From contig JBDGYV010000003.1 of NCBI GenBank assembly GCA_039588915.1, positions 5,343 to 69,342 of the forward strand: a DNA stretch of 64,000 nucleotides, read 5' to 3'. The notes under the pieces are model-generated. The model did no database searches. It had not been told where the DNA came from and worked only from the letters and a program-made list of their open reading frames with translations. Shown here piece by piece: positions 1 through 64,000 of this stretch. Position 1 is the stretch's first letter. The number at the start of each line of letters is the position of its first letter. Source of the stretch: Gemmatimonadota bacterium (lineage in GTDB: Bacteria; Gemmatimonadota; Gemmatimonadetes; JACCXV01; JAHWKZ01). Both the position numbers and the translations under genes were made by a program.

Positions 1-2242
1 GGAGGCCTTCGCCTACAGCGTGGCTCGCGGCCTCTCCGACCACCCGCGATGGCTTCACTGCCGATACCTGTACGACGAGGCCGGTAGTGAGTTGTTCACC
101 GATATCACCCAACAACCCGAGTACTATCTGACCCGCGCGGAAACCGAGATACTCGAGCAGCAGGCCGATGCGATTCGACGAGCGGTGGGGCCCCTACCAC
201 TCATGGAACTCGGTGCCGGCACGGCGGTCAAGACGCGACGACTGCTCAAGGCATGGCTCGAGGCCGACGGAAGCGCAGAGTATCTGCCACTCGACATTGA
301 CCCTTCCGTGCTGGCTCAGGCGGCCGAGCGGCTGGCGACCCAGCTGCCTGGGCTTTTCGTCACCGGGCTAGCGACATCCTACGAGCGCGGGCTCGACCTA
401 TTGGGCAAGCATCAACCGCTGTGTCTGGTCTTCCTGGGCTCTTCGATCGGCAACTTCAATCTCGAGCAAACCGACACTTTCCTGGCCCGGCTTCGATCGT
501 GTCTCTCACCCGACGACGCATTCCTGCTGGGCGTCGACTTGATTAAAGACGTCGATCAATTGGAGGCTGCCTACAACGATGCCGCCGGCGTAAGCGCGGC
601 TTTCACCCGCAACCTGTTCCATCGTATGAATCGCGAGTTGGGGTGTGAGGTCCCGGTCGACGCGATCGATCACGTCGCTTTCTGGAACGATCGACTGGAG
701 CGCATAGAGATCTACGCCCGCTTTAGGCAGGAAGTAATCGTCGAGCTTCCATCGATCGACCGAAAGTTTCGGATCGCTGCTGGCGAGATGGTGCTCACCG
801 AGATCAGCCGCAAATACCAACTGGCGAAGATCGAGTCCGACTTGGCACGGTTTGGTCTCCAGCTTGAGAGCGCGTTCACCGATCGTGAGCAGCGTTTCGG
901 TTTATTACTGTCTCGCCGCATCACTGCTACCGGTGGACCACCACGCTGGACACCGTTCGCGGCCGAGCTTCGTGCAGCACGCAGTCAGACACTTGGGCTC
1001 CTGAGCAGCCTGAGCGATGACCAGCTGAAGCAACAAGTCCTTCCGATCCTGAGCCCTATCGCCTGGGATCTATGTCACATCGCTGAGTTCGAGGAGCTGT
1101 GGTTGGTCGACGCGATCGACGGGCTCGGCAACAATGGCGAGGTTCGCGATCAACTTCCCGACGCTTACGATGCGGTCGCTACGCCCCGCACGGCCCGCGG
1201 GGAGCTCAAACTGCCGGCAGTCGATGAAATCATGCGTCAACTCAGAAGCGTACGTCGCAAAGCCTTGAAACGTGCTCGGGAGGCGGACCTGAACGCGGAC
1301 CAGCGACTCACGAGGGGAGGCTTCGTGTACCGGCTGGTTGTACAGCACGAGCATCAACACCAGGAAACGATACTCCAGTCGATCGCCCGAATGGAGAACT
1401 TCGTGTACGAGCCAGCCTACGGGGATCGACTGCCCAAGGCACCGCTGCCACCCGACACGGAAATGGTCGTTATTCCTTCGGGGGCATTCCCAATGGGCAC
1501 CAATCGAGAGGCCGACACCTACGACAACGAACGACCCGCGCACTGGGTCGACGTCGAGGCATTCTGGATCGACACTGCCCCGGTCACAGCCGGGCAGTTT
1601 CTTCAATTCGTCGACCGGGGTGGCTACGAACGGCGCGAATGGTGGTGCGACGAAGGATGGACATGGCGGATAGAACATCAAGTCGAGCAACCGCTGGGTT
1701 GGCGCCGCTCGGCAATCGGCTGGGAGGTCGTTGAATTCGGACGCCCCGAGCCATTGGTCCCCACGCGACCCGTACAGCACGTTTCCTGGTATGAGGCGCG
1801 TGCCTACGCACGCTCGGTATCAAAGCGATTGCCAACCGAAGCCGAATGGGAAAAGGCCGCTGCGTGGGATCCCGAAGCGCGGCTCGCTCGCCGCTTTCCG
1901 TGGGGCGACAGTCAACCCGAAGTGCATCACGCCAACCTCGGTGCGGAGATCTTCGGTCCCGCCCCCGTCGGTGCGTTTCCTGCCGGCCGTTCCTTCTATG
2001 GTTGTCACCACATGCTGGGCGACGTCTGGGAGTGGACGGCCAGCGAGCTAGACGGCTACCCGGGCTTCGAGGCTTACCCGTACCCGGAATACTCCGCAAT
2101 CCACTTCGGCCAGGGCTACCGTGTCCTTCGCGGAGGCTCATGGGCCACCGGTCGATCGGTAGCTCGAAACACCTTCCGCAACTGGGATCTTCCCGAGCGG
2201 CGACAGATCTTCGCCGGTTTCCGCTGCGCCCGGGACGCTTGA
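1..2242 (+). CDS. egtD-egtB: Fused histidine N-alpha-trimethyltransferase (EgtD) + type I ergothioneine sulfoxide synthase (EgtB: DinB + FGE-sulfatase); 5' end lies upstream of the window
   Basis: EgtD motifs YLYDEAGSELF, EYYLTRAE, ELGAGTAVKT, FLGSSIGNF, AAYND, TEISRKY. EgtB motifs SPIAWDLCH, QHEHQHQET (iron ligands), PYPEYS, FRNWDLPERRQIFAGFR. The frame is open from position 2. Confidence 0.92.
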   Translation, partial: EAFAYSVARGLSDHPRWLHCRYLYDEAGSELFTDITQQPEYYLTRAETEILEQQADAIRRAVGPLPLMELGAGTAVKTRRLLKAWLEADGSAEYLPLDIDPSVLAQAAERLATQLPGLFVTGLATSYERGLDLLGKHQPLCLVFLGSSIGNFNLEQTDTFLARLRSCLSPDDAFLLGVDLIKDVDQLEAAYNDAAGVSAAFTRNLFHRMNRELGCEVPVDAIDHVAFWNDRLERIEIYARFRQEVIVELPSIDRKFRIAAGEMVLTEISRKYQLAKIESDLARFGLQLESAFTDREQRFGLLLSRRITATGGPPRWTPFAAELRAARSQTLGLLSSLSDDQLKQQVLPILSPIAWDLCHIAEFEELWLVDAIDGLGNNGEVRDQLPDAYDAVATPRTARGELKLPAVDEIMRQLRSVRRKALKRAREADLNADQRLTRGGFVYRLVVQHEHQHQETILQSIARMENFVYEPAYGDRLPKAPLPPDTEMVVIPSGAFPMGTNREADTYDNERPAHWVDVEAFWIDTAPVTAGQFLQFVDRGGYERREWWCDEGWTWRIEHQVEQPLGWRRSAIGWEVVEFGRPEPLVPTRPVQHVSWYEARAYARSVSKRLPTEAEWEKAAAWDPEARLARRFPWGDSQPEVHHANLGAEIFGPAPVGAFPAGRSFYGCHHMLGDVWEWTASELDGYPGFEAYPYPEYSAIHFGQGYRVLRGGSWATGRSVARNTFRNWDLPERRQIFAGFRCARDA

Positions 2243-3273
2243 TCCAACCCGGAGAACTCGCCAAACGACTGGCAGGACTACCACTCGACGTCGAAGAGTG
2301 TCGGATCGAGATCGGCTCAGTGCCGGCGGTCGGCTACTACGGTGGAGCACCCAGACCCACCGGCACAGTCGTACTGATCGGGGGTGGATACCTCGGCCGC
2401 GGCGAAAACGTCGATTGGACACCCGAGGACCAAACGACTTTCAGGGACACCGTGCAAGACGCGGTTGCCGCCAGCCGCACGACGGTCGGTGAGCTCAGTG
2501 AGCAACTGGAGCAGGACTTGGTCGCACACCACCGGGCCGCGATCGAGGCGGCGGCCATCGACCTGGCGTTGCGTCAAGGCGAAAGCAATCTGTTTGCGAT
2601 CGCCGCGCTGCCGGCAGAGCCGGTGACCTTTTGTTGGTCGATCGGTCACGACCTGTCGAAAACCGTCGGTGGACCGCTGGCAGCGGTGCGAACAATTCTA
2701 AACGCTGAGCCAAACGCCACCCTCAAGCTTGACGTCCCGGTCGACGGATGGCCGGAAGCAACGTGGTCGGAGTTGGCTGTTATCGACCGAGTGAGGATCG
2801 TCGATTTCAAGCGTCAGGGCACAGGTCACTCTGTGGCGCTCGCGCATCGGTACTTGCCAGAGGCCTGGCTGGAAGATCCACCCCTGGAAGCGCTTAGCGA
2901 CAGCGGCCAATCGAGTGCATGGGCCGAGCGAGTGGCGGTGGACGGTTATGCAACGCGAATCGCTGACTTGGCTGGGCCCGCTTTTCGACCCGCGGCGATC
3001 AACGTCAAAGCGCCCCGCATGGGCGGCCCACTCGAAGCGTTGCGTTGTCTGGACCTATGTCGTCAGAATGGCTGGACCGCGTACATCGGGGGCATGTTTG
3101 AGGTCGGTCCCGGTCGACCCCAGGCCCGCGTGCTTGCTTCGCTGTTTACCAGCCACCAATGGAACGACTTAGCACCCATGCGGCTTTGCGATTCGGATCC
3201 CTACCCAACGAGTCCGTTGCCGATATCGTCCGACCCCCGAGGCTTTGGGGAATCCGTTTCCCTGGCCGACTAG
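2239..3273 (+). CDS. Enolase-superfamily (MenC/epimerase-like) protein of an uncharacterised subgroup
   Basis: TTG start overlaps the egtB stop (TTGA). Capping-domain motif AAIEAAAIDLALRQ; barrel motifs LKLD, VDFK, LEDP, VDG, INVKAPRMGG, YIGGMFEVGPGR. Confidence 0.8.
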   Translation: MIQPGELAKRLAGLPLDVEECRIEIGSVPAVGYYGGAPRPTGTVVLIGGGYLGRGENVDWTPEDQTTFRDTVQDAVAASRTTVGELSEQLEQDLVAHHRAAIEAAAIDLALRQGESNLFAIAALPAEPVTFCWSIGHDLSKTVGGPLAAVRTILNAEPNATLKLDVPVDGWPEATWSELAVIDRVRIVDFKRQGTGHSVALAHRYLPEAWLEDPPLEALSDSGQSSAWAERVAVDGYATRIADLAGPAFRPAAINVKAPRMGGPLEALRCLDLCRQNGWTAYIGGMFEVGPGRPQARVLASLFTSHQWNDLAPMRLCDSDPYPTSPLPISSDPRGFGESVSLAD

Positions 3274-5210
3274 CCAGCGACCCCAGGTCGAGGTGCCGCA
3301 CCCTCCTCCATGATCCGACGCGCGAAGTGATCAATCTCCATCGACCCCAGTTCCCCTTCCACGTGGGATCGAACGCTGACATGCCCTATCCCCAGCTCAC
3401 GCTCGCCGACGACGACCATGTACGGAATCTTCTGGGTCTCGGCATCCCTCACCTTGTAACCCACGCCCTCTCTCCGGTCGTCCACGTGCACTCGGACCTC
3501 GTGGCGACGTAGATGAGTGGCAACACTCTCGGCGTAATCATTGAACTGGTCGCTCACCGGAATGATGCGCACTTGCTCGGGCGCTAACCACGTAGGAAAC
3601 GCTCCTCCATAATGCTCGATGAGAACACCCAAGAACCGCTCGATCGATCCGAGGATCGTTCGATGGATGACGACCGGTCGTTCCTCGCTCCCGTCAGAGG
3701 CGGTGTAGTGCAGGTCGAAACGCTCCGGCAGGTTGAAGTCCAACTGGATCGTCGCCAACTGCCACCGGCGCCCTAGTGCGTCCGTGGCCTGAAAGTCGAT
3801 CTTGGGGCCGTAGAACGCCCCCTCGCCGGCGCTGATGGTGAACTCCCGCTCGTTATCGACCAACGCCTGCTCGAGTACCGCCTCGGCCCGATCCCACATC
3901 TCATCGGTACCAATGTACGAATCTGGGCGGGTCGATAGCTCCACCTCGATCTCGAACCCGAAGACATCCCCAAGCACGAACTCTACGAGTCCGAGCAAGG
4001 ATGTCACCTCGGCCTGAATCTGATCGGGTGTGCAGAAGATGTGTGCGTCGTCTTGAACAAACGTACGCACGCGCAGAAGCCCGCTGATGACGCCCGACTT
4101 TTCGTACCGGTGCAATCGACCGAAGTCCGTATACCGGATTGGCAGGTCTCGATACGATCGCTTGCGACTCGAGTATACGAACGTCGACGCCGGGCAGTTC
4201 ATCGGTTTGATCGCCATTTCGCGGTCATCCGCAGCGGTGAAGTACATGTGCTCGCGGTAGTTGTCGTAGTGGCCCGACCGGTGCCAGAGTTCTACATCGT
4301 AGATCTGCGGGGTGACGATTTCGTCGTGTGGCCACTCAGTTGCGAACAGTTCGCGCATGAAGCTTTGTAGCCGGTTGTAGATCCAGGCGCCCTTGGGATG
4401 AAAGTACGGGCTCGCCGGCGCGTTGGGATGAAACGAGAAAAGATCCAACTCGCGACCAAGCCGACGATGGTCACGCGCTTTGGCAGCCTCGATCCGCTCC
4501 AGGTGCTGCTCCAGCTCAGCTTTGTCGAAGAAAGCGGTCCCATAGATCCGGGTGAGCATCTTGTTCCGCTCATCGCCGCGCCAATAAGCCCCAGCGGTAG
4601 ACAACAACCGATAAATCCCCAACTTGCCGGTGGCCGGCACGTGCGGGCCGCGACAGAGGTCGATCCACTCCCCCTGGCGGTACAGCGTCAAGGTCTCGTC
4701 CGGTGGTAGGTCCTCGATGATCTCGATCTTGTAAGGCTCATCGAGCTCACGAAACAGCGCCACCGCCTCGTCGCGGGACACAACTTCGCGGGTGATCTCC
4801 AGGTTCTCCTTAGCGATCTTGGCCATCTCCGCCTCGATCGCCTCGAAATCTTCCGGCGTGAATGGCGGGTCGCGATCGAAATCGTAGTAGAAGCCATCGG
4901 CTATTACGGGACCGATCGTCACTTTGGTCTCGGGCCACAGCCGCTGAACCGCCTGGGCCATGAGATGGGCGGTGGAATGACGGAAGATATCGAGCGCCTC
5001 GGGGTCACGGCTGGTCAGGATCCGGAGTTGGGAGTCGCGCTCCAGCGGCCGACCTAGGTCGTAGGGTTGCCCGTCGACCTCCGCCGCCAACGCCGCCCGA
5101 GCGAGACCGGAGCCGATCCGGCTTGCGACGTCGAGCGGCGTTGAACCGGCCGCCATGTCAAGTGTGGCCCCATCGGGCAGAGCGATGGTCGTGGTCTTTT
5201 CGTTAGTCAT
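3270..5210 (-). CDS. thrS: Threonine--tRNA ligase
   Basis: N-terminal TGS domain, HSTAHLMAQA, DLCRGPH, KPMNCP, GAFYGPKID, TIQLDF. Confidence 0.98.
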   Translation of the reverse strand: MTNEKTTTIALPDGATLDMAAGSTPLDVASRIGSGLARAALAAEVDGQPYDLGRPLERDSQLRILTSRDPEALDIFRHSTAHLMAQAVQRLWPETKVTIGPVIADGFYYDFDRDPPFTPEDFEAIEAEMAKIAKENLEITREVVSRDEAVALFRELDEPYKIEIIEDLPPDETLTLYRQGEWIDLCRGPHVPATGKLGIYRLLSTAGAYWRGDERNKMLTRIYGTAFFDKAELEQHLERIEAAKARDHRRLGRELDLFSFHPNAPASPYFHPKGAWIYNRLQSFMRELFATEWPHDEIVTPQIYDVELWHRSGHYDNYREHMYFTAADDREMAIKPMNCPASTFVYSSRKRSYRDLPIRYTDFGRLHRYEKSGVISGLLRVRTFVQDDAHIFCTPDQIQAEVTSLLGLVEFVLGDVFGFEIEVELSTRPDSYIGTDEMWDRAEAVLEQALVDNEREFTISAGEGAFYGPKIDFQATDALGRRWQLATIQLDFNLPERFDLHYTASDGSEERPVVIHRTILGSIERFLGVLIEHYGGAFPTWLAPEQVRIIPVSDQFNDYAESVATHLRRHEVRVHVDDRREGVGYKVRDAETQKIPYMVVVGERELGIGHVSVRSHVEGELGSMEIDHFARRIMEEGAAPRPGVAG

Positions 5211-5219
5211 AGGTTGGCG

Positions 5220-5248
5220 AAGCTACGCGGCGTTTCTAGGACCGGCAA
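5220..5248 (-). promoter_or_regulatory. Putative sigma70 promoter of thrS (TTGCCG-N17-TAGCTT), 9 nt from the ATG
   Basis: Motifs and 17-nt spacing read from the sequence; no SD before the ATG. Confidence 0.5.
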
Positions 5249-5271
5249 AACAGGTTCGCCGTTTAGTCGCA

Positions 5272-5643
5272 CTAATCCACTTCGGCGGCAGCTTCAGTTG
5301 AGATGTCGGGACCGAGCCAGCCCCAACGCTCGAAATCCACCCGTCCGTCGAGATCGAACTTAACGCCCTCCCGCTCGAGCAGGGCTCGCTGAAGCTCTGG
5401 CGGAATCCCGACCTTGCCGATTGAGATCTCCCCATGCACGTTGATTATCCGCTGCCACGGGACATCAGCGTCTTCCGGAAGCGCGTGGAGCGCCCACCCC
5501 ACGGTCCTAGCCGCTCTCGGTTTGCCGCATAGCGCCGCTATGTGACCGTAGGTTGCCACTCTCCCGCGAGGGACACGTCGAACCATCGCGTAGACATCTT
5601 CGTAAAACGACGACCTAGATCGTTTGGGCGTGGCGGGAGTCAC
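5272..5643 (-). CDS. Alkyltransferase-like (ATL, MGMT-family) DNA-binding protein
   Basis: VPRGRVATYGHIA, ARTVGWAL; VPWQRII has Trp in place of the catalytic Cys of PCHRV. Confidence 0.88.
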   Translation of the reverse strand: MTPATPKRSRSSFYEDVYAMVRRVPRGRVATYGHIAALCGKPRAARTVGWALHALPEDADVPWQRIINVHGEISIGKVGIPPELQRALLEREGVKFDLDGRVDFERWGWLGPDISTEAAAEVD

Positions 5644-5677
5644 CGGGGCATGCCCCGTAGATCGTCGACGAACGACG

Positions 5678-5714
5678 AAAACGGCGCGCCGTCAGGCTTC
5701 CCTAACGACGCGCC
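5678..5714 (-). terminator. Intrinsic terminator just beyond the duplicated tRNA 3' end (probably the original tRNA-Ala terminator)
   Basis: Minus strand GGCGCGTCGTTAGG-GAAG-CCTGACGGCGCGCC (14-bp stem with G:U pairs) followed by GTTTT. Confidence 0.6.
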
Positions 5715-5738
5715 CAAAGAGTCCTTCCAAACAGAGTC

Positions 5739-5768
5739 TGGTGGAGCTGATCGGAATCGAACCGACGA
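5739..5768 (-). repeat. 30-bp perfect direct repeat of the tRNA-Ala 3' end (distal att site)
   Basis: tggtggagctgatcggaatcgaaccgacga is identical at 5739-5768 and 6800-6829. Confidence 0.95.
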
Positions 5769-5835
5769 TGGCTCTTGGGGCCCCAGGTCATCAGGCCTCT
5801 CGCCGCGACACGGTTCTCTCAAGAAGCGCTGTACA

Positions 5836-6309
5836 TCAGCCGATCTCTAGATTTCCGCAGGCGACAATGTTACCGATCTCTTCCTCGGACTCGTGCACAT
5901 TGACGTAGTAGTCAGCTCCTGGCTCGAGCGTGGCTTCGAACCTCGCCGTGGCGTTGTCTTGTCCCTCGGTCGAGCTCGGAACCAGCGGCGGGTAGTCGTC
6001 AGGATTGCCCAGTATCGGCCCATCGGAGCCGCATCGGCCCACGTGGACGTGCCACGGATAGCTTCCCGCAGCAAGGCCTCCCCGCAGCGTAAGAGTAGCT
6101 CGTACCGACAAGTCTGGGAGCCGCGTCATCGTTGCATTGGCCACCGAGTTCTCCTCGGCGAACTGCCCCCCACCTACTGCCGTATAAACGCGACCGTGCC
6201 ACTGCTCGCCCTCCTGTTGGCGGGCTTGTCTCGAGCTACATGCAAAAAGTGCGGTCATGGTGAACACGACCGCGAGGGCGACTGACAGATGCTCGAGTCG
6301 ACGCATAAC
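5836..6309 (-). CDS. Lipoprotein with a Cu/Zn-SOD-like or CHRD-like fold (island cargo)
   Basis: GGGGGAG SD before MRRLEH; lipobox LFAC; motifs WHVHVGRC, YYVNVH, IVACG. Confidence 0.65.
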   Translation of the reverse strand, partial: VMRRLEHLSVALAVVFTMTALFACSSRQARQQEGEQWHGRVYTAVGGGQFAEENSVANATMTRLPDLSVRATLTLRGGLAAGSYPWHVHVGRCGSDGPILGNPDDYPPLVPSSTEGQDNATARFEATLEPGADYYVNVHESEEEIGNIVACGNLEIG

Positions 6310-6446
6310 TCCCCCTTTTCTGGCTTCTTCTTCTGTCAAACCGGACCCAAAACTCTCAAGAGCAATCTCGTACCTTTGTCGAGGCGTGTTTACTTTATCG
6401 AGCCTACCACGAAAAGCGTTGAACGGTCAAACAAAAGGGATTACCT

Positions 6447-6724
6447 GCCGGAAAGACCCGTCAAAGCCGATGGACCGCCACCTCGCGGACAGATGGCTGC
6501 GAGAGGCCGAAAAGCTGGCTGGGCTAGAGCCGCAGGAGGGCGGCTTTTGGCACCCGTTCCGCAGAAAAGCGGCCACAGAACTCAAGGGGGCGCCAGACAA
6601 GGATGTCATGGCGCTTCTCGGGTGGAGTGATCTGCGCAGCCTCAAGACAGCCTGCCAGCACGCTGACCCCACCACCATGCTCACGGCTCTCGAATCCCGC
6701 CAGGAGCTACGGGAGGTTCGATGA
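6447..6724 (+). pseudogene. Tyrosine recombinase/integrase C-terminal remnant (5' boundary approximate)
   Basis: FWHPFRR (HxxR box), LLGW, LKTACQHAD with Cys (TGC, 6653-6655) where the catalytic Tyr is expected; no N-terminal domain seen. Confidence 0.75.
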
Positions 6725-6799
6725 CGCAAAGTGACACACCCCTCCGTTACGGGGTGCTGTTCACATCCGCCTATCTTATTGCCAGATTACGGGTTAAGT

Positions 6800-6875
6800 T
6801 GGTGGAGCTGATCGGAATCGAACCGACGACCTCCTGAGTGCGATTCAGGCGCTCTCCCAGCTGAGCTACAGCCCC
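6800..6875 (-). tRNA. tRNA-Ala (anticodon CGC)
   Basis: GGGGCTGTAGCTCAGCTGGGAGAGCG-CCTGA-ATCGCAC-TCAGG...GGTTCGATTCC...CACCA; 76 nt, CCA encoded. Confidence 0.97.
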
Positions 6876-6930
6876 AACTCCGCAAAAATATACCCGGCAG
6901 CTCGTAAATCGTCGAACGCGAAACCGGGTG

Positions 6931-7968
6931 CTATTGCGTCAGCAGACCCTCGCCGATCTCAGTCCATCGCTTCAAGTAGTACTGCATCGTTTCGCGCAGG
7001 GTCTCGCGCAAGTCGTACTTCGGCTCCCAGCCGAGTGAGCGGATCTTGGTGATGTCTGGAGGGAGCCGATCCGAGTCCTCGTACCCCTCGCCGTAAAACT
7101 CTTCACCGCTCACATCGACGATCTCGCTTCGCGAAGGCTCGCCGGTGAGCTCCTCGTACAATTCGACCATCAGGTTCGCGAGATTGCGCATCGTGATGTT
7201 GTTCCCTGGATTACCGATGTTGTAGATCTGATTTTTGGACACACCAGGGTTGTCGAGAATCGCTTGGAACGCGCGATTGGCGTCCCCAATATGCAAGAAC
7301 GTTCGATGCGCCTCGCCACCGTCAACCAGCTGCATACGCCCACCCGTCAACAGCGCGGACATGAAATGTGCAAACACTCGCGGACCCCCCTGGCTGTTGG
7401 CCGGTACCAGGTAGTCTATGCGACTTCCACAGAAGTTGAACGGGCGGATGATAGTGTACTCGATGTTGCCGGCGGTCCCGTGGCCATGGATGACTCTCTC
7501 GAGCAACACCTTCGATGTCGCGTAAATCCAGCGCTGCTTTTCCACGGGGCCGAAGAGGCTGTCGGTCTCGTCTTCGTAATAGCGCTCACCCTCTGTCAGC
7601 TTCCCGTACACCTCGGCAGAGGAATACTGTACGAGCTTTACGCCTGGGTTACCGAGACACATGCGAAGAACTTTCATGTTCTGATAAAAATTGAGATCGA
7701 AGACTTCGAGCGGAGTCGTGTTATAGAGACTCGGATTCGCGTAAGCGACGAGGTCCACGACGAGGTCAGCCTCGGCGATGAGCGCTCTTATAGGATCGTT
7801 TTCTTCGCGCACATCTATCTCATGAAAGACAAACCTCTCGCCTTCGATTCCAGCCAGTTTCTCGTTTGTGATATCAACACCGACGAGGTCATGCTCGCCC
7901 CTCGATATCAAATGCTCAACCATGTGGGAGCCGATGAACCCCCCAGCTCCAAGAATCAGAATGTTCAA
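6931..7968 (-). CDS. NAD-dependent nucleotide-sugar decarboxylase, UDP-apiose/UDP-xylose synthase (UAXS)/ArnA-like
   Basis: TTG start after a GGGAG SD; GAGGFIG, SSAEVYGK, QRWIYATSK (YxxxK), IRPFNF, LVDGG, NIGNP, EFYGEGYEDSD. Confidence 0.85.
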   Translation of the reverse strand: MNILILGAGGFIGSHMVEHLISRGEHDLVGVDITNEKLAGIEGERFVFHEIDVREENDPIRALIAEADLVVDLVAYANPSLYNTTPLEVFDLNFYQNMKVLRMCLGNPGVKLVQYSSAEVYGKLTEGERYYEDETDSLFGPVEKQRWIYATSKVLLERVIHGHGTAGNIEYTIIRPFNFCGSRIDYLVPANSQGGPRVFAHFMSALLTGGRMQLVDGGEAHRTFLHIGDANRAFQAILDNPGVSKNQIYNIGNPGNNITMRNLANLMVELYEELTGEPSRSEIVDVSGEEFYGEGYEDSDRLPPDITKIRSLGWEPKYDLRETLRETMQYYLKRWTEIGEGLLTQ

Positions 7969-8068
7969 TTGATGGCTCCCTTCCGGGCCTGCGTTGGAGT
8001 CCAGTTCGCCTACCGGGCACCCACAATCTGCATCCTCACGCCATCCCCAGGTAGACCCGTAGACGTCG

Positions 8069-8533
8069 TCAATGATGGTAGGGCTCACCGCGTATGATCG
8101 TCCAGGCGCGGTAGAGCTGCTCTACCAGCACGACCTGTGCCAACTCGTGCGCGAGCGTTTGAGGTCCCAGCGCGACGCTCCGATCGGCAGCCTCGATCAC
8201 TGCCGGCGAGAGCCCATCGTCTCCGCCAACCGCGAAAATCGCGCGCCTAACACCGCCAATGCACCATTCGTCGAGCAGTGCGGCCCAGCCCTCGGACGCC
8301 AGCGATTCCGCCTGTGGTGTCAGGGCGACCAACCGGTCGCGGGAGGCGGTCCCGGCGATCTTGAGAATCCGCTGACCCTCATCCTCCAGCGCCTCCGCAC
8401 CGGCCTTCTTGGAAGGCTTAACGTGCTTCCGCTCGATCCTGCAGAAGCGCTCGATTCGAACCATATAATCGGTTACGCCAGCCCACACCCAATCGCTTCT
8501 AAGTCGATCGACCGCGATGATCTCGATCTGCAC
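8069..8533 (-). CDS. rlmH: 23S rRNA pseudouridine-1915 N3-methyltransferase
   Basis: SPOUT motifs FAVGGDDGL, TLAHELA, EQLYRAWTI.RGEPYHH. Confidence 0.93.
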   Translation of the reverse strand: MQIEIIAVDRLRSDWVWAGVTDYMVRIERFCRIERKHVKPSKKAGAEALEDEGQRILKIAGTASRDRLVALTPQAESLASEGWAALLDEWCIGGVRRAIFAVGGDDGLSPAVIEAADRSVALGPQTLAHELAQVVLVEQLYRAWTIIRGEPYHH

Positions 8534-8541
8534 GTACTTCT

Positions 8542-10137
8542 CTAGACGCCGACTGTGGGTCTGGCCTCTGGAATCAGGACCGTGTCATGCTGTTGCCCCG
8601 GATCGGTCTCCGGGTAGGTGAGCGTGTGATGTAGGCCACGGCTCTCGCGACGCCGCTGTGCCGATTCGACGATGATCTGAGCCACCTGGAACAAGTTGAT
8701 CACCTCTCCCATCTCCGGGACCGTCGAGAAGTTCGGTATGCGACCCCCGAGTTCCCCTAGCTGGCGCGCGGCGCGTGCCAACCCGTCGTCGTCCCTGACG
8801 ATGCCTGCGCCGCCCCACAAAATGTCGCCGATCTCGGCACGCAACTGAGCGGCCGAACTCTCAACAGGTGGCGTTGATGCCATGACCGGTGGGTCGCCGA
8901 CGTCCGCGATGTGCTCTCCTAGCACATCTCGGGTCACCTCAGCGGCCCGCGCAGCAAAGACGACCGCTTCCAAGAGCGAGTTTGAAGCCAACCGATTGGC
9001 ACCATGAACCCCCGTGCACGCCACTTCACCAGCTGCGAGAAGAGCGTGAATACCGGTTCGTCCCCATAAATCGGTTTGGACCCCGCCGCACATGTAATGC
9101 GCGGCCGGCACAACGGGGAGCATATCATCAGGAGGGTCGAGGCCTCGCTCCCGACATGTCGCCAAGATGTTAGGGAATCGCTCCTCGAACGTTTGGCGCG
9201 AGATCGGGCTGCAATCGAGCCAAACGTGGCTCGCCCCGGTGGTCCTCATCTCAGCGTCAATGGCCCGCGCCACCTCGTCCCTTGGGGAGAGTTCGGCGGT
9301 TCCGTGGCTCTGCATGAACGGGTGACCATCGAGATTGCGCAGGATGGCTCCCTCGCCACGGACGGTCTCACTGATCAGAAATGGCCTCTCATCAACGGGG
9401 TATAGCCCTGTCGGGTGAAACTGGATGAACTCCATGTTGGCCACCGCCGCTCCGGCCCGGTAAGCCATCGCGATGCCATCGCCGGTCGCAATCGATGGGT
9501 TTGTCGTGAACCGATAGGCCTGACCGCACCCGCCGGTGGCCATGTAGGTCACACGGGCGCGGACCGCCACCAGCTCGCCCCCGTGGCGGTCAACGACGAC
9601 TGCGCCAACGCACCGCGGTCCACGTTCCGACTCCGTGACCCACAGGTTCAGTGCGAAATAGTGCTCGTGAATCCTCACACCCGCCCGATCCGCAGCATCA
9701 AGGAGTCCGTTTTCTATCGCCCGACCGGTGAGATCGTCGGCGCGCACGATCCGCCGCGCCGAGTGACCCCCTTCTCGAGCCAGAGAGAGCTCAGTCGGAT
9801 CGCCCGCTGAGTAGCTGAAGCGAACCCCGTAATCGATAAGCTCGCGCACCCGGGTCGGTCCCTCCTCGACCACCAGCCGTACCGCGTCAGCGTTACACAA
9901 ACCGTCGCCAGCGTGCATCGTATCGGTGATGTGCGCATCAAAGGAATCGGCGGGATCCATAACCGCGGCGATACCACCCTGCGCGTAGTTGGTGTTGGCC
10001 TCAGAGTCTTCCTTCTTGGTGATCACCGTTACAGTGCCGTGCACCGCCGCTTTGATGGCATATGAGAGACCCGCGATACCGCTCCCGAGAACCAACACGT
10101 CGGTCTCCAAAACTCGGTCCGTAGCGCGGGCGTTCAT
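8542..10137 (-). CDS. nadB: L-aspartate oxidase
   Basis: GSGIAG, AQGGIA, REGGHS, QFHPT, HYMCGG, HGANRLASNSLLE. Confidence 0.95.
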   Translation of the reverse strand: MNARATDRVLETDVLVLGSGIAGLSYAIKAAVHGTVTVITKKEDSEANTNYAQGGIAAVMDPADSFDAHITDTMHAGDGLCNADAVRLVVEEGPTRVRELIDYGVRFSYSAGDPTELSLAREGGHSARRIVRADDLTGRAIENGLLDAADRAGVRIHEHYFALNLWVTESERGPRCVGAVVVDRHGGELVAVRARVTYMATGGCGQAYRFTTNPSIATGDGIAMAYRAGAAVANMEFIQFHPTGLYPVDERPFLISETVRGEGAILRNLDGHPFMQSHGTAELSPRDEVARAIDAEMRTTGASHVWLDCSPISRQTFEERFPNILATCRERGLDPPDDMLPVVPAAHYMCGGVQTDLWGRTGIHALLAAGEVACTGVHGANRLASNSLLEAVVFAARAAEVTRDVLGEHIADVGDPPVMASTPPVESSAAQLRAEIGDILWGGAGIVRDDDGLARAARQLGELGGRIPNFSTVPEMGEVINLFQVAQIIVESAQRRRESRGLHHTLTYPETDPGQQHDTVLIPEARPTVGV

Positions 10138-11282
10138 CGTGGGCTCGAAACCATCACGTCCGCTACGAGCCTCTTCAGCAGCTCGGGATCCGAGGGCTCC
10201 AGCCTCCTACGAAGCACACCTACCGGTCGGTCATCGAACCACTCGGGTCGACACTTGATCGCGTCTTTCTCGGTGACAACAAACGGTGCATCGCGGTGCT
10301 TGACCAATAGCGCGGCGATGTCGATCTCCGTAAAGCGATGATGGTCAGGAAAAGCGACCACTTTTGTCGGCGACAAACCGGCATCCTCGGCGAATCGGGC
10401 CACTGAAACCGGGTCGGCTACGGCGGCAACAACGATCACCCTCCGATCGGCGACCTCAAACCGTCCCTCGCCTCCAGCCAGCCATCCCGCCAAGTCGACG
10501 GTGCCAGCGTCTCGCCACTGGGTCGCAGTCCCGGGTGCGTGCTCCCACCAGGAAGCCAGTGCGCGGCCGATCGACCCTGGTGGCCAGGCGCGTGTTCGGG
10601 GATCGACGCCGTTAACGACCCAGGCCCCGCGGGGCGGTCTCCACGATGGCCGTTGACGAAGCGGCCCGGAGGGCACGCACTTGGCTGGTGCTACCAGATC
10701 ACGACCCGCAAACGCGATCAGATCCAGCTCCCGGGCAACTTTCCGGTATTGCAATCCGTCATCGAGCAGGAATAGGTCGGGATCAGTCGCTGCCGACACC
10801 GCCTGCGCAGCAGCTAGACGATCGGCACCCACACCCACCCACGCGCCAGCCCGCGCGAGCAGCGCTGGCTCATCGCCGATCGCCGCCACGTCGACTGAGG
10901 TATCTCCGGGCTTCACCACGGCGACATCGTTCGCGCCACGCCCGTAGCCACGCGACAGCACCGCCACGCGGATCTGGCTGGCCAACCCTTGGGTGATCAG
11001 CCAATGAACCAGTGGCGTTTTTCCCCCACCACCCAGCGTGACATTGCCGACGCTTATCGTCGGGGCACCGAGACGGACAGCGGGCTCATCACTCTTCAGC
11101 CGACGATCGGCGGCAATCGCCCACCCCGAAGCAATTGGAGTGGCGAGCCCACGAAACGCGGCACCCAACGCGCCACCCTCGCCGTAGAGGGTCTGGCGCG
11201 CCCAACCATACGCGGCTGAGCGTTCGACGACCGTTGGCCCGCCGATGGGAAACGGGGCCGGTCGCTCTGATCTAGGGGTCAT
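10134..11282 (-). CDS. lpxK: Tetraacyldisaccharide 4'-kinase
   Basis: SVGNVTLGGGGKTP, SRGYG, GDEP, LDDGLQ, FPDHH, TEKDAIK. Confidence 0.92.
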   Translation of the reverse strand: MTPRSERPAPFPIGGPTVVERSAAYGWARQTLYGEGGALGAAFRGLATPIASGWAIAADRRLKSDEPAVRLGAPTISVGNVTLGGGGKTPLVHWLITQGLASQIRVAVLSRGYGRGANDVAVVKPGDTSVDVAAIGDEPALLARAGAWVGVGADRLAAAQAVSAATDPDLFLLDDGLQYRKVARELDLIAFAGRDLVAPAKCVPSGPLRQRPSWRPPRGAWVVNGVDPRTRAWPPGSIGRALASWWEHAPGTATQWRDAGTVDLAGWLAGGEGRFEVADRRVIVVAAVADPVSVARFAEDAGLSPTKVVAFPDHHRFTEIDIAALLVKHRDAPFVVTEKDAIKCRPEWFDDRPVGVLRRRLEPSDPELLKRLVADVMVSSPR

Positions 11283-11974
11283 CCCGAAAGGGTCGCTCGA
11301 CTGCGTCGCTCTACCCGGCGTGGTTGCTCGGTGAGCTCGCTCTCCAGCTGCCTATGGAGGGCACAGAGCCGAATGCCGAGCTCCCGGCTCGCGCTCACTC
11401 GTTCACCGGCCGCCTTCGCGACCCGAACCGCGCTTCCGTAGCGGACGCAGACACGAGCCCCGGGCCATGGGATCTCGAACCGATCCCACGACTCGACACG
11501 CCTGCAGGGTCGAGCGGCAGCAGCGACCGGCACCAGCGCGTGGCCGGTCCTGCGTGCCAGCGCCACCGCACCGGGCAGCACGCTATGGATATCGGTGTGA
11601 GCGTCAGGGGTAAGCGCCAGATCCCCTCCGGCAGCAGCGTGACGCAGCATTGCGCGAAACCCGGCCACCGGCGCCCGACGCCGAGAGCCGCGGATCGGGA
11701 CATACCCGAGCGGCCCGACGATCTTGGCTGCCATAACGCCATCCGGATGACTGGACACGAGCACGCCAACGTCCTTCCCGGCGTGGAGAGCCGCCAGTTC
11801 GAGCATCCGTCCGTGCCAGAAGCAGAAGATGACGCCGCGATCCTCGTCCCGTACCGCCTGTAGGTGCTCGAGGCCGGTCACGTCTACCCGCCACGTGCTA
11901 GACAGCGCTTTAACAAAGCGAGCCACGAACCAACCGCTATTGCTGGCCAGAAACCGAAGACGAGGACGGCTCAC
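11279..11974 (-). CDS. DUF374 / lysophospholipid acyltransferase family protein
   Basis: FWHGR, SSHPDG, IRGS, TPD, SWDRFEIPWP; the GTG start at 11974 is coupled to the upstream small ORF. Confidence 0.85.
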   Translation of the reverse strand: MSRPRLRFLASNSGWFVARFVKALSSTWRVDVTGLEHLQAVRDEDRGVIFCFWHGRMLELAALHAGKDVGVLVSSHPDGVMAAKIVGPLGYVPIRGSRRRAPVAGFRAMLRHAAAGGDLALTPDAHTDIHSVLPGAVALARRTGHALVPVAAAARPCRRVESWDRFEIPWPGARVCVRYGSAVRVAKAAGERVSASRELGIRLCALHRQLESELTEQPRRVERRSRATLSG

Positions 11975-12105
11975 TGAATTCTCCCGAGCATCCAGGTAGC
12001 AAGAATTATCGCGGCGAGCACTATCACCATCCAACGCGTTCTCACCCGCCTAGGTCGGTGCGGGGAGACGGCCTGGCGCTCCTTCCAGGCCTTGATGAGA
12101 ACCAT
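11971..12105 (-). CDS. Small single-pass membrane protein (44 aa), not in the ORF track
   Basis: MVLIKAWKERQAVSPHRPRRVRTRWMVIVLAAIILATWMLGRIQ; the ATG is separated from the lpxA stop by 1 nt and the TGA overlaps the next GTG. Confidence 0.6.
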   Translation of the reverse strand: MVLIKAWKERQAVSPHRPRRVRTRWMVIVLAAIILATWMLGRIQ

Positions 12106-12106
12106 C

Positions 12107-12892
12107 CTAAACTGTCACTCCCCGCTCGCTCTCGCTGATGAACGTGATAAAGCGAACGATCTCCGGGTAAGGATGAAGCTCATCGTTGGATCGAGCCAAC
12201 GCCTGAGTGATGTTGAGCTTGGAGTTAAAGAACAGCCGGTACGCTCGTTTGAGCTCGCTCTTTACGTTCTCCGGGAAACCGCGCCGATCGAGGCCGACGG
12301 AGTTGAGCCCGAACAAAGCCGCCGGGTCACCAGCCGCCTTGACGTAGGGCGGTACATCCTTCTGGATACGAGAGCACCCACCCACAAACGCGTGCGCGCC
12401 TATACGGACGAATTGATGAACTGGGGTCATCCCGCCAATGATGGCGTTCTCGTCTATGCTGACATGTCCAGCCAGGTTTACAGCATTTGACAGGATCACG
12501 CCGTCGCCTACGAGGCAATCGTGCGCAACATGCACGTACGCCATGAGCAAGCAGGCGTCACCGATGCTCGTGTATCCTTGCGCTAGGGTTCCGCGATTCA
12601 CGGTGACGTACTCGCGAATCACCGTACGGTTGCCGATCACGCAAGTCGTCGGTTCGCCCTGGTACTTCAGATCCTGAGGATCGCTTCCGATGATTGCTCC
12701 GTAGTGGATCTTGCAGCGCTCGCCGATTGTCGTGTCACACTCTATCACTGCGTGCGCTGCTATTTGGGTACCAGCACCGATCGTGACCCCGGGGCCGATG
12801 ATTGCGTATGGGCCGACGAAGACGTCAGCGCCGATTTCCGCACTTTCATCCACGATCGCAGTCGCGTGTATGGTTTCCGCTACCGACTTCAT
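12107..12892 (-). CDS. lpxA: Acyl-ACP--UDP-N-acetylglucosamine O-acyltransferase
   Basis: Hexapeptide repeats, PQDLKY, HVAHDC, LAGHV, HQFVRIG; ATGA overlap with the fabZ stop. Confidence 0.96.
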   Translation of the reverse strand: MKSVAETIHATAIVDESAEIGADVFVGPYAIIGPGVTIGAGTQIAAHAVIECDTTIGERCKIHYGAIIGSDPQDLKYQGEPTTCVIGNRTVIREYVTVNRGTLAQGYTSIGDACLLMAYVHVAHDCLVGDGVILSNAVNLAGHVSIDENAIIGGMTPVHQFVRIGAHAFVGGCSRIQKDVPPYVKAAGDPAALFGLNSVGLDRRGFPENVKSELKRAYRLFFNSKLNITQALARSNDELHPYPEIVRFITFISESERGVTV

Positions 12893-14241
12893 TTCTCGAC
12901 CAGTGTCGCCATCAGATCGGCTTCCGCAACCACCGTACCGTTGACTCGGGCCACACCACGCATCTTGCAATGTGCGCCGCGGCGTCGCACCATCTCGAGT
13001 TCGCACACGAGCTGATCTCCCGGCCGGACCGGATGTCTGAACCGAACGTTGTCCAGACCTGTGAAGTAAACGACTTTTTCCTCCGTGTCATCAACCAAGC
13101 TCATCAGAAGCAGGCCGCCTACCTGACCCATCGACTCGACGATCAGCACTCCAGGCATCACCGGGTGCCCAGGGAAATGACCTTGAAAGAACGGCTCACT
13201 TATCGTCACGTTCTTAATCCCGACAACGCGTTTTCCGTCTTCCATCTCGATGACCCGATCGACGAGTAGGAACGGATACCGATGTGGGATCGTGTCGAGG
13301 ATCTGCGACACGTCGAGCACTGTCTTCGAGGCTTGCTCGTGCGATGTCGCGACCGCCGGCTGCCTGCCAACATGCGGACCTGAGTTGTTCCCGCTTTCGG
13401 CCATCATTCGTCGCTTGAGGATCTGAACCAGCGCCAGGTGCGTTCGGTGACCGGAACGATGGGCGATGATGTGAGCCTGAATGTCCACGTTGAGAACCTT
13501 CAGATCTCCAAGCAGATCCAGGATCTTATGGCGGACGAGCTCGGTAGGGAATCGGAGTCGTTCCTCGCTAAGGATCTCGTCATCGCCGATAACGATCGCA
13601 TTGCGCAGATTGCCACCCCTGATGAGACCGGCCTCCCTCAGCTGTTCGATCTCGGCCAAGAAGCCGAACGTTCGAGCGGGTGCGATCTCCTTTTCGAACG
13701 TATCTGGCGTGATCTCAAACGACTCGAACTGATGCTGGACGAGCGGGTGATCAAAATCGATCGAGAATGACACTTGTAAGCGATCGGAAGGCAGCAGGGT
13801 AATCTCGACCCCGCCGTCCTCGTAGAAAATCGGCTCCTCGACGCGGTACCGCCTACGCTTGGCGTCGAGTTCGGTGAGGCCAGCTTCCTGGAGCACCTTC
13901 CAGAAGGGCAGGCTGGAGCCGTCCCCCACCGGCGGTTCGCTGGAATCGAGCTCAATCCGTAGATTGTCGATACCTCGCACGGCAAGCGCAGCGAGGACGT
14001 GCTCGATCGTGTGGACTTTGCTACCGTCGATCCCGATCGACGTCCCTCGCTCCACGCCGATTACGTGGTCAGGCTCAACAACGATCTCTGGGTGTCCCTC
14101 GAGATCCACGCGCACAAACCGGATCCCAGTGTTCGCTTCCGCGGGAACAAACGTCATGTGACACTGGTTTCCGGTGTGAAGTCCCACCCCGCTATAGGTC
14201 ACGGGATGCGCAATGGTGAGTTGCCGCTCGTTACTCGTCAT
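12889..14241 (-). CDS. lpxC-fabZ: Bifunctional LpxC deacetylase / FabZ dehydratase
   Basis: GVGLHTG, TIEHVLAAL, ARTFGF, HKILD; C-terminal PHRYPFLLVD, GHFPGHPVMPGVL. Confidence 0.96.
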   Translation of the reverse strand: MTSNERQLTIAHPVTYSGVGLHTGNQCHMTFVPAEANTGIRFVRVDLEGHPEIVVEPDHVIGVERGTSIGIDGSKVHTIEHVLAALAVRGIDNLRIELDSSEPPVGDGSSLPFWKVLQEAGLTELDAKRRRYRVEEPIFYEDGGVEITLLPSDRLQVSFSIDFDHPLVQHQFESFEITPDTFEKEIAPARTFGFLAEIEQLREAGLIRGGNLRNAIVIGDDEILSEERLRFPTELVRHKILDLLGDLKVLNVDIQAHIIAHRSGHRTHLALVQILKRRMMAESGNNSGPHVGRQPAVATSHEQASKTVLDVSQILDTIPHRYPFLLVDRVIEMEDGKRVVGIKNVTISEPFFQGHFPGHPVMPGVLIVESMGQVGGLLLMSLVDDTEEKVVYFTGLDNVRFRHPVRPGDQLVCELEMVRRRGAHCKMRGVARVNGTVVAEADLMATLVEK

Positions 14242-14270
14242 ATCGATTCCGTGAGTTACCGGAGGTTCCT

Positions 14271-15293
14271 TTAAGATTTGGATCTCACCTGGCGTTCCAG
14301 CGTCTTGATACGCTCGAACAACTCGGGGAGTCGGGAGAAAAGCGCATGCGCGCGCATTTGATCTCGATGGGATCGCGCCGGATAACCTGAGTATTCGGCG
14401 TCTGCCGGGATGTCACCAATTACTCCTCCTTGAGCGCCAACCCGGGCGCGAGCACCGATCTTCACATGCCCTACGATTCCCACCTGGCCGGCTAACATAG
14501 CGCTCTCCCCCACCTCTGTGCTGCCCGAGATACCGACTTGAGCAACTATGACAGCATTCTTACCTATTTGCACATTATGAGCAATGTGCACGAGGTTGTC
14601 AATCTTAACTCCGGACTCGATGACCGTCGCCCCAGCCGACCCGCGATCGATCGTCACGTTGGCACCGATTTCGACATCGTCACCGATCGACAATCCACCC
14701 CGCTGGGGAACCTTGTAGTGCTGCCCCAGCTTGTCGGTCGCATAGCCGAAGCCGTCGGAGCCCAGCACGGCTCCACTCTGTACGATGCAGCGCTTTCCGA
14801 GGCGCGTACCGCGATGCACCGTGACCCCGGAAAACAGTTGACTGCCATCTCCGATCTCGGTTCCCTCCTCAATGACGCACAGCGAGCCAATCACAACACC
14901 CGACCCTAGCGCCACCCCTGGACCGACGACGCAGCCGGGGCCAATCGAGACGTCGTTCGGAAGCGTGGTCGCCGGGTCCACTATCACGGACGCATGCACG
15001 CCGAGCTCAACTGCGGGCGGGGGCAACAACAGGTCAACCGCGCGCGCAAACGACAGATAGGGGTTGTCGCTCCGCAACACATTCTGCCCGTTGGGCTGGT
15101 AATCCTCGTCGACTACCAGCGCTCCGGCAGACGATGCCAAGGCTGCATCCAAGTACTTTGGGTTTGCGAGAAAAGAGAGATCCTCGGGGCCGGCGCCCTC
15201 GAGCGGGGCGACACCGCTCACCTCGATTGAGGGATCACCCTCCAGTCGGGCATCAATCGCCCTCGCCAGCTCACCCAGCGAGTACGATGGCAT
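14271..15293 (-). CDS. lpxD: UDP-3-O-acylglucosamine N-acyltransferase
   Basis: FLANPKY, GSDGFGY, TIDRG, KIDNLVHIAHN. Confidence 0.96.
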   Translation of the reverse strand: MPSYSLGELARAIDARLEGDPSIEVSGVAPLEGAGPEDLSFLANPKYLDAALASSAGALVVDEDYQPNGQNVLRSDNPYLSFARAVDLLLPPPAVELGVHASVIVDPATTLPNDVSIGPGCVVGPGVALGSGVVIGSLCVIEEGTEIGDGSQLFSGVTVHRGTRLGKRCIVQSGAVLGSDGFGYATDKLGQHYKVPQRGGLSIGDDVEIGANVTIDRGSAGATVIESGVKIDNLVHIAHNVQIGKNAVIVAQVGISGSTEVGESAMLAGQVGIVGHVKIGARARVGAQGGVIGDIPADAEYSGYPARSHRDQMRAHALFSRLPELFERIKTLERQVRSKS

Positions 15294-15323
15294 GCGGCCT
15301 CCAGGTAAACCGATGGAATTCCG

Positions 15324-15875
15324 TCAGTCCGAAGACGGCGCAACAGGCTCCGAAGCGCGGAGCTTCTGAATGACCTCCTCGGTGATGTTGAGTGCCGGGT
15401 CCCCGGCGACCAGAGCGCCGTCGTTCAGATCGAAGATCAACGAGTACTGCCCCTGTTGTCTCGTCTGATCGATCACCCGGTTTACGCGCTCGATAATCGG
15501 CTGCATGAGCTCGGCTTGACGCGTTCCAGCCTCTCCCTCAGGCCCAAACTTGCTCTGAAAGTACTCCTGCATCTCGCGCTCGAGCCTGAGCATCTCTTCC
15601 TGGCGCTCGATCTTCTTCTCCGGCGACAGAATCACCTCTTGGCGCTTGTACTCCTCAAAAAGCTCCTGCAGCCCCTGTTGTCTCTGCGCCAGCGAATCAC
15701 GCCACTCATTGGCGGTACGATTGAACTCCTCGTTGGCCTCCGTGTATCCAGGCGCCTGCTTGATGACCGCGTCGGAGTCCACGTAGGCGATCTTGAGCTC
15801 GCCACCCTGCGCCAGCGCGACTCCCGGCAAAAAAGCCAGCAACAGGGCCGCAAGAACGATCCTGGGTCTCGACAT
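15324..15875 (-). CDS. skp: OmpH/Skp periplasmic chaperone
   Basis: Signal peptide, KIAYVD, coiled coil; lies between bamA and lpxD. Confidence 0.9.
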   Translation of the reverse strand: MSRPRIVLAALLLAFLPGVALAQGGELKIAYVDSDAVIKQAPGYTEANEEFNRTANEWRDSLAQRQQGLQELFEEYKRQEVILSPEKKIERQEEMLRLEREMQEYFQSKFGPEGEAGTRQAELMQPIIERVNRVIDQTRQQGQYSLIFDLNDGALVAGDPALNITEEVIQKLRASEPVAPSSD

Positions 15876-15967
15876 GATGGATTCCCTCCTCATCGGCATT
15901 ATGATCAACATGAGAGTTTAACTTGTGCACACCCAATCTGCTGCCAACCGACGTCGGGAGCCGGGAC

Positions 15968-18313
15968 TCAGCGCTGGAGCATGCCAAACCGGAAATGCAG
16001 CTCCCAGCCCGGATCGGGGTTCCCGAGGACGTCCCGCCGGTCAAACCCATACCCATAGTCGAGCCCTAGCGGTCCAACCCCCGGCAGCTCAACCGACACA
16101 CCGATACCTGCGCCACGCTTCAAATCCGCAAATGTCATGTCACGGAACTCGCGAAACACGTCTCCGGCATCGTAGAAGATAGACGCGTATATCGTATCCG
16201 AGATCTTGAAAAAGTGCTCAGCCGTCAGGAGCAAGAACGCGTTTCCGCGATCACTGCCGCAGGAGTCGCCCTCCGGAGAACCCGAGTTGAGCAACCCGAC
16301 GCAGTTTTCCCGGTAACCGCGAAGCCCTTCGGCCGGAAACTGTACACCGCCCAAGACGAATTGCTCGGTGATCGGAACGAAGCCGGTGGCGTTGATCCCC
16401 CCGGTTTTGAACTTGAGATTTATTGTTGTCCGATCATTGAAAGTAGACGCGAACCAAGAGCTCTCGAACTCATACTTGTGGAATCCGACGTTTCCGCCCA
16501 ACGGTCCTCCCGCAAAGTCCACGTTGAGAGCGTGCCGAGCACCCTGAATAGGATGGAGACGAGGTAGCCGTGTGTCTCGAACCAAGCCGAGGGTGAGGCT
16601 CGATTCGGTGCGTGGATACTCCTCCTCTAGTTCTTCGTCGCTGCCGGTGATGTCTTCCAGGTCTACCCGCTGCCATTTGTACCCATAGAACACCCGCGTA
16701 GCGTTATCCCACGGAAGTGGCGTTCCGAAGCGGACGGTGGCGCCGAGCGCGTCCTGGCGAAAAGACTGGTTGGTAAACTTGCGATCAAAGCTAAAGAACG
16801 AAGTCGACAGAGAGGTCCTGGTGCCCAAGAACACCGGTTCGGTGTAGCCCAACTCGATATTCTGGTTATTGCTTCCGAACTCCCACCTGATCCGACCCAG
16901 TCTTGCGCGTCCGAAAAGGTTCGGTTGCTCGTAACCGATAAACCCTGACAAACCAGTCCCGCCTCCCACCGCTGCGCCCAATGAGAGCGATCCCGTCCTG
17001 CGCTCGGTCAGCTCAAATGACAGATCGATATCCCCTGTCTCTTCATCGACCACGCGTGTCGTCGGGATGATCCCTGGTTCGAAGAATCCAAGGCCTTCCA
17101 GTGCCAGCAGGCTGTTGCGAACGTCAGTCCGGCGAAAACGTTCTCCCGGTTGCACGAAGAGCTGCCTTCGAATGACCGATTCGTGAGTGACCGTGTTGCC
17201 CTTGATCGCTACCCGTTGGATGTAGGCCGGGCTCCCCTCGCGGATCTGCCAGGTGAGATCGACCACAGCGGTATCTGGGCGCACCCTGCGTACGGGTTGC
17301 ACCTGGGCGTAGATGTACCCGTCATCGGCGTAGAGGTTCAATAGGTCAGCCTGGGTCTCCTGGACCGCTGCGGTATCGAACACGCCCCCCGATTCTACCT
17401 TGACGAACTCGCGCAAATCGGTCCGAGAGAAGCGGGTGTTGCCCTCGATCTCGATATCGCCGGTCCGATAACGGATACCTTCGTCGACGGTCGCGAAAAG
17501 CCTCATCTTACCTTCCGCTTCGTCGACCGTCAGTGAGTCCGAAACCACTTTCATGTCCAGATACCCATGACGCCCGTAGAATGACGGAAGCACTTGAGTC
17601 AGATCGGTCCGCCATTTGATCTCATCGAACTCGCCATCCTTCCAGAACCAGAAGCCTTCGGGCTCTGTTTCCATCTCTTTCCGCAGCTTCTTGTCAGAGA
17701 ACGTCTCATTGCCGTCAAACTCGATCGTCTTGATGGCGACTTGCCGGCCTTCACTGACGACAACGGACACCACCGTCGAATCTGCCCCTGGTGCCTGGGC
17801 TTCGATGTCCACGCTGGCGAGATAGAAACCCCTGACCCGATACAACTCCCTCAGGTCAAACCCGGCCTGGTGCACGCGGCTTTCGACCAACCGATCACCA
17901 GGTCGTAGCTTGAGCGCCGTCTCCACATCGCTATCGTTTATCTTGTCCACACCCTCGAACTCGAGCGCCGTTACAACCGGCGCCTCTTCCACGCTCAGCA
18001 CGATCGTCACGCCACCATCGCCCGGGCGAGTGTCGATCTGGATGTCATTGAAGAGGTAGGTCTTCCACAGGGTTCGAATCGCCTGCTGCATCACACGCGG
18101 ATTGAAAACCGCGTCACGCCGCAGGCCCGAGAGGGCCTGGACCCGCTGGGGATCGATCGTCTGCGTTCCTTCAACAACGATTTCGGATATCCGCATCCCA
18201 GTGGCTTGGGAATGCAGCGGTGGCGCAGCAAGCAGAAAAGCAACGACTACCAGGCTGAAGGGCAGTAGGGAGCGCGCCAGCGCGCGGGCGGGGGCAGCCC
18301 GCGACGCCGTCAA
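15968..18313 (-). CDS. bamA: Outer membrane protein assembly factor BamA
   Basis: Signal peptide, POTRA repeats (GN..T/F motifs), LRGY, C-terminal barrel [10 protein letters not shown]. Confidence 0.94.
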
Positions 18314-20802
18314 CCGACCTCTTCCTGTACCGACCCTGCTCCTTCCGGCTTACGGGGACTGTCGACAACGAACACGAGCTTGTCGTTCTCGTCATCAACG
18401 TTAACGGTCACCTCATCGCCGGGAGCGAAGCAGCCCTGGAGCAACTCTTCCGAGAAGGGATCCTCCAGATAGCGCTGCATCGCACGCTTCAAGGGACGGG
18501 CGCCAAACTTTTCATCGAACCCCTTCTCAGCCAGGAAGTACTTTGCTTCGTCGGAGAGCACGAGTTTGAGCTCTCTCTCACCCAACCGTTCCAGAATATC
18601 CCGGAACAGAATATCAACGATCTCAACGATGTGTTCCTCGGAGAGCGGATGGAAGACAATGACTTCATCCAATCGGTTCAAGAACTCCGGATTGAAAGTT
18701 TTGTCGATCTCATCCTTGACCGCTTCCTCGATCTGCAGCGCACGTGATGACTCGCTTGGCTTGTGGAACCCGAGCGCCTTGCCACCGGTGATTCGCCGCG
18801 CACCGATGTTTGAGGTCATGATCACAACCGTGTTCTTAAAATCGATCTTTCGTCCGAAGTTATCCGTGATGTGCCCCTCATCCAGGATCTGAAGGAGGAT
18901 GTTGAAGACATCCGGGTGTGCCTTCTCGATCTCGTCCAGCAGGACCACCGAGTAGGGCTTCCTGCGGACTTCCTTGGTCAGGTACCCCGAGTCCTCGTAC
19001 CCGACATATCCAGGTGGCGCGCCGAGAAGACGGCTGACCGTAAACTTCTCCATGTACTCTGACATGTCGATCCGAATGAGCGAGTTCGGGTCAGCGAACA
19101 GGAACCGAGCCAGCGCCCGGGCCAACTCAGTTTTTCCAACACCCGTCGGACCGGAGAAGATGAACGATCCGATCGGTCGACGTGGATCCTTGAGACCGGC
19201 TCGGGTTCTCCGAATCGCCTTGGAAATCGCCCCGATGGCTGGGTCCTGCCCGACGATGAACTTGTGCAGCTCGTCCTCCATCTGCAGCAGGCGTTCCGTC
19301 TCCTCCTCCTTGAGACGAACCACCGGGACTCCCGTCCAGCGACTCACGATAAATGCAACGTCCTCGGTGCTCAGGGCCGGCCGCTCGGCGCTCGAGCCGC
19401 GTTCCCACTCTAGCTTCTTACGTTTTATCGTCGATTTCAGTTCACGCTCACTGTCGCGGAGTTTGGCCGCGGTCTCGTAGTCCTGCGCCTTAATCGCTTG
19501 ATCCTTGCGGGTAATGATCTCCTGCACCTCTTCCTCTAGTGCCAGCAGCTCCGGCGGTGGCACTTGAGTGGCCAGGTGAACACGAGCGCACGCTTCGTCG
19601 ATCACGTCGATCGCCTTGTCTGGCAAGAATCGATCAGTGATGTAGCGCTCGGACAGTCGGGCCGCAGCTTCGAGCGTGTCGTCCGGTATATCAACGCTGT
19701 GGTGCTCGGAATACCGAGGACGCAGGCCTTGGAGGATCTCGACGGTTTCCTCGATCGTCGGCGGGTCTACGACGACAGGTTGAAAACGACGCTCAAGCGC
19801 GCCATCCTTTTCGATGTACTTCCGGTATTCGTTGAGCGTAGATGCGCCGACACATTGAAGTTCGCCACGAGCCAACGCGGGCTTCAACATGTTGGACGCG
19901 TCGATCGCACCTTCGGCCGCCCCTGCCCCAACCAGCGTGTGCAGCTCATCGATGAAGAGAATCACGTTCTGTGATTGCTTGATCTCGTTAATGACGGCCT
20001 TGAGCCGCTCCTCGAACTGGCCGCGATACTTCGTACCGGCGATCACTGCCGCCATATCGAGCGATAGCACTCGATAATCGCGAAGGCTATGGACGATCTC
20101 GCCGTTTGTGATGCGCTGCGCGAGGCCTTCCACGATGGCGGTCTTCCCCACTCCCGGTTCACCGATCAGGACGGGGTTGTTCTTCTTTCGGCGTGAGAGC
20201 ACTTCAATGACGCGCTCGATCTCCTTGTGCCGCCCGATCGTCGGATCGAGTTCGCCCTCGCGAGCCAGATCCGTCAGGTCTCGACAGAAGTGATCCAGAG
20301 CCGGGGTCTTGGATTTCTTGTCGCTCGTCTTGGACGTCTGGCCTCCGCTCTCCATAGAGCTCAGCTCCCCTCCGAGCAGGCGAACCGTCTCGTTCCGGGC
20401 CACGTCGATCGTGACTCCAACATCATCCAGAACTTGGGCCGCCACTCCCTTTTCCTCACGCAACAGTCCGAGCAAGAGATGCTCAGTTCCCACGTATGAG
20501 TGCTTCAGACTCCGCGCTTCCGCGACTGAGAACTCGAGTACCTTCTTGGCGCGGGTCGTGTACGGCACCTCGTCGGCGGTCATGTCGCTCTTTCCGAGCT
20601 CGACTCGCTCCTCGATCCGTTCGCGCAACTCATCGAGATCGACGTTCAGATTGGTCAAGATCGCCGCCGCGACGCCTTCGCCCTCTCGGATGAGCCCCAG
20701 CAAAATGTGCTCTGTGCCTACGTAGTCATGATGTAGGCGGGTCGCCTCCTCGCGTGCCATCGAAAGGACCTTGCGTACTCGATCGGTGAAATTGCTATTC
20801 AT
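18310..20802 (-). CDS. clpC: ATP-dependent Clp protease ATPase ClpC
   Basis: Two Clp-N repeats, [11 protein letters not shown] middle domain, GPTGVGKT; follows mcsB. Confidence 0.96.
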
Positions 20803-21877
20803 CGGTCTCCTGCCCTTTCTCCGCTAGCATTTCTCGTACCAGAGAGGCCCGCTCAATCTCGCGCTCCCGCTTATCAAGCTTGCGGCCGGCGCGCTTCTCC
20901 AGGTGGGCTACCTGGGTCCACAATAATAGCAGATTGAGGGTGGATACCCCGATCCGAGGCAGCAGTTTCATGCTCACGCCTAGACGCACGGCGGACAGCA
21001 GATTCATCATCTCGTCGAACGAAAGCGAGCGCGCGCAGGTCATCAGACCGTACGCCCGCCACACTTTGTCCTCGATTTCGTCAAGCGCATCCCGGACGAG
21101 AACTTGGCGCGCGTTCTCCTCGTACTCGATCACCTGCCGGGTGATCTGACCGAGGTGATCGACCAGTTCGTCCTCACTCTTCCCGAGCGTGGTTTGGTTC
21201 GAGATCTGAAAGTAGTTCCCGATGACGTCGGAGCCTTCCCCATAGAGCCCGCGGAACGTCAAACCGATTTGGGCCAACCCCTGAAGGACCTTCGCGATTT
21301 CGCGGGTTAAAACCAGCGCCGGCAAGTGAGCCAAGACTGAAGCCCGCAAACCGGTCCCCGTGTTCGTCGGGCAGCTGGTCAGAAAACCGAACCGATGATG
21401 ATAGGCGAAGCGCAGCTGGCTGCGCAGCGTCTTATCGGTTCGGCTGGCGATCTGCCATGAGGTCTCGATCTGCAGACCGGGCGTCAGCGCCTGTATACGC
21501 ACATGGTCCTCCTCGTTGATCAACAGCGCCAAGCGGCCCCCATCCCCTACCAGCAGACCGCTGGCTTCACGGAACTTTACCATCTCACGGCTGACCAAGT
21601 GCCGCTCAAGAAGCACGGTCAGATCCGTCTCGGGAAGGTCGGCCAGCCGTACGAACTGGCGGACATCATTGGTTGTTGACTCAAACGCCTCGACGATCTC
21701 CTCCATGACCAGCTCTTGCTGGCTCCCGCTTATGGTCTCGCGAAACGGATATCGCTCAAGATTGCGCGCCAATCGAATACGGGTCGACAGAATTACCCCC
21801 GCGTGTGGGCCGTCCCCCGTGATCCAAGCCAACCCACCCTCAACGGGCTGCAAAAGATCGTCACTGGGCAGGTTCAC
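20795..21877 (-). CDS. mcsB: Protein arginine kinase
   Basis: [38 protein letters not shown]. Confidence 0.95.
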
Positions 21878-22428
21878 TCTTCTCCACCCCCCACTTCTTC
21901 AACTGCTGCCTTTGCGTCGACAGGAACGGTGACCTGGTCTGTCTCCAATTCCACGATCGCGTCACGTAACTCGGCTGCTCGTTCGTATTCCTCGTTGTCA
22001 ACCGCTTGTCGTAGCTCGCGACGCATCGTCGCCAACCGAGCTTCTGGACCAGCGGGTACTTGTACACCTTCGTCTTCGCAGATCCCGACATGCTCATTGG
22101 AGCCATGAATCCGTCGAAGCAGCGCGCTCATTTCTTGCTCGAAGGTGGTGTAGCATCGAGAGCACCCGAGCCTACCGGTCTTGCGAAACTGTCGGAACGT
22201 ACACCCACACCGCGGGCAGGCTGCGTTGGCGTTGGTGGCGCTGGTGAAGATCGGCGCACCCATCTCGGATAGGAAATCCGACAACGGAGCCTGGGATCCC
22301 GGCGATGGAGTCTTGAGTCCGCGCTCCTCTGCGCACGAATGACACAGATGAAGGGTCTCGGTCTCGTCGTTCACGATCTGAGTGAAGTGAACGCTAGCCG
22401 GGTTCTCGTGGCAATCTTCACACAACAT
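21874..22428 (-). CDS. mcsA: McsB activator McsA (CxxC motifs + UVR domain)
   Basis: Four CxxC motifs, GRLGC..CY, EEYERAAELRD. Confidence 0.93.
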   Translation of the reverse strand: MLCEDCHENPASVHFTQIVNDETETLHLCHSCAEERGLKTPSPGSQAPLSDFLSEMGAPIFTSATNANAACPRCGCTFRQFRKTGRLGCSRCYTTFEQEMSALLRRIHGSNEHVGICEDEGVQVPAGPEARLATMRRELRQAVDNEEYERAAELRDAIVELETDQVTVPVDAKAAVEEVGGGEE

Positions 22429-22520
22429 CACTTCAATCCTGGTCAAAGGGCTTCACTACAGGTGCCTGGAAGCTAATTACGCTGCCACACCGAGTAAAAC
22501 GCACCGCCATGTGGCGATGT

Positions 22521-23267
22521 TCAAACCCCCGTTGGGTTCGACCACCCCTCGGGAGCCACGCCAGCGGTGACCGGGGCCACGACGCCGTCGTCCAAACGCA
22601 AGAGACGGTCCGTCCTGCCTGCCAGACGCTCGTCGTGGGTCGCCACCACAAACGCCACTCGTTTCTCTCTCGCCAGGCTGAACATCAAATCATGCAGGTG
22701 CTCGCTGTTGGCGCGGTCCAGATTGCCCGATGGCTCGTCGGCGAGGATCACCATCGGCTCATGAACGAGCGCCCTTGCGAATGCGACTCGTTGCTGCTCG
22801 CCACCGGACAGCGCACTTGGCCGGTGGGACAGCCGCTCACCCAAACCCACCTCCTCGAGAACCGCGCGGGCCTTACGCTTCGCCGTATCGTCGTCGACAC
22901 CCTGGATACGAAGCGGCAGGGTTACGTTTTCCAGCGCCGAGAACTCCATCAACAAATGATGAAACTGGAAAACGAAACCCAGCAGCTTGCTACGAACGCT
23001 CGACAACTCGCTGTCAGACAACTGGCTGAGGTGCTGACCGGCCAGCATAACCCGACCGCGGGTCGGCCGATCGAGACCACCCAAAAGGTGTAGGAGTGTG
23101 CTCTTCCCCGCCCCCGAGGCGCCCACGATTCCTACCGTCTCGCCGGGTTGCACCTCCATATCGACGCCCCGCAACACCACCAACGGACCACCACCACCCG
23201 GGTACTCCTTGTGCAGACGATGCGCCACCAGCAATGGGCCGTCGGCCCCAAACGGTCGATCACTCAT
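22521..23267 (-). CDS. lolD: Lipoprotein-releasing ABC transporter ATPase
   Basis: GASGAGKS, GFVFQFHHL, LSGGEQQR, ADEPSGNLD. Confidence 0.9.
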   Translation of the reverse strand: MSDRPFGADGPLLVAHRLHKEYPGGGGPLVVLRGVDMEVQPGETVGIVGASGAGKSTLLHLLGGLDRPTRGRVMLAGQHLSQLSDSELSSVRSKLLGFVFQFHHLLMEFSALENVTLPLRIQGVDDDTAKRKARAVLEEVGLGERLSHRPSALSGGEQQRVAFARALVHEPMVILADEPSGNLDRANSEHLHDLMFSLAREKRVAFVVATHDERLAGRTDRLLRLDDGVVAPVTAGVAPEGWSNPTGV

Positions 23268-24498
23268 ACCGGATGGCATCTACTGGGGCCATGCGCGCGG
23301 CCTGCGAAGCCGGGTACAACGTCGCCGTCAGGCTGATCAGCAGACTGGCGGCTACGATCCACAAAACCCCCCACGGCTCCACGTCTACCGGCAAGGTGTC
23401 GATGAAGTAAACGTCGCCGGGAAGTGAAATGAACCGATAGCGGGCAAGTAGAAGCGCGGCCACGAGCCCAGCCAGAGTGCCTAGACCCGTGCCGACAACG
23501 CCGATCAGGGCACCTTGGTAGACGAAAACTCTTCGAATCGATCGGCCCTCTAGCCCCATCGAGCGCAAGATCCCGATCTCTTTCGTCTTGTCCATCACGA
23601 TCATCGTCAGCGTGCTGATGATGTTGAACGCGGCCACCAGCACGATGAGAATCAATATAATGAACATGGCCTTCTTCTCCAATCGCAGCGCCGCAAAAAG
23701 GGGCTGATTCAGCTCGATCCAAGTGGTCACATAAAAGGGTCCCTCGAGCTGATCGACAACCGTCTCCCCGATGTCCTTCGCCTCCCAAATATCAGACACC
23801 CTAGCCGCTACGCCGTAAGCGATGTCCCCCGATTGGAGATACTGCTGCATCGACTCAAGAGAGGCGTAGACGAACTTGGAATCATACTCGAAGAGCCCAC
23901 TCTTGAAGGTGCCCGCGAGGATGAATTTCTGGAGCTTGGGCACCGTCCCGTGAAGCGGCGAGACAGCCGCCACTTCGGGAGTAGTCACCGTTAGCGTATC
24001 GCCCGGGAATGCCCCCAGCCGATCGGCCAGCAGATAGCCGACAACGACCTTCGGGTAGGGCTCATTCGGAGACTGAAGCAAATCATAGCGGCCTGACACG
24101 ATCTGGTTCTTGGTGTCCGCAACTTGCGATTCGAGATCCGGATCTACGCCACGAATCACCGCCCCTTCGTTGCGGCCCCGACCATGACCAATAATCCCCT
24201 CGGTGTAGATGAACGGAGCGGCACCTACTATGCCCGGCGTGGCGGCGATTCCCTCCAGCGCGTCGCGATACTCGGTCAGCGGCTCAGAGTTGTACTTCTG
24301 TACGATGAGGTGCGGAGTATTGGTCAGGATCTTGTCTCTCAAATCGCGCTGCAGTCCACTCATCACGCTCATCACGATGACCAACGCGGCCACCCCAACG
24401 AACACTCCTCCGATCGCAATCAAACCGATCACAGAGATCACGCCCGATCGGCGTTTGGACGTCAGGTAGCGCAGCGCGATTTGCCACTCGAGACTCAC
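23260..24498 (-). CDS. Lipoprotein-releasing ABC transporter permease LolC/E
   Basis: IALRYL, VMSG, AFNIISTL, KTKEIGILRSMG, YFIDTLP. Confidence 0.9.
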   Translation of the reverse strand: MSLEWQIALRYLTSKRRSGVISVIGLIAIGGVFVGVAALVIVMSVMSGLQRDLRDKILTNTPHLIVQKYNSEPLTEYRDALEGIAATPGIVGAAPFIYTEGIIGHGRGRNEGAVIRGVDPDLESQVADTKNQIVSGRYDLLQSPNEPYPKVVVGYLLADRLGAFPGDTLTVTTPEVAAVSPLHGTVPKLQKFILAGTFKSGLFEYDSKFVYASLESMQQYLQSGDIAYGVAARVSDIWEAKDIGETVVDQLEGPFYVTTWIELNQPLFAALRLEKKAMFIILILIVLVAAFNIISTLTMIVMDKTKEIGILRSMGLEGRSIRRVFVYQGALIGVVGTGLGTLAGLVAALLLARYRFISLPGDVYFIDTLPVDVEPWGVLWIVAASLLISLTATLYPASQAARMAPVDAIRYE

Positions 24499-26045
24499 AA
24501 CTCGACCCCGTCTTCTACGATCGGCTGATCCGTGTCTTCCCCGGTCACTCTCCCATCCTCGGGCCGTAACGCTGGGAACAGGATGACGTCCCGGATGGAG
24601 GGTTGGTCCGTGAGGAACATCACCAGGCGATCGATGCCGATTCCCATACCTGCGGTTGGCGGCATCCCGTACTCGAGAGCTCTCAAGAAATCTTCGTCGA
24701 CGACGTTGGGCGCCTCGAGATCGCCCGTCGCGGCGAGGTCGGCTTGATCCTCGAACCGGCGCCGCTGATCGCGAGGGTCATTGAGCTCACTGAAAGCGTT
24801 TGCCCACTCGCGACCGAACAGGTACGCCTCGAATCGTTCCACCAAACGGGAATCGCGCGGATGGGCCTTCGCTAGGGGTGACGTCGCTCGCGGATGATCG
24901 ATCACAAATACCGGCCCTTCAAGAGTCGGCTCAACTAGATGATCAAAGAGCGCCTCCAAGATCTTGCCCTCTCGCTCCTGTTCCGAGATCTCGACTTCGT
25001 GTCGCTCAGCCTCAGCCGCCAGGGCCGAGCGTGACAGGTCATCGATCGCTACACCGCGCTCCGCAAGCGCGTCCAGAAACCGAACGCGTGGCCACGGTGG
25101 TGTCGCGTCCACGGTCCGACCCTGGTAGGTAATCTCCGTGCCGCCGGTCAGCTCACCTACCAGACCCACCAAGAGCTCCTCAGCCAACGCCATGAAGTCC
25201 TCGTAATCGGCGTACGCCTGGTAGAACTCGAGCATCGTGAACTCCGGGCTGTGAAACCGATCGATGCCCTCGTTGCGGAAGTCCTTGGCTACCTCGTAGA
25301 CGCGCTCGAGACCGCCGACGATACAACGCTTGAGATACAATTCATCGGCGATACGCAGATACAAGGGAATCCCCAGTGTTTGGTGATGAGTGACAAAGGG
25401 GCGAGCCGTCGCGCCGCCATACACAGGTTGTAGAACAGGCGTCTCGACCTCTAGGAAGCCGCGTCTCTCGAGCTCGTTTCTCAGACACCGGATGATCCGG
25501 GACCGGCACTCAAAGACCCGCCTGGCCTCCGGTCGGACCGCAAGATCGGCGTAGCGCTGTCGATAACGGAACTCGCGGTCGACCACGCGGTGATACGTAC
25601 GGTCTCCTTCGTCTGACTCCACGAGCTTGCCAAACGGCAGAGGTCGCAGAGCCTTGGCGAGCAGCGCCGCCTCGCCCACACGCACGGTGATCTCTCCCGT
25701 TCGTGTGCGAAACAAATGACCCGCAACTCCCAGGAAATCTCCGATGTCCAAGTGATCGACTAGATCGTAAGAGTCACCAAGCTCGTCTTGGCGCAGATAT
25801 GCCTGTATGCGACCCGACCGGTCGGCGAGATGAGAGAACGTCGTCTTTCCATGCCGGCGAATGGCGACAACCCGTCCGGCGATTCGGCACTCGATATCCG
25901 GCCCATCATCCTGGAAAGCCTCAAGTAGATCTGCAGTCAGGTCAGTCACCCCCCAAGACGAGGGATACGGATCGATTCCAATGCGCTCGAGCTCAACGAG
26001 CTTTGACAGTCGGACCGATATCGGATCAGTCTCTTGATCAGGCAT
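24495..26045 (-). CDS. lysS: Lysine--tRNA ligase (class II)
   Basis: YRQRYADL, GGATARPF, FRNEG, EFTMLEFY, YGMPP.AGMGIGIDRL. Confidence 0.97.
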   Translation of the reverse strand: MPDQETDPISVRLSKLVELERIGIDPYPSSWGVTDLTADLLEAFQDDGPDIECRIAGRVVAIRRHGKTTFSHLADRSGRIQAYLRQDELGDSYDLVDHLDIGDFLGVAGHLFRTRTGEITVRVGEAALLAKALRPLPFGKLVESDEGDRTYHRVVDREFRYRQRYADLAVRPEARRVFECRSRIIRCLRNELERRGFLEVETPVLQPVYGGATARPFVTHHQTLGIPLYLRIADELYLKRCIVGGLERVYEVAKDFRNEGIDRFHSPEFTMLEFYQAYADYEDFMALAEELLVGLVGELTGGTEITYQGRTVDATPPWPRVRFLDALAERGVAIDDLSRSALAAEAERHEVEISEQEREGKILEALFDHLVEPTLEGPVFVIDHPRATSPLAKAHPRDSRLVERFEAYLFGREWANAFSELNDPRDQRRRFEDQADLAATGDLEAPNVVDEDFLRALEYGMPPTAGMGIGIDRLVMFLTDQPSIRDVILFPALRPEDGRVTGEDTDQPIVEDGVEL

Positions 26046-27161
26046 CAGTTCCCGGTGTTGGCGGTTTGCTTCAGGTAAGCCTCCATAAACCCGATGAGAT
26101 GTTGCCCCTCAAGCACCCCTTCGACGTCGGATGTCTCGAACCCAGTGCGGTGGTCCTTTACCATCGTGTAGGGGTGGAGCACGTACGACCTGATCTGGCT
26201 GCCAAACGCGATTTCCTTCTTCTCCGCCTCGAGTTCCTCACGTGATTTTTCGCGCTCAGCCTTAAGGTACTGATGGAGCCGCGACCTCAATAGTCGCATC
26301 GCCGTCTCGCGATTCCGGTGCTGACTGCGCTCGGCTTGACTCTGAACAACAATCCCTGTTGGAAGATGGGTAATCCGCACCGCACTATCTGTCTTGTTAA
26401 CGTGCTGTCCTCCAGCACCGCTGGCACGGTAGGTGTCGACCTTCAAGTCCTTGTCTTTAATCTCCACGCTTATCTCATCTGACACATCCGGGTACACAAA
26501 CACCGAGGCAAAAGAGGTGTGCCGCCGAGCGGCAGAATCAAAGGGACTTATCCGCACGAGTCGGTGGACGCCTTTCTCAGCTTTGAGGTAACCGTAGGCA
26601 TGCTCGCCCGTAACCGCGATCGTGACTCGGTCGATTCCCGCCTCTTCACCTTCCTGAATATCGATGATCTGGTAGTCGTAGCCGTTGTTCTCAAACCATC
26701 GCGTGTACATGCGCATGAGGATCGAGGCCCAGTCTTGGCTCTCGGTGCCGCCGGCCCCAGGGTGAATGGTGAGAATCGCGTCGCGGAGATCGTCCGGGTC
26801 GCTCAGCATTCCCCTCAGTTCCAGACGGCTCAGCCGATCGGCGACGGCCCCCTCGAGCGCACTAAACTCCTCCCACAGGCTGGGGTCTTCCTCGCCTTTT
26901 AGCAGCGACAACATCTCGCCCGCTTCATCGATCTCGACGCGAAGCGCATCGTACTCCCCAACCCAGGACTGGTGTTGTTTGATCTCGGCTAGTATCGCCC
27001 GCGCGCGCTCATTATCTACCCAAAAATCGGGCGCCGCGGATTCGGTCTCAAGCGCGGCTACGCGTTCTCGCTTGGAAGGCAGGTCAAAGATAGCTCCCGA
27101 GGAGCTCGAGCCGCTCCTCTAGTTGCGACAATCGGCGGCGGTGGTCTCGTACGTCACTCAT
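26045..27161 (-). CDS. prfB: Peptide chain release factor 2, expressed via a programmed +1 frameshift
   Basis: ATG at 27161 reads to TAT CTT TGA C; the +1 frame continues DLPSKRER...PDFW and contains SPF and GGQ. Confidence 0.96.
27083..27098 (-). promoter_or_regulatory. prfB frameshift cassette (internal SD GGGAG + CTTTGAC)
   Basis: Minus strand GGGAGCTATCTTTGAC. Confidence 0.93.
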
Positions 27162-27182
27162 TGGGCCGAGCAAGATAGCGCA

Positions 27183-28166
27183 TCATGCTTCCTCTCGCTC
27201 GATCGTCATGCTGCTGGTAGCCTTGGTCTGTTGGTCGGCCAGGTCACCGCGCCGATCGACCACATACAGTGACCCCTTAAACGACTTGGCATAGTGCTTC
27301 ATCTCGGTCGCCAGCTCGCTCACTTTCGCGGGGTGAGTAAATTGGCGTCGAACGTTGGTTACACAGCCGATTGACAACGTCATCAGCGGTATTTCGCGAA
27401 CCCTACCCTGCCGATCCTCAGCGGCATAGAAGCCACGCTCTCGGTCTTCGTCCGGGTACTGTAGGGACATCAGGGTATCGAACGTCTCGATGACCGCGTT
27501 CGAAACTCGAGCCAGGTCTTCGAACGGCACAGTGTAGATGAAGTCGTCCCCACCGATGTGGCCCACAAACCCACTCGATGAAAGCCTTCGCACCGTGTCT
27601 CGGAGGATCAAGGAAAGAATCCAGATTACCGTGTCGCCGCGCGGATACGAGTAGACATCGTTAAACTCCTTGAACGAATCGATGTCGGCGTAGCACACAG
27701 CGAACCGCTCACCGCCAGCAATCCTACGCTCAATCTCAAGCTGAATGATCTTCGTACCGGGCAACATCGTCGACGGGTGAACCGCAACGTCCCGAGCGAC
27801 TCGCTTGAGTACCATCCTCAACCGTAGCCGCTGCTCACGACCGGAGTGCGTACCGCTGAGGAACTCATCGGCACCGCTCTCAAAGCTGTTTGCGATTTGT
27901 TCCACCTGATGCTCGCGCGACATGAACACGATGGGCACGACTGAGTTGAACGGATCCGCCTTGAGCCGCCGGCACAGCTCCGAGGCGATGGCGAAGTCGT
28001 CATCGGCATCCAGCACGACGAGATCCACGATTCCCCGATCGAGCGCCTGCCGAACTTCCCCGGCGGTCTCCAGAGGAGTGATGTGGCCGCCTTCCTCCTC
28101 GACGAACCGCTCCAACGACTCCGGCGTACGCGACGCATGGGACAGGTAGAGCACGCTGAGGTTCAT
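27183..28166 (-). CDS. Receiver-like + GGDEF-family (GGDDF variant) protein
   Basis: VDLVVLD receiver strand; YADIDSFKEFND, GHIGGDDF. Confidence 0.85.
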   Translation of the reverse strand: MNLSVLYLSHASRTPESLERFVEEEGGHITPLETAGEVRQALDRGIVDLVVLDADDDFAIASELCRRLKADPFNSVVPIVFMSREHQVEQIANSFESGADEFLSGTHSGREQRLRLRMVLKRVARDVAVHPSTMLPGTKIIQLEIERRIAGGERFAVCYADIDSFKEFNDVYSYPRGDTVIWILSLILRDTVRRLSSSGFVGHIGGDDFIYTVPFEDLARVSNAVIETFDTLMSLQYPDEDRERGFYAAEDRQGRVREIPLMTLSIGCVTNVRRQFTHPAKVSELATEMKHYAKSFKGSLYVVDRRGDLADQQTKATSSMTIEREEA

Positions 28167-28232
28167 AGGTTCTTCAAGCTGTGGGGTTGCTGGGGAGGGC
28201 GCAACCACAATGCCATTCCCCTGGCTGGAGAT

Positions 28233-30716
28233 TCAGCTTCCGATCCGGATCCCTGCCAGCAGGGTACGGGGCAGACCCGGGCGGGCACCAGCGGGTCGCC
28301 GCGCGACCACGTACTCGGCCGCGGTCAAGTTCTGAACCCCGGCGAACAACTTCGCCCTCGGCGACAGGACGTACTCGCCGCTCAGGTTCCAGACGGTGTA
28401 GTCATCGGTCTCTTGCTCGGGAGGGACCGCGTCTTGCCCCGCTTGCGTGCGAGTGCCGCTAACGCTGTCGGCCGTCAGCTCGATCGCCCATAGTGGGTGA
28501 GCCACGCCGATGGCGGCATGCAGTTGATAACGCGGCACATAGGGCAGCTCATCGCCCTTTTCGACCGCACCCCAAGGCGGGAATGCGCTTTCAAAGCTGG
28601 TCCCAAACTCGGTCGAGGTATAGGTGTAGGCCAACCGAACCGGAGCCGTAAGTCGACCATCGAGCCCGAGCGAAAGCTCACCGTTAAGCGCCAACTCGAT
28701 GCCCGACACACGCGCTGACCCACCATTGAACAGCTCCCCATCACCGGTGTCGTCGCCCACTGCGAGTGTCGCCCGGCCAAGGATGTTCTCGTAGTCGTTG
28801 TAAAACGCTGTCGCCTGGGCTTCTACGCTTGAACCTTCGAACCGCACTCCGAGCTCATAGTTGAGGCTCTTCTCAGCCTCCGTCTCGTCGTCCGCGCCCG
28901 GCCCTGGTGGACCGAATCCGCGGTGCACACCACCGAAGAGATCGATACCCTGACCGACCTCGTAACCGACGCCGAGACCGGGAATCCACGCGTTGACGTT
29001 CGTCTTCCTAACCCTATTCGGCACGACCCGTCCCGGATCATCGAATCCGTAATCAGTGCGCGTGAAGTCTATCGATTCGTAGCGCGCACCAGGCGTCAAG
29101 CTCCACCGACCGACCTCGACTCGATCCTGTACGAACACCGCCCTCGCGATGGCTTCGCTAACTTTATTGGATTGGCTTCCCGGTGCTCCAACGCTCGTCC
29201 GAATGATTTCACGCGACAACATCTGGAAGCCATCGTCGTGCTGGAAGCGATCTTCCTCGTCCCGATGGTATCGGACTCCAAACTCGATCTCGTGTTGGCT
29301 GACACCAGCCGAAGCCGCCAACCCGATCGCCGACTGCACCCCTGTCGATGTGTAGTCGCGGTTGTTGGCTCGCAACGTCAGCGCATCGATCTCGCTATCG
29401 CTGCCACGGATTACGGACAACTCACCCAGATGGCGGTCGGGATCGCGCAAGACGTCCGCGATCGCCACGCCATTCACTTTCTCCAGCTTGTACCAGTTCC
29501 GCCCGAAATCATTGTGGTACACAACCGTATTGACATCCAATCCGGTCGGGAGCCGTATTGCGTGTCGCAATTGGATCTGTCGGTGATCGGCGCGCATGAT
29601 GTCGTCGCTCGATGCGCGGTACCGGCGAAACGGCTCACTCCGAAAGTCCACGTCCGTGAGGCCGAGGTAGGTCTCGTTGGAAGTCTCGTCATAAGCCCCG
29701 AGCTTTAGCTCGAGCTCCTGATAGAGGGGGGCCCCGCGGTCGGTGTTGACCCGTAGCTTCACTAGGTAGTCCTGAATCTCAAACCCCGTGTCGCCACCAC
29801 CGTCGAGCTGCTTGAAACCATTGGTCCGGATCTGATAGGTCTCGACCAACCAGCCGAAGTGGTCGCGTGCGTCACCGGCCCCGATCCACGCCTTGCCAGT
29901 TTCGTTGGCTCCAGCCTCGAAATCACCAAACCACCCCAGTCGATCGGGGATCGGCGTGGAGACAAAGTTGATCGCACCCCCTATCGTGTGCGGCCCGTAC
30001 TTGATCTGGCTCGACCCCTTGCGGATCTCGATGGCGTTCATCCGGCCCGCGACCGGCGCGTAGTAAGCGGCTGGCGCGGAATACGGGGCGGGAGCGATTA
30101 ACACGCCGTCTTCCATCAACGTGACCTTGGAGCTGCGCTCGGAGCCGGTGCCGCGGATCCCGATATTAGGTCGCAACCCATAACCGTCTTCTTCCTGGAC
30201 GTTGATTCCCGGAATCGCGCGTAGGTAGGCATGCACGTCGTCGTAGAGGAGCTTCCGCTGATCGAGCTCGGTTGGTCCCAGGTAGTGCGCCGAGCCGGGA
30301 ATGCGGCCAAGCTCGTCCTTGCCACCGACGACACGAAAGCGGTTCAACACGAGTTCGATCGGTGGCGCGCGGAGCGCTCGCGCCCCCAGCGTGACCTCCG
30401 TTGCCAGCCGCTCACCAGCAGTAAGCTCCACGCTCAAGCGCTTGGGTTCCCACCCAAACGCACTAATCTCGATCTCTAGGCGGCCAGCCGGGAGTCGATC
30501 CAGCACCGCCCGCCCAACGGCATCGGAAATCATCTTCCGATCAGCTTCCACGACCCTGACCAGCGCGCCTGGGATCGGATTCCCAGAGGCCTCCGAGACC
30601 ACTGTTGCGCTCAGCTGGGCGGTGTCCTGAGCAAGCGTCGGTGATGTTCCGAGCATCATGGCTGAGACGACCAAGCAGATCGCGACGCATCGTGGTTGAG
30701 ACCGATTCTCAATCAT
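28233..30716 (-). CDS. TonB-dependent receptor, FecA-like iron uptake family
   Basis: Signal peptide, N-terminal Ig-like domain, plug EEDGYGLRPNIGIRG, GGAINF, barrel ending RPGLPR. Confidence 0.9.
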   Translation of the reverse strand: MIENRSQPRCVAICLVVSAMMLGTSPTLAQDTAQLSATVVSEASGNPIPGALVRVVEADRKMISDAVGRAVLDRLPAGRLEIEISAFGWEPKRLSVELTAGERLATEVTLGARALRAPPIELVLNRFRVVGGKDELGRIPGSAHYLGPTELDQRKLLYDDVHAYLRAIPGINVQEEDGYGLRPNIGIRGTGSERSSKVTLMEDGVLIAPAPYSAPAAYYAPVAGRMNAIEIRKGSSQIKYGPHTIGGAINFVSTPIPDRLGWFGDFEAGANETGKAWIGAGDARDHFGWLVETYQIRTNGFKQLDGGGDTGFEIQDYLVKLRVNTDRGAPLYQELELKLGAYDETSNETYLGLTDVDFRSEPFRRYRASSDDIMRADHRQIQLRHAIRLPTGLDVNTVVYHNDFGRNWYKLEKVNGVAIADVLRDPDRHLGELSVIRGSDSEIDALTLRANNRDYTSTGVQSAIGLAASAGVSQHEIEFGVRYHRDEEDRFQHDDGFQMLSREIIRTSVGAPGSQSNKVSEAIARAVFVQDRVEVGRWSLTPGARYESIDFTRTDYGFDDPGRVVPNRVRKTNVNAWIPGLGVGYEVGQGIDLFGGVHRGFGPPGPGADDETEAEKSLNYELGVRFEGSSVEAQATAFYNDYENILGRATLAVGDDTGDGELFNGGSARVSGIELALNGELSLGLDGRLTAPVRLAYTYTSTEFGTSFESAFPPWGAVEKGDELPYVPRYQLHAAIGVAHPLWAIELTADSVSGTRTQAGQDAVPPEQETDDYTVWNLSGEYVLSPRAKLFAGVQNLTAAEYVVARRPAGARPGLPRTLLAGIRIGS
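30696..30712. promoter_or_regulatory. Fur-like palindrome TTGAGA-N5-TCTCAA within the first codons of the receptor gene
   Basis: 6-5-6 inverted repeat resembling TGAGAAT-n-ATTCTCA Fur boxes. Confidence 0.55.
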
Positions 30717-30724
30717 CAGCCCTC

Positions 30725-30752
30725 ACAATATCCCATAAACCGGACCTGTCAA
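30725..30752 (-). promoter_or_regulatory. sigma70 promoter of the receptor gene (TTGACA-N16-TATTGT)
   Basis: Perfect -35; the -10 ends 8 nt before the ATG at 30716. Confidence 0.65.
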
Positions 30753-30763
30753 GTCCGTTTTTT

Positions 30764-30780
30764 TGCAACGATTATCGTAT
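30764..30780. promoter_or_regulatory. Second Fur-like element (ATACGATAATCGTTGCA on the minus strand)
   Basis: ACGAT-A-ATCGT palindrome with a GATAATC core just upstream of the -35. Confidence 0.45.
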
Positions 30781-30795
30781 GAGGATGGTTAGTGC

Positions 30796-31644
30796 TTACC
30801 GTTCGATGAGTTGCAGGCTGCTTTGCTGCTCGATCTCCAACGATCGGCGCTCCACCGAGCCGTCCTCGACCGCGACCCGTGTGAGCTGTGCCTCAGCGTT
30901 GGTTTCGACTCGGACTGTCTGCCCCCGCTCATGAGCGAAGTACATCCTGCCTCGGACCCGAATCCGCTCCTCGGACGAAACGGCGCTCGACCCTTCACCT
31001 TTTTCGGGCGCGGTCGGCAAATAGACGTCGCCGTCGAATGCGATCACGGCGATCGGTTCGCCATCATCCTCGGTTAAGTTCTCGAGGACGTAGTTCGACG
31101 TCGTGACGACCGGTTCGGCCTCCGGAGAGAGCACTTTGACCTGCTGAGTCCAACTGTCGCCGATCCTGAGCGCGCGTTCGGGAAAAACAGGCTGCGTCTG
31201 CTCCAGGTAGGTGCGGAAGTCCATATCTCCAAACAGCGGTTTCGCCGTCTCGACGTTGGTGACGTCGATGATCCTACCCTGTGAGCTGATCTCGAGGTTT
31301 ATAGTGATGTCACGCGGTTCCGAGTCCGCCACCTCGTCGGCCTTGGCTGGCAAATGATAGGTCCACGCCAGCAGGTAGTTGCCGCTTGGAGTTACATCGG
31401 TCGCTACCTCGTCGACGCGTAGGTGTCGTTCATACGTCTTCGTGGTCTTGTCTGCGGTGACCGAATCGGGGTAGGTCACGGTGCCGTTGGCTGTGTACTC
31501 GTAGTGGAGGGTGTCGCCTACCTGGTAGCGGAGCCGAAGCTCAACCCGGGGCTCCTCGGGCGCTTCTTGACAACCGGTCAGGCACGAAGCTGTCACCAGC
31601 AGCGCTAACAGCTGCCTCGTTCTATCCGGGCTTGGAAAGTTCAA
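30796..31644 (-). CDS. Hypothetical beta-rich lipoprotein
   Basis: TTG overlaps the anti-sigma stop; lipobox LTGC; beta-strand pattern. Confidence 0.7.
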   Translation of the reverse strand: MNFPSPDRTRQLLALLVTASCLTGCQEAPEEPRVELRLRYQVGDTLHYEYTANGTVTYPDSVTADKTTKTYERHLRVDEVATDVTPSGNYLLAWTYHLPAKADEVADSEPRDITINLEISSQGRIIDVTNVETAKPLFGDMDFRTYLEQTQPVFPERALRIGDSWTQQVKVLSPEAEPVVTTSNYVLENLTEDDGEPIAVIAFDGDVYLPTAPEKGEGSSAVSSEERIRVRGRMYFAHERGQTVRVETNAEAQLTRVAVEDGSVERRSLEIEQQSSLQLIER

Positions 31645-32147
31645 GGCGCTTCGGCGAGACTCGCCAGGATGACACCCTTGGACAACGGATCGACGCTGCC
31701 GACCGCAATCGCGGCTCGCTCGAAGAACTCGTAATCGTCCTCCCAGCCACTGTCGAAAGCAACCGTCGGAACCGGCGACTGTGAGTCGATCGGCTCGTTG
31801 CGGGCTCCCCACCACACGCCGACCAATAGCGCAATCGAAGCCGCCGTGCCGACCGCCGGGGCCGTCCAACGCGTCGCTCGCGATGAGACCGTGCGGGTAA
31901 CGATCGGCCACCGTTGCCAGAAGGAGTCCCAGTACCCGATCGGCGGCCGCGGCGGGTCTACGCCGTACCACCGGAGTGAGCTGAGCAGCGCACCACACTC
32001 CTCGTGCTGCATCCGGCACGCTTCACACCTCCAGAGGTGCGCCTCGGCCCGCCGCTCGCGGACGGGATCGAGCTGTCCGTCGAGAAGTTGGTACAGCGTC
32101 TCCTGGTCGAGGTGCTCGGTTGGACTCATGCGTCGGGATTCCTCCAT
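31641..32147 (-). CDS. Zinc-finger (zf-HC2/ZAS) transmembrane anti-sigma factor (alternative start 32129)
   Basis: HLWRCEAC (HxxxCxxC), one TM helix; follows the ECF sigma gene. Confidence 0.85.
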   Translation of the reverse strand: MEESRRMSPTEHLDQETLYQLLDGQLDPVRERRAEAHLWRCEACRMQHEECGALLSSLRWYGVDPPRPPIGYWDSFWQRWPIVTRTVSSRATRWTAPAVGTAASIALLVGVWWGARNEPIDSQSPVPTVAFDSGWEDDYEFFERAAIAVGSVDPLSKGVILASLAEAP

Positions 32148-32162
32148 TCTGGACTCCAGTAC

Positions 32163-32190
32163 TTAGACGCAAACCGCGAGCCGACGTTCA
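32163..32190 (-). promoter_or_regulatory. Putative ECF-sigma promoter (TGAAC-N16-CGTCTAA) between the sigma and anti-sigma genes
   Basis: Matches the AAC-N16-CGTC ECF promoter pattern. Confidence 0.6.
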
Positions 32191-32224
32191 AGAGATTCAC
32201 CGGGACCTGACCCAGCAAGGCACG

Positions 32225-32830
32225 TCAGCGGTGCGTCGACAGCATGCGGCGCAGTTTTTCACGCCCGTAGAACAGGTTTGAGCGCACCGTAGCCGTCGGG
32301 CAACCGCACTTTCGAGCCACCTCTTCAGTCGAGAGACCTTCGACATCGTGGAGTACGACGATCTCCCTCTGTCGCGGCGGTAGCACGTGGATCGCCCGCT
32401 CCAGTTTTCGCAGAAACTCCCGGTGCTCGACTTGCTGGTCGGGCGATTCGACCCGGCGATCAGCAAAGTTATCCTCGAAACCCTCAGGCGATTGAGACTC
32501 GACGGCTGCGGACCGCTGTCGGCGACGGAGGTGGTCCAGAGCGGTGTTGACCATGATCCTTCGGGCCCAAGGAAAAAACGCTTCCGGTCGCGACAGCCGG
32601 GCGAGATTCTGATACACTTTCACGAAGCCCTCCTGCAGCACGTCGTCAGCGTCTTCATGTGATCCCGTGTACCTGCGGGCCAACGCATAGAAAGCGTCCT
32701 GATAGGCCGAGATCAGATCGCGAAACGCGCGCGGATCACCACCTGCCGCCCGGTCCACCAAATCGGCCAAGCGCTCATCCATCGCCGCTTGCTTTGACGC
32801 CTTTGTGATCGAAATCGTCGAATCTGTCAT
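32225..32830 (-). CDS. ECF RNA polymerase sigma factor
   Basis: Region 2 DADDVLQEGF..W..RIMVNTALDHLRR; region 4 LPPRQR..VEGLS..EVA..TVRS. Confidence 0.93.
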   Translation of the reverse strand: MTDSTISITKASKQAAMDERLADLVDRAAGGDPRAFRDLISAYQDAFYALARRYTGSHEDADDVLQEGFVKVYQNLARLSRPEAFFPWARRIMVNTALDHLRRRQRSAAVESQSPEGFEDNFADRRVESPDQQVEHREFLRKLERAIHVLPPRQREIVVLHDVEGLSTEEVARKCGCPTATVRSNLFYGREKLRRMLSTHR

Positions 32831-34548
32831 AGCGCCTTCCCGCGTGTACCCTGCTCCTCGACACCCAGAATCCAAGCCGCTACCCGACCAATGGGCAGAT
32901 CGTTCCCAGGCGTCCAGTACGCACCATCCTCAAACACCTCGGAAGACGTGTCCGCTGGTTGGCCTTCGATCTCTCTTAGAATCGACCGCGCGCGTTCCCG
33001 CCATTTCTCGAGGTTCGCTGGGCGTAGATCTACCCAGCCCGCGTCAGCCCAGCGCTCAATACTCTCCGGCGTCAGCTGTTCGCGGGCCTCTTCGAAGTAC
33101 ACAGGGATCTTCATCTCGGGCCCCCTGATCAACCGGCCGTTTGGCAATCGAATCGGAAGCCCGATCGAGAGAATGTGTGACCTAAGCTTCGTGTCCTGCT
33201 TGACGATCTCAGCACACGTGGCGCTCATTTCTTCTGGATCACTGGTGGCCACCGCCTCGAGGCTGCCACGAGCTCGCTTCAGTAGAGCTGCCTCGTAAAG
33301 CAGCTTCGACAGCCGGGGCGGACCCAGCATTTCAAACGCCACTGACTCAAAACCAGTGTCGACTTCCAGCTGCCGCATCTGCTCGAGCGCTCGGTGGCGC
33401 ATGACGCCAGCGCGATAGGTTGGGCCAAGCGTCGAGCCGTCCAGCGCCGCGACGACTTCGCGGCCGGTGGTTCCACCCTTGATCTCAGCGATGACATCGG
33501 CGGCGATCTCTTCGGGGGTGACGAACTCCATTTGGCCGAGAGCGGTCACCGTTTCGAACTCTTCGCAAGAGAACACACCGTTTTCCCCGGTATCGATAAA
33601 GACCGACTCGAGCAGCGCCTGCTCCCCATCGCTTCCTCGGACGGGAGTCCAGCCAGACGCATCGTCCGCCATCGCCTCACCCACTTCAACGGCTTGTTCC
33701 GCTTGACAGTCGTACAGCGGGATCCCTCGCCCACCCGGGGTGACCGGACCGGCCCCGATTTGTTTCCAGGCGACCGCCGCACTCGGCTTGATCTCCTTCA
33801 CGATTGGCGCGTCCGGTGTACGAGCCAACAGGTAGAGCAGCATCGAGTGGGCGCCGGCGATAGACGACTTCGAAAGCAGGACCCGGCTTGGTTTTTCCTC
33901 GGAGTGCGTGTACGGAATGTTCAACCCCATGCCCCCAGAGCCCGTGGTCCCCACTTTCAGATAGAACGAGGTTCCGGCCGCTTTTAGCGACGCTCGAAGC
34001 ACTTGAACGTGACGGATCAGCTGTGGCAACGAGAGCGTCGTCAAGTGCTGCTCGATGACGTCGGACAGCTCCTCGGCGCCAGCTGTTCCCGCGTCAACGC
34101 CGGCGACGACTTTCTGTACCCGGCGAACACTGTAGAAGACGTCCTGGTATGCGAACGCGGTTGCTGTGTTGATGCAGTCGATGGCCACGTGGGGCCGAGA
34201 ATCAGTAAGCAACTGATACAAGTAGGCCTGGGACAGGATCTCTTCACTGAGCTCCTTCATAGTGTCGTCGATGATCGCTCGGCGCGTGGATCGGTCGACC
34301 AGAAGGGCGGCTCGGTCCTCGTCCTTCAGTGAATCGCGGACGAACACGTTCCCCCATGCTGGTTCGAAGGCGACGTCGTATGAAGCGAAGCGCCGCTCGA
34401 GCGCAACTACGGCTTCTTCGGCCTCGCTACGACGAAGCGAATGGATGACGATCGCTCGGGGTCCCTCGTGTATCAGGGCCCTGGCGATCGCCCCTCCTAC
34501 CAATCCCCAACCGCCGAGGATGAGCACTCTGCGATCCTTAAGATCCAT
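32827..34548 (-). CDS. Large (~573 aa) NAD(P)-binding Rossmann/SDR-like protein of unknown function
   Basis: VLILGGWGLVG; low-degeneracy block KVGTTGSGGMGLNIPYTHSEEKPSRVLLSK; coupled to neighbours on both sides. Confidence 0.7.
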   Translation of the reverse strand: MDLKDRRVLILGGWGLVGGAIARALIHEGPRAIVIHSLRRSEAEEAVVALERRFASYDVAFEPAWGNVFVRDSLKDEDRAALLVDRSTRRAIIDDTMKELSEEILSQAYLYQLLTDSRPHVAIDCINTATAFAYQDVFYSVRRVQKVVAGVDAGTAGAEELSDVIEQHLTTLSLPQLIRHVQVLRASLKAAGTSFYLKVGTTGSGGMGLNIPYTHSEEKPSRVLLSKSSIAGAHSMLLYLLARTPDAPIVKEIKPSAAVAWKQIGAGPVTPGGRGIPLYDCQAEQAVEVGEAMADDASGWTPVRGSDGEQALLESVFIDTGENGVFSCEEFETVTALGQMEFVTPEEIAADVIAEIKGGTTGREVVAALDGSTLGPTYRAGVMRHRALEQMRQLEVDTGFESVAFEMLGPPRLSKLLYEAALLKRARGSLEAVATSDPEEMSATCAEIVKQDTKLRSHILSIGLPIRLPNGRLIRGPEMKIPVYFEEAREQLTPESIERWADAGWVDLRPANLEKWRERARSILREIEGQPADTSSEVFEDGAYWTPGNDLPIGRVAAWILGVEEQGTRGKAL

Positions 34549-35338
34549 TCTGCTCCACCATACGGTTATCCGAGCCACTGCGACCCAAACCAACCAATGC
34601 CAACAGCTCCTCCACCTCAGATCGATCCAGCCAACGCCACTCGCCCGCCGCTAGGTCAGCCAGCGTGAGGAACGCGTATCGAGTGCGAACGAGTTGTTCA
34701 ACCCGACCTCCACAGACAGCGACCATACGTCGGACCTCCCGCTTGCGACCCTCGGACAATTCTAGCTCGATCGTGAAGTGATCAGCCGGCGCCGGCTGGC
34801 TGCCGGCGAGGGTCCGGAGCCGGTACGGTCCAGTCACACCATCGTCGAGTTCGAGACCTCGCTCCGACTCAGCAGCGATCCGATCCATGTCGAAATCTCC
34901 CGACACCTCGACTCGATAGACGCGATCGACCCCCCACCGCGGATGAGTCAATCGGTGTGCCAACTCACCGTCGGTGGTAAACAACAGCGCGCCTTCCGTG
35001 TCACGGTCCAATCGCCCTACGTAGATGAGTCGCCCCTCATCCAGTTGGGGGATGAAGCCGTATACCGTCTTGCGCCCGCCTGGATCACGACGGGTGGTCA
35101 GCACCCCCGTCGGTTTATTGAACAGCAAACACGTCGGAAGGGATCGCGTGCCGTTCCCGAACTCAGCCTCGACGATCTTGCCTCGATAGGTGACCTGATC
35201 CGACGGCCCGACGGTAGTGCCCGGTCGCGTAACAACACGGCCGTTTACGGCTACCAAACCGGCTGCAATCAGATCCTCGCACCTGCGGCGGGATGCGATC
35301 CCGGCTTGGGCGAGATAGCGCTGCAGGCGAACTGTCAC
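34538..35338 (-). CDS. rluB: rRNA pseudouridine synthase, RluB/RsuA family
   Basis: S4 domain RLQRYLA.AG..SRR, GRLDRDTEG, EGRKREVRRM; follows scpB. Confidence 0.88.
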   Translation of the reverse strand: MTVRLQRYLAQAGIASRRRCEDLIAAGLVAVNGRVVTRPGTTVGPSDQVTYRGKIVEAEFGNGTRSLPTCLLFNKPTGVLTTRRDPGGRKTVYGFIPQLDEGRLIYVGRLDRDTEGALLFTTDGELAHRLTHPRWGVDRVYRVEVSGDFDMDRIAAESERGLELDDGVTGPYRLRTLAGSQPAPADHFTIELELSEGRKREVRRMVAVCGGRVEQLVRTRYAFLTLADLAAGEWRWLDRSEVEELLALVGLGRSGSDNRMVEQNGS

Positions 35339-35955
35339 TCATCTTCCCCGGCGACACGATCACCGGAATCGAACTCCAGCTCTTCCTGGCGCTCACGATC
35401 GGCGAAGAGCACCTCCAGCTCCTCCGGTCTAGGCAAGGCATCGAGACCGGGCAATCCAAAGTACTCGAGAAAGTGGCCGGTGGTTCGGTACAGAAGCGGC
35501 CTGCCCAACCCCTCACCCCGACCCGCGACCTCGACCATTCCACGCTCCAGGAGCGTCCTCAGAACTGCGTCAACCGACACGCCGCGGATCGACTCGAGCT
35601 CGACTCTGGCTGCCGGCTGCTTGTAGGCAATGATGGCCAGCGTCTCTAGCGCCGGGCGAGACAACCGGGGGCGCGGCGCCGCTGCGCGTAGTCGCTCGAT
35701 CCAAGCCGCATAGTCCGATCGGGTGACGATTTGAAACCCGTCGGCGATGCGTTTGATACCAAACGCTCTGCGCTGCATCACGTAGTCCGCTTCCAAACCA
35801 CGGACCACGTCCTCGATCATCGCCGGCGTGGTGTCTTCGATCAAGTCCGCCAGCTGCACCGACGTGAGTGGGTGATCAGCAGCGAATAACAGCGCTTCTA
35901 CGATATGCTTCGTATCCAAAACCGCCCCAGTGGGAGCGGTGCTTGCATCCGTCAT
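35335..35955 (-). CDS. scpB: SMC-Scp complex subunit ScpB
   Basis: VEALLFAA, LSRPALETLAIIAYKQP, IRGV, GRPLLYRTT. Confidence 0.95.
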   Translation of the reverse strand: MTDASTAPTGAVLDTKHIVEALLFAADHPLTSVQLADLIEDTTPAMIEDVVRGLEADYVMQRRAFGIKRIADGFQIVTRSDYAAWIERLRAAAPRPRLSRPALETLAIIAYKQPAARVELESIRGVSVDAVLRTLLERGMVEVAGRGEGLGRPLLYRTTGHFLEYFGLPGLDALPRPEELEVLFADRERQEELEFDSGDRVAGEDE

Positions 35956-36704
35956 TTCTTGAACCCCTCGCCTACGAAGACGTTGATGTCGCCGAACCTT
36001 TCGGCCTGTCGCAGGCGAATCTCGCCTTCGCGGGCCATCTCCAGCAGTGCAACAAAAGTCACGATCCAATGGGATCGAGGTTCGCCCACCACGAATAACT
36101 CGCGGAACGAACTTCGACCCTCCCGCCTCAATCGGCCTCGAACGAAATCGACCTTTTCCTCGATCGTGACCGTGAGTGGTTCTAGATGGTGAATCTGGTC
36201 ACGAGCCGCCTGTTCCATGACGTCGGCAAAGGCCCGTAACAAATCGCCCAGCGTGGCTCGGTTGGCTGGTTCCTCCTCGGCCCGCGCCTCGTCCTCGGCC
36301 AACCATTCCCGGTATCCTCGACTGAAGAGCAGACGACGCGACGATTCGTGGTCCCGGAGGTGCTCGGCGATCTCCTTGAACTGCTGGTACTCGATGATCT
36401 TTAGCACCAGCTCACGCCGTGGATCATCGATCTCCTCGTCGTCCAGGTCCGGCTGCGGCAGCAGCATCTGAGCCTTTATTCGCATCAACGTCGCCGCCAT
36501 CAGCAAGAACTCGCCGGCACTTTCCAGCTTCTCTCGCGTCATCGCCTCGACGTATTCGAGAAACTGCTCGGTAATCAATGCTATCGGGATGTCGTAGATA
36601 TCTACCTCGTTCTTCTTGACGAGATAGACCAAGAGATCGAGTGGTCCCTCGAAGTCGAGGGTCTCGAGCTTTACGCTGTGACCGGTCGATTCGACGTCTG
36701 CCAT
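35952..36704 (-). CDS. scpA: Segregation/condensation protein ScpA
   Basis: FEGPLDLL, DIYDIPI, FLLMAATL..IKA..LLP, TFVALLEM. Confidence 0.95.
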   Translation of the reverse strand: MADVESTGHSVKLETLDFEGPLDLLVYLVKKNEVDIYDIPIALITEQFLEYVEAMTREKLESAGEFLLMAATLMRIKAQMLLPQPDLDDEEIDDPRRELVLKIIEYQQFKEIAEHLRDHESSRRLLFSRGYREWLAEDEARAEEEPANRATLGDLLRAFADVMEQAARDQIHHLEPLTVTIEEKVDFVRGRLRREGRSSFRELFVVGEPRSHWIVTFVALLEMAREGEIRLRQAERFGDINVFVGEGFKK

Positions 36705-37705
36705 AGGCCGAGCGCCTCGCGCACCTCGCGCATCGTTTCTCGTGCCACTTCCTGAGCTGCTTCACGTCCCGCATTCAGGATCGCGGCTACCTGGTTTGAG
36801 TCAGATCGCAACTCGGCTGCTCGCTCCCGCATCGGCGCGAACGTCTCGATCAATACATCGGCCATGAGCATCTTGTCTTCGTAGCAGCCGATATCGGCAC
36901 TCCTGCACTGTCGTTCGACTCGGCTGATGGTGGCCGAATCGGAAAAGTATCCGTGCCACGTGAAAACGTTACACACCTCGGGTCGGCCGGGGTCTTCCCG
37001 ACGCTTGCGCTGAGGGTCGGTGAACGCGGTCGCCATCCGCTCCCGAATCTTCTCTGGCGGGTCGAGGATTCCGATGTGGTTTCCCTTCGTCTTCGACATC
37101 TTGCTCTGCCCATCCAGGCCCACCACGCGCGGGGTCTCGGTCAGCAAGACCTGTGGTTCATGAAACGTCTCGCCAAAAGCGTTGTTGAAGCGTCGGGCCA
37201 ACATACGGGCGAGCTCGAGGTGCTGTGACTGGTCCTCCCCCACGGGAACCCGGTCAGCCTTGTAGAGCAGAATGTCCGCCGATTGAAGCACCGGGTACAT
37301 GAGGAGCCCGGCGTTGACCGCCTCTCCACCACCCGCGGTCTTGTCCTTGAACTGGGTCATTCGTTGCAGCTGCCCAAGCGGTGCAAGCGACGTGAGAACC
37401 CACGCCAGCTCGGTGTGCTCAGGAACCTCCGACTGGATGAATATGTGGCACTTATCGGGATCGAGGCCCGCCGCCACCAGCGAGACCAACATGTCCTCGG
37501 TCAGCTTTCGGAGTCCCCGAGGCTCGAACGGGCTGGCGATGGCGTGGTAGTCGACGATTGGATAGAAGCACTCGTACTCGTCCTGCAGGCGGACCCAGTT
37601 TCGAACCGCGCCCAGGTAGTTTCCGATATGGAGCTCGCCTGTCGGCTGAATACCGCTCAGGACACGGCTGCGCTGCTCGGCGGCGGATCCACCCGATCGA
37701 CTCAC
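36671..37705 (-). CDS. trpS: Tryptophan--tRNA ligase
   Basis: SGIQPTG.LHIGNY, YPVLQSADIL, VPVGEDQ, KMSK. Confidence 0.96.
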   Translation of the reverse strand: MSRSGGSAAEQRSRVLSGIQPTGELHIGNYLGAVRNWVRLQDEYECFYPIVDYHAIASPFEPRGLRKLTEDMLVSLVAAGLDPDKCHIFIQSEVPEHTELAWVLTSLAPLGQLQRMTQFKDKTAGGGEAVNAGLLMYPVLQSADILLYKADRVPVGEDQSQHLELARMLARRFNNAFGETFHEPQVLLTETPRVVGLDGQSKMSKTKGNHIGILDPPEKIRERMATAFTDPQRKRREDPGRPEVCNVFTWHGYFSDSATISRVERQCRSADIGCYEDKMLMADVLIETFAPMRERAAELRSDSNQVAAILNAGREAAQEVARETMREVREALGLWQTSNRPVTA

Positions 37706-38343
37706 CCGATCCCCAAAGCGAGGTTCACCATGTACGATGTCCACATCCAGGTCACTCCGAACACGATGCTCCCAACCGGCGTGAACACCAGGAGCAGTAT
37801 TACGATGATTAGTCCGTAGCGACCCGCTGACCGGTACGAATAGGCCATCGGGGGCGACAAGAAGTTGGCTACCACGTGCGAGCCATCCAAGGGCGGCACC
37901 GGCAACATGTTGAACACCGCCAAGATGAGATTGATAAAGACGCCGTAGTGACACAACAATAGAATCGCTGGTGCAACTTCGCCGCCTGTGACGACGCGAG
38001 CGACAAAGAGACCAGCCGCAAACGCAACTGCCAGCAGGACATTGGATGCGGGGCCCGCCAACGAGACGGTAATGTCACCCCACTTGCGGTCGCGGAAGTT
38101 CTCCAGGGTAACCGGCACCGGCTTGGCCCAACCAAACAGTATGCTCGAACCAGTCACCAACAGGAACAGGGGCACCAGGATCGATCCAAAGAGATCGATG
38201 TGCGGAACCGGGTTCAAGGTCAGCCGCCCCAGCATCCGCGCCGTGGGGTCCCCCCACCACTCGGCCACGTACCCGTGAGCGTACTCATGCACGATCACCG
38301 AGAAGAGCAGAACCGGTAGCAGGAAAACAAGCGATTCGTTCAT
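37702..38343 (-). CDS. Site-2 protease (M50) family protein
   Basis: HEYAH, AGP.SN, FNMLPVPPLDG. Confidence 0.93.
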   Translation of the reverse strand: MNESLVFLLPVLLFSVIVHEYAHGYVAEWWGDPTARMLGRLTLNPVPHIDLFGSILVPLFLLVTGSSILFGWAKPVPVTLENFRDRKWGDITVSLAGPASNVLLAVAFAAGLFVARVVTGGEVAPAILLLCHYGVFINLILAVFNMLPVPPLDGSHVVANFLSPPMAYSYRSAGRYGLIIVILLLVFTPVGSIVFGVTWMWTSYMVNLALGIG

Positions 38344-38407
38344 GACATCGGATAGTTAAGGTGTGATGGGCCCAGAGAGTCGCACGCGCGGCAACTGCGA
38401 GTGCCTT

Positions 38408-38437
38408 AACCTATGCTGACCCAGAGCGAGGTGTCAA
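38408..38437 (-). promoter_or_regulatory. Putative sigma70 promoter of the S2P-trpS-scpAB operon (TTGACA-N18-TAGGTT)
   Basis: Perfect -35 in a divergent intergenic region. Confidence 0.5.
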
Positions 38438-38457
38438 AACGGCGGGCCAAGGTCCCG

Positions 38458-38486
38458 TTGCTGACCCACCTTCGGCGGTGTATCTT
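38458..38486 (+). promoter_or_regulatory. Putative sigma70 promoter of rpsT (TTGCTG-N17-TATCTT)
   Basis: Motifs and spacing read from the sequence. Confidence 0.55.
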
Positions 38487-38534
38487 CGCACCCCACTTTA
38501 GATTACATTTTCGAATACTGTTCTGAGAGGGACC

Positions 38535-38795
38535 ATGCCAAACGTGAAGTCCGCCGCCAAACGCGCCCGTACAAACGACCGGAGTCGTCAACACAACCGC
38601 GATGCGCGATCGCGTCTGCGTACCGCCATCAAGAAGGTCCGTCAGGCCGGCACCACCGAGGACGCCAGATCGGCGCTGCGCGACGTGGAGAGCCTACTCG
38701 ACCGCCTGACTGGCCGAGGGATCATCCACAAGAATGCCGCCGCTCGGCACAAGGCCCGTCTAAACGCCCACGTGTCCAGGCTCGACTCGCGCTAG
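38535..38795 (+). CDS. rpsT: 30S ribosomal protein S20
   Basis: MPNVKSAAKRAR..., GIIHKNAAARHKARL. Confidence 0.96.
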   Translation: MPNVKSAAKRARTNDRSRQHNRDARSRLRTAIKKVRQAGTTEDARSALRDVESLLDRLTGRGIIHKNAAARHKARLNAHVSRLDSR

Positions 38796-39601
38796 ACGCC
38801 CTCGGCGCGGCCCGTTTCCCCGTTGAGCGTGTCGCGAACGATCTCGGCGATTCCACGCCGCATTGCACCGCTCCCGGTGGTAAGCCCGTCTGGGTAGGAG
38901 CGCTGCGCCAAAGGCTCAACATCAGTCACCGCACAACCCGGATTCCGAACCCCGGAACCGTACGCATCCAGCGACATCAATCGGTCGACCTCTTCGCGTG
39001 ACAATCGATTGACGTTCCCCAAGAGATGCGCGACCAGCAGCGACCTTGCGGCTTGTTCGAGCGACTCCATCACGTTGATCGACACAGCCAATGAGCTCCC
39101 GTAGGCAACCGCTCCGTGGTTGGCGAGTAGAAGTGCGTCGTGGGCTCTCACGTACGGTGTCAGCTGCTCGGCGAGCTCATCGGTGGACGGCGTCCCATAC
39201 GGGACGATCGGCACCCAACCAAGCGTAGCAATCACCTCCGGAACGACACACTCGTTGAGCGAGCGACCCGCGATGGCGAACCCGGTCGCAACGGGTGGAT
39301 GGGCGTGGACGATCGCGGCGACGTCGCTCCGCAACTCATAGATCCTCAGGTGCATCTTCAATTCGCTCGACGGTCTACCCGTTCCCGCCAACCGGTGGCC
39401 GGCAATATCCGTAATAACCAGCGATTCAGGCGCGAGAAATCCTTTGCTGACGCCGGACGGGGTGGCCAAGACTCTCGTTTGGTCAAGCCTTGCCGATATG
39501 TTTCCCTCCGCGCCGCCGACGAGCCCACGAGCATAGAGCCGGCGCCCAACCTCGACGATCTCGGCTCTCGTCTGTTCCAGGAGTTCGGCTGGATTCACCA
39601 C
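38792..39601 (-). CDS. Class II aldolase/adducin family protein with a C-terminal extension
   Basis: GNISAR, TPSG, PSSELKMH, VHAHP, LLANHG. Confidence 0.9.
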   Translation of the reverse strand: MVNPAELLEQTRAEIVEVGRRLYARGLVGGAEGNISARLDQTRVLATPSGVSKGFLAPESLVITDIAGHRLAGTGRPSSELKMHLRIYELRSDVAAIVHAHPPVATGFAIAGRSLNECVVPEVIATLGWVPIVPYGTPSTDELAEQLTPYVRAHDALLLANHGAVAYGSSLAVSINVMESLEQAARSLLVAHLLGNVNRLSREEVDRLMSLDAYGSGVRNPGCAVTDVEPLAQRSYPDGLTTGSGAMRRGIAEIVRDTLNGETGRAEGV

Positions 39602-41049
39602 TATCCCTTTACCACTCCAATCGGCTTGAGCTCGGCCACGCGATGACTGACGCCAGCCGCTTCCATTACCTCGACGACATCAGCTACATCCTTGTACGCG
39701 TGCGGCATCTCCTCGGCCACCGTTCGCATCCCAGTCGCCCTTACGACGACCCCCCTCTCTTCCATTTCGCCGATCAGATCGCGCCCGCGAGAGTGCTTTT
39801 TGGACTGCGTACGGCTCATCTTGCGGCCGGCGCCATGACACGTCGAACCAAACGTCTTCTCCATCGCACCGGCAGCACCCGCGCAAACGTAAGAGTAGTT
39901 GCCCATGCTACCTGGTACGAGAACCGGCTGCCCAACGTCGCGGTACGCTGTTGGCACCTCCGGGTGCCCTGCTGGAAACGCTCGCGTCGCCCCTTTCCGG
40001 TGAACGCACACCGACATTCTCTGTCCGTTCAGTTCGTGTTCCTCGATTTTGGCGATGTTGTGACAAACATCGTAGACGAGTCGCATTCCGAGCTTGGCTG
40101 CCCCAACGCCCAGAACGTGCTGGAAGGCCTCGCGCACCTTGTACAGCATGACTTGTCGGTTGCACCAGGCGTAGTTGGCAGCACACCTCATGGCGGCCAG
40201 GTAAGCCTGTCCGTCAGTCGAGTCAAGCGGTGCCGCAGCCAACTGAACATCTGGTAGCCGATAACCGAAGTCGGCCAGCCGGGGCCGAATTCTCTTCAGC
40301 GCGTCGTCGCAGATCTGGTAGCCCAACCCCCGGGAGCCGGAGTGGATCATGACGACAATCTGATCGGGAAACAGCCCAAAGGCGTCAGCCATAGTCGTAT
40401 CAAACAACCGCGCGACTCGCTGCACCTCGAGAAAGTGGTTACCCGATCCTAACGTTCCGACTTGACCGAGCCCACGTTGCTTGGCTCGGTCAGAGACGCA
40501 GATGGGGTCCGCGCCGCGGAGGCGACCACCGGCCTCGGTGTACTCGAGATCCTGCGCTTCCCCGTAACCCTGCTCGATCGCCCAGCGAGCGCCGAGTACG
40601 AGCACTCGTTCGAGGTCCGATCGTGAGAGCTTGGGGATCGCGCCCGACGCACCCACGCCACTCGGCACGGCTTGGTACAACCGATTGATAAGCGATCGAC
40701 GCACCGGGTCTTCGAGATCGGCCAGCACCAGATCACTGCGCGCCAATCGCACCCCACAGTTGATGTCGTACCCCACACCACCCGGCGAAATCGCGCCACC
40801 GTCAACATCGGTGGCCGCGACACCACCGATCGGAAACCCGTAGCCCCAATGAATGTCAGGCATCGCCAGCGACCATCCAACCACACCGGGCAAGCAGGCC
40901 ACATTGCGGACCTGCTCGAGGCTCTGATCGGACCGGATCGACGACATGAGCTCCTCGGATGCAAAGATCCGCCCTGGCACACGCATCTCACCGGTCTTCG
41001 GGATCTCCCAGAGATACGACTCGATCTTTCGGACTTCGATCTCGCTCAT
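39601..41049 (-). CDS. rtcB: RNA-splicing/repair ligase RtcB
   Basis: MPDIHWGYGFPIG, GYDINCG, GTLGSGNHF, HSGSRG, HN, HRKGA, STCHGAGR, PIGVVKG. Confidence 0.96.
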   Translation of the reverse strand: MSEIEVRKIESYLWEIPKTGEMRVPGRIFASEELMSSIRSDQSLEQVRNVACLPGVVGWSLAMPDIHWGYGFPIGGVAATDVDGGAISPGGVGYDINCGVRLARSDLVLADLEDPVRRSLINRLYQAVPSGVGASGAIPKLSRSDLERVLVLGARWAIEQGYGEAQDLEYTEAGGRLRGADPICVSDRAKQRGLGQVGTLGSGNHFLEVQRVARLFDTTMADAFGLFPDQIVVMIHSGSRGLGYQICDDALKRIRPRLADFGYRLPDVQLAAAPLDSTDGQAYLAAMRCAANYAWCNRQVMLYKVREAFQHVLGVGAAKLGMRLVYDVCHNIAKIEEHELNGQRMSVCVHRKGATRAFPAGHPEVPTAYRDVGQPVLVPGSMGNYSYVCAGAAGAMEKTFGSTCHGAGRKMSRTQSKKHSRGRDLIGEMEERGVVVRATGMRTVAEEMPHAYKDVADVVEVMEAAGVSHRVAELKPIGVVKG

Positions 41050-41066
41050 TATGCTAGAACTTGGCG

Positions 41067-41504
41067 CTAGACGTCGAAAATGACCCGCGCCCTCCAGACT
41101 TCGCCCCCGGCAACCTCGTCCGGGCCAAAGGCGAGTTGATGGTACGTCACCGCCTTGAGTTCGCTCGCTTCCGCCAACCGCTGAGCTGGCGGGGAAACCC
41201 CCTTCACCAACCCGACGCATGCCTCGGGGTCGACCGAAGAGATTTGCGACTCCAACGCCACGAAGCCCTCTTCCTCGAGCAAGCGATAGAGCTCCTCACA
41301 CCACGCTTTGAGCAACTCCGGGTAGTCATCACCGGTGACCGCGACCGTGCGTTCAGCGTCGGATAGGAGGTCTGAGGTGTCGGCCATCAGCAGGCAGGTC
41401 AAACCGCGTTGGGCGGCCTCCAGTACCTCGGCGGGGGACGCCCCCTCCAAGTCGAGCCCGACGTCAGCAGTGTGGTCGATCTCGACGAACTTGCCGGGTG
41501 TCAC
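41067..41504 (-). CDS. Archease (RtcB cofactor)
   Basis: DHTAD, ELKAVTYH, C-terminal IFDV. Confidence 0.93.
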   Translation of the reverse strand: MTPGKFVEIDHTADVGLDLEGASPAEVLEAAQRGLTCLLMADTSDLLSDAERTVAVTGDDYPELLKAWCEELYRLLEEEGFVALESQISSVDPEACVGLVKGVSPPAQRLAEASELKAVTYHQLAFGPDEVAGGEVWRARVIFDV

Positions 41505-41510
41505 GCTGGC

Positions 41511-41539
41511 ATGTTAGGAGCGGAGATGGTGGGTAGCAA
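41511..41539 (-). promoter_or_regulatory. Putative leaderless sigma70 promoter of archease-rtcB (TTGCTA-N17-TAACAT-N6-GTG)
   Basis: Motifs and spacing read from the sequence; no SD before the GTG. Confidence 0.5.
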
Positions 41540-41562
41540 CCGCGAGCGACGGTGGTCTAGCG

Positions 41563-42606
41563 CTAGAAGGTCGGTGGATTCTCACCATTGCCGTGAAGAT
41601 CCTCACGATCATTGATACGTAGGGATTCGAGGTTGGCACCTAACGATCGATAGCAACGTCGAGCTTCGCGCCATGCCTCGAGCGCTTCTTGATTTCGATC
41701 CTGGCGAATTAGGACTTCTCCTAGCTCCGCCCACGCCTCGGCTTCGCAGTTTGGCGCTCGACCATCGGCACACATTTCCAGCGCCTTTTTCAAGCTGTTC
41801 TCTGCTTCCGCCCAGTGCTCCATTCGACCGGCTATCGAGCCTAGCAGGAACATCGTCTCAGCCTCGAGCGAACTGTTGGTGAACCACTCGCAGAATGATT
41901 GCACCGTCGTAGCGAGTGAATGGGCGCGGATCAGATCCCCTTGGTCCACTGCTAATCGGGCGCGATTCATCATGACTTTGGCCCCGAGGTAGAGATCGAG
42001 GCGCCGTTTACACTCGTCCAGCGCACGGTCGAAGAGCGCGTCCGCTTCTTCGGTCCGTCCCTGGCCGACCAACACGGTCCCCATGTTGCTGAGCAACCGA
42101 GGTCCGCAACTTTCGTAATCCAGTTCCTCGAATCGCGACAGCGCCCAATCGAGGGACTCCGTCGCCCGCTGACGATCTCCAAGCGCCGTCCATAGGAGAC
42201 CCTCGTTCGTCTCGATCTCAACCAGGAGACGCTCGTCACCAATCGTTCCCGCGTGCTCTCTGGCGACACCGTACCGGCGACTGGCTTCGTGCCAGTTGCC
42301 GCGCTCGTATTCAATTACTCCGAGCAGATTCTCGGCTTCTGCCAACCGTCGCTCATCACCCACGTAGGCCGCCACGTCACGGCTTTCGACCACGTCCTCG
42401 ACGGCTCGATCCCACTGACCCAGCTGCATGCGGATCTCAGCCGCCTCACGCCACGCATCGGAGCAGGTTTCCTCGCACCGCGGTGCTTTGGCCGCGATTT
42501 CGGCGGCCACAATGAACTCTGTCAACGCCTCATCCAACCGCCGGTGAGCGATCGCGGCGCGCGCCCTTTGCATCGCCTGAGTGGCTGCCTCTTGTGTCGC
42601 GACCAT
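41563..42606 (-). CDS. Tetratricopeptide-repeat protein (cytoplasmic, all-helical)
   Basis: Repeated A..N.LG....RG.W..A pattern along the whole length. Confidence 0.85.
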   Translation of the reverse strand: MVATQEAATQAMQRARAAIAHRRLDEALTEFIVAAEIAAKAPRCEETCSDAWREAAEIRMQLGQWDRAVEDVVESRDVAAYVGDERRLAEAENLLGVIEYERGNWHEASRRYGVAREHAGTIGDERLLVEIETNEGLLWTALGDRQRATESLDWALSRFEELDYESCGPRLLSNMGTVLVGQGRTEEADALFDRALDECKRRLDLYLGAKVMMNRARLAVDQGDLIRAHSLATTVQSFCEWFTNSSLEAETMFLLGSIAGRMEHWAEAENSLKKALEMCADGRAPNCEAEAWAELGEVLIRQDRNQEALEAWREARRCYRSLGANLESLRINDREDLHGNGENPPTF

Positions 42607-42665
42607 ATGAAGCCTTAGTCCGTTGATCGGGGGAGGTCCTCGTAAGGGGGGTACTCAAGAAGCGG

Positions 42666-42681
42666 AGCAACCCTCATGCCA
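42666..42681 (-). promoter_or_regulatory. sigma54 (-24/-12) promoter TGGCATGAGGGTTGCT upstream of the TPR gene
   Basis: Matches TGGCACGRNNNTTGCW at all but one position, with exact GG-N10-GC spacing. Confidence 0.75.
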
Positions 42682-42768
42682 CCCTGGCTCTGGTAACCGC
42701 TAAGACCTTAACTGTCTGAGGGATAGGGGAGTCCGGTCAAGTATCGATTGAAAGGTGAGCGTTGGGGG

Positions 42769-42802
42769 TGTGCCGGATTGTGCCGGAACGAAACGTGTCG
42801 GG
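42769..42802. repeat. Tandem TGTGCCGGA repeats (42769, 42779; degenerate copy at 42794), candidate enhancer
   Basis: Two exact 9-mers with a 10-bp period, about 90-120 bp upstream of the sigma54 site. Confidence 0.45.
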
Positions 42803-42821
42803 GTGATTACCCTACCAAATC

Positions 42822-43394
42822 TCAGGGACGATTGAGATCGTACTTCTCGATTTTCCGTTTGAGACGCGGTCGACTGATGCCGAGTTCGCGCGCCGCGGCG
42901 GTACGATTCCAATCATTTCGCTCGAGCGCGAAAGCGACAATGCGCTTCTCGTATTCATCGAATCGAAGGCCACCCGATGGGACGATGACAGTGAAGCTGT
43001 CGGCCACACTGACGGATCTCGCGGCCTCGGACCGCTGGGCATGCAGATCCTCGATCGCATCGGTTAGACGACCACGATCCTGCGGCAGCACGAAGTAGTC
43101 GCTGGCCCCGCCGGTGAGCGCTTGCACTGCCGAGTCAGCAGTGGGCTGCCGAGTAACCGCCAGGACAGATGGCCGCGGTGTCTTGTCAAAGATATCAGCG
43201 AGCATCTCGCCGGAGTGCTCCCCGACGAAGTCGAGATCCAGCACTACTAGGTCCACCTCGAGAGGCAGCGAGCTACTGCCACCTGCCTTATGGAACACGC
43301 ATTGGAGATTCGGCGTGCGGGGTACCAGCTCAGCGTACTCCGTCGCTGCACCGTACACCGCAACGCGGTAAGGTGTCGGAACTGTGTTGTTCAG
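42822..43394 (-). CDS. Receiver-like + Fis-type HTH_8 regulator lacking an AAA+ domain (start uncertain: CTG 43394 or GTG 43358)
   Basis: VDLVVLD, AVQALTGGASDY; C-terminal EKRIVAFALERNDWNRTAAARELGISRPRLKRKIEKY. Confidence 0.8.
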   Translation of the reverse strand: MNNTVPTPYRVAVYGAATEYAELVPRTPNLQCVFHKAGGSSSLPLEVDLVVLDLDFVGEHSGEMLADIFDKTPRPSVLAVTRQPTADSAVQALTGGASDYFVLPQDRGRLTDAIEDLHAQRSEAARSVSVADSFTVIVPSGGLRFDEYEKRIVAFALERNDWNRTAAARELGISRPRLKRKIEKYDLNRP

Positions 43395-43633
43395 TTCACC
43401 CCGAGTCGCAACTCGGCGTGAGCCTGGACCTGACCGCCGATTGACTGTGTCGGGTCGAGCGCACGGCGATCGGCGCCCGTCTCAAGACTGATCGTGGCAG
43501 ACCCGGGCAGATCGTGCGCCAGGTAGAAGGCTACTCGCTCAGCTACGACACCAGCGGGCGAGTCGTGATCAACAACATCACAAACTGCACGCTCGCCAAA
43601 GCGAACCACGAGCGGCAACATCGGGCGGCTCAC
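43391..43633 (-). CDS. 80-aa protein, possible beta-grasp ubiquitin-like (YukD/EsaB-like) fold
   Basis: GTG overlaps the upstream stop; beta-beta-alpha-beta pattern ending LDPTQSIGGQVQAHAELRL. Confidence 0.5.
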   Translation of the reverse strand: MSRPMLPLVVRFGERAVCDVVDHDSPAGVVAERVAFYLAHDLPGSATISLETGADRRALDPTQSIGGQVQAHAELRLGVN

Positions 43634-43872
43634 GCCGGCTTTTCGTCGACCAATGGCTCTGTTTCCGGTTCGATATCCGGCTCTTCTGCCGTGTGGTACT
43701 CAGCTCGTTGCTGCTCGAGTTGAGACTCCAAGTCGCTGATTCGTTGCCCGCCCAACTCAAGAAACTGGCTGATCTTTTCGAGCACCAATCGGCGCGATTC
43801 TCTACCCGTCAACGGGGCCACAAAAACACCGACCCCCACGCCAACAGCAAACGCCTTGATCCTTCCAAACAT
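43630..43872 (-). CDS. YtxH-like small membrane protein
   Basis: GAAGGAG SD; AFAVGVGVGVFVAPLTGRESR. Confidence 0.75.
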   Translation of the reverse strand: MFGRIKAFAVGVGVGVFVAPLTGRESRRLVLEKISQFLELGGQRISDLESQLEQQRAEYHTAEEPDIEPETEPLVDEKPA

Positions 43873-43911
43873 GAGTGCTCCTTCAGTGCCGCTAGGACCT
43901 GCTAGGTCAAT

Positions 43912-43998
43912 TGGTGCCCAAGGGGAGATTCGAACTCCCACGGCCTTTCGGCCACTGCCCCCTCAAGACAGCGTGTCTACCAATTCCACCACTTGGGC
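43912..43998 (-). tRNA. tRNA-Leu (anticodon GAG)
   Basis: GCCCAAGTGGTGGAATTGGTAGACACG-CTGTC-TTGAGGG-GGCAG, long variable arm, GTTCGAATC, ACCA; 87 nt. Confidence 0.97.
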
Positions 43999-44018
43999 AA
44001 GCCCGTTTGGTACCGGCG

Positions 44019-44453
44019 CTATTCGCCGGCGGGAGTTGTACTCTCGTTCGCGTCGCCCTGGGACGGGACACCACCGGCGGCTGGTATTGCGGCTCCGTCA
44101 GCCGGCGGCGCGGTCTCGCCACCGAGAATATCCTGAAGATCAGCGGGGGTTTGAGGCTCGGTCACCGGGGCAGCGCCCTGATCTTGGAGCTCGCGCTCGA
44201 TCAGGCTGGTCGGTCGGGTTCCGCGTACCGTGAGAAGCGAGATCGCGAGACAAATGACCAGAAACGCACCTCCCAACCACTTTGTCGCGTTGTGGAGAAA
44301 CGTCGCCGTCTGGCGGCTACCCATCATCTCCATGCCGGTACCGGCACCGCCGAATCCGGCCGCCAGCCCGCCCCCCTTGCCGGACTGCAGGAGCACGACA
44401 ACGACTAGCGCCAGACAATCCAGCAGCAACAGGATGATAAGTGCACTGTACAT
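44019..44453 (-). CDS. secG: Preprotein translocase subunit SecG
   Basis: VLLQSGKGGGLAAGFGG, two TM helices; lies between tpiA and tRNA-Leu. Confidence 0.95.
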   Translation of the reverse strand: MYSALIILLLLDCLALVVVVLLQSGKGGGLAAGFGGAGTGMEMMGSRQTATFLHNATKWLGGAFLVICLAISLLTVRGTRPTSLIERELQDQGAAPVTEPQTPADLQDILGGETAPPADGAAIPAAGGVPSQGDANESTTPAGE

Positions 44454-44487
44454 AGAGCTTTACAATTTACCTTGGCTCACAGACCCG

Positions 44488-45267
44488 TCAAGAAGCGATT
44501 CTGGCAGCCGCGCTCGCGATCGCGGCGAAGTTGAGCGGGAACAGGCTCGCTCCGCCGACCAAGGCGCCGTCGATATCCGGTTGGCCCACGAGATCCACCG
44601 CGTTGTTCGGCTTTACGCTGCCGCCATAGAGAATCGGCATCGCTGCCGCAATGGACGGTGACGCGATCGACGCCACTGCGTTGCGGATCGTCGCGTGCAT
44701 CTCCTGAGCATCAACGGGAGCTGCGGTGCGGCCGGTGCCGATCGCCCAGATCGGTTCGTACGCCAGCGCGAGACGGGCGTACTCGTCGCGCGAGAGCCCA
44801 TCGATGGCACGCGAGAGCTGCCCAAGCACGATCGCGTGCTGCCGACCGGCTTCCCTCTCCTCGAGTGTCTCACCGACGCACAACATCGGATCGAGCCCTG
44901 CGTTGAGCGCGGCGACGATCTTTTTCCCGCACTGAGCATCGGTCTCACCACACAGCTGACGACGCTCGGAGTGGCCAACCAGAACCAGCTCTGCCCCGGC
45001 TGCGGCCAGCATTCCAGCCGCGATCTCACCGGTGTAGGCGCCATCTGTTTCCCAATGGCAGTTCTGACCCCCGACTTGGGCCCGCTTTGCGACTGCCTGG
45101 ACCACCTCCGGGATCATGACCGCGGCGGGAAAGAACACTAGCCGTACGCCTGCGCCTAGCTTGGGCAACGCGTCGTAAAACGAACTCATATATAGGCCGA
45201 CGTCGGCCGCAGTCTTGTACATCTTCCAGTTGGCGGCGATGATCATAGGCCGTTTTGACGCGTTCAC
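44488..45267 (-). CDS. tpiA: Triose-phosphate isomerase
   Basis: NWKM, GHSERR, AYEPIWAIGTG, YGGSV, LVGGASL. Confidence 0.97.
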   Translation of the reverse strand: MNASKRPMIIAANWKMYKTAADVGLYMSSFYDALPKLGAGVRLVFFPAAVMIPEVVQAVAKRAQVGGQNCHWETDGAYTGEIAAGMLAAAGAELVLVGHSERRQLCGETDAQCGKKIVAALNAGLDPMLCVGETLEEREAGRQHAIVLGQLSRAIDGLSRDEYARLALAYEPIWAIGTGRTAAPVDAQEMHATIRNAVASIASPSIAAAMPILYGGSVKPNNAVDLVGQPDIDGALVGGASLFPLNFAAIASAAARIAS

Positions 45268-46496
45268 GCCGTGTTCCTCCGGGTCGCTGGATCCAGCACT
45301 TCGATCCCCGGCAGGGTGGCCCCGGAGACAAGTTTGAGCGCTGCGCCACCTCCGGTTGAGACGTGGCTGACAGCATCCGTCAACCCGCCGCGCTCGAGTG
45401 CGGCGATCGAGTCGCCGCCACCAACCACTGTATAGGCACCATGATCTGTGACATCAGCCAAGCCTTTCGCCACCGCCAATGTGCCCGCGTCAAACGGTGA
45501 CGTCTCGAACACGCCCAGCGGACCGTTCCAGAAAACCGTACGCGCGCCCTTCAGCGCGCTGACAATCGCCCGGATCGAATCCGGACCGATATCGAGGATC
45601 TTTCGTCCCTGCGGCACGCTGTCGGAAGACGTGGTCTCGCGTCTCGCGTCCGCATCGATGGTGGTCGCAACGACCACGTCTGTTGGCAGCAGAACCTTGT
45701 CCGGGTATCGATCCAAGATTTGGCGTGCCGTTTCCACACGGTCGGGCTCGATCAGTGAGTCGCCGACTTCCGCCCCGGTGGCAAGGAGGAATGTGTTGGC
45801 CATGCCGCCGCCGAGGCAGATGCGGTCGCATCTTCGAGCGAGCTCGTCAACGATCTCCAGCTTGCCGGCGATCTTGCCGCCCCCGAGTACCGCCACGAAT
45901 GGCCGTTCGGGCTCAAGCAGTCGATGGAACGCGTTCAGCTCACGCTCAACGAGTTGGCCCGCAACACGCGGGCTCAAGTGGTCAGCTACCCCAACCGTCG
46001 AGGCGTGCGCGCGGTGACAAGTTCCAAAAGCGTCCTGGACGAAAAGCTGGCCAAAGCGCGCCAGCCGGGCGGCGAAGCCGGGTTCGTTGACGGTCTCACC
46101 TGGTTCGAAACGGAGGTTCTCGAGCAGGAACACGTCCCCGAGTTCACCCACGCGAACCAGCTTGACGGCTCGCTCGTCGAATGGCTCCGAAAGAAAGACG
46201 ATCCGCCGTCCCAGCAGCTCCTCGAGACATCGCGCCACCGGTGCCAGCGACAGCTCCGATCGCCGTTCGCCGCCGGGTCGCCCAAGGTGGCTCACGAGTA
46301 TGATCGTCGCACCACAGCGCGCAAGTCCGGTCACCGTTGGAAGCGTGGCTCGGATCCTCGCGTCGCTCGCCACCCGCAGGGTTTCACCCTCACCTTCGAG
46401 CGGAACGTTGAAGTCAACCCTCACCAACGCCCGCCGACCGTTCACTTCCTCCGGCGCGAGGTCACCAACCGTGCGGCGCGCAAGGACGGTGCCCAT
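45264..46496 (-). CDS. pgk: Phosphoglycerate kinase
   Basis: RVDFNVP, SHLGRP, LENLRF, GGGDS, STGGGA. Confidence 0.97.
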   Translation of the reverse strand: MGTVLARRTVGDLAPEEVNGRRALVRVDFNVPLEGEGETLRVASDARIRATLPTVTGLARCGATIILVSHLGRPGGERRSELSLAPVARCLEELLGRRIVFLSEPFDERAVKLVRVGELGDVFLLENLRFEPGETVNEPGFAARLARFGQLFVQDAFGTCHRAHASTVGVADHLSPRVAGQLVERELNAFHRLLEPERPFVAVLGGGKIAGKLEIVDELARRCDRICLGGGMANTFLLATGAEVGDSLIEPDRVETARQILDRYPDKVLLPTDVVVATTIDADARRETTSSDSVPQGRKILDIGPDSIRAIVSALKGARTVFWNGPLGVFETSPFDAGTLAVAKGLADVTDHGAYTVVGGGDSIAALERGGLTDAVSHVSTGGGAALKLVSGATLPGIEVLDPATRRNTA

Positions 46497-46504
46497 GATC
46501 GACC

Positions 46505-47503
46505 CTAAAGAAACTTGCCTAGGTACTCGGCCAAGTCGACAAGCCGCGTGGCATACCCCATCTCGTTGTCATACCAAGCCAACACCTTGACCAGCGTCCC
46601 GTCTATCACCGACGTCGACAACGCATCCACGGTCGCCGAATCGGTCGTCGATATGTAGTCGACCGAAACCAAAGGCTCATCGCTGACCGCAAGAACTCCC
46701 GCCAGCCGACCCTTCACGGCCTCGCGGAAAGCGGCGTTAACCTCCTCTGCGTTGGTTGAGCGCTCGACCTCGACAGTCAAATCGACAAGCGACACGTCCG
46801 GGGTCGGAACGCGGATCGCCATTCCGTCTATCTTCCCCGTCAACTCCGGAAGCACCAACGCCGCCGCCTTGGCTGCGCCGGTTGTCGTTGGGATCATCGA
46901 CAGCGCTCCAGCGCGAGCGCGTCGCAAATCTTTGCTTGCTGTATCGAGCATGTTCTGGCTGGCCGTGTAGGCGTGAGTGGTCGTCATCAAGCCATGCACC
47001 CACCCCACCGAGTCCATGATGACCTTGGCCACCGGGGTGACGCAATTGGTCGTGCATGACGCATTCGAAATCACATCGTGGCCGGCCTCGATGAGATCCT
47101 CGTTGACACCCATCACGACCATGATATCGCAGTCCTTGCCCGGCGCCGAGATGATCACCTTCCGCGCGCCAGCTGTCAGATGCATAGCGGCCTTGTCCCG
47201 ATCGCGAAAAAGGCCCGTCGACTCGATTACCACGTCCACCCCCAGCTCACTCCACGGCAACTTGGCTGGATCGGGCTCGGAAACAACTCGGATCACGTCG
47301 TCGCCGACTCGGAGATTGCCGTTCTCGGCGCGCGCATCGACGCCAAGCCGACCATGAACCGAATCGTACTCCAACAAGTGGGCCAGCGTGGTCGCATCGG
47401 TCAGATCGTTGACCGCCACCAGATCGAGATCGCGCTCGGACTGTCGAATTGACCGATACGCGATGCGGCCGATGCGGCCGAACCCGTTGATGGCGAGACG
47501 CAT
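46505..47503 (-). CDS. gap: Glyceraldehyde-3-phosphate dehydrogenase (type I)
   Basis: INGFGRIGR, SNASCTTNC, WYDNE. Confidence 0.98.
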   Translation of the reverse strand: MRLAINGFGRIGRIAYRSIRQSERDLDLVAVNDLTDATTLAHLLEYDSVHGRLGVDARAENGNLRVGDDVIRVVSEPDPAKLPWSELGVDVVIESTGLFRDRDKAAMHLTAGARKVIISAPGKDCDIMVVMGVNEDLIEAGHDVISNASCTTNCVTPVAKVIMDSVGWVHGLMTTTHAYTASQNMLDTASKDLRRARAGALSMIPTTTGAAKAAALVLPELTGKIDGMAIRVPTPDVSLVDLTVEVERSTNAEEVNAAFREAVKGRLAGVLAVSDEPLVSVDYISTTDSATVDALSTSVIDGTLVKVLAWYDNEMGYATRLVDLAEYLGKFL

Positions 47504-47574
47504 CTTGGACCTCCGTGTAAGTGGTAATCGGTAACGACGAAGCGAAACCTAGAAAGGCTTGAACCGGCCGCAAG

Positions 47575-48264
47575 TTATCCGTCATTGCGATCGGTGGCGA
47601 GGGCAAACGTGACGCCGATAACGCGACCGGTGCCACCCGTGATGAGCGCGCTAGCGGCCGCGCGAAGCGTAGCGCCGCTCGTGGCGACGTCGTCGATCAG
47701 TCCAACCGTCGCACTCGTCTCGAGTGAGATACGGTGTGCGAACGCCCCGCTCACGTTGGTAACCCGATCGGCTCGGCCAAGCCCGACCTGCGGTGGTGTC
47801 GTTCGCACCCTTGCCAGAGCATCGACGACCGGCCGGTCGATCCTCGTTGCCAAACGTTCGGCGATCAATCGAGCCTGGTTGAAACCCCGCTCACGGTACC
47901 TGAGCGGGTGGAGTGGCACGGGCACCAGGAGGTCGAGACGACAATCACGGCGCTGGATCTCATCAGCCATCTTCTCGGCACAGATGTCGGCCAGGTGTCG
48001 CCACCCACCGTACTTGATCGCGCGCACGATCGCTTCCGCGACATCCCGATAGCGAACCGCAGCGACCGCTGTGAACCCCGGTGGCCAATCACGACATCGC
48101 CAACAGGCCTCTGTTCGACGGCTCGAGACCACGCCGCAACGATGGCAACCAGAACCATCGACAGGTTCCAGCAGCGACAGACACGGCCCGCACACAGCAG
48201 GACGGGCGGACGTCAGCCGATCGTCACATTGGATGCACCGCGGGGGCAACAACAAATCTGCCAC
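47575..48264 (-). CDS. comF: ComF family protein (double zinc ribbon + PRTase)
   Basis: Four CxxC motifs, VPLH..R..ERGFNQA, IDDVATSGAT. Confidence 0.9.
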   Translation of the reverse strand: MADLLLPPRCIQCDDRLTSARPAVCGPCLSLLEPVDGSGCHRCGVVSSRRTEACWRCRDWPPGFTAVAAVRYRDVAEAIVRAIKYGGWRHLADICAEKMADEIQRRDCRLDLLVPVPLHPLRYRERGFNQARLIAERLATRIDRPVVDALARVRTTPPQVGLGRADRVTNVSGAFAHRISLETSATVGLIDDVATSGATLRAAASALITGGTGRVIGVTFALATDRNDG

Positions 48265-48343
48265 GAGCCCCAGGGCTCCGGCGATGGTGTTGGTCGATGA
48301 GGCGATATCCCCACCTCGAGCGGCAGGGGGGGTTGGCTGGCGC

Positions 48344-48811
48344 CTAGCTGCCCGGCAGGGTCAAGCGGGGGAATTGGGTCGAGAGGGTGGCCAGATACCG
48401 ACTGCGTTCGTCACCGCTCAGGATCGACGCCAGTCTTTCGAGCCAGTGTTCAGCGGCCTCAATACGCTCGGTGAAGTAGTTGGCCGCCACCAACCCCAAA
48501 TACGCGAGACGGATCCCATCGTCTAGCTCGATGGCCCGCTCGAACGCTCCAATCGCGTTCGCATAATCACCGATATGCAGGTACGAGCCCCCCAGAAGGG
48601 CATGCGCGTTACCGTGCAGCGGATCGAGCTCGATGACCCTGCGAAACAGTGGAACTGCATCCGAGTACCGTCCTTCGACATAAAACTCGCCGCCCAACGC
48701 ATACAACGAATCCGCCTCGTCGGTAAAGACGGTTTCGGCACCCGCCACAGGCAACGTGGCAAACAACATGCCGACAGCGAACAGCCCTAACGATGCAATC
48801 CGAACTCGCAC
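48344..48811 (-). CDS. Exported TPR protein
   Basis: Signal peptide followed by about three TPRs. Confidence 0.8.
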   Translation of the reverse strand: MRVRIASLGLFAVGMLFATLPVAGAETVFTDEADSLYALGGEFYVEGRYSDAVPLFRRVIELDPLHGNAHALLGGSYLHIGDYANAIGAFERAIELDDGIRLAYLGLVAANYFTERIEAAEHWLERLASILSGDERSRYLATLSTQFPRLTLPGS

Positions 48812-48895
48812 TGAATCGGTCCTCGATATTAAGAGTTTTGGGGGTTGGATTCTTAGAATCGTAACATTAAAATATAGCTCCTCGTGTTCGATTCG

Positions 48896-49375
48896 TCAAC
48901 CGGTCGACAACCGTCGAAGATGATCCTGAACGAAGCCTTCGAGGCAAACCCGGATCTCGGTGAACGCAATCTCGTAAGCTTTGCGACCCCATCCGATAGG
49001 ATCTCCGACACCATGACCGATCTGTCCGCTGCGGTCGAACTCGGTTATGACACGCACGTCTGCCGTGTCGTCCAGCGCCAGCGCACGAGCCACATGGCCA
49101 TGCGACATGCCAAGCACAATGTCGGCCCATTGAACGAGCTCGACGGTCAATGGTTGCGCTTGGTGATCCGACAAGTCGAGTCCCGCTTCGGCGGCTATCG
49201 CTTGGGATTCTGGATGAGCCGGCCAACCAGGCGTGGCGTGGGTACCCGCCGAGACGACCTCAGCATCGATCCCCGCCTCTTCGGTCAGCTGGCGTAGCAA
49301 GGCCTCGGCTATTGGCGTCCGGCAGGTGTTGCCGGTGCATACGACTAGCACTCGATAAGGACGTGACTCGCTCAC
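48896..49375 (-). CDS. ywlE: Low-molecular-weight protein phosphatase, YwlE-type (phospho-arginine)
   Basis: P-loop CTGNTCRTP with the YwlE-type Thr, DP motif; adjacent to tsaC/sua5. Confidence 0.78.
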   Translation of the reverse strand: MSESRPYRVLVVCTGNTCRTPIAEALLRQLTEEAGIDAEVVSAGTHATPGWPAHPESQAIAAEAGLDLSDHQAQPLTVELVQWADIVLGMSHGHVARALALDDTADVRVITEFDRSGQIGHGVGDPIGWGRKAYEIAFTEIRVCLEGFVQDHLRRLSTG

Positions 49376-49436
49376 GTGGCTAAAGTCGCCCGCCCCCGGT
49401 CGGTCGGCAATACTCCCACAAACAATCCCACCCTTC

Positions 49437-50096
49437 CTACAGCCGAATGTTAGGCCGGATCGCGCGCAGTTCAGCCACCCCGATAGCGCCCTCGCGGACC
49501 AAACGAGGCGGCTCCTCCGTCACATCCACGATCGATGAGGGATCGACGGCGACACGTTCGACCGGGTGTGGTTCCGTCGGCACCAACGCAACCCCGATCG
49601 CAGTGGCTCGGGGTGCCTTCGACAATTGCTGGATAGCGGCCTCTACAGACGTCGATGGCCGTGCGCCCCGGCGATTGGCGCTGGTCGAGAACAGCGGCCC
49701 GCCCCAAGCCTTGACCAACCGCCGCGATGTCGCGTCGACCGCTGGTCGGACCGCCAACTTGTCGTCAACCGTCACTGCAGCAGGTGCACCCTCTCCTGCG
49801 ACCACAACCAAGGTCAGCGGCCCGGGCCACAGCGCCGTAGCCAACTCCTCGGCCGCGGTGCACCACACCGCCGCTGACAACCGCGCAGCGGCGACGTCCT
49901 CGACCAGGCACACGAACGAACGCGGTTTGTCGTAGCCCTTGATTCGCCGCGCGGCATCTACAGCTCCGGTGTGGTACGGATCGCCGCTGAGGCTGATCAC
50001 CGTCTCCGTCGGGTGGATGACAAGCCGTCCCTTGGCCAGCACCCGTTTCGCAATCGCTATGCCTTCGTCGTTGGCCGGTTTGAGCGGAATCTTCAC
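49437..50096 (-). CDS. tsaC: L-threonylcarbamoyladenylate synthase (TsaC/Sua5 YrdC domain)
   Basis: PTETV, WPGPLTLV, STSAN, S.IVD, REGAI. Confidence 0.85.
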   Translation of the reverse strand: MKIPLKPANDEGIAIAKRVLAKGRLVIHPTETVISLSGDPYHTGAVDAARRIKGYDKPRSFVCLVEDVAAARLSAAVWCTAAEELATALWPGPLTLVVVAGEGAPAAVTVDDKLAVRPAVDATSRRLVKAWGGPLFSTSANRRGARPSTSVEAAIQQLSKAPRATAIGVALVPTEPHPVERVAVDPSSIVDVTEEPPRLVREGAIGVAELRAIRPNIRL

Positions 50097-50108
50097 GCGA
50101 TCGAGGAC

Positions 50109-51566
50109 CTAGACGCGAACGTCGCCTGTCATCTCAAGCTTACCTGGATACGATTCGAGCCGCGGGTGGACGATCTCCCGGACAAACCGCCGCGTTTGCT
50201 CCGGGGCACGTCCCACCAGCACTGCCGGGTCGGAAGCCGCATCCCACACTGCCGACGGCAGCTCAGCGAAGCCCTCTTCGCTCGCCAATCGCGTCAGCAG
50301 GTCTTTCCCACCCCCAGCGGTTGCTTGCTCGGCCGCCTCGCGGGCGCGAACCCGCACTCGTTCGTGAAGCGCCTGCCGATCGCCGCCCGCTGCGACCGCC
50401 GCCATCAGAAGGTTCTCACTCGCCATCGCGGGCAGCTCATCGGCCAAGTGTCGAGCGATTGCCGCCTCCGAGACCTCGAGGCCATTGGCGACACTGTGGC
50501 AGAGAACCAACAACGCATCGATCGTCAGAAACAACTCCGGCATCGCGATCCGCTTGTTGGCTGAGTCATCAAGAGATCGCTCGAGCCATTGGGTCGCCGC
50601 TGTATGAGCAAAATTCGATCCGGTCTGAATGGCCAACCGTGCCAACCCACCGATGCGTTCAGCTCGGACTGGATTTCGCTTGTACGCCATGGCCGATGAT
50701 CCGACCTGTCGCTCGCCAAACGGCTCAAAGACCTCGCCGAGATGCTGCAGCAGTCGAAGATCATAGCTGAACTTGCTGGCGGATTGAGCGATACCGGCTA
50801 GCGTGGCCGACCACGCAGCGTCAACTCGTCTAGAATATGTCTGGCCGGTGATCGGGAACGCGGCCGCTGCGCCCAGCTTCTTGATGATCGAATCTTCCAG
50901 GGCGTCGACTTTGTCAGGATCGCCACCGGTCAACGCCATGAACGACGCTTGAGTTCCCGTCGTTCCCTTGATTCCCCGAAGCTGAAAGCCGCCCAATCGA
51001 TACTCTATCTCGTCCAGATCGAACATGAGGTCGGCGATCCACATGCACGCACGCTTCCCTACGGTCGTCGGCTGAGCAGGTTGGAAGTGAGTCCACGCTA
51101 GCGTGGGTAGATCGGCATGGGCTTCGGCGAACTCAGTCAATGCTTTGACGACACATAGCGTCTTTCGCTCGACAACGCGCAGCGCTTCGCGCATGATCAA
51201 CAAGTCACCATTGTCGACTACGAAAGCGCTGGTCGCCCCTAGGTGCACGATACCCGCCGCCGCCGGTGCTACCTCCCCGTAGGCGCGTACGTGCGCCATG
51301 ACGTCGTGCCGTAACTCCCGTTCGAGCTCGTCTGCGCGATCGAAATCGATGTGATCGACTGCTCCCTTGAGCGCCGCGACCTGCTCGAACGTCACACCCC
51401 CCACCTCGAGCTCGGCCTGGGACTCAGCCAGTGCGATCCAAATCTGTCGCCAGGTCTGAACCCGCAGGTGGGCAGAAAACAATGCCGCCATCTCGTGACT
51501 GGCGTACCGTTCGAGGAGTGGGTGCTCGAAGCGGGCTCGGTGATCCTGCGGCGAGGGACCGCTCAA
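50109..51566 (-). CDS. purB: Adenylosuccinate lyase
   Basis: RHDVMAH, HLGATS, THFQPAQ, GSSAMAYKRNP. Confidence 0.96.
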   Translation of the reverse strand: MSGPSPQDHRARFEHPLLERYASHEMAALFSAHLRVQTWRQIWIALAESQAELEVGGVTFEQVAALKGAVDHIDFDRADELERELRHDVMAHVRAYGEVAPAAAGIVHLGATSAFVVDNGDLLIMREALRVVERKTLCVVKALTEFAEAHADLPTLAWTHFQPAQPTTVGKRACMWIADLMFDLDEIEYRLGGFQLRGIKGTTGTQASFMALTGGDPDKVDALEDSIIKKLGAAAAFPITGQTYSRRVDAAWSATLAGIAQSASKFSYDLRLLQHLGEVFEPFGERQVGSSAMAYKRNPVRAERIGGLARLAIQTGSNFAHTAATQWLERSLDDSANKRIAMPELFLTIDALLVLCHSVANGLEVSEAAIARHLADELPAMASENLLMAAVAAGGDRQALHERVRVRAREAAEQATAGGGKDLLTRLASEEGFAELPSAVWDAASDPAVLVGRAPEQTRRFVREIVHPRLESYPGKLEMTGDVRV

Positions 51567-52009
51567 GCGCCCGACGGGGTAGAGGCTCGACCGAGGATCC
51601 TCAACGCCAGGTGGGCAGCGTTCGCCCCGCTGTCGATCCCCACCGTGGCGACCGGCACGCCGGGCGGCATCATGGCGATTGCCAATAGGGCGTCGACACC
51701 GCGCAGCGGCCCGGCACCGACCGGTAGCCCGATCACCGGCAATGTCGTATGCGCGGCGACCACACCTGGTAGCGCCGCCGCCAAACCCGCCGCCGCGATG
51801 ACCACTCGAAAACCGTCTTCGGCGGCACGGCTGGCCAGCTCGGCCACACGGTCCGGATTGCGATGCGCTGACGCGATCTCGAACCGGTACGCCACGTTCG
51901 CCGCCTGCAGAACCTTCTCTGCTTTAGCTACGACATCACGATCCGAGTTCGATCCGGCCAAGATCAAGACTTCGGGTTCCTCAGAGCTCATCTGGTTGGC
52001 GATCGACAT
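51563..52009 (-). CDS. purE: N5-CAIR mutase / AIR carboxylase
   Basis: GSNSD, SAHR, AGLAAALPG, PVIG, MPPGVPVATV. Confidence 0.94.
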   Translation of the reverse strand: MSIANQMSSEEPEVLILAGSNSDRDVVAKAEKVLQAANVAYRFEIASAHRNPDRVAELASRAAEDGFRVVIAAAGLAAALPGVVAAHTTLPVIGLPVGAGPLRGVDALLAIAMMPPGVPVATVGIDSGANAAHLALRILGRASTPSGA

Positions 52010-52902
52010 CACTCGATCCATTCATGAAAGTCGTCTCCAATGACGCCGCGCTGCTTGTACCGCAACATGGAGTCCTGACAGGAACAGGCAAACGGCGTGT
52101 CGGGAATGACGTCAAGCAAATTCCAAGTGATTTCCGGGATCCGGTTGACCGCTTTGTCTGACCGCCGGCGGCGCTCAGCATCATCCATCTGGGCCACTCC
52201 CCCGGCGAACGACGTGATATACGCGATAGGGTGGTAGCAAATCTCCAGCTCCCGCGCCAAGAAGGCTTCCGGTGCCAGCGTCATTCCAACCAACTCCGCT
52301 CCAAGTTGACGCAGCATCTTGATCTCAGCCGAGGTCTCGAACCGTGGGCCTTCTGACACCGCGTATACGACTCCGGTCGTTACCGGTTCACCGTCTTCGC
52401 TGAGCACACTTCGAACGGCGTTTTCCAGGGTTGGACAAAAGACCGGCTCCTGCCTCAGCAAACCGATGCCCTTGCTCTCAAAGAACGTCCCCGAGCGGTT
52501 TCGCGTCATGTCGAGCAAATCGCCTGGAAGCACGAAGTCTCCAACCTCCATGTCCGGAGAAAGCGATCCTGGACCCGTCCAGGCGATGATCCGGCGTACG
52601 CCCAGCTCCTTCAGCGCCCACACATTGGCGCGATAGTTCACAAACGGTGCCGACACCCGATACTGTCCCTCCCCGTGCCGGGGTAGCACGTAAAACCGCC
52701 GGCCCTGATGCTCCATGAACAGAATCGGCATCGAGCATCCAAACGGGGTTTCCTTGACCAACATGTCGGTGATCGTTCCCAAACGCTGGCGAGCAAGCCG
52801 GTACACCTTTCCGCCGGCGATGAACGCAATCTCGCTGTGGCGCTCTTCGTATGCGCGGGAAAGCAGTTGCGGAAAAGCGTCGGGCTTTGACTCGGATGTC
52901 AC
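52009..52902 (-). CDS. MTAP-family purine nucleoside phosphorylase (divergent)
   Basis: PRHG, VNYRAN.WALK, EGPRFET.AE, VGMT, EAFLARELEI. Confidence 0.88.
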   Translation of the reverse strand: MTSESKPDAFPQLLSRAYEERHSEIAFIAGGKVYRLARQRLGTITDMLVKETPFGCSMPILFMEHQGRRFYVLPRHGEGQYRVSAPFVNYRANVWALKELGVRRIIAWTGPGSLSPDMEVGDFVLPGDLLDMTRNRSGTFFESKGIGLLRQEPVFCPTLENAVRSVLSEDGEPVTTGVVYAVSEGPRFETSAEIKMLRQLGAELVGMTLAPEAFLARELEICYHPIAYITSFAGGVAQMDDAERRRRSDKAVNRIPEITWNLLDVIPDTPFACSCQDSMLRYKQRGVIGDDFHEWIE

Positions 52903-52908
52903 ACGACG

Positions 52909-53700
52909 TCAGTTGCGCGATGGGCGGCGACCCGGAACACTGGCCTCGACTCCAGCCAGTCGGTCGAGCGCGTCAAGCGCTGCCTCCTTTTCAGCTTCCT
53001 TTTTTGTACGACCCCAACCGGAGCCCAACGGCTCCCCCTCGAGCCAAACCTGGCATCGGAAGTTGATGTCGGCGCGATCGCTGCCTGGAGCGGCTTGGGC
53101 GCGGCTGGTGCGGTAGGTCAACTGGCCCCGGCCGAGCTCGTGGATCATCTCCTGGAGCCGATTTTTGGCCGTATGGAAACCGCCTTCGAACTCAATGTCT
53201 CGGGATAGGATGCTCTGTCCGATGAACCGCTTGGCGACCTCGAAGCCGCCATCAAGGTAAAGGGCCCCGATCACCGCCTCCAGCGAATCCGCCGCGATCT
53301 TCCGTCGCCCCCCGCCCGCCAACAAGTTCTGATCGTCGCCGGTCTGAACGCAGTCCGGTAGTCCCATCGCCTCGGAAGCTCGCGCCAAGAATCGCCTCGA
53401 GATGATGTGCGCACGTTGCTGCGACAGCATCCCTTCCTGAGCCTCTGGGTAACGTGCGAACAGCCACTCGCTAACGACCAAGTTCAACACCGAGTCACCG
53501 AGAAACTCCAACCGCTCGTACGACTCCCCACGACTGTCCGTAGTCAGCAGAAACGATGGATGTGTGGTAGCCCGACCCAATAGCTCCCGATCCCGAAACT
53601 CATGGTCGAGCACATACTCGAGCAGATGGAGCCGGTCCTCGCGCTGCTTCGACCGAGCGAGACCGCCCAGGAGTCGACGGATCCGGCCGCGCAGTCTCAC
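52909..53700 (-). CDS. rnc: Ribonuclease III
   Basis: ERLEFLGDSVL, ADSLEAVIGA, dsRBD G.TKKEAE..AA. Confidence 0.96.
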   Translation of the reverse strand: MRLRGRIRRLLGGLARSKQREDRLHLLEYVLDHEFRDRELLGRATTHPSFLLTTDSRGESYERLEFLGDSVLNLVVSEWLFARYPEAQEGMLSQQRAHIISRRFLARASEAMGLPDCVQTGDDQNLLAGGGRRKIAADSLEAVIGALYLDGGFEVAKRFIGQSILSRDIEFEGGFHTAKNRLQEMIHELGRGQLTYRTSRAQAAPGSDRADINFRCQVWLEGEPLGSGWGRTKKEAEKEAALDALDRLAGVEASVPGRRPSRN

Positions 53701-53703
53701 GTG

Positions 53704-54945
53704 CTATTCCTCGAACTGCTTGAGAGCGAGAGTCGCGTTGTGACCTCCGAAGCCAAACGAGTTGGTCAACGCCCCGACGACGTTCGCTTGGCGCATCTCA
53801 TTGGGGACGTAGTCAAGATCACACTCCGGGTCTGGAACCTCATAGTTGATCGTTGGAGGTACCTTACCAGTTGCCAGCACCATGGCGGTTACTACAAACT
53901 CGAGCCCTCCCGCCCCACCGAGAAGATGCCCTGTCATCGATTTTGTCGAACCCACCATGATCTTGCTGGCATGGTCGCCAAACACCGTCTTGATGGCTTG
54001 CGTTTCGTAGGCATCATTGAGTGAAGTCGACGTGCCGTGAGCGTTGATGTAGCCGATGTCAGCGAGCTCCACGCCGGCCTCGTCTATCGCTCGCTGCATC
54101 GCCCGCGCCGCCCCTTCACCCTGCGGCGCCGGTGCGGTTATGTGGTACGCGTCGGCAGTCATACCCACACCAACGACCTCGGCATAGATCCGAGCCCCGC
54201 GATCGCGGGCGTGATCCGACTCTTCGAGGATCGCCATCCCGGCGCCTTCACCAAGAACGAACCCGTCCCGTCCTGCATCGAACGGCCGGCAGGCGCGCTC
54301 GGGCTCGTCGTTCCGTGTTGACATCGCCTTCATGGCCGCAAACCCACCGATCGACATCTCGGTCACCGCAGCCTCAGTGCCGCCCGCAATCATGACCTCG
54401 GCGTCACCGTGTTTGATGAGACGAAAAGCGTCACCGATCGCGTGCGCACTGGATGCACACGCCGAGACAGTACAGTAGTTCGGCCCCTTGGCCCCACAAC
54501 GCATCGAGACGACGCCACTCGCCATATCCGGGATCATCATCGGGATGTAGAACGGGCTTATTCTCGATGGACCACCCTTGAGGTAGCGACGGTTCTGAAT
54601 CTCATGAGTCGCAATTCCCCCGATGCCCGACCCAATGATCACGCCGACCCGTGTCTGATCTTCGCTGTCCATGTCGACGCCGCTGTCAGCCAACGCCATG
54701 TCGGACGCAGCAACCGCTAGCTGGGTGAACAGATCTTGCCGGCGAACCTCTTTCTTGACGATGTACGCCTCCGGATCAAAATCCCGGACCTCGGCTGCTA
54801 TCTGGGTCGCGAACCCGTCTGGGTCAAACCGGGTGATGCGACGCACCCCACCCTGACCCTGCAAGAGTGCCTCCCACGACGATTCCAGGTCTTTGCCCAG
54901 CGCCGTGACGAGCCCCATTCCGGTGACGACCACACGGCGTCCCAT
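53704..54945 (-). CDS. fabF: 3-oxoacyl-ACP synthase II
   Basis: SACASS, NAHGTST, KSMTGHLLG, NSFGFGG. Confidence 0.97.
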   Translation of the reverse strand: MGRRVVVTGMGLVTALGKDLESSWEALLQGQGGVRRITRFDPDGFATQIAAEVRDFDPEAYIVKKEVRRQDLFTQLAVAASDMALADSGVDMDSEDQTRVGVIIGSGIGGIATHEIQNRRYLKGGPSRISPFYIPMMIPDMASGVVSMRCGAKGPNYCTVSACASSAHAIGDAFRLIKHGDAEVMIAGGTEAAVTEMSIGGFAAMKAMSTRNDEPERACRPFDAGRDGFVLGEGAGMAILEESDHARDRGARIYAEVVGVGMTADAYHITAPAPQGEGAARAMQRAIDEAGVELADIGYINAHGTSTSLNDAYETQAIKTVFGDHASKIMVGSTKSMTGHLLGGAGGLEFVVTAMVLATGKVPPTINYEVPDPECDLDYVPNEMRQANVVGALTNSFGFGGHNATLALKQFEE

Positions 54946-54979
54946 CAGGATACGGTGTCTCGATCTAGGGTGAGGTTTG

Positions 54980-55216
54980 CTACTCTTCGGTCTTTTTCTT
55001 CAAGTACGAAGTCGCTTCGCCAACGGTGGTGAGCTTTTCTGCATCTTCATCTGGAATCTCGATGTCGAACTCCTCCTCGAATGCCATTACCAGCTCGACG
55101 GTGTCAAGCGAGTCGGCGCCGAGATCTTCGACAAACGACGCATCGGGACTCACCTTCTCTCCGTCCACACCGAGGTTCTCAACGATTATCTCTTTCACCC
55201 GTCCCTCGACCGACAT
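54980..55216 (-). CDS. acpP: Acyl carrier protein
   Basis: [20 protein letters not shown]. Confidence 0.98.
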
Positions 55217-55271
55217 TCAATTTCCTCCCTATACCAGGTTGATCAACTGCTTCAAAAAGAAGAGAGCGGTC

Positions 55272-56012
55272 TCAGCGTGTTAGACCTCCATCCACGCAGA
55301 TAACCTGGCCGGTAATATAGTCGCTCATCGGCGACGCGAGGAACAGCGCCAGATTAGCTACATCGTCAGGTGAGCCCAGCCGGCCCAGCGGGACCCGGCC
55401 GAGAAACCCCTGTCGAGCCTCGTCACCGAGGGCTGCGGTCATTTCGGTCTCGATAAAGCCCGGTGCGATGACGTTCACGGTCACGTTTCGGGATGCCAGC
55501 TCCTCGGCTAGTGACTTCGAGAATCCGATCAGTCCAGCCTTGGAGGCTGCGTAATTGGACTGGCCAGCGTTCCCCGTGACACCAACGATAGACGCAATGT
55601 TGATGATACGCCCCTCTTTCTGACGTATCATCCGCTTGGCCGCCAATTTGCACCAGTTATACGCGCCGTAAAGATTGGTCTCGAGCACGCTCCGCCACTC
55701 GTCGGGTTTCATCCTGAGCAACAGATTGTCGCGAGTTATGCCGGCGTTATTGACCAGCACATCGAGCCGGCCAAACTCATCCTGGTATGTGCCCCAGGCG
55801 TGCTCGACCTGCTCCAGATCAGCCACGTCACCGAGGAGTTCCAGGCTCGCCACACCCTTCTGCCTCAGCGCAGTAACGGTTGTAGCCACGGTGTCCGCAT
55901 TGCGCGCGAAGATCGCCACATCGGCGCCAGCCTCCGCCAAACCTTCGGCGATGGCGCGACCGATCCCCCGATTGCCACCGGTGACCAGGGCCTTTCTACC
56001 GCTCAGATCTAT
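55272..56012 (-). CDS. fabG: 3-oxoacyl-ACP reductase (start probably non-canonical: ATA 56012 or ATC 56030)
   Basis: NNAGITRD, NYAASK. The Rossmann motif DLSGRKALVTGGNRGIG lies in frame upstream of the first canonical start (TTG 55940). Confidence 0.93.
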   Translation of the reverse strand: MDLSGRKALVTGGNRGIGRAIAEGLAEAGADVAIFARNADTVATTVTALRQKGVASLELLGDVADLEQVEHAWGTYQDEFGRLDVLVNNAGITRDNLLLRMKPDEWRSVLETNLYGAYNWCKLAAKRMIRQKEGRIINIASIVGVTGNAGQSNYAASKAGLIGFSKSLAEELASRNVTVNVIAPGFIETEMTAALGDEARQGFLGRVPLGRLGSPDDVANLALFLASPMSDYITGQVICVDGGLTR

Positions 56013-56956
56013 GCTAGTCGTGATCCCGATTGCGAAACCTCCTCGATAACCTGTTCCTCGGTGCCGACCGCGCGTCCCGTAAGCGACCGGTCGATTCGCC
56101 TCAAGAGCCCTGTGAGCACTTTGCCGGGACCGACCTCGAGGAACACTGTCGCCCCAAGATCGCGGAGTCTGGTCACGCAGTCGACCCAGCGCACTGGCGC
56201 CGTGAGTTGCTCCAGCAACCGCGAGCGAATCGCGTCCGGCTCTGTGACCGGCTCCGCGTCCACGTTCGCCACCACCGGACGGGTCGCTGTTCGCACGTCG
56301 ATCGCATCGAGAACGGCTGCTAGCTCTCGCGCGGCGGGCGCCATCAGGGACGAATGAAAGGCACCCGACACGTTGAGCTCGACGGCCTTACGTGCACCCC
56401 AATTGGGCGCCTCTTCGATCGCTCGATGGACAGCGCTCACCGATCCCGACACGACGATCTGGCCGGGAGCGTTGAAGTTGGCTGGTGTTAGCACTTCGTC
56501 AGGCGCCCGAAGCTTGTCGCACAGGGCGAACGCGTCGGCGCTATCGATACCGATCAGCGCGGCCATTGTGCCCGGCTTCTCGCGCCCTGTGGCCGCCATA
56601 GCCTCTCCTCTAGCCCGAACCAACCGCAGACCATCCGAAAACGACAAGCTGCCGGCTGCCACATGAGCCGAGAACTCGCCGAGGCTGTGCCCGGCGGCGG
56701 ATTGTGGTTCTATACCTTCAACGGCGAGCACACGCGCCACAGCGATCGAGTGCGTTAACAGCGCGGGCTGAGCGTTTTCTGTGGCCCGCAGCTCTTCCTC
56801 TGGACCGTCCCAGCACAACCGAGACAACGCCGACCCGAGCACGTCATCGGCTTCTTCAAACGTCCACTTGGCCTCGGCTCGCGCTGCAGCCAAATCAGCG
56901 CCCATTCCGACAAACTGGCTTCCCTGTCCCGGGAACTGGAAAGCGATCTGTGACAA
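56009..56956 (-). CDS. fabD: Malonyl-CoA:ACP transacylase
   Basis: FPGQGSQ, GHSLGE, VSGAFHS, EVGPG. Confidence 0.96.
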   Translation of the reverse strand: MSQIAFQFPGQGSQFVGMGADLAAARAEAKWTFEEADDVLGSALSRLCWDGPEEELRATENAQPALLTHSIAVARVLAVEGIEPQSAAGHSLGEFSAHVAAGSLSFSDGLRLVRARGEAMAATGREKPGTMAALIGIDSADAFALCDKLRAPDEVLTPANFNAPGQIVVSGSVSAVHRAIEEAPNWGARKAVELNVSGAFHSSLMAPAARELAAVLDAIDVRTATRPVVANVDAEPVTEPDAIRSRLLEQLTAPVRWVDCVTRLRDLGATVFLEVGPGKVLTGLLRRIDRSLTGRAVGTEEQVIEEVSQSGSRLA

Positions 56957-56958
56957 CT

Positions 56959-57996
56959 CTAGAGGCGAAGCACGGCTGAGCCCCAAGCGAGGCCGCCACC
57001 AAAAGCCGTCATCAGGACAGTACCGCCGGGAGGCACAATCTCGCTGCGTCGCACCTCGTCGAGCGCGATCGGAATCGATGCCGAACTCGTATTCCCGTAC
57101 CGGTCGATGTTTATGTACACCCGGTCACCATCGACGCTCAACCGCTTGGCGAGCGATTCAATGATCCGAATGTTGGCCTGGTGTGGAACGACCAGGTCGA
57201 TGTCATCGATCGTCATCCCGGCTTTGTCGAGCACGATCCGGCTCGATTCCTCCATGGCCAACACAGCGCGCTTGAAAATGTCACGACCTTCTTGTTTGAC
57301 AAATTCGAGTCGCTCGCTCCGTGTCTGTGGGGACGAAGGCATGGCCGCTCCACCTGCCGGGCGCCACAGCATCTGGGCGCAACGCCCATCGGTCTGCATG
57401 TGGGTCGCCAACAACCCGGTGCCCCCGTTGGCCGGATCGCCACCAGGCCCGAGTAGCGCCGCACCAGCCCCATCACCAAACAAGACGCACGTCGATCGAT
57501 CGGTGTAGTCGATGATAGCCGACATCTTCTCAGCCCCTATAACGAGCGCATTCCCGTACACCCCGGTCTTCAATAGGCCGTCGGCAATCGTGACACCGTA
57601 GAGCCAGCCCGCGCACGCCGCGCTCACGTCGAAAGCGGCGGCCCGGTGAGCTCCGAGTCGGGCCTGTGTCTCGCAGGCGGTAGACGGAAGCAAGTGGTCC
57701 GGAGTAGCGGTGGAGAGAATGATAAGGTCGACGTCGATCGGCTCAACTCCAGCGTCTGCCAGTGCTATTGAGCCCGCTCTAGCGGCCAGGTCGGCCGTGT
57801 TTTCCCCATCCGCGCAGATCCGCCTTTCCCTGATCCCGGATCGTGCTCGGATCCACTCGTCCGAAGTGTCAACCATCGTTTCGAGATCGGCGTTCGTGAG
57901 CACGCGCTCGGGAACCGCCAACCCGGTACCGCAAATAAAGCCCTGTCGTCGAGTCTGTTTCTGGTCGCTGATAACGCCTGCTGCCTGGCTTCTCAT
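56959..57996 (-). CDS. fabH: 3-oxoacyl-ACP synthase III
   Basis: AACAG, FGDGAGA, PHQAN, GNTSSAS. Confidence 0.96.
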   Translation of the reverse strand: MRSQAAGVISDQKQTRRQGFICGTGLAVPERVLTNADLETMVDTSDEWIRARSGIRERRICADGENTADLAARAGSIALADAGVEPIDVDLIILSTATPDHLLPSTACETQARLGAHRAAAFDVSAACAGWLYGVTIADGLLKTGVYGNALVIGAEKMSAIIDYTDRSTCVLFGDGAGAALLGPGGDPANGGTGLLATHMQTDGRCAQMLWRPAGGAAMPSSPQTRSERLEFVKQEGRDIFKRAVLAMEESSRIVLDKAGMTIDDIDLVVPHQANIRIIESLAKRLSVDGDRVYINIDRYGNTSSASIPIALDEVRRSEIVPPGGTVLMTAFGGGLAWGSAVLRL

Positions 57997-59030
57997 GCGC
58001 CCTCCTTCAGCTTGTCGTCAGTGGCTGGCGAGGCCACGAACTCGCTGACCGCCTCTTCGATGTGACGATTGAGTTTTCGCGCGGCGGCTGTTCTCGCCAC
58101 GTCGATCGCGTTCCGAAACGCCTTTACGCTGGAACCACCGTGGCCGATGACCACAATCCCATTCACCCCCAACAGCGGCGCGCCGCCATACTCCGCATAG
58201 TCGATCTTCTTTCTCACTGAATCGAGCGCGGACCCCATGAGCACGGCCCCCAACCCAGCTTTGTAACTCTTGCCCACCTCGTCACGGACCGACTCGGCGA
58301 GAAAGTCGATAAATGACTCCCCGAACTTCAGCAGCACGTTTCCGACGAAACCGTCGCATACCACAACGTCGGCTGCCCCCCTCAGCACATCCCGTCCCTC
58401 CACGTTACCGATGAAGTTCAAGTCGCTGACGCTCAACAGCTGGTGCGTCGCCACGGTGAGATCGTTTCCCTTGCTCGGCTCCTCGCCGATTGACAAAAGC
58501 CCCACCCGGGGTTGCCCGCGGCCTAGCACGTCGATCGCATAGATGTGACCCATGATCGCGAACTGAACGAGATGCTCCGGTCGACATTCGGGATTGGCTC
58601 CGACATCGAGCACCAGGCAGGGGAGACCCTGAGTCGGGAAAATCGTCACGATGGCAGGCCTCGAGATGCCCTTGATGCGCCCCAGCGTCAGCAGCGCTGT
58701 GGCCATTACCGCACCGGTGTTTCCAGCTGAAATAAAGGCGTCGGCGTGGCCCGACTTCTGCAAGTCGAGCCCCACTGCGATCGAGGAGTCCCTCTTGCGC
58801 CGCAAAGCGGTCGAGGGAGCGTCGTGCATTTCGATGACTTGGGGTGCGTGTTGGATCCGTAGCTGGTCCTGTCGGTAGCGCTGACCCTCGAGGCACCGGG
58901 AGATCCTTCGCTTGTCGCCCGTCAGTACGATCTCGAAGGGCTCCTCCGGTGTCCCGATGGCGGCCAACGCCGCCGTCACCGGGTACTCCGGAGCGTGATC
59001 TCCCCCCATGGCGTCGAGCACAATTCGCAT
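57993..59030 (-). CDS. plsX: Phosphate acyltransferase PlsX
   Basis: DAMGGD, SAGNTGA, DGFVGN..LK, GGAPLLG. Confidence 0.96.
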   Translation of the reverse strand: MRIVLDAMGGDHAPEYPVTAALAAIGTPEEPFEIVLTGDKRRISRCLEGQRYRQDQLRIQHAPQVIEMHDAPSTALRRKRDSSIAVGLDLQKSGHADAFISAGNTGAVMATALLTLGRIKGISRPAIVTIFPTQGLPCLVLDVGANPECRPEHLVQFAIMGHIYAIDVLGRGQPRVGLLSIGEEPSKGNDLTVATHQLLSVSDLNFIGNVEGRDVLRGAADVVVCDGFVGNVLLKFGESFIDFLAESVRDEVGKSYKAGLGAVLMGSALDSVRKKIDYAEYGGAPLLGVNGIVVIGHGGSSVKAFRNAIDVARTAAARKLNRHIEEAVSEFVASPATDDKLKEGA

Positions 59031-59069
59031 CGCCCGCATTCACCTCTGGCCGACAGGCCGTCGAGGTGT

Positions 59070-59252
59070 CTAGAACTCCTCCACGTCGACGATGTGGCGT
59101 CCCGCGTAGTGACCGCAGTGCGGACAGATCCGATGCGGGAGCTTTGGCTGCAAACACTTGTCGCACTTGATCACAGTCGGCGCGTCCACGTTCTTATGGG
59201 TCCGCCGATTGCGTCGCCGCGTTTTGCTAATTTTTCGCTTTGGTACTGCCAT
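59070..59252 (-). CDS. rpmF: 50S ribosomal protein L32 (zinc-binding form)
   Basis: MAVPKRK.SK.RR, CDKC..PHR.CPHCG.Y. Confidence 0.96.
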   Translation of the reverse strand: MAVPKRKISKTRRRNRRTHKNVDAPTVIKCDKCLQPKLPHRICPHCGHYAGRHIVDVEEF

Positions 59253-59286
59253 TGGTATCAATCTCCGAAATGCAGGTTGTCAAACG

Positions 59287-59805
59287 TCAGCCTTGATCAT
59301 CGAGCCGAAGTGCGCCCAAAGCGCCCCAGCGTTCGTCAGTTTCGTCGCTCGCGCAGTCGCACCTTCTCTGGTTCAAGTTCTGACCACACTGTGGACAAAT
59401 CCCAGCGCATTCTCCATCGCACAGTGGAAACCGATTGCGTTCCAAGAACAGCCACTCACGGACCGGCTCGTCGATCTCGATCTCAGTAGCCTTGGGCTCG
59501 ATCGGCACGATACCCGTGTCTCCGAAATCATCGCCCGTACCGTCGGAGTGCTGGTACACAACCCGACACCGATCGTCGATCGTGACTTTTACCGGCATGA
59601 GACAGCGCCGGCACGAGCCCACCGACTTACCGTGGACGTCAACCGTTACGACGTACATCCCACCGGTCGCGCTGGCCACCTCCACCTCGAGCCGGATTGG
59701 CTCGTCGATCCGGCTCCCGTAACCATCCAGCAATGGATCATCCGGGTCGATCGTGAAAGTGGTTCTCAACCGACCCCTCGAAAGGCGCGCGAGATTAACG
59801 ATCAT
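59287..59805 (-). CDS. yceD: YceD/DUF177 family protein
   Basis: CRRCL, LC...C.GICPQCG.NLN, DERW..L; upstream of rpmF. Confidence 0.92.
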   Translation of the reverse strand: MIVNLARLSRGRLRTTFTIDPDDPLLDGYGSRIDEPIRLEVEVASATGGMYVVTVDVHGKSVGSCRRCLMPVKVTIDDRCRVVYQHSDGTGDDFGDTGIVPIEPKATEIEIDEPVREWLFLERNRFPLCDGECAGICPQCGQNLNQRRCDCASDETDERWGALGALRLDDQG

Positions 59806-59814
59806 AACCGTATA

Positions 59815-59843
59815 AGTATATTCACTGTACTTACTTGGAACAA
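59815..59843 (-). promoter_or_regulatory. Putative sigma70 promoter of yceD-rpmF-fab (TTGTTC-N17-TATACT), 9 nt from the ATG
   Basis: AT-rich patch in GC-rich DNA; exact spacing. Confidence 0.55.
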
Positions 59844-59862
59844 CTCGGCATGGGCAGGGCGC

Positions 59863-60270
59863 CTAGGCCCCGAAGAAAAACTCGATCTCGAGAGTCGCGT
59901 TATCGGGAGAATCCGACGCGTGGATCGCGTTGCGCTCCATCGACTCGGCGTACAGGCGCCGGATCGTGCCCTCTTCGGCCTCATCCGGGTCGGTTGCGCC
60001 TATCGATCGCCGCAGCCCAGCCACCGCGTCATCGCGCTCCAGCACCATCGGCACACACGCGCCGCTCGTCATGAAGTCCACCAAGCTATCGAAGAATGGT
60101 CGCTCCTCGTGGACAGCGTAGAAGTCGCGCGCGCGCTCAGTCGTCAACCGCAGCATGCACATCTCGCGGACCACGAAACCATCCGCCTCAAGGTGAGCCA
60201 GGATGGCACCGATCAGGTTCTTGGCGACCGCATCCGGCTTGATGATCGCTAGAGTTCGCTCGGCAGTCAT
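59863..60270 (-). CDS. ndk: Nucleoside diphosphate kinase
   Basis: ERTLAIIKPDAV, FY.VH..RPFF, GTIR, NAIHASDS. Confidence 0.97.
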   Translation of the reverse strand: MTAERTLAIIKPDAVAKNLIGAILAHLEADGFVVREMCMLRLTTERARDFYAVHEERPFFDSLVDFMTSGACVPMVLERDDAVAGLRRSIGATDPDEAEEGTIRRLYAESMERNAIHASDSPDNATLEIEFFFGA

Positions 60271-61169
60271 CAGAATTGTAGCAGCTTGCGGATGAGGGAT
60301 CGGCGACTGATCAAGCCGACCCACTTCCCGTCTCTTGTCAGCGGTAGGGGGTCAACGTTCTTGTTGACTATGATCGAAGCGGCTTCGCTAATGCTGGCTT
60401 CGATGGGCAGACAGAGCACCGCCTTCGACATGACATCTCGGACCGAAGGGTCGGACTCCTCCCGAGTCGCCAGATCTGACAGACTCTCGAAGACTCGCAG
60501 ATACCCCGGTAGGAAATCTCGGATCAGGTCTTTCTCCGAGATCATCCCGACGATCTCGTCTCTTTTGTTGACCACCGGAAGCCCTGTGTACGCACCACGT
60601 GTCATTAGCCGAGCCGCCTCACGCAGAGGCATCTCCGGATAGATCCTCTGCGACGCGGGCTCCATGACATCGATCACCGAGAGTTTCTGAACTCGCGGCG
60701 CGCTACGGATTACTGGAAGATCGACGATCGATTGAGCGTCGGGGGCGGAAAGCAGCGCTTCGAGCGCACCCTCTTCGCGCAGCACCGCCGCCAGACTGGC
60801 GACTGTCTCCAGATAGCCCGCCGACTCTTCGGGTGGCGCAGCGACCAGCACCAACAAACGGCCGCGGGTCTCGCCACCGGTCTCAGCCGGTACCCTTAGC
60901 GGCCGCTCGACGATACCGAGCACTGTGACGACCCTTTCGATGGCGTCCGACCGGAGGTGCCGAATAAAGGCGCCAGCGCCAACAGCCATCGTGTCCTCGG
61001 CGCCCAGCGCGCTGACTTGGCGCAAGAACCGTTCACCATCGATGACGCCGGTTTGGCTGGCCGCAAAAGCGGCCAACTCATCCAACGCCTCGGCGTAGGA
61101 GGTGGCGGCTAGCGGTGGAGCCACCTGACCGACCGAGAGGATCGGTTTCGTTCGGGTCACCTCAGTCAA
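60270..61169 (-). CDS. PTS EIIA(Ntr/Fru)-like domain fused to a CBS pair
   Basis: [14 protein letters not shown] (EIIA His position), [13 protein letters not shown]; CBS motifs [22 protein letters not shown]. Confidence 0.78.
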
Positions 61170-62034
61170 GGGCGCTCTCGATCAATCCAACGATATCGGC
61201 CGGGCGCTCAGCCACGGCTATCCCGTGCTCTCGAAAGGCGGCCATCTTTTCTGCGGCCGTGCCTTCGCTGCCCGAGATAATCGCACCGGCATGTCCCATG
61301 CGTCTTCCGGGCGGCGCGGTTTGGCCGGCGATGAATCCAACCACCGGTGTGCTCATCTCGCTCTCCACGAAGCTCGCGGCCTCCTGCTCGTCGGTGCCAC
61401 CGATCTCTCCGATCATTACGACCGCCTCCGTGTCGGGGTCGGCCTCAAAGCCCTCTAGGCAGTCGATAAACGATGTTCCGACGATCGGATCGCCGCCGAT
61501 CCCGATGCATGTCGACTGGCCGAGCCCATTGATCGTCAACTGATGGATCACCTCGTAGGTGAGGGTACCGCTCCTCGAGACGACACCGACCTTGCCCGGC
61601 GTACAGATCTTGCCCGGAAGTATCCCGATCTTCGATTCGCCTGGGGTGATAAGACCGGGACAGTTGGGACCGATGACACGTGCGCCACGCTCACGCACAA
61701 ACGCCATCACACGCGTCATGTCGAGGACCGGGACCCCCTCGGTGATCGCCACAATGAGCGCGATCCCCGCTTCGGCGGCCTCGTAGATAGCGTCCGCCGC
61801 GAATGCTGGCGGCACGTAGATCACGGACGCGTTAGCGCCGGTCTCCTCGACCGCCGCTGCCACAGTGTCAAAGATCGGGGTGACGTCGTCAAACAACTGC
61901 CCGCCTCTGCCCGGCACCACGCCGGCCACTACTTGGGTGCCATAATCGCGCATTCGCCGAGCGTGGAACGAACCGTCACGACCGGTAATGCCCTGCACCG
62001 CGAGCTTCGTCGATCGATCGATCAGGATGCTCAC
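61162..62034 (-). CDS. sucD: Succinyl-CoA ligase alpha subunit
   Basis: [27 protein letters not shown]. Confidence 0.97.
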
Positions 62035-63194
62035 CGCGCGCTACCTCCAGCGGGCGCTTTCGCCGGGGTTGCCAGCTCGATCGCCTTCCGTACGACTTCG
62101 TCCATTGAGTTCGTAGCGGGCAGATCTACCGACTCCAGGATCTCTAGACCCTTGTTCTCGTTAGTCCCGGTTAAGCGGATAACAATCGGTACGTCGACAT
62201 CCATCCGGCTGAGCGCTTGAACGATGCCGTTCGCTACGTCATCGCAGCGCGTGATACCACCGAAAATGTTCAACAGGATCGCCTCGACGTTGGGGTCGGA
62301 TAGAATGATCCGCATCGCATCGACGACCTTCTCGGGGTTTGAGCTCCCACCGATATCGAGGAAGTTGGCTGGCTCAGCTCCGTAGTACTTGATCAAGTCC
62401 ATGGTCGCCATCGCCAACCCGGCACCGTTCACGATGCACCCGATCGAACCATCGAGCTTGACGTACGACAGCCCCTTCTCGCGGGCCTCGGTCTCGGCCG
62501 GTTCATCGGCTGATGGGTCGCGTAGCTCGGCTAGCTCGGGATGCCTGAAGAGCGCGGCGTCGTCGATGTTGACCTTGGCATCGATCGCTTGCAGCGTGCC
62601 GTCCGGCAAAGCGACCAGAGGATTGATCTCAGCCAGCGACGCATCGATGGCGACAAACGCCGAGTAGAGGCGGCGGAAAATGTTCGCCGCCTGACGAACC
62701 TGCCGGATATCGTCGTAGAGCGAGAAGCCGAGTTCCATCGCCTGGTGATTGAGCAGCCCGTAGCGCGGATCAATGGCCACTTTGTGGATCTTCTCGGGCG
62801 TTTCCCGGGCCACCTCTTCGATATCCACACCGCCCGCAGCACTGACCATCATGACCGGCCGTTGGCTCGCCCGATCGACGATGATCCCGGCGTACGCCTC
62901 ACTCGCGATATCCACCGCCGGCGCGATCAACACCTTGCCAACCGTGAGCCCCTTGATCTCCATTCCCAGGATGGCGTCGGCAGCCTGTCGAGCGTCATCG
63001 GGGGTCTGGGCCAGCTTGACACCACCGGCTTTGCCGCGCCCGCCAACGTGGACCTGAGCTTTGACAACCACAGGGCCTGCGAGCTCGCGTGCCGCGGCCG
63101 CGGCCTGCTCAGCGGTTTCCGCCACCCGATCCTGCGGCACCGGCAGACCGTGCTGGCGAAAAATCTCGCGGGCTTGGTATTCATGAATCTTCAT
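62031..63194 (-). CDS. sucC: Succinyl-CoA ligase beta subunit
   Basis: [42 protein letters not shown]. Confidence 0.97.
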
Positions 63195-63209
63195 AACTTG
63201 AGGCCCGGC

Positions 63210-63238
63210 AAACTAGACGCTGGGCGCTACGTCTTCAA
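63210..63238 (-). promoter_or_regulatory. Putative sigma70 promoter of sucC (TTGAAG-N17-TAGTTT)
   Basis: Motifs and spacing read from the sequence. Confidence 0.45.
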
Positions 63239-63259
63239 TGCGGTTATTGGCGACCCGGA

Positions 63260-64000
63260 TCACTGTTCTGACTCTGTTAACTGCTCCAGAATTCGACCAA
63301 GCTCTTCGAGCGCCGTTCCGTATGCCGCCCAATCGCCTCTCCGTTGGGCCGCCACCGCGCGTTCGTACGCGGTTTGCGCCTGACTGGCCAGCGATCGCTC
63401 ACCTCGAGTTGGCGTGGCCTCGCGGGGCGTTTCGACCTCTGCGATGTCGACTTCGGCGGCCGGCGAGGCACCTCGGATCAGCGCCATCATCGCGTCCTCG
63501 AGCGTCGGCTCCATCACTATCTGGTTGCCGTAGGTAGCGATCACGCGGCGCAACTCTGGAAGCTGGCTCTGCTGGGCTTGGAGGAACAGCGGCTCCACGT
63601 ACAACACCGACTTACCGATCGGTATGACCAGGAGGTTGCCGCGGATCACATTCGACCCCTTCTGGCTCCACAGGGTAATCTGCTCGCTGATCCTCGGATC
63701 TTGATCGATTCGAGCCTCGACTTGCATCGGGCCGAAGATCAGCCGGTCCTTTGGAAACTCGTACATGACACGCCGGCCGTAATCGCCGGGATCGCTCTTC
63801 GCCGCCAGCAACGCGACCATGTTGTCCCTTCGGGCCGGCGTAAAAGGCAGGACCAACTGGAACGCCGGCTTGCTGTCATCCGGCAATCTCAACAGCACGT
63901 AGTACGGAACCATCTTCGTCGGTTGACCCTGATAGATCTCGTTTGGGATGTTCCACATGTCCTCGCGATTGTAGAACACGCGCGGATCTTGCATGTGGTA
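63260..64000 (-). CDS. UPF0182 family membrane protein, C-terminal part (5' end beyond the window)
   Basis: FYNREDMW, PYY, GPMQ.EARIDQD, GNLLVIP, LYVEPLF, PELRRVI, GDWAAYG. Confidence 0.92.
   Translation of the reverse strand, partial: YHMQDPRVFYNREDMWNIPNEIYQGQPTKMVPYYVLLRLPDDSKPAFQLVLPFTPARRDNMVALLAAKSDPGDYGRRVMYEFPKDRLIFGPMQVEARIDQDPRISEQITLWSQKGSNVIRGNLLVIPIGKSVLYVEPLFLQAQQSQLPELRRVIATYGNQIVMEPTLEDAMMALIRGASPAAEVDIAEVETPREATPTRGERSLASQAQTAYERAVAAQRRGDWAAYGTALEELGRILEQLTESEQ

Follow-up and report, generated by a model that had tools for sequence, protein, structure and literature searches.

Organization of the locus

The window analyzed here is a stretch of 64,000 nucleotides from a Gemmatimonadota bacterium (contig JBDGYV010000003.1, positions 5,343 to 69,342 of the forward strand). 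It opens with an EgtD-EgtB fusion gene followed on the same strand by a gene for an enolase-superfamily enzyme. In ergothioneine biosynthesis EgtD converts histidine to hercynine, and the type I form of EgtB, an iron enzyme, joins hercynine to the sulfur of gamma-glutamylcysteine to give a sulfoxide. The features are as follows, in window coordinates.

1..2242, plus strand: egtD-egtB fusion gene, of which codons 40-785 fall in the window; profile matches to EgtB (TIGR03440) and EgtD (TIGR03438)
14..916, plus strand: EgtD domain, Pfam Methyltransf_33 (fusion residues 44-344), 318.8 bits
968..1372, plus strand: DinB_2 domain of EgtB (fusion residues 362-496), Pfam 56 bits
1076-1078, 1346-1348 and 1358-1360: iron ligands His398, His488 and His492 in DinB_2
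1187-1198: Arg435/Arg438 in DinB_2, aligned to Arg87/Arg90 of M. thermoresistibile EgtB
1457..2233, plus strand: FGE-sulfatase-like domain of EgtB (fusion residues 525-783), Pfam 215 bits
2081-2092: Tyr733/Tyr736, aligned to Tyr377/Tyr380 of M. thermoresistibile EgtB
2183-2200: Trp767-Asp768 and Arg772, aligned to Trp415/Asp416/Arg420 of M. thermoresistibile EgtB
2239..2242, plus strand: TTGA start/stop overlap (TTG 2239-2241 of the DUF8230 gene, TGA 2240-2242 of egtDB)
2239..3273, plus strand: gene for the DUF8230 enolase-superfamily enzyme, 344 aa, candidate C-S lyase
2725-2727, 2731-2733, 2803-2805 and 2809-2811: codons of Lys163, Asp165, Asp189 and Lys191 of the DUF8230 enzyme
2872-2874, 2941-2943, 3007-3009 and 3016-3018: codons of Glu212, Asp235, Lys257 and Arg260 of the DUF8230 enzyme
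3270-5210, minus strand: thrS, convergent, next after the DUF8230 gene; the stop codons share CTAG

The fusion frame within the window (2..2242) covers the 3' 746 codons; its ATG, at L003:5227, precedes the window by 115 nt, for a total of 785 aa, and domain coordinates were computed from that start. The egtB stop and the DUF8230 start overlap in the sequence gacgcTTGAtcc, which by its layout indicates translational coupling of egtDB with the DUF8230 gene, and the NTGA form of this overlap is also found in 19 of the 58 same-strand loci surveyed below. The TTG start is supported by the homologues, which open with the same N-terminus, MI.PGELAKRL. The 5' side of the window has only an OpuA-type ABC transporter in divergent orientation, a gene of glyoxalase fold and two ORFs without an assignment. 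A preliminary description of this DNA had reported an EgtD-EgtB fusion, a TTG start overlapping the egtB stop, and a convergent thrS with no egtA, egtC or egtE after the pair; all three readings held, the first through Pfam and NCBIfam domains along the 785-aa frame, and the sequence upstream of the window likewise contains no egtA, egtC or egtE.

The EgtD-EgtB fusion protein

The EgtD part passes the NCBIfam model TIGR03438 (304.3 bits, cut-off 290.9, profile positions 4-300 of 301) and matches PF10017 (Methyltransf_33) in Pfam with 319 bits, while the EgtB part passes TIGR03440 (376.8 bits, cut-off 360) and has the DinB_2 plus FGE-sulfatase architecture. The SenA model stays below its threshold on the same protein (333.7 bits, cut-off 420).

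The EgtB domain scores 332 bits to the type I structure 4x8b, versus 160 bits to the type II structure 6o6l, and it groups with type I bacterial EgtBs in the EgtB tree. The counterparts of His51, His134 and His138 of 4x8b are His398, His488 and His492, which do not vary across 12 of 12 fused proteins; the catalytic Tyr733 (Tyr377 in 4x8b numbering) is present in all 53 fused-clade rows. Passages of PMC4768315 describe the roles of the iron-site histidines and the catalytic Tyr377 in the M. thermoresistibile enzyme, as well as the residues that bind TMH and gamma-Glu-Cys there (Arg87, Arg90, Tyr380, Trp415, Asp416 and Arg420). All six substrate residues are found in the window protein, and each is present in 52 or 53 of the 53 fused-clade rows, Asp768 and Arg772 (equivalent to Asp416 and Arg420) being kept in 52. 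The type II-like EgtB clade, on the other hand, has Phe/Phe at 415/416 and no Tyr377. By score, phylogeny and substrate-binding residues the fused EgtB is thus assigned to type I, as had been proposed, and its sulfur donor would be gamma-glutamylcysteine. The same residue signature is carried by 25 rows of type I-like EgtBs whose loci lack both EgtC and the DUF8230 enzyme, and in one genus (g7) EgtB is present in 16 of 17 genomes and an EgtC-like gene in none of the 17; the signature hence proves neither the use of gamma-Glu-Cys nor the need for a dedicated downstream enzyme. A possible source of gamma-Glu-Cys is a GCS2/YbdK-family ligase encoded in this genome and in 44 of 50 genomes with the DUF8230 enzyme; it is of the YbdK type and its product is uncertain.

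Family and fold of the DUF8230 enzyme

The 344-aa protein had no match, MR_MLE models included, in a Pfam set that lacks the DUF8230 models. The NCBIfam menC model (TIGR01928) aligned only to residues 253-306, with 34 bits where the cut-off is 200.65, and membership in the NSAR/OSBS (menC) family was rejected on this score; a phmmer search of the PDB gave a match confined to residues 251-314. The AlphaFold2 model (pLDDT 92.1, pTM 0.92) superposes on muconate-lactonizing-type (MLE), NSAR/OSBS and dipeptide epimerase structures with VIA-align Z of 28-30 over about 310-320 residues, and Foldseek relates it to these MLE-subgroup folds at E 1e-14. The model firmly predicts an MLE-type enolase-superfamily fold with a capping domain and a modified TIM barrel. 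The preliminary description had already named an enolase fold, which the structure comparison (Z 28-30) upholds, the signal in the sequence being weaker than that description implied.

The family assignment comes from the homologues. Labels for DUF8230_N and DUF8230_C (PF26684 and PF26685, Pfam 38.1), precomputed on these proteins, were both present on 118 of the 120 homologues listed, the other two having PF26685 alone; homologues with both labels are 38-88% identical to the window protein, and the Atlas, from which the family names are taken, has DUF8230 clusters as the nearest to homologue P0011 (score 0.97). On the labels of its homologues, the window enzyme would belong to Pfam DUF8230.

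Predicted active site

Catalytic residues were mapped by profile alignments to 1sja, 1wue and 2zc8. In the MLE subgroup three metal-binding carboxylates are expected where strands 3, 4 and 5 end, and in the alignment to 1sja its Asp189, Glu214 and Asp239 correspond to Asp189, Glu212 and Asp235 of the DUF8230 enzyme. Lys257, on strand 6, aligns to the catalytic Lys263, Arg260 to Arg266, and Lys163-x-Asp165 to Lys161-x-Lys163 of the KxK motif; all of these residues are invariant in 37 of 37 sequences. The standard MLE KxK motif of strand 2 is therefore absent, K163-L-D165 taking its place in three independent PDB alignments, and Asp165 occurs in all fused-linked (56/56), Actinomycetota-linked (3/3) and unlinked (5/5) members.

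The best PDB sequence relatives are the NSAR/OSBS enzymes of Amycolatopsis (1sja/7s8w) and E. faecalis (1wue), with profile E values of 1e-19 to 1e-13, which share the two-domain fold (Z 29-30, ~316 residues, rmsd ~3 A) and act on N-acyl amino acids. Common to both families are the three metal ligands, the first Lys of KxK, the NxKxxRxGG motif (the beta-6 Lys, then Arg) and GGMxExGxGR. The DUF8230 enzyme differs from them in being only ~20% identical, in having the invariant Asp165 for the second KxK lysine and an invariant Lys191 for the Asn two residues past the first metal ligand, and in its gene context, which is ergothioneine rather than menaquinone or D-amino-acid conversion. According to passages of 10.1101/2022.03.03.481873, Lys163 and Lys263 of NSAR/OSBS are the two bases of racemization, and Arg266 activates Lys263 for alpha-proton exchange. 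With one base and no lysine on the opposite face, elimination fits the DUF8230 active site better than two-base racemization; the preliminary description had left the choice between lyase and epimerase open, and the invariant Asp in place of one racemase Lys favors the lyase. Paralogues unlinked to egt genes, including the copy that follows tyrS in this genome, have exactly this set of catalytic residues, and no residue was common only to both egt-linked clades except for a weak Ala312.

Linkage with egtDB

The survey of gene neighborhoods covered 72 genomes with a DUF8230 homologue. The gene lies directly 3' of egtB on the same strand in 58 of the 72 loci, and EgtD-EgtB is a single frame in all 52 same-strand loci where the contig reaches far enough; six Actinomycetota loci have the DUF8230 gene next to separate egtB and egtD on the other strand, and eight loci have no egt neighbor. 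Linkage between the enolase gene and egtB, on which the preliminary description had staked its proposal, was found in 64 of 72 loci, with two gene architectures and with members from Gemmatimonadota, Myxococcota, Binatota, Thermodesulfobacteriota, Chloroflexota and Actinomycetota, so that its conservation spans at least five phyla.

In the EgtB tree the fused clade comprises 55 rows (SH-aLRT 98), 53 of them with a DUF8230 gene; of the other two, one is ended by a contig edge and one is a true loss. The DUF8230 tree contains one clade of 58 rows, made up of 57 egt-linked members and the unlinked L050. Both trees agree on the Gemmatimonadota and Myxococcota groupings, and in each of them the Actinomycetota-linked copies make up a distinct second clade. 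No DUF8230 gene was detected in 80 metagenome egtB loci with unfused architecture. Because the gene follows egtB on the same strand in 58 of 72 loci and the fusion is present in 52 of 52, the linkage is not due to chance, and the DUF8230 enzyme is probably a dedicated partner of this egtDB module. That it is instead an unrelated metabolic gene, placed there by chance or shared regulation, as the eight homologues without an egt neighbor and the paralogue behind tyrS might suggest, is very improbable given linkage in the remaining loci across phyla and in two architectures, congruent trees and flanks that otherwise vary.

Genome G236, from the same family as this one, keeps the fusion, the transporter and thrS and has a saccharopine-dehydrogenase-like gene at the DUF8230 position; EgtC was not found in it. 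At least one lineage can hence do without the enzyme or replace it.

Absence of EgtA, EgtC and EgtE

In this genome (95.6% complete) EgtA had no match, EgtC (TIGR03442) reached at best 20.5 bits against a cut-off of 218.65 and EgtE (TIGR04343) at best 93.3 bits against 400, so that the lack of egtC and egtE noted at the locus extends to the whole genome. None of the 50 genomes with the DUF8230 enzyme has EgtC above cut-off, with two near misses (189.9 and 179.8 bits), nor EgtE (best 169.6 bits against 400). At the level of loci, egtC is found in 0 of 72 DUF8230 loci, and the 18 type I-like egtB loci with an EgtC-like gene are all outside this set. This mutual exclusion is best explained if the DUF8230 enzyme removes the need for EgtC.

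Compared with the mycobacterial EgtA-E system, EgtD and the iron ligands, catalytic Tyr and substrate-binding residues of type I EgtB are the same, whereas here the fusion has the order D-B, the DUF8230 enzyme is present and the genome has no EgtA, EgtC or EgtE equivalog. In the Actinomycetota locus L054 the DUF8230 gene sits between egtB and egtD, the position that egtC has in 13 metagenome loci. The fungal route, with the type III EgtD-EgtB fusion Egt1 and the PLP lyase Egt2, has the same domain order and a similarly short pathway; Egt1 relies on cysteine and a PLP lyase, while the bacterial fusion groups with type I and has an enzyme without PLP as its coupled partner. Passages of PMC11993508 mention two-gene routes in fungi.

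Proposed route and alternatives

Our main reading, to which we give a probability of roughly 45%, is that positions 1-3273 are a translationally coupled two-gene ergothioneine operon in which the DUF8230 enzyme finishes the pathway. Mg2+ held by Asp189, Glu212 and Asp235 would bind gamma-glutamyl-hercynylcysteine sulfoxide through the free carboxylate of its cysteinyl part, and Lys257, tuned by Arg260, would take the alpha-proton. The enediolate, stabilized by Mg2+ and Lys163, would then expel ergothioneine sulfenate from the beta-carbon; cellular thiols would reduce the sulfenate to ergothioneine, and the co-product, gamma-glutamyl-dehydroalanine, would yield glutamine and pyruvate. Since this chemistry needs a carboxylate and not a free amine, prior removal of the gamma-glutamyl group would be unnecessary, and one enzyme would thereby take over from the amidohydrolase EgtC as well as from the PLP lyase EgtE. 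We infer the elimination and also this substrate, the latter in part by analogy: gamma-glutamyl-amino acids would resemble the N-succinyl-amino acids used by the nearest solved relatives. The chance that the enzyme is a C-S lyase of either sulfoxide, dependent on Mg and not on PLP, is close to even, and specificity for the gamma-glutamyl sulfoxide is a more tentative proposal. With comparable caution, DUF8230 may be the first C-S beta-lyase of the enolase superfamily, uniting the EgtC and EgtE steps in a third aerobic bacterial route spread over at least five phyla. Several points count against the lyase reading: to our knowledge no enolase-superfamily enzyme cleaves a C-S bond, G236 keeps the fusion and lacks the gene, some type I-like EgtBs have loci that lack EgtC and the DUF8230 gene alike, unlinked paralogues have the same catalytic residues, the product of the YbdK-type ligase is uncertain, and the class-V PLP enzymes of this genome could act as unspecific C-S lyases.

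The elimination chemistry would be the same, and only the substrate different, if the fused EgtB used free cysteine and the DUF8230 enzyme acted on plain hercynylcysteine sulfoxide, replacing EgtE alone. EgtE is indeed missing from all 50 DUF8230 genomes, and many type I-like EgtBs have no EgtC in locus or genome, which suggests that cysteine use may occur in the clade; passages of PMC13674229 report that most database egtB-egtD clusters lack egtC, EgtC being co-encoded with NHISS genes in 15.2% of cases versus 69.9% for EgtD. Against this, the fused rows almost always keep the residues equivalent to Asp768 and Arg772, which the type II-like clade, a user of cysteine, has replaced, the DUF8230 enzyme and EgtC exclude each other in loci, and the nearest solved relatives use N-acylated rather than free amino acids, and we regard this version as unlikely.

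A racemase or epimerase of hercynine, of ergothioneine or of the Cys alpha-carbon of the sulfoxide, making or salvaging a D-product, would have its analogue in 4R-hydroxyproline betaine 2-epimerase (HpbD; 4h2h, 4izg), a member of the same subgroup. HpbD and the dipeptide epimerases share the fold (Z 28-29; 28.2-28.3 for 4h2h and 4izg, some 2 below the top Z of 30.2), and their substrates have a carboxylate beside a quaternary or acylated nitrogen, like hercynine-derived compounds. Furthermore, an OpuA-type betaine ABC transporter adjoins this operon and its counterpart in at least 9 of 27 surveyed loci, Arg260 occupies a position at which a positive charge is required in racemases and epimerases of the subgroup (passages of 10.1101/2022.03.03.481873), and PMC13674229 lists racemase genes of another family (RacX) near 0.8% of NHISS genes. 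Nevertheless, those enzymes keep both catalytic lysines and the DUF8230 enzyme does not, its base on the opposite face being replaced by the invariant Asp, so that a two-base 1,1-proton transfer would require Asp or Lys191 as an unprecedented base. Such an activity would also leave the EgtC exclusion and the missing EgtE unexplained, and its probability is low.

Similarly improbable is that the enzyme tailors or recycles the product, turning ergothioneine or an oxidized form into another thiohistidine, while housekeeping PLP enzymes cleave the C-S bond. Passages of PMC13674229 report that two-gene or NHISS-only clusters borrow a C-S lyase encoded elsewhere, and this genome encodes six generic class-V PLP enzymes that could act as unspecific C-S lyases; G236 manages without the DUF8230 enzyme, and the unlinked paralogues have the same catalytic residues. 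A gamma-glutamyl intermediate would, however, still require an amidase, and none was found, while a core step accounts better than optional tailoring for the start/stop overlap and for the co-inheritance in 53 of 55 rows.

Implications

Completion of ergothioneine without egtC and egtE is usually credited to a borrowed housekeeping lyase; here a dedicated and conserved third gene is present, and its predicted active site points to chemistry new for the enolase superfamily. If the proposed route is true, a Pfam DUF would gain a function, C-S elimination would be added to the reactions of the superfamily, and two enzymes would be replaced by a single non-homologous one, providing a compact cassette of two genes, independent of PLP, for producing ergothioneine. 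In that case unlinked DUF8230 paralogues would act as lyases on other N-acyl amino acids with a beta-leaving group, and ergothioneine producers would become recognizable in Gemmatimonadota, Myxococcota, Binatota and the uncultured lineages of soil and sediment related to them.

Organization of the egtDB-DUF8230 operon

The frame open at window base 1 ends at the TGA at 2240-2242 and starts with an ATG 115 nt upstream of the window on the contig (the window being G000:C3:5343-69342); its 785 aa product carries the Pfam domains Methyltransf_33 (residues 44-344), DinB_2 (362-496) and FGE-sulfatase (525-783). Both halves scored above their NCBIfam equivalog cut-offs, EgtD with 304.3 bits (cut-off 290.9) and EgtB with 376.8 bits (360), and SenA fell below its own for the fusion (333.7 vs 420). 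The gene of the DUF8230 protein, a member of the enolase superfamily, starts at a TTG in the context cTTGAt, sharing three bases with the egtB stop, and its TAG lies in a CTAG common with the stop of the convergent thrS; thus the preliminary description, which reported the fusion, the TTG/TGA overlap and thrS as the next gene, was right in every detail. A promoter and terminator scan gave no signal above chance.

Features of the operon and its flanks (window positions unless stated otherwise)
1-2242, plus strand: egtDB, EgtD-EgtB fusion
2239-3273, plus strand: DUF8230 gene (344 aa), start TTG 2239-2241
3270-5210, minus strand: thrS, convergent with the DUF8230 gene
5272-5643, minus strand: MGMT-like DNA-binding-domain protein
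6257-6724, plus strand: ORF whose C-terminus, judged by eye alone, resembles that of a tyrosine recombinase
6800-6875, minus strand: tRNA-Ala(CGC)
L003:2887-5202 (own locus, G000:C3), minus strand: OpuA-type transporter, upstream of the window

The three features downstream of thrS may be the remnant of an integrated element. Upstream of the window, and divergent from egtDB, lies a betaine ABC transporter of the OpuA type, made up of an ATPase, a permease and an OpuAC binding protein, followed by a glyoxalase-fold gene and a 535 aa ORF without family assignment. The preliminary description had proposed that the enolase-type enzyme could replace EgtC and EgtE; neither egtC nor egtE, nor egtA, was found in this upstream sequence. 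Elsewhere in the genome (95.6% complete) nothing passed the cut-off for EgtC (best match 20.5 bits vs 218.65) or EgtE (93.3 vs 400, this best match being one of six generic class-V PLP enzymes), and EgtA had zero matches. The genome holds a YbdK/GCS2-family carboxylate-amine ligase; GshA (PF04262) was not found in it.

Identity, fold and active site of the DUF8230 protein

The local Pfam copy gave zero matches for the window protein, NCBIfam menC scored 34 bits (cut-off 200.65), and phmmer matches in the PDB were confined to residues 251-314. A word-indexed search found 152 relatives (E <= 0.001); of 120 that were listed, both precomputed labels (PF26685 and PF26684) are attached to 118 and PF26685 alone to two, their source names being "hypothetical protein", a generic enolase-superfamily name or, twice, "O-succinylbenzoate synthase". 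The names DUF8230_N and DUF8230_C come from the Atlas (Pfam 38.1) and were read from a stored homologue of the window protein. The family is small: when 1.84 billion representatives were searched exhaustively with a profile, 178 matched at E <= 1e-30 and 907 at the looser E <= 1e-10. Fused forms were sought among longer proteins and none was seen, which is weak evidence; an EgtB domain was also lacking in seven representatives of unusual length or placement. At locus L005 EgtB and the enzyme do form a single frame, created by a deletion of 80 nt relative to the window (L005:6570-6690) that takes out the last ~26 egtB codons; since essential EgtB residues are removed, we rejected it as a natural fusion and regard an assembly error or a dead allele in that MAG as likely.

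An AlphaFold2 model built on a 37-sequence alignment (pLDDT 92.1, pTM 0.92) matched muconate-lactonizing enzymes (MLE), NSAR/OSBS, dipeptide epimerases and betaine epimerases with Z of 28-30 over ~310-320 residues (rmsd ~3 A); all lie within ~2 Z units, so that the ranking fails to separate these four groups. The active site was mapped by aligning the family profile to 1sja (Amycolatopsis NSAR/OSBS), 1wue (E. faecalis) and 2zc8 (T. thermophilus).

Active-site correspondence by profile alignment (DUF8230; NSAR/OSBS; role)
Asp189, Glu212, Asp235; Asp189, Glu214, Asp239; metal ligands
Lys257; Lys263; catalytic Lys
Arg260; Arg266; activates Lys263
Lys163-Leu-Asp165; Lys161-Leu-Lys163; KxK motif

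These residues, together with Lys191 (motif DFK) and Asp213, are invariant in 37/37 sequences and also in a wider set that includes unlinked paralogues; a search for residues exclusive to both egt-linked enzyme clades gave nothing useful. In the part of the NSAR/OSBS study available to us, the 1,1-proton transfer uses Lys163 and Lys263 as its two bases, and Arg266 raises the reactivity of Lys263 in alpha-proton exchange (bioRxiv 10.1101/2022.03.03.481873). Compared with NSAR/OSBS, the DUF8230 protein keeps the Mg2+-carboxylate binding and the alpha-proton base of one face, whereas the Lys of the opposite face is lost. By homology this residue set suggests a one-base elimination, which is favoured over a racemase because the latter could not afford that loss.

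Linkage to egtB and egtD across genomes

Scanning one genome per species gave 72 loci encoding a DUF8230 relative, with all of which the EgtD, EgtB and DUF8230 sequences of the window were compared. The linkage reported in the preliminary description is present in other genomes: 58/72 loci have egtB immediately upstream in the same orientation, and in six Actinomycetota loci (Thermoleophilia and others) the DUF8230 gene stands beside separate egtB and egtD genes on the opposite strand. In all 52 same-strand loci with enough contig (the other six end first), a single unbroken frame encodes EgtD and EgtB; an NTGA overlap like that of the window recurs in 19 of the 58, and most others start within ~15 nt of the stop. 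At the Actinomycetota locus L054 the gene sits between egtB and egtD, the position held by egtC in 13 metagenome loci. Eight loci have no egt gene in the available DNA (L050, L057, L064, L067, L068, L069, L072 and L075), the contig of L064 beginning inside the DUF8230 gene. Loci L010 (G006) and L023 (G017), from unpublished genomes, are included in the 72 loci, the 50 enzyme-bearing genomes and the trees; without them the counts are 56/70 same-strand loci and 0/48 genomes for both EgtC and EgtE, and the conclusions are unaffected.

The flanks otherwise vary, the sole recurring neighbour being the OpuA-type ABC transporter (at least 9 of 27 loci surveyed), and no PLP lyase, EgtC or EgtA occurred in the flanks of these 27 loci. 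In some loci its binding domain is fused to the permease; the transporter may move ergothioneine or hercynine. A metagenome-contig search with the fusion alignment, intended to count fusions lacking the enzyme, returned unfused egtB loci in 80/80 cases: egtB precedes egtD in 45 of them, the other 35 have egtB only, and none contained a DUF8230 gene. The set thus serves as a negative control only.

Unlinked homologues lie in gene contexts without a common theme. A Binatia copy (L050:2372-4186) is nested in the egt-linked enzyme clade without an egt neighbour; it makes up the C-terminal half of a 604 aa ORF whose N-terminal ~280 residues match no Pfam family. The own genome has a second paralogue directly after tyrS (G000:C99:3302-4189; L002:1498-2424), 33% identical and with the same catalytic residues, and the tyrS-paralogue pair occurs also in another Gemmatimonadota genome, G236 (61% and 72% identity).

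Thiol donor and exclusion with EgtC and EgtE

The preliminary description took the fused EgtB to be of type I, and this premise is supported by the scores of the domain, 332 bits to M. thermoresistibile EgtB (4x8b, type I) vs 160 bits to the type II enzyme 6o6l, and by its binding residues. Arg87, Arg90, Tyr380, Trp415, Asp416 and Arg420 are described, in the part of the report available to us, as binding trimethylhistidine and gamma-glutamylcysteine in M. thermoresistibile EgtB (PMC4768315). The window protein has equivalents of all these and of Tyr377, as do 52-53 of the 53 rows of the fused clade; in the type II-like clade, by contrast, positions 415/416 are Phe/Phe, position 420 varies and Tyr377 is missing. 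The same type I signature occurs in 23 rows, in two groups, with neither EgtC nor the DUF8230 enzyme, so the signature alone is no proof of gamma-Glu-Cys use.

None of the 50 enzyme-bearing genomes had EgtC or EgtE over the cut-off, an absence that the preliminary description had noted after the enolase-type gene. The best EgtE score was 169.6 (cut-off 400), and EgtC gave two near misses against 218.65, in G038 (189.9 bits) and G049 (179.8 bits); a GCS2 ligase is present in 44/50. The G038 gene (G038:C10:1577391-1578239, just past the end of locus L046) lies ~7 kb downstream of the egtDB-DUF8230 operon, the only case seen with both on one contig. With an EgtC-like query from the Gemmatimonadota egtB locus L100, relatives were found in 18 loci, all type I-like egtB loci without the DUF8230 enzyme, and in 0/72 enzyme loci.

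In a wider sample of 251 Gemmatimonadota genomes (including the unpublished G107, G147 and G206), EgtB was over the cut-off in 84 and EgtC-like genes were found in 21, with 134-209 bits among the best matches listed, all under the curated cut-off. The DUF8230 profile matched three genomes (G000, G271 and G236), with eight candidates scored per genome and misses therefore possible; the G236 match is the orthologue of the tyrS-linked paralogue of the own genome, not of the egt-linked gene.

Phylogeny of EgtB and the DUF8230 enzyme

The EgtB tree comprised 142 rows, leaving out L001, which duplicates the own locus, and all matches with fewer than 370 aligned residues. Its type II-like clade (40 rows) contains no locus with the enzyme. 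Within the type I-like clade (102 rows) the EgtD-EgtB fusions group in a single clade (55 rows, SH-aLRT 98), 53 of them with the enzyme; in L073 the contig end cuts it, and L096, the G236 locus, truly lacks it. Five Actinomycetota rows make up a second enzyme-linked clade adjoining classical egtB-egtC-egtD loci. In the enzyme tree (FastTree, 70 rows), 58 rows fall into one clade, namely 57 fusion-linked copies and the unlinked L050, and this clade repeats the Gemmatimonadota and Myxococcota groupings of the EgtB tree; the Actinomycetota-linked copies branch elsewhere, among unlinked members. These matching clades indicate that egtDB and the enzyme gene have been passed on together as one module, and the link to egtB occurs in two separate lineages of both proteins; linkage labels cluster among kin, and the counts are not independent events.

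Two loci where egtB precedes egtD, L098 (G184:C16) and L099 (G116:C28), have 788 and 750 aa frames around egtB that may represent fusions in the reverse order, EgtB-EgtD. In the EgtB tree, L098 groups with L111 as the sister of the D-B fusions, and L099 falls in a different type I-like subclade; both lack an enolase-type gene.

A candidate C-S lyase for ergothioneine synthesis

In the classical mycobacterial route the glutamate is first removed by EgtC, since the PLP enzyme EgtE requires a free amine. Type I EgtB would leave gamma-glutamyl-hercynylcysteine sulfoxide, and for an enolase-type enzyme it would be enough that the cysteinyl part has a free carboxylate: Mg2+ would bind this carboxylate, Lys257 would take the alpha-proton and the sulfenate would leave from the beta-carbon. 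The gamma-glutamyl group resembles the N-succinyl group in the substrates of the nearest solved relatives. Such a C-S lyase would explain why egtDB and the DUF8230 gene are tightly coupled, why EgtC and EgtE are missing, why EgtC and the enzyme exclude each other, where the gene lies in L054 and why the second catalytic Lys is lost. The DUF8230 enzyme is probably a dedicated partner of this egtDB module; that it is a C-S lyase has close to an even chance, and we give a probability of about 0.35 to the gamma-glutamyl form being its substrate. The checkable premises of the lyase or epimerase idea in the preliminary description are borne out and the idea is better founded, while the catalysis itself we infer.

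Housekeeping PLP enzymes could instead perform the last step, and the own genome holds six candidates of class V. G236, a genome of the same family as the own one, keeps fusion, transporter and thrS without the DUF8230 enzyme: a convergent saccharopine-dehydrogenase-like gene takes its place (L096:4940-6403, G236:C88), and a full-sensitivity HMM search found no remnant of the egt-linked gene. Locus L011 has a similar dehydrogenase gene on the downstream side of the operon. This loss, and the fact that the catalytic residues are all common to unlinked paralogues, count against the C-S lyase. An amidase, ligase or trimethylamine-lyase role was rejected, as such reactions do not begin with alpha-proton abstraction next to a carboxylate.

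As far as the available text of a 2026 survey goes, the genes near sulfoxide synthases encode EgtD (69.9%), EgtC (15.2%), ABC-transporter ATPases (13.6%), EgtE (6.2%) and RacX-type racemases (0.8%), no enolase-type family appears in its main list (its supplements may give rarer neighbours), and minimal clusters are assumed to borrow C-S lyases (PMC13674229). The sulfoxide synthases (NHISS) are classed into types I-IV, type II being the cysteine-using route without EgtC, according to the parts seen of PMC11993508 and PMC11030361. The literature searched had nothing joining ergothioneine to the enolase superfamily or, among the papers listed, to MLE, OSBS or dipeptide epimerases, and did not mention PF26684/PF26685; on missing or PLP-independent C-S lyases and fused bacterial EgtD-EgtB it offered only reviews and engineering work. 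We know of no C-S lyase in the enolase superfamily, which also counts against the lyase reading. The linkage of the DUF8230 gene to egtDB is real, far beyond chance and absent from the literature searched, and the interpretation of its product as a new ergothioneine finishing enzyme is plausible.
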